From a virus, in the IMG/VR virus record IMGVR_UViG_3300032893_000092, positions 1 to 46,000 of that record: 46,000 nucleotides of DNA; one strand, 5' to 3'. A model generated the notes under the pieces. The model was not told the origin of the DNA and ran no database searches. It saw only the letters and a program-made list of their open reading frames with translations. Positions within the stretch are counted from its first letter, which is position 1. Each line of letters starts with the position of its first letter. The translations under genes and the position numbers were made by a program. Positions 1-46,000 of the stretch are shown here, piece after piece.

Positions 1-127
1 CCTAACAATCCCATCAAGTCCGGCGATCCCATCTATACGACCTCGGGTCGTCTCTGTGGCGTCGCTGTCGCGGACGCTGTCCCTGGAACCGCGGGTCCGG
101 CTGACGACGGTAACGTCGTAATGCAAG
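1..127. repeat. terminal overlap, copy 1 (identical to 45874-46000)
   Basis: Compared base by base over all 127 nt with the last 127 nt of the window and found identical. This implies a circular or circularly permuted unit of 45873 bp. Confidence 0.95.
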
Positions 128-339
128 TGATCGGCGTGTTCAATCTGTCCGTTACATCCACTCACCACGCGATCGGAGTCGGACAGACGGTCTACATCAA
201 CAGTTCTGGAGTGATCAGTGACGACCTCACCCAGATTCCCTACGGAACTGTCCTCGACGCCGTAGCTCAGTACCAGACCACCACTGTCCGGGTCCGTCTC
301 TTCGGAGCGACGCCGGGAGCCGCTGGAGCTGACAGCTAG
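1..339 (+). CDS. head decoration protein, DUF2190-like (C-terminal part; the ORF starts at 45814 and wraps across the window ends)
   Basis: Frame 1 is open from base 1 (PNNPIKSGDP...) and is in phase with ATG 45814, because 45873 is divisible by 3. The joined ~132-aa product MKNFVQKGDRVTF...GVFNL...VRLFG resembles DUF2190 head-decoration proteins. It lies between the scaffold and major capsid genes. Confidence 0.6.
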   Translation, partial: PNNPIKSGDPIYTTSGRLCGVAVADAVPGTAGPADDGNVVMQVIGVFNLSVTSTHHAIGVGQTVYINSSGVISDDLTQIPYGTVLDAVAQYQTTTVRVRLFGATPGAAGADS

Positions 340-347
340 GCTGTAAA

Positions 348-377
348 GGGAGCCAGGTCAAACCTGGCTTGGCTCCC
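348..377 (+). promoter_or_regulatory. GC-rich stem-loop (GGGAGC...GGCTCCC element, copy 1)
   Basis: GGGAGCCAGG-TCAAA-CCTGGCT(TG)GCTCCC has an inner perfect 7-bp stem AGCCAGG/CCTGGCT plus outer GGGAGC/GCTCCC pairing. It is followed by GCAAGTTTTG and lies 75 nt upstream of the capsid gene. Confidence 0.4.
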
Positions 378-453
378 GCAAGTTTTGAAGTAAGGCGACT
401 AGTAAAAACCGGCTCCAGACAGGAGACGGATCGAAACCAAGGAGGTTGTAACC

Positions 454-1626
454 ATGAACGCGAAACAATTCATGGAAGTCATCAGGGAAGGCGAAGCGCT
501 CGATCCGAGCTTCAATGAACGAGCCGCGAGCATCCAGGGATTCGAGGAGAAGTACACCTCGTTTCTCGAACTGATCTCTAATGTTAGCGGTATGTCCGCT
601 AACAAACGTCGCTACCTGATGAAGGAAGCGGAAACCACGTCGGACTTCCCGGTTCTCTTCGGAACCGTCCTCGAACGCCAGCTCCGCGCGAAGTACCAGC
701 TGGTGAACCCGGACTGGCGGAAGTACATCAAGACCCGGACAGTGAACGACTTCCGGACGGCCTGGGACATGGCGACCTACGGGAACCGCGCCACCTTGTC
801 CGTCGTGAAGGAACGCGGCGAGTACAAGGCGTCCGCGCTGGCTGACGGGAAGTTCACCATCAACCTGAAGAAGTACGGTCGAAAGTTCCCTCTGTCCTGG
901 GAAGCAATGATTAACGACGACCTCGGCGCCTTCTCCGACATCTCGAACGACCTCGTCCTGTCGGCGACGAACACTGAAGCCTACGTCGCGACCTCGACCT
1001 TCTCGGGTTCCGGTGGTCCGAACTCGACACTGTACCAGATCGGTGGAACCCACCCGATCGACGGTACGACGTTCACGAACAAGAAGACCGGAGCCTCCGG
1101 CTTGAACGCGACGGAGGTAGCTGCGGCTATCACGGCGTTGAAGAGCCAGGTGGACTTTGACGGGAACCCGATCATGTTCAATCGGTTCGTCCTCGTCACG
1201 CCGGTCGCTCTGGAGTTCACCGCTCTCCAGGTCCTCAGCAATAACGCGCTGATCGCGACGGCTCTGTCGTCTCAGTCGGCGACTTCGACGGTGATCGGAA
1301 CGACCTCCGAGAACATCCTGTTGAAGTATCCTCTGACCCAGGCGACGAACCCCTGGCTGGACATCATCGACACGACGGCCGGGAAGAAGACCTGGTATCT
1401 GTTCGGTGAGCCGGCTGACGGCGACGCTGTGGTCATGGCTTTCCTCCGCGGACACGAGTCTCCGGAAGTTTGCCAGCGCATGTCGGACAAGGTCACCCTG
1501 GGTGGAGCTCCAATCTCGCCGATGGAAGGCGACTTCGACTCCGACTCGATCCAGTGGCGTGTTCGTCACGTCCTCGGCTCGACGGTCACTGATCCGCGTT
1601 ACACCTACGCGGTCGTGAATACCTAG
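454..1626 (+). CDS. major capsid protein (HK97-fold type)
   Basis: 390-aa ORF with strong RBS AAGGAGG 7 nt upstream. It follows the protease, scaffold and decoration genes. The size and position are typical of a major capsid protein, and a strong hairpin follows it. Confidence 0.8.
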   Translation: MNAKQFMEVIREGEALDPSFNERAASIQGFEEKYTSFLELISNVSGMSANKRRYLMKEAETTSDFPVLFGTVLERQLRAKYQLVNPDWRKYIKTRTVNDFRTAWDMATYGNRATLSVVKERGEYKASALADGKFTINLKKYGRKFPLSWEAMINDDLGAFSDISNDLVLSATNTEAYVATSTFSGSGGPNSTLYQIGGTHPIDGTTFTNKKTGASGLNATEVAAAITALKSQVDFDGNPIMFNRFVLVTPVALEFTALQVLSNNALIATALSSQSATSTVIGTTSENILLKYPLTQATNPWLDIIDTTAGKKTWYLFGEPADGDAVVMAFLRGHESPEVCQRMSDKVTLGGAPISPMEGDFDSDSIQWRVRHVLGSTVTDPRYTYAVVNT

Positions 1627-1647
1627 GTCGGCGAGTGTTGTGAGTGA

Positions 1648-1675
1648 GAGCTCAGCTTCGGGGGAGGCTGAGCTC
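1648..1675 (+). terminator. stem-loop after the capsid gene (putative attenuating terminator or mRNA stabiliser)
   Basis: GAGCTCAGCTTC-GGGG-GAGGCTGAGCTC forms a 12-bp stem with one G.U pair and a 4-nt loop. The downstream tract is only GATCTTA, so it is not a canonical U-tract. Confidence 0.45.
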
Positions 1676-1694
1676 GATCTTAGAGGACTTACCG

Positions 1695-2111
1695 ATGACA
1701 GACATCCAGATAGTCCGAGCTCTGATCGGAGACGAGACGGCGTCACAGCTGTCGGATTCCGACATCGCGGTCTTTTGCACCTTGGCGCTGACGCCTCAAT
1801 ATGCCTCGGTCGCGTTCGTCAGTAACCCCTACAGCTCCGGGAACTCCGGTTCAATCTCTGAGTACTTCTTCGCGGCGAGTATGGCTATGAACGCGATCGC
1901 CTCGAAGGTCGCGGCGAATCTCCAGGAAGTCAGGATCGGAGACTTCACTGACTCCAGCGGAAAGAACAAGGTCACGGCTCTCCGCGCGGCCGCGGACGCC
2001 TACCAGAAGCTGTACTACGAGACTCCGGCCTGGGCTGTCATCGAGTCGAACGAGTCAGACCTGAACGCGCTGACCACGATCAGGAACTACGTTCTGAGGA
2101 CGAATCCATGA
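1695..2111 (+). CDS. head-tail connector/adaptor (gp6-like)
   Basis: ATG at 1695 (MTDIQIVRALIGDETA...) lies downstream of the hairpin; the track ORF start at 1644 would sit inside it. It is the first gene after the capsid gene and is about 138 aa. Confidence 0.5.
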   Translation: MTDIQIVRALIGDETASQLSDSDIAVFCTLALTPQYASVAFVSNPYSSGNSGSISEYFFAASMAMNAIASKVAANLQEVRIGDFTDSSGKNKVTALRAAADAYQKLYYETPAWAVIESNESDLNALTTIRNYVLRTNP

Positions 2112-2335
2112 GTGACCTTCGCCTCAATAACGACTTACTACTTCAGATCGCGGAACAGCAAGTCAAGGACAGCCAAGTCCTTCACGAGCTGAAGGGTAAC
2201 CTGGTCGCTCGTGTAGAGAGCTTGGAGTCGGCTCAGCGCTGGTCAAAGTGGATGACCTACGTCGTGAACCCAGCTCTGGCGATCTTGATGGGGATCGCTC
2301 AATACTTCGGAGTGAAGATTCCGGTGAAACCATGA
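2108..2335 (+). CDS. small protein with C-terminal transmembrane segment
   Basis: ATGA overlap with the upstream stop. The 75-aa product has a coiled-coil N-terminus and a hydrophobic C-terminus (WMTYVVNPALAILMGIAQYFGV). Confidence 0.5.
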   Translation: MSDLRLNNDLLLQIAEQQVKDSQVLHELKGNLVARVESLESAQRWSKWMTYVVNPALAILMGIAQYFGVKIPVKP

Positions 2336-2715
2336 CCGACGTATTCGATACCTTGATGATCTCGTCCACGGCGATCCTGGAGAAGAAGACCTACGGGTCT
2401 GGCTCCGATGACGGCTATGGACAGCCTCCTCAAGACTTCATCACGAAGATCGCGGCCTGGCCGTGTCGAGTATCTACGAAGCGTGGAGGCGTCGAGTACA
2501 AGCAAGGTAAGGAGTTCGCGAAGAACACCTTCACGGTCTTCATGCGTCCTCCGACGACGGCCGACGACAGCTCGTCCTTCACTCTGAACACTCACCACTG
2601 GCTTCGGGTGACTGACGAGCGCGGTAACCAACAGCTGTTTAACGTTCTTGGCGTGAACGACCCGAGCTTCCTGGGACACCACCTCGAAGTGATGGTCGAA
2701 CAGGTTCTCCCGTAA
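2332..2715 (+). CDS. head closure / head-tail adaptor (SPP1 gp16 / HK97 gp9-like)
   Basis: ATG 2332 overlaps the upstream TGA. The 127-aa product has the typical pattern ...AAWPCRV...FTVFMRPP...WLRVTDERGN..FNVLGVND. Confidence 0.55.
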   Translation: MTDVFDTLMISSTAILEKKTYGSGSDDGYGQPPQDFITKIAAWPCRVSTKRGGVEYKQGKEFAKNTFTVFMRPPTTADDSSSFTLNTHHWLRVTDERGNQQLFNVLGVNDPSFLGHHLEVMVEQVLP

Positions 2716-3116
2716 TGGCCGAACAGATAGAGCTCCGACTGAACCCAGACGCGCGGAAGATAGCGAAGGCCGCGGCCTTCGACGCCGTCAAGGAGGTCTT
2801 CGTCCTGGACATCAAGCCGAAGGCTCAAGAGCTCTCGCCGGTCACAGAGGAGGGTCTGAAGATTAACCAGGCCAAGCATCCGACCTGGCCGCTGATCAAG
2901 ATCGGTGGGACGGGAACGAACCGTCGCTCGATCGACGTAGAGATCAAGCAAGAGCCGCGCGGTGTGGTCGCGGAGCTCTTCACCCAGTCCGGCTACGGAG
3001 GCTGGCTGGAGATCGGGACGAGGTTCATGCGAGCCCAGCCGTATCTGTGGCCAGCTTTCCGCGCGTTCCAGAAGAAGATCGCCGAAGTCACCGGCGTGAA
3101 GATAGGGAAGCGATGA
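2715..3116 (+). CDS. tail component, HK97 gp10-like
   Basis: TAATG overlap with the upstream gene. The 133-aa product has an ...AQPYLWPAF... motif typical of the gp10 family, and its position is correct. Confidence 0.5.
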   Translation: MAEQIELRLNPDARKIAKAAAFDAVKEVFVLDIKPKAQELSPVTEEGLKINQAKHPTWPLIKIGGTGTNRRSIDVEIKQEPRGVVAELFTQSGYGGWLEIGTRFMRAQPYLWPAFRAFQKKIAEVTGVKIGKR

Positions 3117-3631
3117 TCGACACGATACAACTCGTAAGACAGTGGCTCCTAGCGTCGTCCGCGGTCTCGACGATCGCCGGGACTAACGTCTTCGGTGAGG
3201 CTCTTCCAGAGCACTACGACCCGACGAGTAACTCGGCGATCGTCATCAGCCTCAAGGGTGGAGCCGGTCACGTCGAGATCGCTCCACTGATCGACGTAGA
3301 AGTTCAGATCAAGACCTGGGCTGGGATTAACCAGTTCGTCCTGGCGCGGTCGCTGTACGGCGCCGTCTACGACACGATGCACAGTAAGAGCATGGTCACG
3401 TTCGCCGGTTACGGGACGGTGTTGACCAGCTATGAGTTCGGACACGGCCAGGGGATCGCCGATCCAGACGCTGGCTGGGCGACCGTAGTAGGAACCTTTA
3501 AGCTCCAGGTAAGACAAGACGCGGTAGGGACTCTTCCCACCTGGGTAGACGATACCCAGTCGGTGAAGGAGTACATCGACAGTCAAATAGCTGGAGAGGA
3601 CGCGGTGTTAGACGGAGGAGACTTCTCATGA
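3113..3631 (+). CDS. tail terminator / completion protein (DUF3168-like)
   Basis: ATGA overlap at 3113. 172 aa starting MIDTIQLVRQWLLASSAV.. It is the last connector gene before the tail genes. Confidence 0.45.
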   Translation: MIDTIQLVRQWLLASSAVSTIAGTNVFGEALPEHYDPTSNSAIVISLKGGAGHVEIAPLIDVEVQIKTWAGINQFVLARSLYGAVYDTMHSKSMVTFAGYGTVLTSYEFGHGQGIADPDAGWATVVGTFKLQVRQDAVGTLPTWVDDTQSVKEYIDSQIAGEDAVLDGGDFS

Positions 3632-5217
3632 ACATAAAATACTACCGCGTCAGGCTTCAATCTCAGCTCCCTAGTTCTTCAGCTCAGGACGGTGACCTGT
3701 ACTTCGTCCGGGAAACCGGGAAGTTCTATCTGTGGGACGCCGACAACTCTTCCATGCGGCAGATCGGTGGAAGCGCTTCCGTGGTCTGGGGCGCCATCAC
3801 CGGGACCTTGTCTGATCAGACTGACCTCCAGACAGCTCTTGACGACCTGACTACGGCTATCACGAACGAGAGTAACACGAGAGCCTCCGCGGATTCGACT
3901 CTGTCTTCCGCTATCAGCTCGGAGGCTAGTACTAGAGCCACGGCTGACACGACTAATGCTAACGCCATCTCGGCCGAGACCTCCAGGGCGGAGTCCGCCG
4001 AGGCTGCTCTGGTGCCTAACACCCGCACGGTGAACGGCAAGCCTTTGTCGTCCGACGTCACTTTGTCCACCAGCGATGTGGCCGAGGGTTCGAACCTGTA
4101 CTACACGAACGTAAGGGCGTCTGCCGCCGCCCCGGTACAGTCGGTCGCGGGCAAGACCGGGACTGTGACCTTGGCGGAGTCTGACATAGCTAACCTGACC
4201 ACGGACCTCGCCGCCAAGGCCCCGCTGGCATCTCCCGCCCTTACGGGAAGCCCGACCGCCCCGACCCAGTCGGCGCTGGACAACTCCACCAAGCTAGCCA
4301 CCACGGCCTACGCGGACGCGGCGGTAGCGGTGGAGGCTTCTGCCAGGGCCACGGCTGTGTCCGCCAAGCAGGACAAGCTCACCGGCACGGGCTTGGCCCG
4401 CAACAACGGGGCGTGCTCCGAGCTGAGCGGGGACGTGACGACCTCCGGCTCCAACGCCACGACGCTGAAGGCCACGGGCAGCGCGGGGACCTACACCAAG
4501 GTGACGACCGACGCCGCCGGCCGGGTGTCGTCCGGCACCACGCTGGCGGCCGGGGACATACCCGACATCTCGGCGACGTACGAGGTAAAGTCCAACAAGG
4601 ACTCCGCCAGCGGGTACGCCGGCCTGGACTCCAACGGGAACCTCAAGCTGTCAGAGTTCCCTGACATAGCTGGAGGCAACTCTGGCCAGGCCTGGCTGTG
4701 GGGCGGCGCGGGAATGCAGGACATAGCCTCCGGCTCCGCGGCCACGATCTCCGGCGGCAACCCGAACCGCATCTCAGGGATGATGATGATGGTGCCGTTC
4801 GCCATCACCATACGCAAGGTCTCGATGACCCTGCTGATCTCCTCCGGCTCGGGCACGGTGTACGCCGGGATATACTCGGCCGACGGGAACACCAAGTACG
4901 TGGAGGCCCAGTTCTCCCCGTCCGGAGCCTCGGCCGCGTTCTACACGGTGACCCTCAACACGCCGGTCACCTTGAAGCCGGGGGTGTACTTCGCGGTATG
5001 CGCCTCCAGCAGCGGGTCGGTCACGTCGCCGACCATAGCGATCCCGAACACCAACACCACCGCAGGCAGCACCGTGGCGCCGTCGCTGAGCCTCAACGCG
5101 ACCCGCGCGTTCTCGCAGGCCGGCAACAACACGTCCGGCGGGAGCCTACCGTCGTCCTTGGGCGCATTGACAAAGGCATCCACGACCAGCGTCCCCGCGG
5201 TGCTGTACGAGGGTTAG
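3628..5217 (+). CDS. tail fibre-like protein
   Basis: 529 aa. It carries the conserved fibre motifs LASPALTGSPTAPTQSALDNSTKLATTAYADAAV and SGYAGLDSNGNLKLSEFP. It is Ser/Thr/Ala-rich. The C-terminal two thirds differ in composition from the rest of the genome. Confidence 0.65.
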   Translation: MNIKYYRVRLQSQLPSSSAQDGDLYFVRETGKFYLWDADNSSMRQIGGSASVVWGAITGTLSDQTDLQTALDDLTTAITNESNTRASADSTLSSAISSEASTRATADTTNANAISAETSRAESAEAALVPNTRTVNGKPLSSDVTLSTSDVAEGSNLYYTNVRASAAAPVQSVAGKTGTVTLAESDIANLTTDLAAKAPLASPALTGSPTAPTQSALDNSTKLATTAYADAAVAVEASARATAVSAKQDKLTGTGLARNNGACSELSGDVTTSGSNATTLKATGSAGTYTKVTTDAAGRVSSGTTLAAGDIPDISATYEVKSNKDSASGYAGLDSNGNLKLSEFPDIAGGNSGQAWLWGGAGMQDIASGSAATISGGNPNRISGMMMMVPFAITIRKVSMTLLISSGSGTVYAGIYSADGNTKYVEAQFSPSGASAAFYTVTLNTPVTLKPGVYFAVCASSSGSVTSPTIAIPNTNTTAGSTVAPSLSLNATRAFSQAGNNTSGGSLPSSLGALTKASTTSVPAVLYEG

Positions 5218-5261
5218 TACTTTTTAGGTTTACCGGCTGAGCCGGAAAAGGAGAAGCAACA

Positions 5262-5870
5262 ATGAGCGTACCTCAATTCCAAGCGAGTAACGTTATCGCC
5301 GGAGCCGGATTCATGTATCTCGCGCCAGCCGGAACCGCGATCCCTGACCTGTCCACTATGCCTACTGACTCCACTCTCCAGTCGGCCGGGTTCGTTCCTT
5401 CCGGCTACACTGATGACGGTGTTCAGTTCACCTACACTCCTCAGACCAAGGACATCGATGTAGACGAGGAGATGTCACCCGTCCAGATTCTCCTGATCGG
5501 CGAGAAGCTGGAGATCAACCTGAAGTTCGCCGAGGTGACTCTGAACAACCTCCTCCGCGCGATCGCCGGGTCGAGCCTGGTAGAGGGAGCCGGAATCTCG
5601 ACTCTATACCTGGGATCACCAGCTCAATCGAGCGTCCAGGAATACGTCGCGATCTTCATGGGTCCGGCGCCTGGTACCGAGGCTAACGCCGGAACGACCG
5701 GCCGCGTGATCGCAGTCTACCGCATCAAGTCTACGGGAGCCGTGACTCACCACGCTCAGCGTAAGGACAAGGTGGTCTACGCCGTGAAGTTCACCGCGCT
5801 CGCCGACTCGACGAAGTCGGCCGGTCAGCGACTGGCGAAGATCATCGACTATAACCAGGCCGGTAGCTAG
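5262..5870 (+). CDS. major tail (tube) protein
   Basis: 202 aa with RBS AAAAGGAGAAG. It lies immediately upstream of the chaperone and tape-measure genes and is followed by a terminator-like hairpin. Confidence 0.6.
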   Translation: MSVPQFQASNVIAGAGFMYLAPAGTAIPDLSTMPTDSTLQSAGFVPSGYTDDGVQFTYTPQTKDIDVDEEMSPVQILLIGEKLEINLKFAEVTLNNLLRAIAGSSLVEGAGISTLYLGSPAQSSVQEYVAIFMGPAPGTEANAGTTGRVIAVYRIKSTGAVTHHAQRKDKVVYAVKFTALADSTKSAGQRLAKIIDYNQAGS

Positions 5871-5879
5871 GCCACAGGA

Positions 5880-5914
5880 GGAGGGAGTCTGGTGACGGGC
5901 TCCCTCCAGATTTT
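5880..5914 (+). terminator. intrinsic-terminator-like hairpin after the major tail gene
   Basis: GGAGGGAG (5880-5887) pairs with CTCCCTCC (5900-5907) across a 12-nt loop, followed by AGATTTTCC. Confidence 0.5.
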
Positions 5915-5928
5915 CCGAAGAGGCGACC

Positions 5929-6315
5929 ATGAAGCGAACAGAATCTGAGATTCTCTCGAAGGCTCCGATCACCGTTAAGTTCGGCGACTCGGAGTATGAA
6001 GTCAAGCCGCTGACCCTCGGTCCGGCTCGACTGTGGCGTCAGAAGGTCTACGAGCGTATGGGGTCGGTCTTGTCCGGATTCTCAGAAGCTCCCACTCCCG
6101 AGAACTTGAGCCCAGCGCTGGGAGCCGCGATGATCGCGTTCCCGGAGAAGCTCCTGGATATCGTCATGGACTTCGCTCCCTACCTCCCCAAGGAGAAGAT
6201 CGAAGCGGAGTCAACTGACGAACAGCTGGCCGTAGCCTACGGTAAGGTCATGGCTCTCGGGTTCCCTTTTCTGGCTCCACTCATGATGACGACAAAAGTA
6301 CTCAAGAGCCGGTAA
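5929..6315 (+). CDS. tail assembly chaperone (gpG-like)
   Basis: 128-aa ORF directly upstream of the tape-measure gene. It contains an in-phase slippery heptamer. Confidence 0.7.
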   Translation: MKRTESEILSKAPITVKFGDSEYEVKPLTLGPARLWRQKVYERMGSVLSGFSEAPTPENLSPALGAAMIAFPEKLLDIVMDFAPYLPKEKIEAESTDEQLAVAYGKVMALGFPFLAPLMMTTKVLKSR

Positions 6316-6545
6316 GCGAGTCCCGGCTCTACGAGCTGGCTCTTTGTGAGTGGGGTCTGACACCCGAGTACTTGAACGAACACTGGACTGAAGAGCTTCT
6401 TCATCTGATGCTGGTCGCCAGGAATCAGAGACACGGCGTCACGGCCAAGCCGGAGAAGAAGGGTCCGGACGCGGTAGAGACAAAAGAGTTCCTCCAGAAC
6501 GTGAACGGGTTCGGTGGTGGTGGGATAGGTTACGAGAGGCGCTGA
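5929..6545 (+). CDS. tail assembly chaperone, -1 frameshift fusion product (gpGT-like)
   Basis: The -1 frame is open from 6246 to the TGA at 6543-6545, one base before the tape-measure ATG. It encodes ...ESRLYELALCEWGLTPEYLNEHWTEELLHLMLVARNQ... and has no start codon of its own. Confidence 0.6.
6264..6270 (+). promoter_or_regulatory. -1 programmed frameshift slippery heptamer C CCT TTT
   Basis: X XXY YYZ pattern in the correct phase (codons CCT 6265-6267 and TTT 6268-6270 of the gpG-like frame). Confidence 0.55.
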
Positions 6546-6546
6546 C

Positions 6547-8733
6547 ATGGCTGACGGGATCAATGTAGGAGACGCGGTTCTCACCTTCTTAGGTGACACG
6601 ACCCAGCTCGATCTCGCGTTCGACAAGGTCGAGCAAGGGACTCAGGGGTCTCTCGAACCGGCTAACCAGAAGCTAAAAGAAGTCGCCGGGAACTGGCAAT
6701 TCACCGGCCAGGCCGCGTCTACAGCGGGAGATCAGGCTATCGTCGCCGGTGAGGAGATGGAAGCCGGAGCCGAACTCGGAGCTCGCTCACTCCGGGAAGC
6801 CAAGGGTGAAGCCGCTCTTCTCGGTGAACAGTTTGGCGTTCACCTCCCTCGTCACGTCAGGACCTTCATCGCGGAGTTACCTGGTGTAGGAGAGGCTCTG
6901 TCCGCGGCCTTCAGCGCTACCGCGATCCTGTTCGTCATCCAGGCGATCGTCGAGCTCACGAAGAAGGTGACCGACTTCGTAGGAGAACACTTCATCTTCA
7001 CCGAGGAGATGAAGGCGTCCACCGCGGAGATCGTAAAGAACAACGTCGAGCTATCAAAACAGAGTGAGGCGTTCGAGAAGGCGAAGGAGTCGATCGAGAA
7101 CTTCGGTAAGACCCAGCAAGAGCTCGCGGACGAGAAGGTAGCCAAGCTGTCGAAGGCGATCACAGACCAGGGAGCCGTTCTACGCCAGGCTCAGGACAAC
7201 CTCTACGGCTACCGTAACGGGCTCCTAGAGCTGTCCGAAGCTAAGGTTCGAGAAAACCAGAACCAGGTCACGCTCTCCGCTCAGACACTCAAAGCTCTGA
7301 ACGAACAGCTCGAACAGGCTCAGCTGGAGCAACAGAAAGTAGAGGAGGAGAACCTGGTTAAACACCGTCTCTCTGTGATCAACCTCTACAAGACCACGAC
7401 GACGGCGATCTTGAACCTCCAGGAACAGCAACTGAAGACCAGCGTCGCCGGTACCCAGGGAGCCCAGGACGCGATCTATCAGATCGAACAGACCTACGCC
7501 GATAAGCGCTACCAGGTTCAGCGAGCCGCGCTGGAGCGTCAGTTGGCTCTGGAGAAGCAATTCGGAGCTAAGGATAATGCTGACAAGCTGGCTCAGCTGA
7601 ACGCCGAACTGGACAAGCTGGACGCGGAACACACTCAGCACTACTTCGCGGAGCTCCAGAAACAAAAGGAAGCGCTAGATAAGACTCTGAAGGAGATGGC
7701 CGCTGACGTGAAGGCCGCTCCTCCAATCGAGATCGTCCTTCCGGAGAACGTCAAGAAGATACTCGACATGCGAGCCGCGGCTCAGGCTCTCGGGATCACT
7801 CTTCGGTCGGACTTGGCCGCGGCTCTTGATACGGCGAGGAAGGCGAAGGAACAGTTCCTCGCCAGTGGTGGGAAGGACGTAGCCGAGATTAAACAGTTCG
7901 ACGACAAGATCAAGGAAGCTCAGAAGAACCTGGACCACTTCGGCCAGAGCTACGACAAGCTAAGGCTGAAGTCTGAGACTACCTGGAAGGGTCTGATCCA
8001 GGACCTCCGTCAGGGTGTCCAGGTCACTCACGAGCTCGGAGCGGCCGGAGAACAGGCGTTTAACCAGATGGCCGCGGGTCTCCAGTCGGCGATCGCCTCG
8101 GCGATCCTTGGCGAGAAGAACTTCGGGAAGGCTCTCGAAGAAGCGACGGCTCAGGCTCTGGCTCAGCTGTCGGCTCAGGCGCTGGTCAAGGCTCTGTTCT
8201 ATACGGCTGAAGGGTTCGCCGCGCTCGCCTCGCTAAACTACTCTGGAGCCGCTCAGTACTTTGAAGCGGCCGGAGTCATGGCCGCGGTCGGAGGAGCGGC
8301 CGGGATCGCCGGAGCCGCGCTCCACGGTGGGAGCGGTGGAGGTAACTCCAGCTCGAACTACCAGACACAGAACTCGGTATCGAACACGACCAGCCAGGCC
8401 GGAGGAAGGACCCTAGCTGTGGCTGTCCAGAAGTTCGGGTCTGGTGGTCTGGTCTCGTCTCCCGTCCTCGGAGTCGTAGGAGAGGACACCGCGCGATCTG
8501 GTCCCGAGGTGGTCGCCGGTCTGAACGATCGCGAGACCTGGCAAAAGATAGCGAAGGCGATTCAGCCTCACGTCGCCGGTACTGGAGGCGCTGGGATCAA
8601 CGTTCACGTAAAGGGTCTGGTCTCTCCTGACAACTTGTCGAAGGTAATCGGTCAGATCAATCGTCGAGTGAGCCGCGGACAGTCTCACCTCCAGGCTTCC
8701 TCGACCTTCAGGATCACCAGGAGGTCAGCATGA
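6547..8733 (+). CDS. tape measure protein
   Basis: 728 aa with long coiled-coil stretches and a Gly/Ala-rich hydrophobic segment (AAGVMAAVGGAAGIAGAALHGGSGGG). It follows the G/GT chaperones. Confidence 0.85.
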   Translation: MADGINVGDAVLTFLGDTTQLDLAFDKVEQGTQGSLEPANQKLKEVAGNWQFTGQAASTAGDQAIVAGEEMEAGAELGARSLREAKGEAALLGEQFGVHLPRHVRTFIAELPGVGEALSAAFSATAILFVIQAIVELTKKVTDFVGEHFIFTEEMKASTAEIVKNNVELSKQSEAFEKAKESIENFGKTQQELADEKVAKLSKAITDQGAVLRQAQDNLYGYRNGLLELSEAKVRENQNQVTLSAQTLKALNEQLEQAQLEQQKVEEENLVKHRLSVINLYKTTTTAILNLQEQQLKTSVAGTQGAQDAIYQIEQTYADKRYQVQRAALERQLALEKQFGAKDNADKLAQLNAELDKLDAEHTQHYFAELQKQKEALDKTLKEMAADVKAAPPIEIVLPENVKKILDMRAAAQALGITLRSDLAAALDTARKAKEQFLASGGKDVAEIKQFDDKIKEAQKNLDHFGQSYDKLRLKSETTWKGLIQDLRQGVQVTHELGAAGEQAFNQMAAGLQSAIASAILGEKNFGKALEEATAQALAQLSAQALVKALFYTAEGFAALASLNYSGAAQYFEAAGVMAAVGGAAGIAGAALHGGSGGGNSSSNYQTQNSVSNTTSQAGGRTLAVAVQKFGSGGLVSSPVLGVVGEDTARSGPEVVAGLNDRETWQKIAKAIQPHVAGTGGAGINVHVKGLVSPDNLSKVIGQINRRVSRGQSHLQASSTFRITRRSA

Positions 8734-9131
8734 GTTGGAGTGGTGGAGTCCTCGCGAAGTTCGTCTACAACTCGAACACCTTTACACCGACCTATCCTCC
8801 GAAGGGTAAGGTCCCGGTGGACGGCCAGGCCGCGGTCCGTTCCGACTCGATCACGACCTCTGGACTTCGTCAGTCTGTGCTTAGCCGGATCGACCGGACC
8901 CTGACGCTGGAGTTCCCAAACATACCAGAGTCGGACTTGTCGGACTGGGACGCCTTCATCGGGTGGATTCTGGCCGGTAACCAGTTCCAGTACTACCCAG
9001 ACGCCAGCCTGACTAACAATAACTATTACCAGGTCGTAGACACCGAGCTCCGGCCTGAGTGGACCTCGATCCAGAACTACAAGCTCACGCTGAACCTTCG
9101 GCGAGTAGTGAGCGCTCAGATAGGAAGCTAA
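8730..9131 (+). CDS. distal tail protein-like
   Basis: ATGA overlap with the tape-measure stop. 133 aa. The call is positional. Confidence 0.4.
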   Translation: MSWSGGVLAKFVYNSNTFTPTYPPKGKVPVDGQAAVRSDSITTSGLRQSVLSRIDRTLTLEFPNIPESDLSDWDAFIGWILAGNQFQYYPDASLTNNNYYQVVDTELRPEWTSIQNYKLTLNLRRVVSAQIGS

Positions 9132-10543
9132 TGCTGACGGCGACCACAAACTGGAAGACGGCGTTCCGTAAGCTGGAGCTCCAGCCTGTCTATAGGATCG
9201 TGATCGAGGGTTATTACCGATCGTTCTCTAACTTCGACAATGGGATCGACGATCCCTGGCTGGTCACTATCGACGACTGGACTCAGAATATTAACGATCT
9301 GGAGGGAGGCGCCGACCAGGAGACGCTGTCCTTCGCTATCCAGGATCACGTCGCGATCGGTAACACTACTGGCTGGCTCACGAAGGACATGGGAGCCGGT
9401 GAAGTGTTTGAAGGCCGCATGGTCAAGCTGTACGTCGGCGAGGCGTCGATGTCTTCAGTTAACGACTACCTCCTGATCTGGCAAGGTTACATAGACCAGG
9501 TAGACTCCGCGAACTCTAACCTGGAGTACTCCTTCCAGTGTTCAGACGTGACCTCGAAGCTCTCTCAGACCGTCTTCCTGACCGGTGACAATGGAGGACA
9601 GACGAGCTCCGACAATATCAAGACGCTGAAGGGTCACCCTCTTGACATCATGCTTGACATCCTCTTGAACCAGCTCCGGGACCCGATCAGTGGCCAGGCT
9701 CTGGACCCGAGCCTGGTAGACATCACGAAGCTCACGACGTACCGAGACGGTCCGTTCCAGGGTATGGAGTTCTTCTTCCATCTTAACCAGCCTCCAGTCG
9801 CGCTCGACTTCATCAAGAACCAGATTCTGAAGCCGCTCGGAGGCTATCTGTGGATCAGTCAAGGTAAGGTTACGGTGAACTTCTTCTACCCTATCGCCAC
9901 AGTGACGCCAGTACAGACTCTGGGAGAGGACGACTGGCTCACGATACCGAGCGCGGAACAGACTGACATGGTGAACACGGTCCAGTTCCAGTTCGACAAG
10001 GACGATAGCGGGTCGAGCTCCAGCGGGAACTACCTGTCCACAAACACCCAGAACTACGGACCTTCGGTCAAGAAGTACGGTCTCTATAACAGTCACCAGG
10101 TCTCGTCGGACGGGCTCCGCGCTGGGCTCCAGGGTTATCTGATCTCTTGGCTCGTCGCTTATTTGATCTTCGGCCGCTACGGGTTCAAGAACCTGAAGTT
10201 CGACAAGGACGCCAGCGAGGGACTGTTCTCTAACATCCGGCTCGAACCAGGCGACATCGTAGCCGTGACTCACCCTCTGATCCCAGATCGAGCGGCCGGT
10301 CAGATGGGTGTTACCGGAAAGCTCTTCGAGGTACTGGGTAAGAAGATCAACTTCACAGACGGCCTGGTGACGCTGACCATGATCGACGCGAGCTACTTGT
10401 CGAAGTTCGGGTTCGCCGAGGTCGCTCCCGATTCTGAAGGAGACTACACGTCAGTCAGCTCCAGCGATAAGGCTCAATTCATGTTCGAGTGTGGAGACGA
10501 CGGACGCTACAGTAATGGAGACGCTGGGAACTTACTAGGATAG
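9132..10543 (+). CDS. tail tip / hub protein
   Basis: ATG at 9132 directly after the upstream TAA (MLTATTNWKTAFRK...); the track start at 9059 would overlap the previous gene. 470 aa. The call is positional. Confidence 0.45.
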
Positions 10544-10552
10544 GCGACCACT

Positions 10553-13150
10553 ATGAGTATCAGCTTCGTTAACAAGACCACTACGGTCACTGGCTCTGGT
10601 TCTTTGCATCAGCTGAGCTACGCTCCTACGGCCGGGAACACCTTGCTCGTCGGTGTGATGGTCGGACCTGAAGTAGAGACGGTCTCGGCCATCTTCGACG
10701 ACGCTGGTCTCGACATCTTCGGTAACCCTCTCAACACTTGGCAATGCCTAGGGACGATCAGCTTAAACAATTCTAGGATGGAGCTCTGGGGATGCTGTCC
10801 CGTAGTTACTCCTGGAACGAAGGTTTCGATCCAGCTCACCGGCTCGGTCACTAACTTCGGCGCCTTCGTAGCCGAATACTCTGGAGTGGCGACCTTCGGA
10901 GCCTTCGGTTCGGTCTCGAACCAGGGTTACAATAACCTGTTCTTCACTGGAACGGCTCAGAATAACACGAACATCCTCTTCACGATGTTCGGAGTTAACC
11001 CGAACGACACGATTCAGTCCGGCTCCGGTAACGTACCTCCTCAGAACGTCCCGATCACGCCAGCCACTCAGCGACTTAGTGGTGGAGCTGGAACGACTGG
11101 GAACTTCCTCGGCCTGGAACAGACCGTCATCTCGAAGGAAGAGCTGGTAGCCGAGGTGGTGAGCCAGTTCATCCCAGACGGTGGTCTGATGGCTCTGGGA
11201 GTGGTCCTGAACGGAGGTCTGGTCCTCAGCTCCACGACCGGCTCCGCTCCTGGTTTTTCTGATATAAATGTTGACGCGATCCAGGCCGGGACACCAGGCT
11301 CTCCCGATCCGACGAAGACGGTCCACGCGATGACCCTCGCTCAGATCGCCTCTAACGCGGCTCTCGGTATGGTCCGGCCCGAGTTCTTCTACGGCGTCTA
11401 TCAGGATGGAGACACGGTCATCGAGCCGATCTCGCCGGTAGACTCCTACCAGTACCAGCGCGACGAGCTGATCTACATCTATACTCCACTCACGACCTTC
11501 GATCCAGCCAGCGGCTGGACGACCGGGAACGGGATTCTCTTCTACTGTATGTGGGACGTTGATCCGGACACCGGAAAAGTGACTTCGTCCGAATGTTATC
11601 ACCCTGACGGATCGAGCCCTATAAACAAGACCAGCGACGGCCAGCTGATCGTCCTCACTGTGGCTCAGCGAGCTCGATCTGGGATCGTGATGTCCTCATT
11701 ACCTTCGCTCTCTAACGTGGACCTTACGCTCGACGCGACAGACAAGCCGCTGACACAGAGTGGACTCCGGGTCATGGCTCAGAACTCCAAGTTCGGAGCG
11801 GTGAAAGCCGAGGTATTCTACATGGGTGAAGCGGTGGACGGCCAGACGATCGCGCCTCCGACGAGCGATATCGACGGCTATCAGTATGACTATTCCGAGG
11901 TCAAGTTCATCTCGTCCTGGCTCTGGACCTCGGCTCAGGGTGGGTTCTCTCCACCTCCCCAGGGAGCTCACGGTGGGTGGTCCCAGCTCCAGCGCCTGGA
12001 AGCTAGCGTCTCTTCCACCGGCGTCGTTCATTGCGCGAGCTTCTACTTCAATAACATCGAGATCGACCCGAGCCAGCCAGGTAACGGAGGAGTACCCTAC
12101 GGCCGTCTGAGGGTCTACGCCTTCTGTCAAAGGAAGAAGGGTCCGGCTCTGGCGATCGCTCAGCCGACCAGTACCGAAAGTCCTGATGCTACGACCAGGT
12201 CCTACGTCGCGATCATTCAAGGAGCTAAGCTGATCGGTAAGGCGATCGGTAATCTGACAGTCAGTGTCAAGGTAGGTGGAGCTGGAGCCTCGGTCTCGAA
12301 GATCGTGATCCTTCACGCCCTGGCCGGTACTGATACGATCCTAGGATCGACGACTCTCTACTCGGGTGGGACGCTGGCCGCGAACTCGACCTTCACTACC
12401 TCGCCGGTCAGCTTCACTCTGGACCCGGCTAACGACTACTACGTGGTCATGGTAGTCACGAACGGGAATATGTTCTTCACGGACATTACCGGCCTTCTGA
12501 TAGACTCTCCGGTGATCTCTGGTAACAAGGTCACCGGCGACGTGAGTGGAGCTACGACCGTCTCTAGCATGAGCCTGACTACGGTACCTCCTCCCACTCT
12601 GGCGAGAGCCTGGTCAGCGATCCAGCTGACGATAACGGGAGACACGGCCGCTCCAGGCTTCGCTGACATTCCGATTAACGCCTTCGTTCCGGGTCAGCCT
12701 GTACCGGCGTCGATCATCTCGCGCCTGGCCAAGAACGTCAAGACCTCGGCCTACGCGATCGAGTTCTTCGGACCTACAACTCACGTCCAGGGAGACACGA
12801 TCTCACTTCCGACGAGCCCGGTAGACGGCTATAACTACAGCCGCGCGGAGCTGGTCTATATCTGGCAATGGAAGACGACCGGTAGTCCCGAGCCGCGGCT
12901 GTGGGGATACGGAGGTTCGATCGGAGCGAACGGTGTCGTGAACCTGATGTCCTGGCACGTACCGGCTGGAGGACCGATCCAGAACGACACCACTGGAGCC
13001 CAGATCGACGTGATCACGATAGGCGTCCGAAGCCAGATCACGGCCGCGACTACTAACAATCCAGGAACTAATAACGGGACACCACCTCCAGACCTCGGCT
13101 CTGTCGAGATCGGTGGGACGGGTGGGTTCGTAATCAACGGAGGTAGCTAG
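10553..13150 (+). CDS. large tail fibre / host-specificity protein with a triplicated internal module
   Basis: 865 aa, located downstream of the hub gene. It has three copies of a module ending [ST]P[VI]DGY.Y...E[LV].[YF]I. Confidence 0.5.
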   Translation: MSISFVNKTTTVTGSGSLHQLSYAPTAGNTLLVGVMVGPEVETVSAIFDDAGLDIFGNPLNTWQCLGTISLNNSRMELWGCCPVVTPGTKVSIQLTGSVTNFGAFVAEYSGVATFGAFGSVSNQGYNNLFFTGTAQNNTNILFTMFGVNPNDTIQSGSGNVPPQNVPITPATQRLSGGAGTTGNFLGLEQTVISKEELVAEVVSQFIPDGGLMALGVVLNGGLVLSSTTGSAPGFSDINVDAIQAGTPGSPDPTKTVHAMTLAQIASNAALGMVRPEFFYGVYQDGDTVIEPISPVDSYQYQRDELIYIYTPLTTFDPASGWTTGNGILFYCMWDVDPDTGKVTSSECYHPDGSSPINKTSDGQLIVLTVAQRARSGIVMSSLPSLSNVDLTLDATDKPLTQSGLRVMAQNSKFGAVKAEVFYMGEAVDGQTIAPPTSDIDGYQYDYSEVKFISSWLWTSAQGGFSPPPQGAHGGWSQLQRLEASVSSTGVVHCASFYFNNIEIDPSQPGNGGVPYGRLRVYAFCQRKKGPALAIAQPTSTESPDATTRSYVAIIQGAKLIGKAIGNLTVSVKVGGAGASVSKIVILHALAGTDTILGSTTLYSGGTLAANSTFTTSPVSFTLDPANDYYVVMVVTNGNMFFTDITGLLIDSPVISGNKVTGDVSGATTVSSMSLTTVPPPTLARAWSAIQLTITGDTAAPGFADIPINAFVPGQPVPASIISRLAKNVKTSAYAIEFFGPTTHVQGDTISLPTSPVDGYNYSRAELVYIWQWKTTGSPEPRLWGYGGSIGANGVVNLMSWHVPAGGPIQNDTTGAQIDVITIGVRSQITAATTNNPGTNNGTPPPDLGSVEIGGTGGFVINGGS

Positions 13151-13876
13151 ATGCCAGTAGCCTATCCCACAATTAGACTTGGTGACGACGCTCCTCTTCC
13201 TGTCCCGACGAACTCGGTCGCGATTAAGTGGAAGAGTGAGGACTCTCCAAACGTCGAAGGCCAGGCTAACGTCATGGGTTACCTGGAAGGTGACGGGAAC
13301 ACTGGACACTTCCTCCGCGGCGACGGTACCTTCGCGTCTCCCTCCGGAGGCGGGTCTGGCTTTCCGGCTGGCGCGAACATCGCGAACTTCATACCACAGC
13401 TGACCGTGGATGAGGGTACCGGCTGGGGTGGTTACTCTATCATGATGAAGATTCCCGCGTCTATGATAGCGGCCTTCACCAGCGCCTTCACTGTGACCTT
13501 CGAGGTAGGATCGGGCGGGAGCGTGGTAGTCAACAAAGCTGTGCTTCGGAGAACTCTGAGGAACAGCTCGTCCTTTACTGACACCACGACAATCACCTGG
13601 GGAAGTTCCAGCACGCCTACATTTTCGGCCAGCTCAGCGAACAAGAGCGACGTGATAGGTCTCGCGATGGACTCGGACCATGATCTATACATCATCGTCT
13701 ATCTGGACTCCAGCACAGCTGGAGCGGCTCACCTTCCAGGATGGACGGACAATGTGACACCCTATAGCAACTTGGCCGGTTACGCTCTTGGAGACAAGAC
13801 AGCTACCTCGGACACGACTGGCCTGACCCTGACGACTGGACAGTGGGTGTCGATAGCTCAGATTCAGACAGCATAA
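13151..13876 (+). CDS. tail fibre-associated / receptor-binding accessory protein
   Basis: 241 aa. The ATG abuts the upstream TAG. It is Ser/Thr/Gly-rich. The call is positional only. Confidence 0.35.
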   Translation: MPVAYPTIRLGDDAPLPVPTNSVAIKWKSEDSPNVEGQANVMGYLEGDGNTGHFLRGDGTFASPSGGGSGFPAGANIANFIPQLTVDEGTGWGGYSIMMKIPASMIAAFTSAFTVTFEVGSGGSVVVNKAVLRRTLRNSSSFTDTTTITWGSSSTPTFSASSANKSDVIGLAMDSDHDLYIIVYLDSSTAGAAHLPGWTDNVTPYSNLAGYALGDKTATSDTTGLTLTTGQWVSIAQIQTA

Positions 13877-13889
13877 GGAGAAGAACCTC

Positions 13890-15470
13890 TTGGCGACCAA
13901 ACCTAAACTACTCCTCGCGGTGATGTCCTGTCGGACGTTCCGCGACAATCGAGTCGCGATTCAGCGCGAGACCTGGCTGGCGACTCCTCACCCGGACATC
14001 GACGTTCGCTTCTTCTATGGCCGCGAGTGTAAGTTCAAGGACTGGAAGGAAGACGAGGTACAGCTCGACTGTCCTGACGACTATGTGAACTTCCCTCTCA
14101 AGGTCCAGAAGATGGTCCAGTGGGCTCGCGAGAACGGCTATGAAAAGGTTTGTAAGACCGACGACGACTGTTACGGTGTATTAGACCGGATCGTGAAGAG
14201 CGTCCCGAGGGAAGGCGTTCACTACTCCGGCCGCGTCCGCGGACCCTCTGGTAACAAGCCAGCGCCTTACTGTTCTGGCTTCGGCTACTGGCTCGACTCG
14301 GCCGCGATGAAGATCATCGCAGAGGCGAAATGGGACTACGACATAGCGGAGGATCGCTGGGTAGCGAACGAGCTATTCAAGAACCAGATTCTCCCGGAGC
14401 CAGACTACCGCTTCACCGTCGTGAACTCGAAGAGGAACGCGATCTCCGGCCGAGAGGGTCCTCGCCACAATAACGGAATCGTTATGTCTTGTGAGTACGA
14501 GACTCCCGAGATGATGAGAGGAGCTCACCTGGAGTGGTTATCCCAGGACAGCAAGCGACCGAGCCACTCGATCCCACCCGGTACTCTGTCGCGCGTGACG
14601 GTCCTGATCAAGACCTTCATGAGGGACGGCTACCTGTTCCAGTGTCTGTCCGGCCTGGAGCCGAACTTCCTCTCGGCGAAGTTCCTGATCGTGGACGACG
14701 GTTACGAGCGACGCGAGAAGATCAGCCGATACGCCGACCTCAGGCTCTGGGGTCACACCTGTATCTGGCTTCCCTTCGACTCCGGCTTCGGCGCCAAGTC
14801 GAACGTCCTTCTGAAGGAGCTGGATCGAGACTTCGTCCTGATCGGGAGTGACGACTTCAACTTCTCTCCCGCGGCCAGGAAGGGAGTCGAGGACATGCTC
14901 CGTGTGATGAATAATCGTCCCGACCTAGGCTTCGTCGGAGGTCGAGTGAACGGTCAACAGTACGAAGGCTTCTTCCACTTCGACGGCGACACCTTGACAG
15001 AGACGCCGGTCACTGTGGCCGGTAACCTCGAAGCGGCCGGTGTGAAATACCACGAAGTCGATCTGGCCGTGAATTACGGCCTAGTCCGGAAGGAGGTCTT
15101 CCAGACGGTTCACTGGTGTCCCGAGTGGAAGATCGGAGGAGACCACTTCATGTTCTTCGACGCGCTGAAGCGAGCCGGGTGGAAAGCCGCAGTGGTTCCC
15201 AGCGCCAGGATCGACACCTTCCCTAACGTGCCACAGTGGAAGCTGACGGACTATGACAAGATGCGAGGACGAGCCTGGGAAGCTCTTCCTGGCTTCTTCA
15301 AGTATCGAGGGATCAAGAAGTACGTCCTGTTTGACGGGAGCTACGACGAGCTCCGCGGAGACGTACTGGTCCACGTCCTTCCTAACGGAAGAGTCACTCA
15401 CACCATCCCGGTCACGCCGGAGAACTCGACCGTCAAGTGTGACGTTTGCGAGTATCAGAGGACTCTATGA
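13890..15470 (+). CDS. two-domain glycosyltransferase (N-terminal Fringe/GT31-like, C-terminal GT2-like)
   Basis: TTG start 9 nt after TAAGGAG. The N-terminal domain has LLLAVMSCRTFRDNRVAIQRETW, KTDDDCY and AEDRWVANEL (GT31 pattern). The C-terminal domain has VTVLIKTF..., FLIVDDGYE, LPFDSGFGAKSN and IGSDDFNF (GT2 DxD pattern). Confidence 0.7.
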   Translation: MATKPKLLLAVMSCRTFRDNRVAIQRETWLATPHPDIDVRFFYGRECKFKDWKEDEVQLDCPDDYVNFPLKVQKMVQWARENGYEKVCKTDDDCYGVLDRIVKSVPREGVHYSGRVRGPSGNKPAPYCSGFGYWLDSAAMKIIAEAKWDYDIAEDRWVANELFKNQILPEPDYRFTVVNSKRNAISGREGPRHNNGIVMSCEYETPEMMRGAHLEWLSQDSKRPSHSIPPGTLSRVTVLIKTFMRDGYLFQCLSGLEPNFLSAKFLIVDDGYERREKISRYADLRLWGHTCIWLPFDSGFGAKSNVLLKELDRDFVLIGSDDFNFSPAARKGVEDMLRVMNNRPDLGFVGGRVNGQQYEGFFHFDGDTLTETPVTVAGNLEAAGVKYHEVDLAVNYGLVRKEVFQTVHWCPEWKIGGDHFMFFDALKRAGWKAAVVPSARIDTFPNVPQWKLTDYDKMRGRAWEALPGFFKYRGIKKYVLFDGSYDELRGDVLVHVLPNGRVTHTIPVTPENSTVKCDVCEYQRTL

Positions 15471-16300
15471 AGATCATAGTCGCCGCGGCTTCAGGATTCC
15501 TGGGCTCTCACGTAGTCGATCGTCTGATGATGGACGGCCACAACGTCGTAGCTACGACCAGGCGAGGGAAGTACCCAGTGAACGAACTGGTCCCTCTGAT
15601 CAGAGTAGACCTCGACCGAATTGACGAAGTGTCGGCACTTGTGAACAAGTACCGACCGGACGTGATCGTGAGCTGTGCTGGCCTAGCTTCCACGCCGGAG
15701 TCACTCAATAACCCTCTAGCTTGTGTCCGGGACAACTTCCTGACAACGGCTAACATCCTAGAAGTCGCCAGGGTGAACCGGCTGTCGCGAGTGGTTCTGG
15801 CTTCCTCGAACGTCGTCTACGGAGCGGAGTCTCCTTATAAAGCGGCCAAGATCGCCGGAGAGCTCCTGGCCAGCTCCTACACGGCCAGCTACGGACTGAG
15901 CGTCGTCTCTCTTCGCTTCGCTAACCTGTACTCGGAGAGACAGCGCTCCTTCAATACGAACTCGAACTTCATCGCGGCCTGTATCTCGGCCAAGGAGCGT
16001 GGAGACAAGGTCACGCTGTTCGGTGACGGCTCCGCGAAGAGAGACTGGCTCCACGTCGAAGACGCGGCTCGCGCGGCCAGCCTAGCGGTCACCAGCTCCT
16101 ACTCCGGCGTCCTGGACATCTGTTCAGGCGCCGAGATGTCGGTTCGGGAGATCGTAGACACCCTGGGAGTCCAGGTCGGCTACCGGCTGGCGACCAGGCC
16201 AGGAGACGTTCCTTCCTTACCTCAGTCGTCGGCTCTCCAGCTTTCAGAGCTGGGATTCCGGCCGGAGATCAACTTGAAGGAGTGGTTATGTCGCCGGTAA
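15467..16300 (+). CDS. NAD-dependent sugar epimerase/dehydratase (extended SDR)
   Basis: ATGA overlap with the upstream gene. MKIIVAAASGFLGSHVVDRL gives the GxxGxxG Rossmann motif, and SPYKAAK gives the catalytic YxxxK. Confidence 0.8.
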   Translation: MKIIVAAASGFLGSHVVDRLMMDGHNVVATTRRGKYPVNELVPLIRVDLDRIDEVSALVNKYRPDVIVSCAGLASTPESLNNPLACVRDNFLTTANILEVARVNRLSRVVLASSNVVYGAESPYKAAKIAGELLASSYTASYGLSVVSLRFANLYSERQRSFNTNSNFIAACISAKERGDKVTLFGDGSAKRDWLHVEDAARAASLAVTSSYSGVLDICSGAEMSVREIVDTLGVQVGYRLATRPGDVPSLPQSSALQLSELGFRPEINLKEWLCRR

Positions 16301-16929
16301 TCCTGATCGGTAGCTGTGAAGAGTACCGGACCCGCGGCTTCCACGAAGCGATCCGAGCGACCTGGGGAAGAGGGTCAGTGATACCTTACTTCTTCATCCT
16401 GGGAGAGGGTGGACACTCGGAGCGGCCTGACGAGGTGGTTCTTCAGGGTGTGGGTGACGACTATAAGTCGATCGCCTTCAAGACTAGGGAGGGTCACAGA
16501 TGGGCTCGCCAGCAAGGTCACGACTTCGTCTTCCAGGCGTGGGCTGACACCTACTGTTTTACGAAGAGAATGATCCGGAGCGGCTTCGAGAACTGTGACT
16601 ACGTCGGCCACTTCCGAGGAGAGACCGTTCACCAGCTCGGGAAGATAGCTCTAGGATGCTACGCCAGCGGTGGTTCGGGTTACTGGATGTCACCACGGTT
16701 CACCGATCTCTTGATCCAGGAGGAGCCGGATCACTGGGCTGAGGACCTCTGGGTCGGCCGCGTCTCGAAGAAGTTCGGGATCGCCGGTACCCAGGATTAC
16801 CGGTACTTCTCCGCGGGAGGTTACGCTCCGGAATGTTTGACGATCCATCTCAGTCGAGGGACTGGGAGGTACGACCCGGCCTGGATGGGAGATACCTACT
16901 TCCACGCCATGAAACGAGGAGAATTATGA
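16288..16929 (+). CDS. Fringe/GT31-like glycosyltransferase (second copy of the fold)
   Basis: ATG 16288 follows GAAGGAG. Motifs are VILIGSCEEYRTRGFHEAIRATWG, WADTYCF (in place of DDD) and AEDLWVGRV. Confidence 0.6.
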   Translation: MSPVILIGSCEEYRTRGFHEAIRATWGRGSVIPYFFILGEGGHSERPDEVVLQGVGDDYKSIAFKTREGHRWARQQGHDFVFQAWADTYCFTKRMIRSGFENCDYVGHFRGETVHQLGKIALGCYASGGSGYWMSPRFTDLLIQEEPDHWAEDLWVGRVSKKFGIAGTQDYRYFSAGGYAPECLTIHLSRGTGRYDPAWMGDTYFHAMKRGEL

Positions 16930-17336
16930 AGCTGGACATCTACAGAGAACACGAGACCAGCCGGTCAATCACCGGCCGATTAGAGATTGACGGTCAAGAA
17001 GAGTGTTTCACGATCGAGCCATCCCGAGACACTCCGGTTCACGCCGGTCACCCTTGTATTCCGGCCGGTCTCTACGACGTGGAGCTCACGCTGAGCCCAC
17101 ACTTCCACTACGTCACACCTGAGATCATGAACGTCCCAGGCCGGAGCTATATCAGGATTCACCGCGCGAACAAGCCAGAGGACCTCCTCGGCTGTACCGG
17201 TGTTGGCGAGAGCTTGGGACCTCAGCCGGACTGGATCGGAGGCTCGAAGAAGGCGTTCGACCAGCTCATGATCATCTTGAATCAGGCTCGCGATAATGGT
17301 GAAAAGATCACCGCGGAATGGCACGATCCGCGGTAA
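16926..17336 (+). CDS. DUF5675-like protein (conserved His/Cys, possible cell-wall enzyme)
   Basis: ATGA overlap at 16926. The pattern ITGRLEIDGQEECFTIEP...IPAGLYDVELTLSPHF...NVPGRSYIRIHRAN..DLLGCTGVG...GGSKKAFDQL matches my memory of the DUF5675 family. Confidence 0.6.
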   Translation: MKLDIYREHETSRSITGRLEIDGQEECFTIEPSRDTPVHAGHPCIPAGLYDVELTLSPHFHYVTPEIMNVPGRSYIRIHRANKPEDLLGCTGVGESLGPQPDWIGGSKKAFDQLMIILNQARDNGEKITAEWHDPR

Positions 17337-17414
17337 CGGACTTCCGGCTGGCGCCGAGACTGGCTTGGTCGCCACAGATCGAAGCGTCAGCCGGGAGATA
17401 TTCAGGAGGCGACC

Positions 17415-17984
17415 ATGATGAACTGGATCGAGAACTATGCTAAGACTCACCTCTTCTACATCATCTTGATTGTAGGAGGAGTGATCGGATTCCGAAGCTG
17501 GCTCGCTGAACACGATCAGCGCCTGGCTTCGGACGCGGCTGTTAAACAGAACCAGGTGATCGTAGCTGATCTTCGCCAACAGATCGCGGCCAGGGACGCG
17601 GCCGCGGCCATCCAGAAAGCCACTGTGGTCAAGATCACCCAGGCCGCGAAGACTCCAGAACAGATCGTCCAGGCGATCCCACAACTGACCGACGTACCAC
17701 TGAACACTCGGATCGTTCCAGGTCTCCAGCCTACCGAGGTCGCTGTCCAGGCTCCGGCTCTTCTACAGCTGGTGAGTGACCTGAAGACCACTTCTATCGA
17801 CCTGGCGACGTGCCAGGGAGACCTGGCCGACGAGAAAAAGATCGCCGCTACTGACGAGGACACGATCAAGGAGCTCCGGAAGAAGCCTAAGTTCTGGGCT
17901 CGCGTGAAGAGTCACGGTAAGGCCGGGATCGTAGGCGCCGTGATCCTGGAAGGTGTGAGAATATGGCTGACCAAACGACCGTAA
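17415..17984 (+). CDS. membrane protein with N- and C-terminal TM segments and a coiled-coil centre (spanin- or holin-like)
   Basis: RBS AGGAGG. TM1 is THLFYIILIVGGVIGF and TM2 is AGIVGAVILEGVRIWL. It lies in the lysis-cassette position. Confidence 0.45.
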   Translation: MMNWIENYAKTHLFYIILIVGGVIGFRSWLAEHDQRLASDAAVKQNQVIVADLRQQIAARDAAAAIQKATVVKITQAAKTPEQIVQAIPQLTDVPLNTRIVPGLQPTEVAVQAPALLQLVSDLKTTSIDLATCQGDLADEKKIAATDEDTIKELRKKPKFWARVKSHGKAGIVGAVILEGVRIWLTKRP

Positions 17985-18151
17985 CGAAGACTTGGTTCGA
18001 CAAGACGAAGGACCTGGTCACCCTGGCGATCCAGGCTGACGCTCACGCGATCTTGATCATCAGCCTAGGCTGTCTGATGGAACTCCACGAAAAAGGATCA
18101 GGCCAGCCGCTGATCATGGCTGGCCTGGCTGTCTTCAAAGGGAAGAGCTAG
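17963..18151 (+). CDS. small two-TM protein (holin candidate)
   Basis: 62 aa with RBS GGAAGGTG. Hydrophobic segments are AHAILIISLGCLM and PLIMAGLAVF. It is the last rightward gene. Confidence 0.4.
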   Translation: MADQTTVTKTWFDKTKDLVTLAIQADAHAILIISLGCLMELHEKGSGQPLIMAGLAVFKGKS

Positions 18152-18192
18152 TTCTCTTAGCTGAGGGTCGAGGGTTATGAAACAGTCACGGT

Positions 18193-18714
18193 TCACGCCG
18201 TCGCCTGAGTTCCTTCGATGAAGCTCCGGACCTTCGCTGGCAATTTCAGCGAGCGGATCGCCTTCCTCACGGCCGAGAACTCACTCAGCTTCTGGTAGCG
18301 TTCGCTCCACTGGTGAAGTTCCTTGTAGGCGCGAGCGATGACCTGGCGCCTCAGTTCTCGATCGCTCATGGCGTGGTTGATGGTCGTGTAGACCTTCAAG
18401 GTCTTCTCACCGTCCTCTACTTCGACGTTGACGAAGCCGCGGATCGTGCGAGCTGGCCTCCCGTCTGTGGCCGGTTCCAGGACGATCACTATCTGGCGAA
18501 GGATGTACCGCGCCTGGTCGAGCCGAAAACGTTCAGCGGCGACGGAGTCGTCCCACTCGAAGCCGTCGTGTAGTGGCGAGGAGCTCTTGCGAGCGTCCTC
18601 TAAGACGATCTCAGGTGTGATCACCCCCTTCTTCTCTTCGAGCTTCTCCAGATGATCGCCACAGGATTGAGCGTCGAGCCGGAGCCGACAGCTTTCTTTC
18701 CACTCGTAGACCAT
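18193..18714 (-). CDS. hypothetical protein (last leftward gene)
   Basis: 173 aa with RBS AAGGGAGG 5 nt upstream of the ATG. It contains PLHDGFEWDDSVAAERFRLDQARYILRQI. I could not assign a family. Confidence 0.6.
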   Translation of the reverse strand: MVYEWKESCRLRLDAQSCGDHLEKLEEKKGVITPEIVLEDARKSSSPLHDGFEWDDSVAAERFRLDQARYILRQIVIVLEPATDGRPARTIRGFVNVEVEDGEKTLKVYTTINHAMSDRELRRQVIARAYKELHQWSERYQKLSEFSAVRKAIRSLKLPAKVRSFIEGTQATA

Positions 18715-18930
18715 AAAAACCTCCCTTTTGAAGTTGTAGTTCCCACCTAGCCGAACCTGCCTAACCCCGCCAGACCAGACCTGACCTCACCTTGCCTGCC
18801 TTGCCATGCCGTGCCTTGCCAAGCCTGACCCGGACGGGCCTTGCCAGACCTTGCCTGCCTCGCCTGCCTTGCCAGACCTAGCCTTGCCTTGCCCTGCCAG
18901 ACCGAGCCTCGCCATGCCTGCCTCGCCTGC
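18715..18930 (-). repeat. G-rich (minus strand) iteron-like array A plus conserved leader box
   Basis: GCCAGACC occurs at 18769, 18843, 18871 and 18896. The 16-mer GCCTGCCTCGCCTGCC occurs at 18853 and 18916. The region is dominated by the words CCTTGCC, GCCTGCC and CCAGACC. The box GGTGGGAAC(TACAAC)TTCAAA (plus-strand coordinates 18727-18747) lies just upstream of the RBS. Confidence 0.8.
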
Positions 18931-19512
18931 CTACTCGACGTGGAACCGGCCGAAGCTCCCGTTCTTCTCAGGACGCCACTCGCCGATCCCGACACCGAAG
19001 CCGGCGATGTTAAAGAGGTTTACGATCTGCTCGGCGCTGAGCACCTTGGAGTTGAACTTCAAGGTGAAGGTCGTCCTCCAGTTCTTGAACTCGCCGCGGT
19101 AGCGAATATCGGCAGTTCCCATCCCGACGCGGACCATGTCCTCACGCGGAGTGGGAGTTCCGTCGATCTTCACCAGGTCACCGTCAATGTGGAACGCGCG
19201 ACGAGCTTCGGTCTTGAACATGTCACAGTCTACAGCGGCTGTTACCGCGGCCGCTTTGACGCCGATCGTGGGGAAGCCGTAACCCTTCCCGTCAGCGAGC
19301 AAGTAGAGCGAGTCCTTGAAGTCCCGCTCCGGGTCCTTCGCTCCCTTCGGCTGTCTGGCCTTCTTCATCTGTGCGTCCAGCATCTGTTTCTTCGCCTTCT
19401 CGCTCCACTGGTGAACGATCAGCGGCGAGTCGCCGACCAGAGTGATTTTGATCTGTTTAATATCGAGCTTTAACAGCTCGACCGTCTGAACTTCCTGTGT
19501 CGTCTTTGCCAT
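18931..19512 (-). CDS. hypothetical 193-aa protein with a C-terminal Gly-rich loop
   Basis: RBS GAGGAG. It is flanked on both sides by the G-rich arrays and ends ...NIAGFGVGIGEWRPEKNGSFGRFHVE. The family is not recognised. Confidence 0.7.
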   Translation of the reverse strand: MAKTTQEVQTVELLKLDIKQIKITLVGDSPLIVHQWSEKAKKQMLDAQMKKARQPKGAKDPERDFKDSLYLLADGKGYGFPTIGVKAAAVTAAVDCDMFKTEARRAFHIDGDLVKIDGTPTPREDMVRVGMGTADIRYRGEFKNWRTTFTLKFNSKVLSAEQIVNLFNIAGFGVGIGEWRPEKNGSFGRFHVE

Positions 19513-19668
19513 ACGTTTATCTCCTCGTTTGAAGTTCCCACCACAGAACTTGGGAGACGGGAAAAATCCCGCACCTCGCCGGACCTGGCCACGCCTCTCC
19601 AGACCACGACTCGCCAGACCTCGCCTGCCACGCCTACACTACCCCACCTATGATGACATGAGTAGCTT
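19513..19668 (-). repeat. G-rich (minus strand) iteron-like array B plus conserved leader box
   Basis: GCCAGACC at 19613, CCAGACC at 19599 and CGCCTGCC at 19622. The same box GGTGGGAACTTCAAA (plus-strand 19528-19542) lies before the RBS. There is a small hairpin, CGGGA-TTTT-TCCCG. Confidence 0.75.
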
Positions 19669-19983
19669 TCATCTCTCCTCCAGAGCCTTCACTCGTGCTT
19701 CCAGACGATCTAGTCTAGCTTTAGGACGACTCGCCAGAGCCTTCTCGATGTCCTCCCGAGTATAGTCGCGCGTCACGCCTGGCGTCTCGATCCCGAGAGT
19801 GTCGTAGAGTTTTACATAGAACTTCAGACGCCGGTACTCGTGGACCTTCCTACGAATCGCGTATCTGATACGAGATACCGGACTAAACAGGAAGTTGACT
19901 AGCTTCCTTCCACGTCTTCCAATAAGGACGTTGATCAACAGTACTACGTTCGTGTTCTTGAGCCTCTTCATTAGAACCTCCAT
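19669..19983 (-). CDS. hypothetical basic protein
   Basis: 104-aa ORF. The alternative ATG at 19971 gives a TAATG junction with the upstream stop. Confidence 0.5.
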   Translation of the reverse strand: MEVLMKRLKNTNVVLLINVLIGRRGRKLVNFLFSPVSRIRYAIRRKVHEYRRLKFYVKLYDTLGIETPGVTRDYTREDIEKALASRPKARLDRLEARVKALEER

Positions 19984-20594
19984 CCTATGAGAGCCTGAGC
20001 CTGGCTGGTAGCAATATGCTGGCTCTTCTGTGTCTGGGTCAGCGGCTTGTTCGAGCGATCGGTCACAGTGATGTGGGCCCAGTAGCCTCCGGCCATCATC
20101 CGGAGGAAGAAGTGACCCTTCACCCAGTAGCCTTGACCCTCGAAGCCGGAGACTCCGTTCATCCAGTCCGTCCCAGGATGGACGTAGAGAACGGTGATCC
20201 GCGAGACGTAGGCTCCTCCAGGGAAGCTCACTCCGAACTTCGGATGGACCTTCGTCTTCGAGTAGGCTGGCGTGTATAGCTTTGACCAGCTAGCGCCTGG
20301 ACCGAACGCGAAGCCGTGGACCTTGACCATCGCATAACCAGCCAGGTAACGGTCGTGTCCGCGGGAGCTGGTGTTAGCATTGTCGTTAGACTTCCCACCA
20401 GTCTCGTATCCAGCCTCGTCGATGGTCAGGAAGTGAGAGCTGTCGAACACCACCCCACCTACAGCCGAGGCTCCGACTACGTCGAAGAGGTTAGCTCCTA
20501 CCGCTATAAATGGCCGCGGAAGAGGAGCCTGAGCTGAGGCTGATACCGACAAGATCACCGACACGATCAGCAAGTTCACGAAGTTCCTGGTCAC
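19971..20594 (-). CDS. outer-membrane beta-barrel protein (OmpX/Ail/Lom-like)
   Basis: It has a signal peptide, MTRNFVNLLIVSVILSVSASAQA, alternating amphipathic strands, and a C-terminal ...ALIGWRF ending in Phe, which is the OMP assembly signature. Confidence 0.6.
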   Translation of the reverse strand: MTRNFVNLLIVSVILSVSASAQAPLPRPFIAVGANLFDVVGASAVGGVVFDSSHFLTIDEAGYETGGKSNDNANTSSRGHDRYLAGYAMVKVHGFAFGPGASWSKLYTPAYSKTKVHPKFGVSFPGGAYVSRITVLYVHPGTDWMNGVSGFEGQGYWVKGHFFLRMMAGGYWAHITVTDRSNKPLTQTQKSQHIATSQAQALIGWRF

Positions 20595-20796
20595 GCTGTT
20601 CCTCCTGGTCGATCAAGTTGACTTCTATAGCACAGACCTGGAGCTTCTCGGTGAGCGTCAGCTGGGTCCAGGTCTTGAACGGCTTCCAGGCTGGCTGTTG
20701 AAGGTTCCAGTGAGCGAGAGCCTTATCCCTAGTAGGACGCCACTCTTCACTGACTGATAGATAGAGCATCTCGTCGGCTGGTCCAGCGTCGATCAT
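20491..20796 (-). CDS. hypothetical protein
   Basis: 101-aa ORF. Its ATG overlaps the upstream stop, and its 3' end overlaps the OMP gene by 104 nt. Confidence 0.45.
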   Translation of the reverse strand: MIDAGPADEMLYLSVSEEWRPTRDKALAHWNLQQPAWKPFKTWTQLTLTEKLQVCAIEVNLIDQEEQRDQELRELADRVGDLVGISLSSGSSSAAIYSGRS

Positions 20797-21068
20797 TGTA
20801 GCGCTCCCTCCGCTCCTAAGATCAAGGCTATCGCTACGGCCTTGTCACTCACTGGGATGCGGTTCTTAGTCAGCTTCTTAGCCTTCTCGATACAGTCGGC
20901 GATAGACATCTGACGGAACTGAGGTAGAGCCAGGAGCTTAGGTCCGACTCCCGGCCGGAGCGTCATCGGTATGTCCGAGGGAGGCTCCACAAAGTTTGTT
21001 CCGTGAGTTGCGAAGTCTTGAGCTCGTTTAGAGACTGTCGGTCTGGTTCTGAAAGCCGTCATGTTCAC
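20793..21068 (-). CDS. hypothetical protein
   Basis: 91-aa ORF with 4-nt overlaps at both ends. Confidence 0.5.
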   Translation of the reverse strand: MNMTAFRTRPTVSKRAQDFATHGTNFVEPPSDIPMTLRPGVGPKLLALPQFRQMSIADCIEKAKKLTKNRIPVSDKAVAIALILGAEGALQ

Positions 21069-21445
21069 TTCACCTCCTGGCTGGCCGCGGCGACGTGATC
21101 CACCCAGGCCGTCTCACAAGGCGACGGCTGGACTCCGGTTTTCCCGAAGCCAGAGTCTGGCCGCTTGGTCGAGAGATGCTGAGCGTGACACCAGCGTCCG
21201 CGCTCTCGGTTCTCCTTCAGGACAGACCAGAGGGTAGGCGTCGTGTCGTAGATCGAACAGCTGGCCAGCGAAGAGCCAGGAGTGTGTTGACACTCGACCG
21301 TCTTCTGGCTCCCGTCGCTGAGGTCTACCGTGGTCTTCGACTCCTGGCCGTAGGCTCTCCATGTCGCCAGGATAATTACCAAGCTGATTAGGATGATCCA
21401 GCGAGCTTGGCGTGGTGTCGTCTGTCCGCTTCCCCAGGCTGTCAT
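21065..21445 (-). CDS. secreted or membrane-anchored Cys-rich protein
   Basis: ATG 21445 follows CAAGGAGAG (MTAWGSGQTTPRQARWIILISLVIILATWRAYG...). It has a signal-anchor and 4 Cys. The upstream part of the track ORF looks non-coding in this frame. Confidence 0.55.
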   Translation of the reverse strand: MTAWGSGQTTPRQARWIILISLVIILATWRAYGQESKTTVDLSDGSQKTVECQHTPGSSLASCSIYDTTPTLWSVLKENRERGRWCHAQHLSTKRPDSGFGKTGVQPSPCETAWVDHVAAASQEVK

Positions 21446-21606
21446 AAGCTCTCCTTGAAGTCCTGAGCCTTCTGAACCAGTTCCCGAGAACGTTCCATCT
21501 TTTGCTCGACTGAGAGCTGGTCCCATCCCATCGCGATCTTCGCCAGCTCTACGGCTCTCGTGTCCTTGTTCAGGTTCGGCCACTCGGTTCTGACTTCGTT
21601 GTTCAT
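21442..21606 (-). CDS. small hypothetical protein (54 aa)
   Basis: Hand-translated as MNNEVRTEWPNLNKDTRAVELAKIAMGWDQLSVEQKMERSRELVQKAQDFKESL. ATGA overlap with the next gene. There is no clear RBS. Confidence 0.3.
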   Translation of the reverse strand: MNNEVRTEWPNLNKDTRAVELAKIAMGWDQLSVEQKMERSRELVQKAQDFKESL

Positions 21607-21655
21607 GTAGACAAGATAGCCTAGGCCGGAAAGTCTGTCGAGATAACTGAGGTAA

Positions 21656-22087
21656 CTAGATCGAGATTACTTGATCGTGGAGTCCTTGGAGCTCCTGGAC
21701 CAGCCAGAGAGCTACTAGGTCTAACCCCTTAAACTGATCCACCTTGAAGAGTACCTCACCGGCTGGGCTCATGACGTAGATGTCTCGCCGCTTCTTCCTC
21801 CAGATGATGTAGACACACCGACCCTTCGCGGCCAGCCGCTTACAGGTCTCGGCCTGGGTAGGAGCTTCCTTCTGGAAGTAGGCCAGCTCTTTCTCTGGCG
21901 TGGTCCACTCGCCGTGTTTAGCTGGCTGGTGGAGCTTGAACTCCATCCACAGAGTACGGCCGTAACCTGTGGCCGAGGAGTCCGGGAGACCCTTCATACC
22001 TACGTCGGCGTGCTTGAAGACCTCCAGGTCCTGGTTCTCGCGGAGCTTCTTCAGGAGTGCCGAGCTGACTGAGCTTTCACTGGCCAT
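21656..22087 (-). CDS. VRR-NUC / PD-(D/E)xK nuclease-like
   Basis: The motif GLPDSSATGYGRTLWMEFK fits (G)xPD...E.K. 143 aa. It lies next to the polymerase gene. Confidence 0.5.
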   Translation of the reverse strand: MASESSVSSALLKKLRENQDLEVFKHADVGMKGLPDSSATGYGRTLWMEFKLHQPAKHGEWTTPEKELAYFQKEAPTQAETCKRLAAKGRCVYIIWRKKRRDIYVMSPAGEVLFKVDQFKGLDLVALWLVQELQGLHDQVISI

Positions 22088-22097
22088 TAGCTACCCT
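22070..22097. repeat. 28-bp direct repeat, copy 1
   Basis: TGAGCTTTCACTGGCCATTAGCTACCCT is identical to 22269-22296. It spans a stop/start overlap junction. Confidence 0.95.
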
Positions 22098-22286
22098 TCC
22101 TTTAGGTTGTGGTTTGAATTGATGGTAGGCTTCATTCGGACATTCTGGACAGTCATCACAGTAGTCCGTATACTCACTATGGTGTGAGGATTGTGGATGA
22201 CCACACAGCATACATCCTTTTTTGAAGTAAGGACCACCCCGAGCAGCTGTAAATAGAGTGGGATGTTTTGAGCTTTCACTGGCCAT
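22077..22286 (-). CDS. small zinc-finger protein
   Basis: 69 aa with CMLCGHP...HH...CDDCPECP. It is bracketed exactly by the 28-bp direct repeat. Confidence 0.55.
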   Translation of the reverse strand: MASESSKHPTLFTAARGGPYFKKGCMLCGHPQSSHHSEYTDYCDDCPECPNEAYHQFKPQPKGRVANGQ

Positions 22287-22296
22287 TAGCTACCCT
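22269..22296. repeat. 28-bp direct repeat, copy 2
   Basis: Identical to 22070-22097. Confidence 0.95.
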
Positions 22297-24270
22297 CCAA
22301 TTAGGTCCGAAGTCTGACTCCCAGAGGAGCGGAACTCGGAGCGGGATGATCTGGTCATCCAGGCGTTCCTGTATTCGGTTCTGGACCTGGGTGTCCGGCG
22401 AGGTGTCGTAGACGAACTCGTCGTGAACCGGAGCTCGAAGCGTCATGTCCAGGTCCTTCCGTTCATTGTAGAGCATGTCGAACTTGAGCTTGAAGATGTC
22501 AGCCGCGCTACCCTGGTCAGCCGCGTTAAAGGCCGAATAGGTCCTCTGTTTCGTAGGGTACCGGCGACGGCGTCCCAGGAGCGTCCTGACGAACCCCTTC
22601 TCCTCGGCTACGCTTCGAGCCTGGTCTACGATCGCCTTCGCCTCTGGGAACTTGTGGTGATACTCGTCCATGATGTCGTTCGCCTTCCGCGCTGGACAGT
22701 TCCCGGCGTGGTAGGCATTGTCCCAGAACTTATTCACTAGCCGGTTCCGTTCGTCGCGCTCTCCCCAGTTAATCCCGCAAGTACAGGCCAGCTTCAGTCG
22801 GCGAGCCAGCTTCTCTCGACCCATCCCGTAGAGAACGCCGAAGTTGTTATGCTTCATATGCTTTCTGAGAGCCTTCAGCTCCTTCATGTCGGTGACGTGA
22901 GGGTTCATCATCTTCGTCACCAGAAGGTGGAAGTCGATCATGGGATCGTCGTTATAGGCCTTGATCAGCTTCGGCGAGTTCGAGTAGTGAGCGAATAGAC
23001 GGAACTCGATCTGGGAGGCGTCCGAGGCGCCTAGGACGCGGCCAAGAGGCGCGATGAAGAGTTCCCGAGTACAGTACTGAGCCAGCTCTGGCATCTTGAG
23101 GAGCTCAGCCATCTCAGCCAGCTCCTCCAGCTGGTCTTCAGCCTTCGGGTTCTGTTGCATATTGACGTTGTACTTACCACCTCCACAACTGAACCGGCCA
23201 GTCACCGTTCCTCGATCCTTCCCGGTCGAGTCCGATCGGAGCTGGTGGAGCGCGAAGTGAACTATATTCTCGGAGTCAGCCGCGGCCAGGAGCTTGTCCA
23301 CGAACTTCGACTTCATCGACCTGATCTTCCGGAGACACAGCACGCGCTGGACGATCGGGTGAGCGACAGTCTCCAGAGCTTCTTCGGAGTAGTTCTCTGT
23401 GTACTCCCTCGCCTCTTCGTCGTAGCTCGTCGGCTTCTTCAGACCGAGATGAGCGAACAGACGATCCATCTCCGGCCGGGAGTCTGGGTTCACACCTAGG
23501 CCGGTCTCGCGGTAGGTTTGCATGAAGACTGTGTCGATGACGTTGTCGAGTTCCCAGCTCCACTTCTCGGCCTTCGCTCGGTCGAGGATCATCCCGTTCC
23601 GTTCCATCTCGACCACACCCAGGACGAGCCGGTCTTCCAGGTCTGAGACCCTCATAAGGTCTTCCGCGGCCAGGAGCGGCCGTGTAGCGTCGTAGATCAT
23701 AAGCGCCTGGCGAGCGTCAGAGATACAGCGGTTCGCGATCTCTCCGGCATGAGCCAGGTAGAACTTCGACGGGTGGATGTCCAGTTCGACCTTCTCCTCG
23801 CCGGAGCCTGGGAGATATTCCTGGACTAGGGACTTCAGGGAGAAGCCAGAATAACGGTTCTCGTCGAGGAGCGCGGCTGTGTAGCCTACGTCGTGAGGGT
23901 GGAACCCGAGCCGGTCAACGTCCTTACCCAGGTTCCGGAGCTGATGGACTTCAGCCTTGATGTTCAGACCGACCAGGTGTCGGCCGCGGAGCTCGTTGTC
24001 TATGAATCGGCTGACCTGTTCGTGGTCGAGGTTACCACCTCCCTCGTGAGCCCAGGGAAGGTACCAGCCTCTCTTCCGCTCCTTCGAGTAGATACCCAGG
24101 GAGAACGGCTGGTCCTTCGTGGGGTTCGATCCTGGCTTGTACTCGAAGTCAAAGCCGATCGTCTCCCCTTCGTAGAGCTGGGGAGGAGCCTCTGGCTTCC
24201 AAGGACAGACCGGCCGCTCGAAGAGGAGCGCCTGAGTCTCATCGTCGTGTTTAGCTCTTATTCTCGACAC
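22276..24270 (-). CDS. DNA polymerase, family A, with 3'-5' exonuclease domain
   Basis: Motif A is DASQIEFRLFAHYS, motif B is RKHMKHNNFGVLYGMG and motif C is VHDEFVYD. The N-terminal IGFDFEY is exo-like. GTG start. Confidence 0.9.
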   Translation of the reverse strand: MSRIRAKHDDETQALLFERPVCPWKPEAPPQLYEGETIGFDFEYKPGSNPTKDQPFSLGIYSKERKRGWYLPWAHEGGGNLDHEQVSRFIDNELRGRHLVGLNIKAEVHQLRNLGKDVDRLGFHPHDVGYTAALLDENRYSGFSLKSLVQEYLPGSGEEKVELDIHPSKFYLAHAGEIANRCISDARQALMIYDATRPLLAAEDLMRVSDLEDRLVLGVVEMERNGMILDRAKAEKWSWELDNVIDTVFMQTYRETGLGVNPDSRPEMDRLFAHLGLKKPTSYDEEAREYTENYSEEALETVAHPIVQRVLCLRKIRSMKSKFVDKLLAAADSENIVHFALHQLRSDSTGKDRGTVTGRFSCGGGKYNVNMQQNPKAEDQLEELAEMAELLKMPELAQYCTRELFIAPLGRVLGASDASQIEFRLFAHYSNSPKLIKAYNDDPMIDFHLLVTKMMNPHVTDMKELKALRKHMKHNNFGVLYGMGREKLARRLKLACTCGINWGERDERNRLVNKFWDNAYHAGNCPARKANDIMDEYHHKFPEAKAIVDQARSVAEEKGFVRTLLGRRRRYPTKQRTYSAFNAADQGSAADIFKLKFDMLYNERKDLDMTLRAPVHDEFVYDTSPDTQVQNRIQERLDDQIIPLRVPLLWESDFGPNWRVANGQ

Positions 24271-25274
24271 GCCTCAGCCAAGAGAACGGAGTAGTCATGA
24301 AGGTCATGGTGTCGGAACTTTTTCCAGAAGCTCGGGTGAGGGACTTCAATGTAGGGGAGGTTCTGTTCCGAACAGACGCGAGCCGCGGTCTTCCCGAGCG
24401 CTACACAGCGCTGGAACTGAGGAAGAGCCTTGACCACAGTACGGAGGTTCCGGTGACCGGACGACTTACGCCGGTGACGATGTCGATGTCGATCTGTGAC
24501 CTGACCGGCCGGAGTCACGGCGTTCACGAAGGCCAGCTGTCGTTCGCTCAGACCGGCTTCCACGATCGCCTTCGTCAGATAGGCCGAGGAGCTGTCCGCT
24601 TCTTGGCTGTAAAACGGGAGACCGAAGCTCTGTCTCTTGTGATTGATCTGTTCTCCGACTATCAGGAACTTCGCGAAGGGATCGCCGATCACTTGATAGG
24701 GGAGGCGCCGAGGGTTCGTCATCACTTGCTCGATCACTCGGTCGTAACCAGCTTCGTCAGTAGGCTTGGCATTGTAGTTATAGCCGATCAGTTCCCAGTT
24801 CTTGTCCACTTCCTCGGAGAAGAGTCTGTAGATCGAGGTGATCTTCTCCAGGCGATCGACGTAGTCGCCGGTCTTCTTCACCATGTCCCAGGGTAGCTTC
24901 CTCTTCTCAGCCCAGTTATGCTGAACCTGGTCGAGACCAGGGAGACAGATGACGGTCTTCGCGGACAGGCTCCGGAGGAACCTCTCGATCAGGACTCGCC
25001 GGTGAGGTCCGAAGATGTCTCCGTTCCTCATGACCTGACCGTAGATGATCTCGGTCAGATAGAACCGGTCGATCACGAAGTTCCGGCCGCGACGACGCGC
25101 GTCCCGGACGACCTGGGTATAGGTCTCGAACTTCCCGACACTCGGAATCGGGACGCCGTTCTTCAGCTGGACCTGGTCGTGGTAGAGTGTCTCGAAGCCG
25201 TAGTGGTCTACCAGCTGGTTAATGAAGGTGGTCTTCCCACCTCCGTCAGGTCCGTCCACGATTACTAGACGCAT
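24258..25274 (-). CDS. thymidylate-kinase-like P-loop domain fused to a UDG-superfamily-like domain
   Basis: ATG 25274 follows GGGAGG. The N-terminus has MRLVIVDGPDGGGKTT and IDRFYLTEIIYGQ (Tmk-like). The C-terminus has LIVGEQIN...GLPFYS and ...VPHPSFW, which resemble UDG family-4 motifs A and B, with a divergent motif A. Confidence 0.55.
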   Translation of the reverse strand: MRLVIVDGPDGGGKTTFINQLVDHYGFETLYHDQVQLKNGVPIPSVGKFETYTQVVRDARRRGRNFVIDRFYLTEIIYGQVMRNGDIFGPHRRVLIERFLRSLSAKTVICLPGLDQVQHNWAEKRKLPWDMVKKTGDYVDRLEKITSIYRLFSEEVDKNWELIGYNYNAKPTDEAGYDRVIEQVMTNPRRLPYQVIGDPFAKFLIVGEQINHKRQSFGLPFYSQEADSSSAYLTKAIVEAGLSERQLAFVNAVTPAGQVTDRHRHRHRRKSSGHRNLRTVVKALPQFQRCVALGKTAARVCSEQNLPYIEVPHPSFWKKFRHHDLHDYSVLLAEACRE

Positions 25275-25328
25275 GTCACAGCCTCCCTCTGAAGAGTCTC
25301 CGCGTTCTTCCACACCAGACGCTGGAGG

Positions 25329-25532
25329 TTAGGACCGAGATCGAGGAGTCTCGTCGAACTCGGTAGATTCATCTCGATCAGGAGCTGGCTTAGAGCGAGC
25401 TCCACGAACTGGCTGTCGATCACTACCCTTGCCGTACCTGTCACTGGTTTTACCTCGTTCCAGCTTCGGGAGACAGTCCATCACTCCCAGCTGGGTCAGG
25501 ATGTGATGAGGGGATTCTACTTCGTCGCTCAC
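25329..25532 (-). CDS. hypothetical protein
   Basis: 67 aa with a GTG start in a GTGA overlap with an upstream open frame. Confidence 0.4.
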   Translation of the reverse strand: MSDEVESPHHILTQLGVMDCLPKLERGKTSDRYGKGSDRQPVRGARSKPAPDRDESTEFDETPRSRS

Positions 25533-25686
25533 GAGCTTATAACCTCCGTACTTGTCAGTACGATCTTGACGAACCTCTTCTTCTTGTTCCTAGGTCCTAT
25601 TGGCTGGATCACGGCTACCTTGTCCGTCTTACTGACCAGGCGTCCGAGATGCCAGCCGCTAGGGGTGGATTCGCTGTAGTAGCGAA

Positions 25687-26001
25687 TTAGACTTCGGCTG
25701 TCGCCGGAGCCGGGTTCGCTTCCACCGCGGCTACTGTGGAGTTCTTCGCCGCGTGACGAGCTTTCATCGCGTCGCTGATCTTCTTCCGACGAGCCGGAGA
25801 CATCCCGGACCCCTTCGGAGCTGTCGCTGGCTTCTTTGCAGACGCCAGGAGTGATCCCTTGGTCGCCTTCAGGAAGTCGAGCTGAGTTCTCAGCGTCGCG
25901 ATCTCCGCGTTCACCTTCGCGATCTCGGCGTCGATCGAAGCCGCGATCCGCGAGTGAGCTGTCGCCGGAGCGACTGGAGCCGCTTTCTTCTTCGTGGACA
26001 T
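25687..26001 (-). CDS. small basic coiled-coil protein (possible DNA-binding)
   Basis: Strong RBS GGAAGGAGG. 104 aa and Lys/Ala-rich, with a coiled-coil IDAEIAKVNAEIATLRTQL and then MSPARRKKISDAMKARHAAK. Confidence 0.6.
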   Translation of the reverse strand: MSTKKKAAPVAPATAHSRIAASIDAEIAKVNAEIATLRTQLDFLKATKGSLLASAKKPATAPKGSGMSPARRKKISDAMKARHAAKNSTVAAVEANPAPATAEV

Positions 26002-26065
26002 AGTGGTTACCTCCTTCCTGAGACTGTACTCCTAAAGTCGATTGAATTACCATAGCCCCTTAGTG

Positions 26066-26380
26066 CTACTTCTGGTTAAAGTGATTGAAGATAGCTTCCA
26101 GGAGCCGCTTACGAAGAGGAGCCTCCTTCGTTTCCACCAGCGCCAGGTTCTCCTTCTTGTCGCAAGCTACTCGCCGGAAGGCTCGGTTAAAGAACCGTGA
26201 CCTCTTGAACCTATTCTCCGTTCCGCGGAGGAGCTTCTTCGAGTCACCGTCTCCCGTCCAGACGTTGAACTGTCCGGCGTGCTGGGGATCGGGTGAGAGA
26301 GCCAGGGGAGAGGAGTGACCTCTCGGCTCCCGACAGCGGTCTCCCTGGTAGTGCTCCTTGCATCGTTCAGCTGATCTCAC
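26066..26380 (-). CDS. hypothetical protein
   Basis: 104-aa ORF with a GTG start. No family recognised. Confidence 0.4.
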   Translation of the reverse strand: MRSAERCKEHYQGDRCREPRGHSSPLALSPDPQHAGQFNVWTGDGDSKKLLRGTENRFKRSRFFNRAFRRVACDKKENLALVETKEAPLRKRLLEAIFNHFNQK

Positions 26381-26480
26381 GGTTACAATCTCCTTCGATA
26401 CGGAGGAACGTCTGGCCGTCCCTCTCTGTGATCCACAGTCTGTAGAGCCGTAGTCGGAACCAGAGACAGAAGTACTTCAC
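26367..26480 (-). CDS. small hypothetical protein (37 aa)
   Basis: Hand-translated as MKYFCLWFRLRLYRLWITERDGQTFLRIEGDCNREIS. GTGA overlap with the upstream stop. It fills an otherwise empty 96-nt gap. Confidence 0.3.
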   Translation of the reverse strand: MKYFCLWFRLRLYRLWITERDGQTFLRIEGDCNREIS

Positions 26481-26755
26481 CGCTGATCCATCCAGGAACT
26501 CAATAGACTCTGGAACTCGGTCTTGAGGCGCCGGAGTTCGTCCGCGGCTTCCTGGTAGTCGTTCAAGGCCGCGTCCTTCAGCGCCTCCAGCCGCTTCGTC
26601 TTTACGGTGAGTTCCTGGATCGAGTTCCGGAGTCGGACCATCTCGACCGGGAGGAGAGGACCTGTCACGTTACTCCCAGGCTTCAGTGTTTCGATCTTAC
26701 CGACCACGATGGTCGGATTCTGAGAACTTTCTAGCTCTGTCTTTTTAGTTGTCAT
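26477..26755 (-). CDS. hypothetical coiled-coil protein
   Basis: ATG 26755 (MTTKKTELESSQ...) follows GGAGAG and avoids overlapping the upstream gene. Confidence 0.5.
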   Translation of the reverse strand: MTTKKTELESSQNPTIVVGKIETLKPGSNVTGPLLPVEMVRLRNSIQELTVKTKRLEALKDAALNDYQEAADELRRLKTEFQSLLSSWMDQR

Positions 26756-26757
26756 GT

Positions 26758-28362
26758 TTAAGCTCTCCACTTTCCGTTCCACATTGTCACGATAGTCCGC
26801 ATCCCGTTAGGATAGGTCAAGACGTGAGAGTGGGACCAGCTGGACGGACCCCAGTTATAGTCCCATTCCAGCTTCGAGCTGGTTCCGGCGACGTAGAGTC
26901 CATTGTAGATACCGGCCGAGTGAGTGTGAGCCGTATTCGCTCTCCGACCGATCTTGTTCAGGTTGTTAGGAGTCCCTCTGGCTCCGTCAGGTCCGAGGTA
27001 TCCATGCATACCACACTCGATCTTCCGGTTACAGATTGTGTAGGACTCGTCTGGGAGGAGGAACTTCACGTCCTTCAGTCCGAACTTCGAGAAGGCGTAT
27101 TCCGTCAGGTTCACCTTCTTCGGAGTGGTTCCTGTTCTGATCTGTTGATAGAACCAGGTCTGGAGGTCCAGGAACAGTTCGGCGTTCGCCGCGTCCGGCC
27201 GGTAGTCATACTTCGCCAGCCAGGATCGTAACCACCAGCCATCATGGTTAGAGTCCGGGACGACGATCGAACTCCATTCTCGTTTATAGGTCTCGATCAG
27301 GCGAGCGGTCTGGTCCAGTTCGGCATCCACCCTATGGAGTCCGCGGAGCCAACGGTGGAAGGAGACATGAGGGTTCTTGTCCTTGACCTGGTGACGGCTG
27401 AAGCTGACACCTTCACAAACGTCATGGAGGAACTGGACCTTCGGCTTCAAAGTATCCAGGAGATCGTGAGAAGCCTTGACCACTTCCGGGTCGGCCATCG
27501 TACCGTGGAGGTCTCCCCAGGTCACGGCTTCGATCGTGTTCCCTTCCGTAACTTTCCCATCTTCGACCACCACGTCCAGGTCCTGGAGCTTTCCTCCCTT
27601 GTTTGAGAAGCCGATCTGACGGACCCACCACTCTCCTCTGTGGTTCACTTCCACGATCACGGCCGCGTAGCGGTGGTGGTGTTCGGCCTTGATACCTTCC
27701 TTTTTCTGGATGTAGTTCTTCAGGGTCACGGCGCCCGTCGTGAAGTTCAGCTTCGTCCCTTCACCTTGCATCGTCGCGATGGACCTCATAGCTACCTTCG
27801 CGTGAGGGAAGATCGCGCTCTTCCGGTGGGTGTAAGTCTCCAGACCGGCCAGCGGGTCCACCGCGGTCGGTAGAATGTTCATCTCTCCACACCACACCAG
27901 GCCATGAGCCAGCTCCAGGCGCTGATCACAGATGTAACCTTTTAGCTTCGGATCGAACCATAGCTCGGTCTGGCGTTCTTTTTTCTTGCCAGCTTTGACG
28001 GCCAGGTTCCCGAAGCTGTTCTGGTTATAGCTGAAGGTTCCGACCAGGAGCTCAGCTTCTCGGTAGTCGGCCAGGAGGAGAAGAGCCTTCCAGAAGTCCT
28101 CGTTAACGTAGGTGTTGTTCTGAGCCGAGGTCAGAATATACCTTTTGATCAAGTTCTTAGCCGGGAGGAGAGCCTTCTTGTCCACCGTCCCAGTCTTCGA
28201 TCCCGCGGCGATCGGCTTCTTATAGAGACCGAGCTTCATCGCGTGACGTTTAACCGTGTCGCGACCTATCCCGAGCTCCTTAGCTGTCTTCCTGATGTTC
28301 CCGGCGTTCCTGGTGAAACACTCGCCTATCGCTTCAGGTGGTGTATGTTTTCCTACGTTCAT
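26758..28362 (-). CDS. HTH domain + unknown domain + calcineurin-like metallophosphoesterase
   Basis: The N-terminus has NIRKTAKELGIGRDTVKRHAMKLG (HTH). The C-terminal half carries the phosphoesterase motifs WGDLHG, SNHDGWW, GMHGY and AHTHSAG. Confidence 0.6.
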   Translation of the reverse strand: MNVGKHTPPEAIGECFTRNAGNIRKTAKELGIGRDTVKRHAMKLGLYKKPIAAGSKTGTVDKKALLPAKNLIKRYILTSAQNNTYVNEDFWKALLLLADYREAELLVGTFSYNQNSFGNLAVKAGKKKERQTELWFDPKLKGYICDQRLELAHGLVWCGEMNILPTAVDPLAGLETYTHRKSAIFPHAKVAMRSIATMQGEGTKLNFTTGAVTLKNYIQKKEGIKAEHHHRYAAVIVEVNHRGEWWVRQIGFSNKGGKLQDLDVVVEDGKVTEGNTIEAVTWGDLHGTMADPEVVKASHDLLDTLKPKVQFLHDVCEGVSFSRHQVKDKNPHVSFHRWLRGLHRVDAELDQTARLIETYKREWSSIVVPDSNHDGWWLRSWLAKYDYRPDAANAELFLDLQTWFYQQIRTGTTPKKVNLTEYAFSKFGLKDVKFLLPDESYTICNRKIECGMHGYLGPDGARGTPNNLNKIGRRANTAHTHSAGIYNGLYVAGTSSKLEWDYNWGPSSWSHSHVLTYPNGMRTIVTMWNGKWRA

Positions 28363-28397
28363 CTTCTTGTCCTGTTCTTGGTCGCCTGGTTTAGGTG

Positions 28398-28787
28398 TTA
28401 AACTCTTGACAGAGGAGCGTCGTCCTCACGCTCGTCGTGGACGTAGTCCATCTCCGCGAGCTCAGCTTCTGAGAACCAGCCAAGCGCGTTACACTTGTGA
28501 GGCTCCATCAGCTGAGGATCGTCGTCTCCAGCCGGGAGCGTGACTCTGAAGATGTACCCAGTCCAGAAGTTCCCGTCGATCACGCGGCCGGTATAGTGAG
28601 AGAACTCCACGGTCTCGGCCGTCAGGCCGGTCTCCTCCAGGAGCTCTCGCTGGATCGCCTCGGCCGGAGTCTCTCCGCTCTCAATCTTCCCTCCAGGAAT
28701 CCTCCAGGCCGGAGACTTTCCCAGGTGTTTATAGGCCAGGAGCTTACCCTGGTCGTCTCTAATCAGCGCTCCGACGAAGTGTCTCAT
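28398..28787 (-). CDS. Nudix hydrolase (MutT-like)
   Basis: Perfect Nudix box: GGKIESGETPAEAIQRELLEETGL. Confidence 0.85.
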   Translation of the reverse strand: MRHFVGALIRDDQGKLLAYKHLGKSPAWRIPGGKIESGETPAEAIQRELLEETGLTAETVEFSHYTGRVIDGNFWTGYIFRVTLPAGDDDPQLMEPHKCNALGWFSEAELAEMDYVHDEREDDAPLSRV

Positions 28788-29497
28788 AGGTCTCCCATCC
28801 TTCGCGTAAGGTTCTCCAGAGCCGCGGGTCGTCCTCCCACTGGACGCTCGCCAGGAAGTAGCCGTCGCATCTGTGGCGCCGTAGCCAAGCTTTCCAGGCG
28901 TCTCTTCAGCGCCTGACCTACCTCTTCGGAAGTGATCGGCTGGAGCTGAGCCAGAGCCTGTCGAACCAGGTCGTAGCTCATCTTCAGCATCTCGTAGAGC
29001 TTCACCGTCCGATCTTCCAGTTCAGCGATCGTTCCATTATTGTCGAGAACGAAGTCGGCCATCCAGGGAGCCAGATCATTACTCTCGGCTGGTTCCGCGT
29101 ACTTGGTACGGTCGAACGCCTCGACCCAGATCGCATAGTCGAAGAGAGCTTCACAGCGAGCCTGTAAGAACTCTCTCCGGTTCCTGATCCCGACATAGAT
29201 GTCGTTCTCGGCCAGGATGTCGCGCGTCAGTCTGGCTAGATCACTACCGCAATAAGCCGAGATCGTGTCAAACCAGAACTTCCGGTGATTGTGGCGATCG
29301 GCGAAACATTTTTCGACGGTAGTATAGGCCCACTTATCACTGAAGGAGTTACCGGCTTCTTTCTTGAAGGCTGACATCATCAGCCGCTCCGCACAGAACC
29401 AGCTAGAGGAGGTGAACTTCAGGCCGAACCGTCGAGCGAGAATCTCGGCGACCGTGTCCTTACCGTGACGACCGTGTCCTATGATCATCAGCTTCAT
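28784..29497 (-). CDS. deoxynucleoside monophosphate kinase-like P-loop protein
   Basis: MKLMIIGHGRHGKDTVAEIL has a GKDT P-loop as in T4 gp1-type dNMP kinases. ATGA overlap with the Nudix gene. Confidence 0.55.
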   Translation of the reverse strand: MKLMIIGHGRHGKDTVAEILARRFGLKFTSSSWFCAERLMMSAFKKEAGNSFSDKWAYTTVEKCFADRHNHRKFWFDTISAYCGSDLARLTRDILAENDIYVGIRNRREFLQARCEALFDYAIWVEAFDRTKYAEPAESNDLAPWMADFVLDNNGTIAELEDRTVKLYEMLKMSYDLVRQALAQLQPITSEEVGQALKRRLESLATAPQMRRLLPGERPVGGRPAALENLTRRMGDL

Positions 29498-29499
29498 GT

Positions 29500-30144
29500 C
29501 TACATCAGCTCCTTGAAACGGGATAAGAACTCCTCCTGAGCCTGGCGCGGCTCCCAGGGACAGCTGAGGTCCCAGGCGTGACCCAGCTCCTTAACTCCAT
29601 AAGGGTAGGCGACGTTCGACTTCGGTAAGCCGGTCATCAGCTGGCTCGCCTCGGTAGCGGCCATCCGAAGATCGACGGTCTTCATCTCGGCCATCTCGCG
29701 AACGTTCGGAGGTTCGAGACCGTACTTCTTCCAGATCGCGGCTTGAATCTTCTCAGCCAGCTTGCGGTAGTCCGAGGAGATCAAGGACTTGACTGGCGAG
29801 TTCAGGTCGTTCGTGTAGGCTTCGTGAGCGTCGTGGAGTAGGCGCTGGAGCTGAATCCTAGGCTCTCCGGCGATCCGCGAACATAGAACACTGTGCTGTG
29901 CCACAGAGTAGAACTCCTTCACGGCTCCAGTCCAGCGACAGATCATCGAGAGGTGGTGAGCTATGTCGATGATGGAGAGGCTGGGATAGGGATCGTCGAA
30001 CACGAACTTCCGGCCGGTGAAAGTAAACATGAACTGTGGTTCCGTACCCTTGGCGCCGAAGACGATCGGTCCTTCGCTTGAACTGTTCTCCATAGTTCTC
30101 TGTCTCCTCAGACCTTCGTCGAGATCGTCTTCTAGGAATCCCAT
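29500..30144 (-). CDS. HD-domain phosphohydrolase (YfbR-like 5'-nucleotidase type)
   Basis: Motifs IAHHLSMICRW, VAQHSVL and LLHDAHEAYTNDL. The start is uncertain: ATG 30144 or 30093 (both preceded by AGGAGACAG), or TTG 30213. Confidence 0.65.
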   Translation of the reverse strand: MGFLEDDLDEGLRRQRTMENSSSEGPIVFGAKGTEPQFMFTFTGRKFVFDDPYPSLSIIDIAHHLSMICRWTGAVKEFYSVAQHSVLCSRIAGEPRIQLQRLLHDAHEAYTNDLNSPVKSLISSDYRKLAEKIQAAIWKKYGLEPPNVREMAEMKTVDLRMAATEASQLMTGLPKSNVAYPYGVKELGHAWDLSCPWEPRQAQEEFLSRFKELM

Positions 30145-30231
30145 CTTGATCCTGTCTCCTGAGAGCCAGTCATCGGTTAACGACTGGCTCCCGCGCGACA
30201 GGATCGGTAGCAACTGTCGCGCGAACTTCGA

Positions 30232-31005
30232 CTAGAACGATGTGTCCTCAGTCGTCGGAGCGGCTTCGGTCTCCAGGCCGGTTGTGTCGATCTGGACGCC
30301 TTCACCCTGGAGGCTCTGGAAGAACTCTTCCGCGGCTTGGAACAGAGCGGCCGGGACGAACTCTCCGCGAGTGATCTCGGCTCCCTTCCAGCTCAGCTGA
30401 CCCTTCGCCTGGTCTACTACTTCCAGGTTATAGGTGTAGGCGTAGGCTGGGAGGTTCTTCTCGGCGATCAAGAAGTTCCACTTCTTGGCCGTCTTGAGAC
30501 CAGTGGATTTGAACGAGACCACGATCGGCTCGACCTTACCATCCTTCAGTAGCAAGGACATGCGGTTCTTGAACTCCGTCGCCTTCGGCTGGAGGGAGTT
30601 ACCTTTGTCGTCCTCGGTGAACTGTAGGTCAGCCAGCGGTGGGGTCGATCCGAGAGGATACATCTTCTTGATCCCACCCAGACCACCACCCGCGGGTCGA
30701 GGATTGAACTCGATGTATTGCTTGAAGAAGTGAAGAGGGACGACCGTGACCTTCGGTCCGTAGACCTCGCCGGTGACCGAGTTGAAGAACTCTCCGACCT
30801 TCAGGTCCGGGATGTACTCTTCCATCTTCTTATTCAGTTGTGGACTCTGGGACTGGGAGATACAGAGGCGCGGGATCAGCATGTCTTCCCGGCCGACGTT
30901 CTCCTTCCCGGCTCGGTTACCGACTTGATCCCGGAGGTGTTCCGGGAGCGTAGCGAGCGCTGTCTGTTTATCTGCTACCGCGAGCTCTTGCTTTCCTGTT
31001 GTCAT
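30232..31005 (-). CDS. ssDNA-binding / annealing-type protein with acidic C-terminal tail ending in Phe
   Basis: 257 aa with RBS AGGAGAG. The C-terminus ...LETEAAPTTEDTSF resembles the acidic Phe-terminal tails of T7 gp2.5 and bacterial SSB. It lies in the replication module. Confidence 0.4.
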   Translation of the reverse strand: MTTGKQELAVADKQTALATLPEHLRDQVGNRAGKENVGREDMLIPRLCISQSQSPQLNKKMEEYIPDLKVGEFFNSVTGEVYGPKVTVVPLHFFKQYIEFNPRPAGGGLGGIKKMYPLGSTPPLADLQFTEDDKGNSLQPKATEFKNRMSLLLKDGKVEPIVVSFKSTGLKTAKKWNFLIAEKNLPAYAYTYNLEVVDQAKGQLSWKGAEITRGEFVPAALFQAAEEFFQSLQGEGVQIDTTGLETEAAPTTEDTSF

Positions 31006-31043
31006 CTGACTCTCCTAGTTCTGAATTTTGCGAGCTGATGATT

Positions 31044-31520
31044 CTACTTCTTCGGCGTGAACGTGAGCTTCGGGATCGGATCGCTGGCGACCATTCCCGG
31101 AGGTAGAACGAACGTCTGGTTATTGACCTGAGCCTCCACCGCGAGCTCCTTCGCGAGACTCTTCGCGGTCTGAGCCATGACGGTCAGGAGATGCTCCCGG
31201 CCGGTAGCCTTGATCCACTCCAGGAACGTAGGCTTGTTCTCGATCGAGTAGTCGGTCTCGAACCCTACGGTGATCCTGGCGCCGTCGTCGAAGGTCGTGG
31301 TCTTGATTCCTTCCTCGGCGAACTTCTCACAGAGGATTAGCTCCAGGACCATAATCCGGTGATTAATCGGCTTCTCCATCTCTTCGAGGTCGGCCTTCGC
31401 CTCCCTCGCCTTCGCGTACTCGTCTTCGAGGAGCTGGAGTCCCATCCCGGCGAACTCCTTCGCGCTCTTCTCGAACTCTTCAGTCTTCCTCAGCGTGGTA
31501 GCGTCTGACCACTTAGCCAT
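31044..31520 (-). CDS. Gp157-like / Gam-like coiled-coil protein
   Basis: ATG 31520 follows AAGGAGGTG (MAKWSDATTLRK...). 158 aa with a coiled-coil N-terminus. It is adjacent to the helicase and SSB-like genes. Confidence 0.4.
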   Translation of the reverse strand: MAKWSDATTLRKTEEFEKSAKEFAGMGLQLLEDEYAKAREAKADLEEMEKPINHRIMVLELILCEKFAEEGIKTTTFDDGARITVGFETDYSIENKPTFLEWIKATGREHLLTVMAQTAKSLAKELAVEAQVNNQTFVLPPGMVASDPIPKLTFTPKK

Positions 31521-31666
31521 GAGACACCTCCTTGAAACCTTCTCGTTTCTGAACTGTTCCAGACTCTCTTCCAGGTGTAGCTGTAGCAAGGGAATGTATC
31601 GACGAACGGATCGTTCCGATCGAGCCACTCGTGGAGCGCTTCGCGGGTCTTGAACGTCATCCTCAT
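31490..31666 (-). CDS. small hypothetical protein (58 aa)
   Basis: Hand-translated as MRMTFKTREALHEWLDRNDPFVDTFPCYSYTWKRVW... ATGA overlap with the upstream mini-ORF. It overlaps the next gene by 31 nt. Confidence 0.3.
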   Translation of the reverse strand: MRMTFKTREALHEWLDRNDPFVDTFPCYSYTWKRVWNSSETRRFQGGVSWLSGQTLPR

Positions 31667-31749
31667 TTTGACAACCTACAGAACCTCGCTATCATCACCA
31701 CCACGGCGACGTAGACGAGGAACGCGAGCGGGAGAGCTAGTCTTGTCAT
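31663..31749 (-). CDS. 28-aa hydrophobic peptide
   Basis: MTRLALPLAFLVYVAVVVMIARFCRLSK. Its ATG abuts the SNF2 TAG (TAGATG). Confidence 0.3.
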   Translation of the reverse strand: MTRLALPLAFLVYVAVVVMIARFCRLSK

Positions 31750-33261
31750 CTACTCCTCCAGGAGAACCTTCCTCCATTCCATCGTCAGCCGCTTACCGAC
31801 GTTGATCTTCTCGCGAAGACAGCGAACGATGTCGTGGACTACCGTCTTCTGGCCTTGCGGACCAGAGATTACCATGTCGAGTAAGAGCGTCGTGGTCCGT
31901 CCGATCTTCTTCACGTCGTCCTGGACCCGCTGTTCAGCCTGACTCTGTGTCACGATATTGTAGTCACGGCTGAGGAAGACTTGAGCCGGAGCCTTCGCGA
32001 ACGAGACTCCGTACTTCACAGCTTGCGGCTGACAGACCATGATACCGGCTCCACAGTAGGGGTGATCTGGGTGGAGGAAGTTATCGTCCTTCACGTCTCC
32101 CCACTGTTGACCGACCTTCAGGCCGTACTGGGTGAATAACATCCCGAGCTTCTTCGCGAGTCGCTCGATCTCCGGACGCCAGCGACACCAGACGACACAC
32201 TTGAACTGAGGGTCCGCGGCCAGCCGGTCGTTCACCCACTGACAGAAGGCCAGTGCGGACTCGTGACTTAGCTCCTTGGCTTCCTCCTCACCCTCTACTC
32301 CACCCAGGAAGCCGCTCGCGATCTGTGCCAGCCGGAGGACCTTGGTCGAGGCGTGACGAGTCCAGCTGATGTCGCCGTCGCGTAGCTGGACGATCATCTC
32401 GTCCCTCATGTCCTTGTAGATTCTCCAGGTCTCCTCGGAGAGCCGCGCAGTGAGGATGCCAGGCTCGAAGGCCGGTAGGTCCAGGATTCCCTTCACGTCT
32501 GTCTGTTTCAGGACCGAGCAGTAAGGCGCCGTCTTCTTGGCCAGCTCGTCGAGCTTTTGCCAGCCGACGATCTTCAAGGTCTGACGACCTCCGAACTTCT
32601 GACGCTTGTAGATCGCGTGAGTGTAATTGAAGTGTTTCAGGTCTTTGAAGCCGAGGATAGCCGGATCGAGCGTCTTGAACTTGGAGTAGAGTGGCTGGGG
32701 TGTCCCGTCGTCTGGTGTTCCGTCGAGGATCGTGACGCGCTGACAGACCTTCCGGAGCTGGAAGATTGACCGGCTGGTAGCAGACACTGGGTTAGCCAGA
32801 GCCGCTCCTTCGTCGATCACGAGCCAGTTCGACAGGTCCTGGATCGAGACGGCCAGGTCGATCATCTTGGGATATTTCGAGCGCTCGTCCTCCTGGCGTA
32901 GGAACTCCAGGGAGGTCACGATGATCAGGAGCTTACCCTTCCCTACCCTAGCGCGGACAGCCTCTGGGCTGATCTTGGAGTCGTAGTCGTAGACGGTGAC
33001 TGGAACGAAGCTATGCTTCTGAATCTCGCCGAGCTTCGTGTCCAGCCATACGTCCTTGACCTGGGAGGGACAAGCGATCACCAGAACTTCGAGTTCACCG
33101 GCCTGGTAGAGACACCCGGCCGCGTCCAGGACCACCTTCGACTTCCGAAGCCGCATCTCCCAGAAGAGCGCGTACTTCGGGTGGGTCAGGAGGTCCCGGA
33201 GTCCTTGAGCCTGGTAGCTCAGTGGAGGGTACTTGAACCAGCTCTGGTTAATCTCGATCAC
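31750..33261 (-). CDS. SNF2-family helicase-like protein with degenerate Walker A
   Basis: FWEMRLRKSKV aligns with the SNF2 motif DEMGLGKT. VIDEGAALANP corresponds to motif II. The C-terminal helicase lobe has ...DYNIVTQSQAEQRV. GTG start in a GTGA overlap. Confidence 0.6.
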   Translation of the reverse strand: MIEINQSWFKYPPLSYQAQGLRDLLTHPKYALFWEMRLRKSKVVLDAAGCLYQAGELEVLVIACPSQVKDVWLDTKLGEIQKHSFVPVTVYDYDSKISPEAVRARVGKGKLLIIVTSLEFLRQEDERSKYPKMIDLAVSIQDLSNWLVIDEGAALANPVSATSRSIFQLRKVCQRVTILDGTPDDGTPQPLYSKFKTLDPAILGFKDLKHFNYTHAIYKRQKFGGRQTLKIVGWQKLDELAKKTAPYCSVLKQTDVKGILDLPAFEPGILTARLSEETWRIYKDMRDEMIVQLRDGDISWTRHASTKVLRLAQIASGFLGGVEGEEEAKELSHESALAFCQWVNDRLAADPQFKCVVWCRWRPEIERLAKKLGMLFTQYGLKVGQQWGDVKDDNFLHPDHPYCGAGIMVCQPQAVKYGVSFAKAPAQVFLSRDYNIVTQSQAEQRVQDDVKKIGRTTTLLLDMVISGPQGQKTVVHDIVRCLREKINVGKRLTMEWRKVLLEE

Positions 33262-33971
33262 TTGGAAGAAACCACCTTGATAGCTTCTTTAACTACAGGT
33301 CCGTAAGTCTCCCACCACTCCTTCGCTCCCTCAGCAAACTCCTTCACATCTTCGGGACCCCAAGAGAGCCATTCACAATTTTTATGCTCTTGACATCCGA
33401 TAGAAGTTTTATCGGGAAGAACTAATACTGACCACCCTCCAAAGTCAATCCTTGCAACTTTGAACCCTTCAGGGAGGTCGGCTCCGCTGAGGTTGGCTTC
33501 GCGGAGGTCGGCTCTGCGGAGGTCGGCTCCGCTGAGGTCGGCTCCGCTGAGGTTGGCTCCGCGGAGGTAGGCTCCGCTGAGGTCGGCTTCGCTGAGGTCG
33601 GCTCCGCGGAGGTAGGCTCCGCTGAGGTCGGCTCCGCTGAGGTCGGCTCTGCGGAGGTTGGCTCCGCGGAGGTAGGCTCCGCTGAGGTCGGCTTCGCTGA
33701 GGTCGGCTCTGCGGAGGTCGGCTCTGCGGAGGTAGGCTTCGCGGAGGTCGGCTCTGCGGAGGTCGGCTCCGCTGAGGTCGGCTCCGCTGAGGTCGGCTCC
33801 GCGGAGGTAGGCTCTGCGGAGGTAGGCTTCGCGGAGGTCGGCTCTGCTGAGGTCGGCTCCGCTGAGGTCGGCTCTGCGGAGGTTGGCTTCGCGGAGCGCT
33901 TCAGTTATTGTCGAATGTTTTTCAGTTTCAAACAAAACAGAGCCTAAAATGCTTTTAATTTGTATTTTCAT
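33258..33971 (-). CDS. pentapeptide-repeat protein with a ~70-aa C-terminal domain
   Basis: About 28 consecutive A(D/N/Y)L(S/R)(G/R/E) pentapeptides (ADLSGADLSRADLREAYLRRAYLRG...), followed by PEGFKVARIDFGGWSVLVLPDKTSIGCQEHKNCEWLSWGPEDV... Confidence 0.85.
   Translation of the reverse strand: MKIQIKSILGSVLFETEKHSTITEALREANLRRADLSGADLSRADLREAYLRRAYLRGADLSGADLSGADLRRADLREAYLRRADLRRADLSEADLSGAYLRGANLRRADLSGADLSGAYLRGADLSEADLSGAYLRGANLSGADLSGADLRRADLREANLSGADLPEGFKVARIDFGGWSVLVLPDKTSIGCQEHKNCEWLSWGPEDVKEFAEGAKEWWETYGPVVKEAIKVVSSK
33476..33897 (-). repeat. 15-bp-period tandem DNA repeat (coding, pentapeptide array)
   Basis: Repeated units GCTCCGCTGAGGTCG, GCTCTGCGGAGGTCG and GCTCCGCGGAGGTAG, in frame with the ORF. 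Confidence 0.9.
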
Positions 33972-34271
33972 TTAGAACGCGGGTCCTTCCTCGGTAGTAC
34001 ATACCGGCTGAGGAGCTGGCTCCGCGATCGGCGCCGAAGTAGACACCATCTCTGAGTTCATCTTAGAGATCGTCAGATCGTCCTTCGAAGGTGTCGCAAA
34101 GATGTTCATCTCTCCGGAGTACTGACTCACTTCCGCTATTTCGATGGACTCGACTGGGTATCTCCCGGAGTGTTCTCCAGCGTGATTCCCCGTCGCCACT
34201 CCTTTGCAGTAGGAGGGAAGCTCCGTGTGTACGTAGTGGCCGTTATGAAACAGGTGTAAGGTGATTTTCAT
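33972..34271 (-). CDS. hypothetical protein (first gene of the long leftward operon)
   Basis: ATG 34271 (MKITLHLFHNGHYVH...) follows AAGGACGG. TAAATG junction with the next gene. Confidence 0.5.
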   Translation of the reverse strand: MKITLHLFHNGHYVHTELPSYCKGVATGNHAGEHSGRYPVESIEIAEVSQYSGEMNIFATPSKDDLTISKMNSEMVSTSAPIAEPAPQPVCTTEEGPAF

Positions 34272-34327
34272 CTGAAGCCGTCCTTTGTAGCGAGCAAAGT
34301 GGGGAGAGCTGACGGCTGACATCGAGA

Positions 34328-34356
34328 ACTCTACGAAATTCCACGAAGATTGTCAA
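34328..34356 (-). promoter_or_regulatory. sigma70-like leftward promoter TTGACA-N17-TAGAGT
   Basis: On the minus strand, TTGACA lies at 34356-34351 and TAGAGT at 34333-34328, about 55 nt upstream of ATG 34271. Confidence 0.55.
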
Positions 34357-34373
34357 GAAAAAAGTGAACTGAC

Positions 34374-34390
34374 TTTGTCAAAATGACAAA
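34374..34390. promoter_or_regulatory. palindromic operator candidate TTTGTCA-AAA-TGACAAA
   Basis: Perfect 7-bp inverted arms with a 3-bp spacer in the divergent intergenic region. A further TGTCAA half-site is at 34351 and a TTGACA at 34404. Confidence 0.4.
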
Positions 34391-34465
34391 AGTAAGAACA
34401 CTATTGACATCGAAAGTCGATCGTGTTACCGTCAATCGGTTCTCGCTTCGCTCGCCGCTCGCAAT

Positions 34466-34868
34466 GACCAGAAGAGAATACAAAAGCCTTTGGGCAAAGA
34501 ACCACCCAGAAAGCTCCCAGCGCTGGGCTCGCGAGCATCCAGAGGAACGTAGAAGAGTAAATCGCGAGTGGAAAAGACGCCGAACTCCCCAACAGAACAT
34601 AGATTCTCGGTACGGTCCTGGAGGCTACGAACACTACGAAAAACAGAGAGCCGACCAAAAGGAACTATGCGCGATCTGTGAGAATCCTCTCGGAACTTCA
34701 ACTGAATGTCATCGAGACCACGACCACTCTTGCTGTCCTGGAAGAGAAGCCTGTCCTGAGTGTAGACGAGGTCTTCTCTGTAGAAGATGCAACCAAGCTC
34801 TAGCCTATCTAGAGGACGAGACCTGGTCGTCTAGAGCTCTCGCGTACCTCGCAAAGTGGAGAGCTTAG
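34466..34868 (+). CDS. recombination endonuclease VII-family protein
   Basis: [23 protein letters not shown]...[17 protein letters not shown]. The start is uncertain (ATG 34466 or 34383) and there is no clear RBS. Confidence 0.7.
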
Positions 34869-36832
34869 TGGACTACTCCAAGATACCAGCTATCCTTCGC
34901 CAGTCTTCTAGATGGCTCGTCTGGAGACTAGAGGACACTCCACCTAAAGACGGGAAACCAGGCCGACTTCGCTGCAAAGTCCCAAAGAACTGTTCCGAGC
35001 CGAGGAGAAACGGGTCTAGTACAGAGCCATCTTCCTGGGGAATGCTGAAAGAGGCTCTAGACTCGGTGGAACGACTAGAGCCTTATCACACCTACAGCCA
35101 AGAACCAAACAATCGAGGTTTGGGTCTAGCTATCGGAATCCCATTTTTGGCCGTGGACCTCGATAAATGTTACGATCCCGAGACCAAGAAGATCGACGAC
35201 TGGGCTCTCGAAGTACTCAAGAGCTTCCCGAAGACCTACACCGAGCTCTCCCCTTCCCGTAGAGGCTTCCACCTCTGGTACCGATGTCCTGAACACGCGA
35301 AGCTCCCAGACGGGATACGAACCGACAAGGCCGAGGTTTACTCCCGCGACCGCTACTTCACGATGACCGGCGAGGCGTTCGGTGGTGTCCCGGAGGTCAC
35401 AGAGTTAGACCTGGCCGAGGCTAAGAGAATCTTCGACACTGTGGCCGCGATGAAGAAGGCCGGTAAGTCGAAGCCAGCTCCGATCCAGACAGGGACCTCC
35501 AGCGCGAAGCTCCAAGAGCTGATGACGCGGACCGACTTCCCTGACCTCAGCGCGGCCGTCCAGTCCCTCCTGACGCTCCTGGCGATCGACACCCTCCTGG
35601 ACCCTGTCCAGATGGAGCTCCGGTTCAAGCTGTCGAAGCTGTACCTGGAGACTCACTGGAGGGAGAAGTGGGATCGCCTGGGTCAGTCCGAGATCGCGAA
35701 GGCTATAAACTATGGCCGCGAGAGCCTGGCTAAGTTCAAAGGACGACGCGGTGACCAGGACGACTGGTCTCGCGAGCCGATCGTGGTCTGGGGAGACAAG
35801 GCGACGCGCGAACACGCGCGTTACTGGTGGGAGCCTTACTTCCCTCAAGGGAAGCTCGTCCACTTTGGAGGACCCCAGAGCTCCGGTAAGTCGCCGGTGA
35901 CTATCGACCTGGCCGCTCGCCTGACTTCTGGCGCCGACTGGCCGGACGGACAGAAGAACACCTTCGGACCTCGTAAGGTCCTCCTGTTGAACGTCGAAGA
36001 CGACTTCGAGGACACCATCCTTCCGCGGTTCGACCTGGCCGGTGGGAAGGCTGAGAACTTAGGCTTCCTCCGCGGGATCAAGCTCACGAAGGAAGACCAG
36101 GAGGTCGAAGTCATGGTCGCTCTGGATCGCGACATCAGTCAGCTCGTCAAGATCGCCGAGTCGATCGACGACCTGGCGCTGATCATCATCGACCCAATCT
36201 CTAACTACCTCGGTAAGCTGAACATGAACCGTGAAGACGAGGTCCGCTCCGTTCTGACACCGCTGGTCCGTATGGCTGGCGAGAGGGAGCTGACGATCCT
36301 GACGGTCGGACACTTCAACAGACGCGACAAAGGGACGAGCCCACTCGACCGGATGATGGGAGCCGCGGCCTTCACTGGCGTCGCTCGCGCCGTCTACGCC
36401 TTCGGTAGTGATCCGGACGTGGAGTCTCCTTACCATCACATCATCGCGCCAGCTCGCGGAGCGGTCGGCGACCAGTCCCTGAAGTACCACACCGAGGTCG
36501 AATCTGTGACCTGGGGAGGTGAGACCTCCAAGGTCGTCAAGGTTTTGTGGGACGGATCGGGAGCGGCCACAGCTGAGGACGCGGTAGAGGGTCCAGGCCG
36601 GAGGACCAAGGTCGAGACGAAGGCCGCGGCTGACGCGCTCCACGAACTCCTGAAGGGTGGTAAGCGATCGGCTCGCGAGTGTATCTCGATTCTGAAGGAA
36701 GACGGCTATGACCTGGAGAAGACCTTGAACGCCTCCAGGGTTCGGCACCTCGCCGGTGTGAAGTCACGTCAGGAAGGGAAGGGTAACCATGTCTGGTACC
36801 TCTCCACCGGCGAGACCGAACAGATGTTCTAG
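34856..36832 (+). CDS. bifunctional Prim-Pol primase / P-loop helicase (P4 alpha / RepA-like)
   Basis: GTG start. Prim-Pol motifs are FLAVDLDKC and [13 protein letters not shown]. Walker A is [12 protein letters not shown] and Walker B is VLLLNVEDD. Confidence 0.8.
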
Positions 36833-37350
36833 AGCTCCGGCTTCCTCTCTGGGATTCCAGCTATCAAGTTCTCAGCGGCGATAACCGCTTCAATCACCGG
36901 AATCTTCTCGTCATCAAAAGTTTGAGCTCTGATCGTTTTAATCAGATGCTGTAGTACGATCAGGAGCTCGGGACCCGCGTCCTTCTCCTGGCGACGCCGG
37001 TAGGCTTCGCGAGCCTCGGCCAGCCGCGCCTCTTCAGCACGCCGATACTTCTGGTCAGCCAGGTCGAACAGCTGGTTCTTCTCGGCGTGGTCCATCATGC
37101 GGCCGATGATGTACTTGGCCGCGTTCGAGTCCGAGCGTAGGCGACGAGTCGAGAAGTACCCAGGCTCTCCTCTCCCGGCGATCGAGTTCTTGAACAAAGT
37201 CTCGCCAGAACTGAAGCTAGGTCCAGGACCCAGCTTCTTCTCGGCGTCGAGCCAGACGTGGAAGCGAGCTCCGTCGTACTCGCAAGACAGCGAGTAGTAA
37301 GGGACGTGTTCACCGTGACGTTCTACTTCGATTTTCGTGAGGTCCTTCAT
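36829..37350 (-). CDS. hypothetical protein
   Basis: 173 aa. ATGA overlap with the upstream gene. Its stop overlaps the primase stop in CTAG. Confidence 0.5.
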   Translation of the reverse strand: MKDLTKIEVERHGEHVPYYSLSCEYDGARFHVWLDAEKKLGPGPSFSSGETLFKNSIAGRGEPGYFSTRRLRSDSNAAKYIIGRMMDHAEKNQLFDLADQKYRRAEEARLAEAREAYRRRQEKDAGPELLIVLQHLIKTIRAQTFDDEKIPVIEAVIAAENLIAGIPERKPEL

Positions 37351-37775
37351 TTTCCCTCCTCAGCGTAGCGGAGTAGAACCTTGAAAGCTGACTCGAAGGT
37401 CTTTACGATGTAAGTAGAGTGGCCTACCAGCCAAGGTGAAGGCCGATCCTCGGGACAGACGGTTACGATCAATCGTCCAGGACGGTCGAACCCTTGGAAC
37501 GGTCCACGAAGGGAAGAAGCATAAACCTCCATAGCTGTTCCCCAGCTCGGTCGGATCGCGTTAACTAGGATAATCTCACAGCGGCCTATGTCTTCCATGT
37601 CGCCGTTTATGATCTCCCGATAACACTCAGCTTCGCGGCCGCGGTAGTCACGAACCATAGGATCGACGAGTTCGAAGTTCGACCCTAGTACTTGCTTCGC
37701 GGCTTCTCGCCAGTCCTTCGCGTCTGAGTCAGACAGTTTGTTGATTCCACCGCACAGATAGATTGACTTTTTCAA
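37347..37775 (-). CDS. nucleoside 2-deoxyribosyltransferase-like protein
   Basis: TTG start 5 nt after GGGAGG. It has (M)KKSIYLCGGINKL and ...ILVNAIRPSWGTAMEVYAS, typical of the family. 142 aa. Confidence 0.55.
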   Translation of the reverse strand: MKKSIYLCGGINKLSDSDAKDWREAAKQVLGSNFELVDPMVRDYRGREAECYREIINGDMEDIGRCEIILVNAIRPSWGTAMEVYASSLRGPFQGFDRPGRLIVTVCPEDRPSPWLVGHSTYIVKTFESAFKVLLRYAEEGK

Positions 37776-38430
37776 AGTAGCCTCCCATTGATTTTAGTTT
37801 GTCGATCCACACCTGCATCCGGAGAAGGTTCTTCACTGGACCGAAGGCCAGGAAAGTACCGTCTACAGAGTCACACTCGATAGAAGCCGCGTACAGCCAG
37901 CGCTTGAACGAGTTCACTCGACCCATGTGAACCCACTTTCCGCGAGACTTAGCTTCTTTTACTACCGCGGCCAGGGTAGCTCCGAGCTTATACTCGGTAC
38001 TGCCACCGATGAACAGAACGTCGAACTCGTCCCAAGAGATAGAGAGTTCTTCAGTCTCGGACTTCGCGACCAGACTACCTTCCGAGTTCACACTAAGACC
38101 GTCCTGAGCTACGAAGCTGGCCGCGTAGCCAATCTGACGAAGAAGGGGTAGAACTGGCCGTGACCTCTTCACCGTCTCTACGGCTTGACCCACCTTGTCA
38201 GGAGCTGTGGCTCCTAGACAGGTTTTCTCATCTTGAGATCGAAGCCAGGTCAGGTACTCGTCTAGCTTGAACTCACGCTCACCCTTGGAAGAGAAACAGC
38301 CATTATCAGCAAACCAGACGGAGCCTTCTACTGGACGGTTCCCCATCTTCGGAGTTCTCATGTAACCGAACTCCTCACGGCCAGCTATTTCCTGTCTGAT
38401 AGCTCCGCTGAGGTAGATTGGAATCTTCAT
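37729..38430 (-). CDS. TGT-superfamily / DpdA-like transglycosylase candidate
   Basis: ATG 38430 (MKIPIYLSGAI...). The motifs GYMRTPKMGN...VWFADNGCFS, GATAPDKVG, LFIGGST and WVHMGRVNS resemble phage proteins annotated as queuine tRNA-ribosyltransferase/DpdA. This is from memory only. Confidence 0.4.
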   Translation of the reverse strand: MKIPIYLSGAIRQEIAGREEFGYMRTPKMGNRPVEGSVWFADNGCFSSKGEREFKLDEYLTWLRSQDEKTCLGATAPDKVGQAVETVKRSRPVLPLLRQIGYAASFVAQDGLSVNSEGSLVAKSETEELSISWDEFDVLFIGGSTEYKLGATLAAVVKEAKSRGKWVHMGRVNSFKRWLYAASIECDSVDGTFLAFGPVKNLLRMQVWIDKLKSMGGYFEKVNLSVRWNQQTV

Positions 38431-38460
38431 CTTGGCTGTCTCCGTTCTCAAAGTGAAGCC

Positions 38461-38488
38461 AGTCTACCAGTTCGAAAAACTATGTCAA
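38461..38488 (-). promoter_or_regulatory. sigma70-like leftward promoter TTGACA-N16-TAGACT
   Basis: On the minus strand, TTGACA lies at 38488-38483 and TAGACT at 38466-38461, just upstream of the DpdA-like gene. Confidence 0.5.
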
Positions 38489-38572
38489 GTTATCTGTGGT
38501 ACTCAGTGACCATGTTACCGACCGGGAACCAGAGGTAACCACAGAGGGTGACTCGACCCGAGTGGCGCCTTC

Positions 38573-38845
38573 GTGCTATTCCCCTGGAGGCGCTGGGTCT
38601 GTTACACTCCCTTTACGATGAACCGCTCGACCCTCGAACAGCGACAGAACGAGATGAAGGCGCGACAGTTCACTGAAAGGGCTGAGTGGCGCCGAGCTCG
38701 CGCCAGGAATAGAGTCCAGAAGGCCGTCAGGCGCCGTCAGAGACATAGAAGGCAGGTCTTGAACTATTGGAGCCGGGTCTGGGGATGCACACCTGAAGAA
38801 GCCGGTAAACGCCTTAGCACGTCTCTTGCCAAACCTCGGAAATAA
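38573..38845 (+). CDS. hypothetical Arg-rich protein
   Basis: 90-aa ORF (GTG 38573, or ATG 38618). It is very basic (RRARARNRVQKAVRRRQRHRRQ) and has a weak RBS. Confidence 0.4.
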   Translation: MLFPWRRWVCYTPFTMNRSTLEQRQNEMKARQFTERAEWRRARARNRVQKAVRRRQRHRRQVLNYWSRVWGCTPEEAGKRLSTSLAKPRK

Positions 38846-38896
38846 TCCCAAAATTATCAGAATACAATTCTCGCGCGGGGGAACGGGGGAGTGTAT

Positions 38897-38930
38897 TATG
38901 ACTTCTGTCTTATGACTTCTGTCTTATGAC
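38897..38930. repeat. 14-bp tandem repeat TATGACTTCTGTCT x2.4
   Basis: Read directly. A third, related copy (GTCTTGACTTCTGTGG) lies at 39021-39036. It sits inside an AT-rich gap upstream of terS. Confidence 0.85.
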
Positions 38931-39062
38931 CCTAAGTACCCTAGAATTACACAGATGACATAATACTACTTTATTAGTTCTATCCCGCGCGCGAGACGCG
39001 CCGAAGAAAAAGCGAAAATAGTCTTGACTTCTGTGGCCTGAAGGTGCATCCTACTTGCTGCG

Positions 39063-39509
39063 ATGGAGTCCCTCTCCCAGAGTGTGAATGTTCCATCTCC
39101 TGCTGGCGACGCCGGTAGCGAGCCCGGCGTCGTCTCTTCACCCACTCCACAGAAGCCGACCAAAACGGTTTTACGTGACGCTCGCGGTTACATCTTGCCT
39201 GGTAGCGCTCCGCTGAATCCTGGAGGACGGCCGAAGACGCGGCTGTTCAAGGACGCGATCCGTAAGCGTCTGATGGAGCGGCCTGACGAGTTCGAGCAGA
39301 TCATCGACACGATCTTCGACAAGGCGCTGGGATGTCACGTCAATCGTCACGGCGAGATCACTGGAGCTCTGGAGGCGATCGAGTTCGTCCGAGACACGAT
39401 CGGCGAGAAGCCGACCCAGGACGTGACGCTGACCGGAGGCGAGGGTGAGGACGGAGAGGTTCTGGAGATTCCGATCAAGTTGATACCACCGGCGAACCAC
39501 AGCTTATGA
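39063..39509 (+). CDS. terS: terminase small subunit (DUF5681-like)
   Basis: 148 aa with an NPGGRPK motif. ATGA overlap with terL. Confidence 0.6.
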   Translation: MESLSQSVNVPSPAGDAGSEPGVVSSPTPQKPTKTVLRDARGYILPGSAPLNPGGRPKTRLFKDAIRKRLMERPDEFEQIIDTIFDKALGCHVNRHGEITGALEAIEFVRDTIGEKPTQDVTLTGGEGEDGEVLEIPIKLIPPANHSL

Positions 39510-40819
39510 GTCACACCGAAGTAGTAGACATCTTCGCTCCGCTCTACAAGCCAGCGCCTTACAAGGTGCTGAAGGGTGGACGCTCGGGAATGAAGAGTCA
39601 CGGTGTCGCCGAAGCTCTGCTACGCCTCGGCCGCTCGAAGAAGCGTCGCATCCTTTGCGCTCGTGAAGTCCAGAAGTCGATCACCGAGTCAGTTCACCAG
39701 CTCCTTCGCGACAAGATCGCCGCTCTCGGCTACGAGAACTTCTACACGGTCGGTAACAGCGAGATCGTGGGAAATAACGGAACTCAGTTCCTGTTCGCCG
39801 GTCTGAAGACAAACTTCGCCAGCTTGAAGTCGAAGGAAGGTCTGGACATCGTCTGGGTCGAGGAAGCGGCTAAGGTCTCGCGAGACAGCTGGAAGGTTCT
39901 ACTCCCGACGATCCGCAAGGAAGGCGCCGAACTGTGGATCACGTTCAATCCCGACCTAGAGACCGATCCTGTCTGGACGCTGTTCTGTGCCAAGCCGCGG
40001 CCAGGTACGGTAGTGATCGACACGAACTGGCGCCAGAACCCCTGGCTCTCCCAGAGGACACTCGCCGAGATTCGCTACGACTTCACGGTCGATCCTGAGA
40101 GCGCGGCTCACGTTTGGGACGGTGGATTCAATCGCCGGTCGAAGGCCGTGATCTTCGCTGGCAAGGTCAAGGAAGAGAGCTTTACTCCGTCGATCGACTT
40201 CTACGGTCCGTACTTCGGCGCCGACTTTGGCTTCGCTCAAGACCCGGCGACACTGATGAAGCTCTGGCTGTCGAACGATCTGAAGAAGATTTTCGTAGAG
40301 TACGAGGCTTATGGAGTCGGCGTCGAGCTGAACGAGCTTCCTGAGCTCTACCGCTCTGTCCCAGGCTCCCAGAACCGGCCGACAGCGACTCAGGCCAAGA
40401 TGGGCGCGACAGTATTCAGCCTTCAACAGCCGGTGATCCGCGCGGATAACTCGCGGCCGGAGACGATCAGTCATCTCCGCGGCTACGGCTTCAACGTCGT
40501 AGCGGCCGACAAGTGGCCTGGATCAGTCGAGGACGGAATCACCTGGCTCAAGGCTCACGAGGAGATCGTCGTCCACCCGCGGTGTGTTCACCAGCTGGCC
40601 GAAGCTAAGGACTACAAGTTCAAGGAAGACCCGCTGACCGGCGACGTGCTTCCGATCGTCATCGACAAGCATAACCACTGTTGGGACGCCGATCGCTACG
40701 GCTTCGAGCCGGTGATCAAGCTTGGTGAGGTCTCGACTGTCGTGAACCTCGGCCAGGAAGTCTCGATCACGCCGGAGCTCGACGAGCTCGACCTGGTGTC
40801 TCAGGAGCTAGGATTCTGA
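39506..40819 (+). CDS. terL: terminase large subunit (Terminase_3 / PBSX-like)
   Basis: Walker A-like LKGGRSGMKSHG, Walker B IVWVEEA, and a C-terminal nuclease region. 437 aa. Confidence 0.85.
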   Translation: MSHTEVVDIFAPLYKPAPYKVLKGGRSGMKSHGVAEALLRLGRSKKRRILCAREVQKSITESVHQLLRDKIAALGYENFYTVGNSEIVGNNGTQFLFAGLKTNFASLKSKEGLDIVWVEEAAKVSRDSWKVLLPTIRKEGAELWITFNPDLETDPVWTLFCAKPRPGTVVIDTNWRQNPWLSQRTLAEIRYDFTVDPESAAHVWDGGFNRRSKAVIFAGKVKEESFTPSIDFYGPYFGADFGFAQDPATLMKLWLSNDLKKIFVEYEAYGVGVELNELPELYRSVPGSQNRPTATQAKMGATVFSLQQPVIRADNSRPETISHLRGYGFNVVAADKWPGSVEDGITWLKAHEEIVVHPRCVHQLAEAKDYKFKEDPLTGDVLPIVIDKHNHCWDADRYGFEPVIKLGEVSTVVNLGQEVSITPELDELDLVSQELGF

Positions 40820-40980
40820 TGTTACGCGCTATTCAACTCGACTCGACGGCGACTACTCCTCAGCTCTTGCCAGAGGAGCTCGACTTCGTGATCGGTGTGA
40901 TGTGGGAACACCGCGCGGCTGACGCGAGCCAGCCAGCACAGCCTGTCTACGTGACTCGTAGACCTACTCGGGAGAATTGA
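40819..40980 (+). CDS. small hypothetical protein (53 aa)
   Basis: Hand-translated as MLRAIQLDSTATTPQLLPEELDFVIGVMWEHRAAD... Its ATG shares one base with the terL TGA. Confidence 0.35.
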   Translation: MLRAIQLDSTATTPQLLPEELDFVIGVMWEHRAADASQPAQPVYVTRRPTREN

Positions 40981-40981
40981 C

Positions 40982-41143
40982 ATGGAAGCTATCTACCTTC
41001 TGTTCGCTTTTGCAATAACCTTCGGAGCCGGTACCTTCTGTGGTTATGCGTTCCGCTCAGTGATCGCCAAAGATGTCGCCGAGGCGAAACAGGTGATTCA
41101 AGAGGCGAAGCAATTACTCGCCGAGGTGAAGTCAAAGGTTTAA
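40982..41143 (+). CDS. small membrane protein (53 aa)
   Basis: MEAIYLLFAFAITFGAGTFCGYAF... is a TM segment followed by a coiled-coil tail. It starts 2 nt after the previous stop. Confidence 0.35.
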   Translation: MEAIYLLFAFAITFGAGTFCGYAFRSVIAKDVAEAKQVIQEAKQLLAEVKSKV

Positions 41144-41197
41144 GTTCCCTGTTAAGGGAGTGGAGGTCACGAGATGACCACGTCCACGAACCAGGTA

Positions 41198-41230
41198 GGG
41201 AGCTAGTTAGCCGCGGCTGGCTAGGCTCCC
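41198..41230 (+). promoter_or_regulatory. GC-rich stem-loop (GGGAGC...GGCTCCC element, copy 2)
   Basis: GGGAGCTAGTTAGCCGCGGCTGGCTAGGCTCCC forms a ~12-bp bulged hairpin around the palindrome AGCCGCGGCT, 22 nt upstream of the portal ATG. Confidence 0.4.
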
Positions 41231-41252
41231 GAACTCTGGAAGAGAGATCAAG

Positions 41253-42905
41253 ATGAAGTTCACAGAGACACTGAAGACGTTCTGGTACGGTGAGAGCGCG
41301 AGAGCTTCGGCTCCCGCGTCTTCTGGTGTCAGTACGAGCGAAGCCGCTCACTGGATCATGGAGACGCTTGGTAACGTCCCGATCGGCGACGGCGACATCA
41401 CGATCCGCGAGGCGTTCACCCAGGCTGACATCGAGCTCGCGCTGGACGATCGCGGCTGGCTGGTCGGTGGTAAGCGAATGGCCGGTGAGCTCGACCCGCT
41501 GAGCCGTCAGACCCAAGTGAACAAGAGCCGTTATTACTGGCTCCGCGATCCGCTCGCTCACCAGGCCGTGAGACTGTGGACGGACTACGCGCTAGGCGAC
41601 GAAGGGATCACGTACAAGGCGGAAAGCGACAGCGTCCAGAAACAACTTGACCGAGTCTACAAACATCGCAAGAACCGCGCGGTCTTCTCAGCGTCCGGCC
41701 AGCGTCGCTCTTCGACGCGGCTCCTGGTAGACGGTGAGCTGTTCTACGCCTTCGGGAAGGACGGCCGCGTCCGTAACTTCGACTGTCTCCAGATCACAGA
41801 CATAATCACCGATCCGGACGACGTGGAGACGATCCAAGGGTATAAGCGCTCGACCTGGCTTCCCGCGGCTCAGAACGTGCCAGTCCCGGACACGAAGACG
41901 CTCTATTATCGCGACTGGACGAACCCTGACGGATCAGTACTCGACCCGATCACGAAGAAGGAAGTCAAAGTCGAGCAAGGGATCGTGATCTATCACCTCC
42001 CCTTCGACAATCTGACCCAGAGAGGTAACGGCCTGTTCTCTTGCTGTTCAGACTGGCTCCGCGAGAACCGTCGCTTTATGGCCGCTCGTGTAGCGATCAC
42101 CCAGGCTCTGTCCAAGTTCGCGACGAAGACCACCGTGAAGGGTGGTCAGACGATGATCAACTCGGTCCGCGCTAAGCTGGAGTCTACGTTCGCTCAGACC
42201 GGCCTGAGTGGTGGAACCGAACACCAGCCTCCTACGGCGCCTGGTGGGAACTGGCTCCAGAATGACGGACTGAACCTCGAACAGTTCAAGGTCCAGACCG
42301 GAGGCTCTGAAGCGAAGGACGACGCTAACAACCTGAAGCTGATGGTAGCTCCAGGGACTGGCATCTTCCTCCACTACTTCGGCGATCCTTCGACCGGTAA
42401 CCTGGCTACGGCTACCGCGATGGAACTCCCTATGCACAAGATGTTTCAGAGCTATCAGAAGCTCTGGGTGGACGCTCACCGGGAGATGCAATCAATTATC
42501 CTGGACGAAGACCCAGACGACGATCCCGAGCCGATTACGAACGAGCTCCCGGCGATCATCGAAGACGATCTTCTGAAGCTGTCTAATTTTCTGACGGCCG
42601 TCACTCAGGTCTTCCCTGAAGCGAAAGTTCCAGAGCTCTTGAGACAGTGTCTCAGCTCGGCGAACGTGCCAAACCTGGATCAAGTAATGAAGTCGATCGA
42701 AGACAAGCGCAATCTGATCGACACGAACGCGAAGCAAGGACTGGACGCCTCGGGAGCTCCGTTCAAGAACCAGCTCCCGATAAAGACCGGCGAGATGACC
42801 GGAGACCAGTCCCTCGGAGTCAGTGGCAACAGTGGAAGCCTGGAAGCGGACAGAATGGCGAGGCTGTCCGTAGCGGTGGAGAAGCTCGCGGAGTCTCTGA
42901 GGTGA
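41253..42905 (+). CDS. portal protein
   Basis: 550 aa, located between terL and the MuF-like gene. RBS GGAAGAGAG. Confidence 0.75.
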   Translation: MKFTETLKTFWYGESARASAPASSGVSTSEAAHWIMETLGNVPIGDGDITIREAFTQADIELALDDRGWLVGGKRMAGELDPLSRQTQVNKSRYYWLRDPLAHQAVRLWTDYALGDEGITYKAESDSVQKQLDRVYKHRKNRAVFSASGQRRSSTRLLVDGELFYAFGKDGRVRNFDCLQITDIITDPDDVETIQGYKRSTWLPAAQNVPVPDTKTLYYRDWTNPDGSVLDPITKKEVKVEQGIVIYHLPFDNLTQRGNGLFSCCSDWLRENRRFMAARVAITQALSKFATKTTVKGGQTMINSVRAKLESTFAQTGLSGGTEHQPPTAPGGNWLQNDGLNLEQFKVQTGGSEAKDDANNLKLMVAPGTGIFLHYFGDPSTGNLATATAMELPMHKMFQSYQKLWVDAHREMQSIILDEDPDDDPEPITNELPAIIEDDLLKLSNFLTAVTQVFPEAKVPELLRQCLSSANVPNLDQVMKSIEDKRNLIDTNAKQGLDASGAPFKNQLPIKTGEMTGDQSLGVSGNSGSLEADRMARLSVAVEKLAESLR

Positions 42906-43252
42906 AGCCATGCAAGGCGAGATACTCGTGGACCTCTATCACCCAAGTAATGGTGATCTGTGCGATCTTCTTCGCGGGAGGCGTCCTACCTCAGTCCCAG
43001 CTTCTGGCGACAGCGAAGACTCAGACAGTTACGGCTATTTGGGGTCCCGGTTGTTTTCATCTTCGCGAAGATGCTCGCGTAGAGGCGCCTCTGAAGGAAG
43101 ACGGAACTCCTGACCTAGGCCGGACCAAAGTCACTGGAGTGGTGTTAGACATGAGATGCTGGAGCTATGAAGTTACTCGTCAAGATCGCCGCGCTGGAGT
43201 TCACGACAGCGGTCGTGATAGTGGCGGCGACGCGAGCGGTAGCCAGCGGTAG
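42902..43252 (+). CDS. hypothetical membrane or secreted protein
   Basis: GTG 42902 in a GTGA overlap with the portal stop. The product reads (M)KPCKARYSWTSITQVMVICAIFFAGGVLP... It overlaps the next ORF by 86 nt. Confidence 0.35.
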   Translation: MKPCKARYSWTSITQVMVICAIFFAGGVLPQSQLLATAKTQTVTAIWGPGCFHLREDARVEAPLKEDGTPDLGRTKVTGVVLDMRCWSYEVTRQDRRAGVHDSGRDSGGDASGSQR

Positions 43253-43415
43253 TTACACGAAGACTGGCTTCTATGAAGTCATCTTCGTCGCTCAGTGGTT
43301 CTGGAGCCGTAATCTGGGATTCCAGGACGAGTCGAGAAGCTGGAAGACAGCTTTCCCGGCTTACGCGATCGGAGCTGTACTAGGCGCCTGGTTTGGATTG
43401 TGGATATCAAAGTGA
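43167..43415 (+). CDS. small multi-TM membrane protein
   Basis: 82 aa with hydrophobic segments LEFTTAVVIVAATRAVA, VIFVAQWFW and AIGAVLGAWFGLWI. Confidence 0.45.
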   Translation: MKLLVKIAALEFTTAVVIVAATRAVASGSYTKTGFYEVIFVAQWFWSRNLGFQDESRSWKTAFPAYAIGAVLGAWFGLWISK

Positions 43416-44206
43416 ACGAAGTACTCGACAAACTCGAAGACCTGGTCAGTGAGATCGCCGAAGCCGCAAAGCGTCCCGGCGTCCTCGGTCTGGCCGGTCG
43501 TAAGATCGAGAAGCGAGCCCAGTCGGAGCTCGCCGGTTACTTCAAGAGCTTGAAGGTCGGCGACCTGGCCGAGATCGCGAAGGGTGGAGTCACCGCGGAG
43601 ATGGGAAAGCACGTCGCCGCTAACAGGCTCCATAACATCGTTCGCAAGGCGCGGCCGTCCCTCTTGCTGATCCTGAAGTCGAACATGATCGACGCGATTC
43701 ACGCCAGCCGCAAAATAGACCACAGGATCGCCGAGGCTGACGACTTCAGCCAGCCGTTCACGAAGCAAGGGAAGACGCTCTTCGACGCGGTAGAGTGGGC
43801 TGAGAAGCAAGCCGCGGACCTGGTGACCGGCCTGGACGCGACGACGATCGAACAGATCGCCGACTCTGTGGCTCAAGGGATTGAGGAACAGCTTGGCGTC
43901 GCCGGAACCGGGCGTCTGATCCGCGACGTAGTGGACGAGATGTCGGTCAGCCGCGCGGCCATGATCGCTTCTACAGAGATCAATCGCGCGATGTCGGCCG
44001 CGGCCGTAGATCAGCTTGGAGACCTTGGCGTCGAGTACAAGCGGATCGTCCTGTCGCCTGACGCCTGTCCGATCTGTATTGACAATGCTGACCAGGACCC
44101 GCTACCTCTCGACGAGGACTATGACTCGGGAGACGCCTTCCCGCCGTTCCATCCTAATTGTCGATGTGCAATCACCGGAGCTCGCGCTCCCCAGGAGGAA
44201 GTATGA
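43400..44206 (+). CDS. head morphogenesis protein (Mu F / SPP1 gp7-like)
   Basis: C-terminal GDAFPPFHPNCRCAI motif. The start is GTG 43400, or GTG 43412 (GTGA junction). Confidence 0.7.
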   Translation: MDIKVNEVLDKLEDLVSEIAEAAKRPGVLGLAGRKIEKRAQSELAGYFKSLKVGDLAEIAKGGVTAEMGKHVAANRLHNIVRKARPSLLLILKSNMIDAIHASRKIDHRIAEADDFSQPFTKQGKTLFDAVEWAEKQAADLVTGLDATTIEQIADSVAQGIEEQLGVAGTGRLIRDVVDEMSVSRAAMIASTEINRAMSAAAVDQLGDLGVEYKRIVLSPDACPICIDNADQDPLPLDEDYDSGDAFPPFHPNCRCAITGARAPQEEV

Positions 44207-45285
44207 ACACCGAGATCGTAGAGCGCTCCTTCACCGCTGAGCAACGTAAGAAGCTGGCTAAGTCTGGAGCCGCGCTCCCTGACGGTAGCTTCCCGATCGA
44301 GAACAAGTCCGACTTGGAGAACGCTATCCAGGCTGTCGGTCGCGCGTCGAACTCGGCCGCGGCTAAGGCTCACATCAAGAAACGAGCGAAGGCTCTCGGC
44401 TGTACCGACTGTATTCCCGACACTTGGGAGAGCTGGCAAGCCGTGACTGGAGGCGAGCTGATCGTCGAGGCGTCCTTCAAGGACGGAGACTCTCACTCCG
44501 GCCTGGAGAAGAAGCTGAGCTCCGCGATCGACGGTAAGGTTCAGGCTGGCGAGGACATGGACGGAGACGGCGACAATGACGCTCCGGATCGTGCCACTCA
44601 GTCCTGGCCGCTCCACTACGTCCGCGCGGTTCACGACAATCACGTCATCTACTCGATGGGCGGGAAGACCTTTGCTCACAAGTACGAGAAGGACGAAGAC
44701 GGCGATCCACACCTGAAGGGTTCGCCGATCGAGGTCGAGCCCAGCTACGAGACGGTCAAGACGAAGGAGAGCTTCGGCGAGTCGGCCGCGTTCGACGCGA
44801 CTTCCACGTTCCAGGAATCGAACGGCTACGACGCGGCGAAGGGTGAGATCACGATGACCGTGATCAAGCCTGGCTGGAGCCTGAATAATCGTTACTACTC
44901 CCCGGAGATGCTGAAGCGTGACTACAAGGTCTTCGAGAACGCGAAGATGTTCATGAACCACCAGACCGACAAGGAAGCTAACCAGCGTCCCGAGGGTGAT
45001 CTCCGGGACTGGGTAGCTCAAGTCACGAAGGTCTGGCCGGAGTCGGACGGTACGATCCGCGCGAAGGCGGTCGTCATCGACCCTACCCTCAAGGCGAAGA
45101 TGTCGTCCCTGGCCGAGAACAAGCTCCTCCCTCAGATGGGAGTCTCGATCCGAGCCGCGGGTGAAGCTCACGACGGCGAGGCTGAAGGGAAGTCCGGGAA
45201 GATCATCGAAGCGATCACGGCCGCTCGGAGCGTGGACTTTGTGACGTTCCCTGGAGCCGGAGGCGCCGTCGAGACTTTGCAGTAA
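44203..45285 (+). CDS. prohead protease / scaffold-like protein
   Basis: ATG 44203 follows CCAGGAGGAAGT (ATGA overlap). The N-terminus has ALPDGSFPIENKSDLENAIQAVGRA...HIKKRAKALG. The C-terminus has ...NNRYYSPEML...MFMNHQTD... It lies upstream of the scaffold and capsid genes. Confidence 0.5.
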   Translation: MNTEIVERSFTAEQRKKLAKSGAALPDGSFPIENKSDLENAIQAVGRASNSAAAKAHIKKRAKALGCTDCIPDTWESWQAVTGGELIVEASFKDGDSHSGLEKKLSSAIDGKVQAGEDMDGDGDNDAPDRATQSWPLHYVRAVHDNHVIYSMGGKTFAHKYEKDEDGDPHLKGSPIEVEPSYETVKTKESFGESAAFDATSTFQESNGYDAAKGEITMTVIKPGWSLNNRYYSPEMLKRDYKVFENAKMFMNHQTDKEANQRPEGDLRDWVAQVTKVWPESDGTIRAKAVVIDPTLKAKMSSLAENKLLPQMGVSIRAAGEAHDGEAEGKSGKIIEAITAARSVDFVTFPGAGGAVETLQ

Positions 45286-45348
45286 GAACGTCCCTTTGGG
45301 GTGGAACGATCTCACCAGAGGAAGTAAGTCGCAACCAAGGAGGAAGTT

Positions 45349-45738
45349 ATGAAAAGCACAGAAGTTCAGTTGAATGAGGCGCTGGCGACGATCGAGACCC
45401 AGAAGGGTAAGATCAGCCAGCTCGAAGAGTCCATCACGGCCGGTCGCAAGGCCACAGCGAAGGCCGAACGTGACGCGAAGCTGAAGGAGTCGAAGCTCCC
45501 AGCTCCTTGCGTCGAGCGTCTGTCGAAGGCGTTCGAGAACTCGGTGGATAACGCCGGTCTCCAGGAAGCAATCAACACCGAGAAGACCTATGTCGAGTCC
45601 CTCACGAAGACCAGCTTCAAGAACGGCCAGGGCGTCCAGGTCAGCGAGTCGTCTCCCGAACAGCTGAAGGAGCGTCAGAAGGCCGCGTACAAGGCGTCCG
45701 GTTACACCGACGAGCAGATCAAGCGTCTCGTCAGCTAG
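45349..45738 (+). CDS. scaffolding-like coiled-coil protein
   Basis: 129 aa with RBS AAGGAGGAAG. It is Lys/Glu-rich and coiled-coil, and lies before the decoration and capsid genes. Confidence 0.55.
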   Translation: MKSTEVQLNEALATIETQKGKISQLEESITAGRKATAKAERDAKLKESKLPAPCVERLSKAFENSVDNAGLQEAINTEKTYVESLTKTSFKNGQGVQVSESSPEQLKERQKAAYKASGYTDEQIKRLVS

Positions 45739-45813
45739 GCTTCACCCGCTGTAGAACCACCATCTAGTCCGCGTCCTGGATAAAATGGCCGGACTTAAAA
45801 AGAGGTAAGAGCA

Positions 45814-46000
45814 ATGAAGAACTTTGTCCAGAAGGGTGATCGAGTCACCTTCGCGAAAACAGCCTTGACGGGGCCTAACAATCCCATCAAGTCCGGCGAT
45901 CCCATCTATACGACCTCGGGTCGTCTCTGTGGCGTCGCTGTCGCGGACGCTGTCCCTGGAACCGCGGGTCCGGCTGACGACGGTAACGTCGTAATGCAAG
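45814..46000 (+). CDS. head decoration protein, DUF2190-like (N-terminal part; continues at base 128 of the window)
   Basis: The ATG follows AGAGGTAAGAG. The product starts MKNFVQKGDRVTFAKTALTGPNNPIKSGDP... and the ORF runs off the window end inside the terminal overlap. Confidence 0.6.
   Translation, partial: MKNFVQKGDRVTFAKTALTGPNNPIKSGDPIYTTSGRLCGVAVADAVPGTAGPADDGNVVMQ
45874..46000. repeat. terminal overlap, copy 2 (identical to 1-127)
   Basis: Base-by-base identity with 1-127. Confidence 0.95.

What the first reader, a model, noticed from the sequence alone, without database searches (positions are those of the whole stretch)
18715..19668. Two strand-asymmetric G-rich iteron-like arrays with a shared leader box flank an unknown gene
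The non-coding stretches upstream (on the minus strand) of the last two leftward genes are unlike any other intergenic DNA here. They are 216 nt and 156 nt long and are built almost entirely from short overlapping words that read GGTCTGGC, GGCAGGC and GGCAAGG on the transcribed strand. GCCAGACC occurs 5 times (plus one CCAGACC) and a perfect 16-mer occurs twice, 63 bp apart. The skew is extreme: almost no C outside GGC on the minus strand. Each array ends in the same box, GGTGGGAAC(TACAAC)TTCAAA, immediately before the RBS, and I found this box nowhere else in the genome. Possible roles include iterons of a replication origin, binding arrays for a phage regulator, or long G-rich 5' leaders acting as a protein sponge, two-tetrad G-quadruplexes or processing signals.
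Basis: seen in the sequence. Interest (0 to 1): 0.65.

Follow-up and report, generated by a model that had tools for sequence, protein, structure and literature searches.

The report
Phage VIPR guide-RNA arrays
The two G-rich stretches are arrays of 5-base GGY-NN repeats that most likely encode guide RNAs for the small Cas7-like protein lying between them, so this is a new example of the VIPR RNA-guided phage-versus-phage system first described in 2026 preprints, not a replication origin.

Summary
Both intergenic stretches are strand-specific tracts of GGYNN pentamers: 13 GGY in A1 and 38 in A2. They are the only tracts of this kind in the 46-kb phage genome.

The gene between them (18931-19512, minus strand) models as a stand-alone Cas7-like RAMP. 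It is sequence-homologous to the solved SUSP1 Vipr protein and keeps that protein's GGY-binding residues as H34, R139, E178, W179 and R180.

In 110 of 151 related viral and prophage loci, the same pentamer arrays sit on the same strand beside this gene and its partner gene. Position 3 of the repeat is a pyrimidine in 94% of units, and positions 4-5 are unconstrained.

This matches VIPR systems (bioRxiv 10.64898/2026.04.26.720920 and .720927). In VIPR, Vipr polymerises on vrRNA, one protomer per repeat, and the NN dinucleotides read double-stranded DNA with a one-base skip to silence competing phages.

I read the window as vipr, a vap gene, and about four vrRNAs separated by GGCA|GG phase shifts. 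It is specific to this lineage.

I found no natural target. The iteron/origin and G-quadruplex readings are not supported. This is a new member of a known kind.

The parts
19569..19648 (-). vrRNA tract A1. It holds 16 pentamer-frame units (13 GGY, some degenerate) with one GGCA|GG phase shift at 19624-19629. The putative guide after the shift is 19571-19625, 11 units, with NN = GA CT GA GT CT GA GT CA CC GA GC.
   Evidence: Parsing. The periodicity and composition rules match the family logo.
19528..19570 (-). 3' tail of A1. It has two predicted hairpins: CGGGA-UUUU-UCCCG and AAGUUCU-GUGGUG-GGAACUU. The vipr ribosome-binding site (GAGGAG) follows.
   Evidence: Fold; the energy is not distinguishable from shuffles (z = -1.4). 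Coordinates.
18931..19512 (-). vipr: a 193-aa stand-alone Cas7-like RAMP (phrog_4652, no Pfam hit). The predicted thumb hairpin is residues 120-142 and the G-loop is about residues 171-188 (GFGVGIGEWRPEKNGSFG).
   Evidence: AF2 pLDDT 84.5. The top 50 Foldseek hits are all CRISPR RAMP-containing complexes (Csm, Cmr, type VII, Cas7-11), E from 1e-5. The family profile hits PDB 36pp_D 'SUSP1 Vipr protein' at E = 4e-9. hhalign gives 97% probability. SUSP1 H17/R138/D177/W178/R179 align to H34/R139/E178/W179/R180; H34, R139, W179 and R180 are invariant columns and the acidic position is D or E.
18743..18931 (-). vrRNA tract A2, with 38 GGY. It starts on the last base of the vipr stop codon. The 16-mer GGCAGGCGAGGCAGGC (18916-18931 and 18853-18868) and the other GGCA|GG shifts divide it into putative guides A2a 18864-18918 (11 units), A2b 18796-18855 (12 units, one degenerate) and A2c 18757-18796 (8 units).
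   Evidence: In the family, the spacing between successive GGCAGG has a mode of 45-60 nt.
18726..18757 (-). 3' tail of A2. The predicted hairpin is GGUUC-(10 nt)-GAACU. The box is 18727-18747 and carries a 6-nt internal duplication relative to A1. The vap ribosome-binding site (GGGAGG) follows.
   Evidence: (D8).
18193..18714 (-). vap-like accessory gene, 173 aa (phrog_15946, no Pfam hit). It lies next to vipr in 74 of the 80 IMG/VR loci.
   Evidence: AF2 pLDDT 88.4. Foldseek gives only weak matches, several of them winged-helix DNA-binding domains, best E = 0.1. No similarity to SUSP1 vap1.
18096..18115 (-). Terminator-like hairpin plus T-run about 80 nt after vap. It is the likely end of the leftward transcription unit that carries the locus.
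   Evidence: This is a consensus scan only.

Best explanation
The locus 18193-19668 (minus strand) is a VIPR (Viral Interference Programmable Repeat) system.

Inferred from the characterised SUSP1 system:
- The two G-rich tracts are transcribed as part of the leftward operon and give about four vrRNAs of 8-12 GGYNN repeats.
- Vipr, the 193-aa RAMP encoded between the tracts, polymerises along each vrRNA with one protomer per repeat. It buries each GGY and presents the NN dinucleotides.
- The filament then reads double-stranded DNA as NN-x-NN-x (one base skipped per repeat) and blocks transcription of a competing phage, satellite or prophage. The downstream vap gene assists.

Inferred from family sequence patterns, more tentatively:
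- The 4-nt GGCA units ('GGCAGGC') break the 5-nt register and mark vrRNA boundaries. This corresponds to the 'staggered', 1-nt-overlapping array type mentioned in the VIPR paper.

Shown here: the repeat code, the RAMP fold, homology to SUSP1 Vipr with conserved GGY-contacting residues, and the family-wide strand-specific linkage of arrays to vipr-vap.
For: The sequence is GGYNN-periodic and unique in the genome.

Gene A:
- It is a Cas7-like RAMP by predicted structure.
- It is homologous to SUSP1 Vipr: BLASTP 38% over 66 aa, E = 2e-12; profile against PDB 36pp_D, E = 4e-9; hhalign 97%.
- The residues that the structural paper shows to recognise G1, G2 and Y3 (H17, R138, D177, W178, R179) align to H34, R139, E178, W179 and R180; four are invariant columns and the acidic position is D or E.

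Locus architecture:
- The SUSP1 locus has the same layout: a 195-aa vipr, then a 146-aa vap, flanked by 450-530-nt repeat-bearing intergenic regions.

Family-wide linkage:
- Across 151 related loci, 110 carry chains of 8 or more units on the vipr strand and 3 on the other strand (4085 against 30 units).
- A vap homologue is adjacent in 74 of the 80 IMG/VR loci.
- Position 3 is C or T in 94% of units, while positions 4 and 5 are near-uniform.
- The logo anchored on GGCAGG shows the 5-nt register shifting by one base at that motif, and the spacing between such motifs peaks at 45-60 nt, which is 9-12 repeats.

The published definition and mechanism come from the papers read.
Against: - There are no expression, processing or binding data for this phage.
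- No natural target was found. Exact NN-x scans of viral, genome and metagenome collections gave nothing credible. Only exact matches could be searched, whereas the paper accepted 80% or more.
- The vap gene shows no detectable similarity to SUSP1 vap1, and its fold matches are insignificant.
- The window has no SUSP1-like ~40-nt pseudoknot tail after each guide. The tail/box hairpins are not better than shuffles and are absent from relatives.
- A2c has only 8 units, and several units are degenerate (GTCGT, GTCCG, GGAGA).
- The VIPR type (I-VII) could not be assigned.
Confidence: 0.9

Rival explanations
1. The tracts act on the phage's own genes. They would be 5' leaders on which Vipr, or another protein, assembles just upstream of the vipr and vap ribosome-binding sites, giving translational autoregulation or a protein sponge. 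This could operate instead of guiding DNA recognition, or in addition to it.
For: Both arrays end 10-25 nt before a ribosome-binding site and share the same terminal box/hairpin. In many relatives an array also directly abuts the vap start codon.
Against: In many other relatives the array lies after vap and ends in a terminator, with no gene downstream to regulate. The hypervariable NN positions are not expected for a pure binding leader. In the characterised SUSP1 system the RNAs act as guides on DNA. No self-target above shuffled controls was found in the window.
Confidence: 0.06
2. The tracts are iterons or another double-stranded DNA protein-binding array of a replication origin or partition site.
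For: They are dense direct repeats in non-coding DNA, including a repeated 16-mer, and they lie at the end of the replication-gene block.
Against: The period is 5 nt with variable informative positions, not 17-22-bp conserved iterons. Orientation follows vipr in 110 loci against 3. The arrays co-migrate with vipr-vap into unrelated genomic contexts, for example between the tail chaperone and tape-measure genes in Gordonia phage Ecliptus and within prophages of many phyla. No AT-rich unwinding element or adjacent initiator gene was seen.
Confidence: 0.02
3. The tracts are G-quadruplex-forming (two-tetrad) or R-loop-forming G-rich sequences that act through nucleic-acid structure alone.
For: (GGNNN)n could in principle form two-tetrad quadruplexes, and there is strong G-over-C skew on the transcribed strand.
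Against: Structure alone does not explain three things: the pyrimidine at position 3 in 94% of units, the strict 5-nt register with defined phase shifts, and the obligatory linkage to a RAMP that conserves the GGY-binding residues. In the solved SUSP1 complex the guanines are held individually by protein.
Confidence: 0.02

Closest known systems
VIPR system of Escherichia phage SUSP1 (type II VIPR; bioRxiv 10.64898/2026.04.26.720920 and 10.64898/2026.04.26.720927; PDB 36pp)
   Same: Both have a ~195-aa stand-alone RAMP followed by a ~150-170-aa accessory gene on the same strand. Both have GGY/NN pentamer tracts upstream and downstream. The G-loop motif G-x-G-(D/E)-W-R-P and the thumb Arg are shared. 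Both are phage-encoded and have no cas genes or CRISPR array.
   Different: Only the C-terminal ~65 residues align by sequence, at 38-40% identity. The vap genes are not detectably related. Each SUSP1 vrRNA has its own ~35-nt conserved leader and ~40-nt pseudoknot tail and uses mostly GGT units. In the window the guides are contiguous, mostly GGC, and separated only by GGCA|GG phase shifts, with a short hairpin only at the end of each array.
Class 1 CRISPR-Cas Cas7 backbone filaments (Csm3/Cmr4/type VII Cas7) on crRNA
   Same: The RAMP fold has an RRM core, a G-loop and a thumb. The protein oligomerises along a guide RNA with a fixed nucleotide period and flips bases at each thumb (paper text).
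   Different: The period is 5 nt with three bases sequestered, against 6 nt with one base flipped. The guide information is non-contiguous. There is no repeat-spacer array, no cas1/cas2, no Cas5, Cas6 or Cas10 partners, and the system is encoded by a virus.
Type III toxin-antitoxin arrays (ToxI repeats processed and bound by ToxN)
   Same: A tandem-repeat non-coding RNA is encoded directly next to the protein that binds it, and a multi-unit transcript is presumed to be cut into units. This comparison rests on my own knowledge, not on a test here.
   Different: ToxI units are identical 36-nt repeats that neutralise an endoribonuclease toxin. Here the units are 5 nt with variable positions, and the protein partner is a RAMP, not a ToxN-like nuclease.

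Membership tests
VIPR system | A stand-alone small (~20 kDa) RAMP protein (Vipr) with an RRM core, a G-loop and a thumb | tested here: met
   The 193-aa protein models at pLDDT 84.5. All 50 Foldseek hits at E <= 1e-3 are in CRISPR RAMP-containing complexes (TM about 0.40-0.59). It has a long beta-hairpin at 120-142 and a glycine-rich loop at 171-188.
VIPR system | Sequence homology to an experimentally characterised Vipr | tested here: met
   The family profile hits PDB 36pp_D 'SUSP1 Vipr protein' at E = 4e-9. BLASTP gives 2e-12 and hhalign 97% probability. Only the C-terminal third aligns confidently.
VIPR system | Conservation of the residues that recognise G1, G2 and Y3 (SUSP1 H17, R138, D177, W178, R179) | tested here: met
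   They align to H34, R139, E178, W179 and R180. H34, R139, W179 and R180 are invariant in a 10-sequence alignment spanning 25-75% identity, and the acidic position is D or E. The residue roles come from the paper. The equivalent of K33 could not be placed.
VIPR system | vrRNA tracts of tandem YNNGG/GGYNN repeats (the paper's search threshold is 4 or more units; typical guides have 9-16), with GGY conserved and NN hypervariable | tested here: met
   There are 13 GGY in A1 and 38 in A2. Putative guides have 11, 11, 12 and 8 units. In the family, position 3 is Y in 94% of units and positions 4-5 are near-uniform.
VIPR system | Arrays flank vipr on the same strand, with no CRISPR array or cas genes | tested here: met
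   Both window tracts are on the vipr strand. In 151 relatives the count is 110 on the vipr strand against 3 on the other. TRF and the repeat finder show no repeat-spacer array. Neighbouring genes give no Cas families.
VIPR system | An adjacent vipr-accessory (vap) gene, predicted to interact with DNA | tested here: inconclusive
   A conserved partner gene follows vipr here and in 74 of the 80 IMG/VR loci. It is unrelated to SUSP1 vap1. Its fold matches (several of them winged-helix domains) are not significant, best E = 0.1. Which of vap1-6 it is cannot be told.
VIPR system | An invariable, structured 3' tail after the repeat tract | tested here: inconclusive
   Each array ends in a similar hairpin that includes the box. 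There are only two copies, the fold energies are not better than shuffles, and the box is absent from 1.1 Mb of relatives. Internal guides have no tail; this may fit the paper's 'staggered' arrays.
VIPR system | vrRNAs are expressed and co-purify with Vipr | not testable with these tools
   This needs small-RNA sequencing and a pull-down.
VIPR system | Natural DNA targets that match the NN-x (1-nt skip) rule, usually in competing mobile elements with the skip at codon wobble positions | tested here: inconclusive
   No hit beat shuffled controls in the window or in the held loci. Seven exact scans of viral contigs gave 0 hits in six scans and 1 in the seventh; that hit has the wrong codon phase and lies in a low-GC contig. 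The genome scan gave 0 hits. The 8 metagenome hits lie antisense in cysS, carbamoyltransferase and dehydrogenase genes of high-GC bacteria with the skip off the wobble position, so I judge them chance. Mismatch-tolerant search was not possible.
VIPR system | Viral or proviral host genome | tested here: met
   The window is a 45,873-bp phage genome with a 127-bp terminal repeat and with portal, tail-fibre, DNA polymerase, helicase and primase genes. Relatives are IMG/VR contigs and prophage-like regions.
Iteron-type replication origin | Conserved direct repeats of ~17-22 bp bound by an adjacent initiator, plus an AT-rich unwinding region | tested here: not met
   The period is 5 nt with variable positions. 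GC is 0.55-0.67 across the tracts. The flanking genes are a RAMP and an unknown protein, not an initiator.
CRISPR-Cas | A repeat-spacer array (repeats of ~24-48 nt), with adaptation and effector cas genes | tested here: not met
   No such array was found and there were no Rfam hits. The only Cas-like protein is the solitary RAMP.

The most novel reading that the evidence does not exclude
In this clade vrRNAs may be made without individual leaders or pseudoknot tails. In that reading the 4-nt GGCA unit, which shifts the pentamer register by one base, would itself terminate one Vipr filament and start the next, so a single operon transcript would be measured out into guides by the protein. The terminal box-hairpin, sitting directly on the vipr and vap ribosome-binding sites, would in addition couple filament assembly to translation of the two genes as an autoregulatory loop. 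Neither feature is described for the characterised type II systems.
Probability: 0.2. Interest if true: 0.55.

Novelty: new member of a known kind. Interest (0 to 1): 0.38.

Why it matters
VIPR is a newly described, minimal RNA-guided DNA-recognition system and a proposed ancestor of CRISPR RAMPs. This locus has no annotation in any of the family libraries I searched. It shows that such loci can be recognised from sequence alone: a GGYNN period next to a ~190-aa gene ending in G-x-G-E/D-W-R-P.

It adds a compact example with contiguous guides separated by GGCA phase shifts and with a different accessory gene. The family is also very large: about 7,900 of 8,000 scored candidates were homologous, and prophage copies occur across many bacterial phyla.

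There is a practical consequence for annotation. Such arrays are mis-annotated as protein-coding genes in curated phage genomes, for example gp48 of Mycobacterium phage Donkeykong.

Tried and rejected
- Rfam at gathering threshold and tRNA scans found nothing.
- Pfam, NCBIfam and PADLOC gave no family for either gene. PHROGs gave only 'unknown function' families.
- Before the structure search I considered, from my own knowledge, TRAP-like periodic RNA binding, an antisense Rho rut site, a terminase pac site, Chi-like arrays and R-loop origins. I dropped them once gene A proved to be a RAMP homologous to SUSP1 Vipr.
- Protein-coding reading of the arrays (ORFs 18747-18995 and 18787-18915): rejected, because a 5-nt period cannot keep a reading frame and the NN positions are unconstrained.
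- Target prediction by the NN-x rule found nothing. I tried local scans with mismatches against shuffled-guide controls. I also ran seven exact scans of viral contigs, one of genomes and one of metagenomes.
- The metagenome hits taught a caution. NN-x patterns look like codon-periodic sequence, so high-GC genomes give chance matches far above the uniform expectation.
- A search for the box in 1.1 Mb of related loci found no conserved occurrence.
- Fold prediction of the tails gave hairpins that are plausible but not statistically supported.
- Assignment to VIPR types I-VII was not possible, because the paper's supplementary data are not held.

Full report
**The observation**

A1 is 19513-19668 (156 nt), upstream of a 193-aa minus-strand gene (18931-19512). 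A2 is 18715-18930 (216 nt), between that gene and a 173-aa gene (18193-18714).

The word counts, the 63-bp-spaced 16-mer, the G-over-C skew and the shared terminal box are all confirmed, with small corrections:
- GCCAGACC also occurs five times elsewhere in the genome, in the opposite orientation.
- There are two extra CCAGACC, not one.
- The 9-mer GGTGGGAAC occurs once more, at 42243.

On the transcribed strand the tracts are tandem pentamers GG-Y-N-N, interrupted now and then by a 4-nt unit GGCA that shifts the register by one base. Chains of eight or more such units occur only three times in the whole 46-kb window on either strand, all inside the finding. Shuffles never give runs as long as those observed.

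**Genomic setting**

The window is a complete phage genome of 45,873 bp with a 127-bp terminal repeat. It encodes portal, tail-fibre, DNA polymerase I, helicase and primase genes. The locus is the last part of a long leftward block of replication genes and is followed by a terminator-like hairpin. No Rfam family or tRNA gene is present.

**The flanked genes**

Neither gene matches Pfam, NCBIfam or PADLOC, and PHROGs lists both as 'unknown function'.

The 193-aa protein has about 7,900 homologues among the 8,000 candidates scored. An AlphaFold model built on 30 of them (pLDDT 84.5) matches only CRISPR RAMP-containing complexes: Csm, Cmr, type VII and Cas7-11, with 50 hits at E <= 1e-3 and TM about 0.40-0.59.

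The 173-aa protein models well (pLDDT 88.4). It has no significant structural neighbour; several of the weak matches are to winged-helix DNA-binding domains.

**Comparative evidence**

I fetched 80 viral loci encoding a homologue of the RAMP.
- In 74 of them a homologue of the second gene is adjacent.
- Long G-rich pentamer arrays (100-800 nt) lie on the same strand, either between the two genes, after the second gene, or before the first.
- With 71 more loci from bacterial genomes, 110 of 151 loci carry chains of 8 or more units on the RAMP strand, against 3 on the opposite strand (4085 against 30 units).
- Within chains, position 3 is C or T in 94% of units, whereas positions 4 and 5 are close to uniform.
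- A logo anchored on GGCAGG shows the 5-nt register on both sides, displaced by one base at the anchor. Successive anchors are most often 45-60 nt apart, which is 9-12 repeats.
- Close relatives at about 75% protein identity (L093, L096) show this punctuation very cleanly.

Cultured phages carry the system too. Gordonia phage Ecliptus has an array between genes 19 and 20, in a cassette inserted between the tail chaperone and tape-measure genes. Mycobacterium phage Donkeykong has a ~350-nt array that is annotated as the protein-coding gene 48.

**Identification**

A literature search for phage RAMPs led to two 2026 preprints, which I read. They describe VIPR systems as follows:
- A stand-alone RAMP (Vipr) is encoded with an accessory gene (vap) and vrRNAs made of 9-16 YNNGG repeats followed by a tail.
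- Vipr forms a helical filament with one protomer per repeat. It sequesters the GGY and presents the NN bases.
- The NN bases pair with double-stranded DNA while skipping every third target base. This silences competing phages, satellites or prophages.

The type example, Escherichia phage SUSP1, is in the phage collection. Its locus has the same layout as the window: a 195-aa gene, then a 146-aa gene, flanked by repeat-bearing intergenic regions of 450 and 530 nt.

The window protein is homologous to SUSP1 Vipr:
- BLASTP gives 38% identity over 66 residues, E = 2e-12.
- hhalign gives 97% probability.
- The family profile hits PDB 36pp 'SUSP1 Vipr protein' at E = 4e-9.
- The residues shown structurally to hold G1, G2 and Y3 (H17, R138, D177, W178, R179) align to H34, R139, E178, W179 and R180. 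Four are invariant in an alignment spanning 25-75% identity, and the acidic position is D or E.

I therefore file the locus as a VIPR system: vipr is 18931-19512, a vap-like gene is 18193-18714, and the vrRNA arrays are A1 and A2.

**Anatomy proposed for the window (inference)**

- A1 holds one guide of 11 units after a GGCA|GG shift (19571-19625).
- A1 then has a 43-nt tail with two predicted hairpins.
- A2 starts on the last base of the vipr stop codon. It holds three guides of 11, 12 and 8 units (18864-18918, 18796-18855, 18757-18796).
- The A2 guides are separated by the GGCAGGCGAGGCAGGC 16-mer or by a single GGCAGG. A2 ends in a related hairpin and box (18726-18757).
- This contiguous, phase-shift-delimited layout differs from SUSP1, where each vrRNA has its own leader and pseudoknot tail. 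It resembles the 'staggered arrays' with 1-nt overlaps mentioned in the discovery paper.
- The box is not found in 1.1 Mb of related loci, and the hairpins are not better than shuffles. Its role as a 3' cap is only a suggestion.

**What could not be shown**

- I found no natural target. Mismatch-tolerant scans of the window and all held loci did not beat shuffled-guide controls.
- Seven exact scans of viral contigs gave one hit in total. That hit has the skipped base at codon position 1 and lies in an unrelated low-GC contig.
- The genome scan gave nothing.
- Eight metagenome hits for the A1 guide fall antisense in cysteinyl-tRNA synthetase, carbamoyltransferase and dehydrogenase genes of high-GC bacteria, with the wrong codon phase. 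I judge them chance products of codon-periodic composition.
- The vap gene is not detectably related to SUSP1 vap1.
- The VIPR type (I-VII) cannot be assigned, because the supplementary data are not held.
- Expression, processing and binding are untested.

**Rival readings**

- Iterons or an origin are contradicted by the 5-nt period, the variable informative positions, the strict strand linkage to vipr and the movement of the module between unrelated genomic contexts.
- A purely structural G-quadruplex or R-loop role does not explain the pyrimidine at position 3 or the conserved GGY-binding residues.
- A cis role as a translational leader for vipr and vap cannot be excluded as an additional function in this lineage. 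It fails as a general explanation because many relatives place the array after vap, ending in a terminator.

**Verdict**

The finding is real and biologically important, and it is now explained. It is a new, unannotated member of the VIPR family described in 2026, with a contiguous (probably staggered) guide layout and a lineage-specific terminal hairpin. Confidence in the VIPR assignment is about 0.9. Confidence in the proposed guide boundaries and in the role of the box is much lower.

Noticed in passing
L081 4495-4844 (Mycobacterium phage Donkeykong NC_051648, about 36885-37234): A ~350-nt GGYNN array (69 units) lies directly upstream of the vipr homologue. It is annotated as protein-coding gene 48 ('hypothetical protein'), and gene 49 is annotated with a long 5' extension into the array. 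Cluster F mycobacteriophages probably carry a mis-annotated VIPR locus.
   Followed up: partly
L082 3741-6592 (Gordonia phage Ecliptus OP820472, genes 16-21): The vipr-array-vap module sits with two helix-turn-helix genes in a cassette inserted between the tail assembly chaperone and tape-measure genes. This suggests the module moves as a unit.
   Followed up: partly
window 33258-33971 (-), tandem repeat 33473-33896: There are 28 copies of a 15-nt repeat that encode a pentapeptide-repeat protein (ADLSG/ADLRR...), a Qnr/MfpA-like fold that could mimic DNA. Its function in this phage is unknown.
   Followed up: partly
window 1-127 and 45874-46000: An exact 127-bp direct terminal repeat is present. 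The window is therefore a complete genome of 45,873 bp, either circularly closed by assembly or carrying direct terminal repeats.
   Followed up: yes
window 38892-38930: A 14-nt tandem repeat (TGTCTTATGACTTC, 2.8 copies, 96% matches) lies in the 211-nt gap between divergent genes (38576-38851 on the minus strand, 39063-39509 on the plus strand). It is a candidate operator or iteron-like site, and a better place than the finding to look for a regulatory switch or origin.
   Followed up: no
L085-L092 (metagenome contigs): The NN-x target pattern of guide A1 matches exactly, on the antisense strand, in cysS (KMSKS region), carbamoyltransferase and dehydrogenase genes of high-GC bacteria. Because NN-x patterns are codon-periodic, target searches need codon-aware null models.
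   Followed up: yes
window 16833-17336 (+): A DUF5675 protein (Pfam E = 2e-27) is encoded just before the convergent end of the rightward block. Its function is unknown.
   Followed up: no
L093 (463-kb metagenome contig, 322788-335375): A relative at 75% identity lies inside a 463-kb bacterial contig between IF3 and a peptidase M24 gene. It has arrays both between vipr and vap and after vap, and is probably a prophage. The best-matching prophage-like loci come from very different phyla, so the host of the window phage cannot be inferred.
   Followed up: partly
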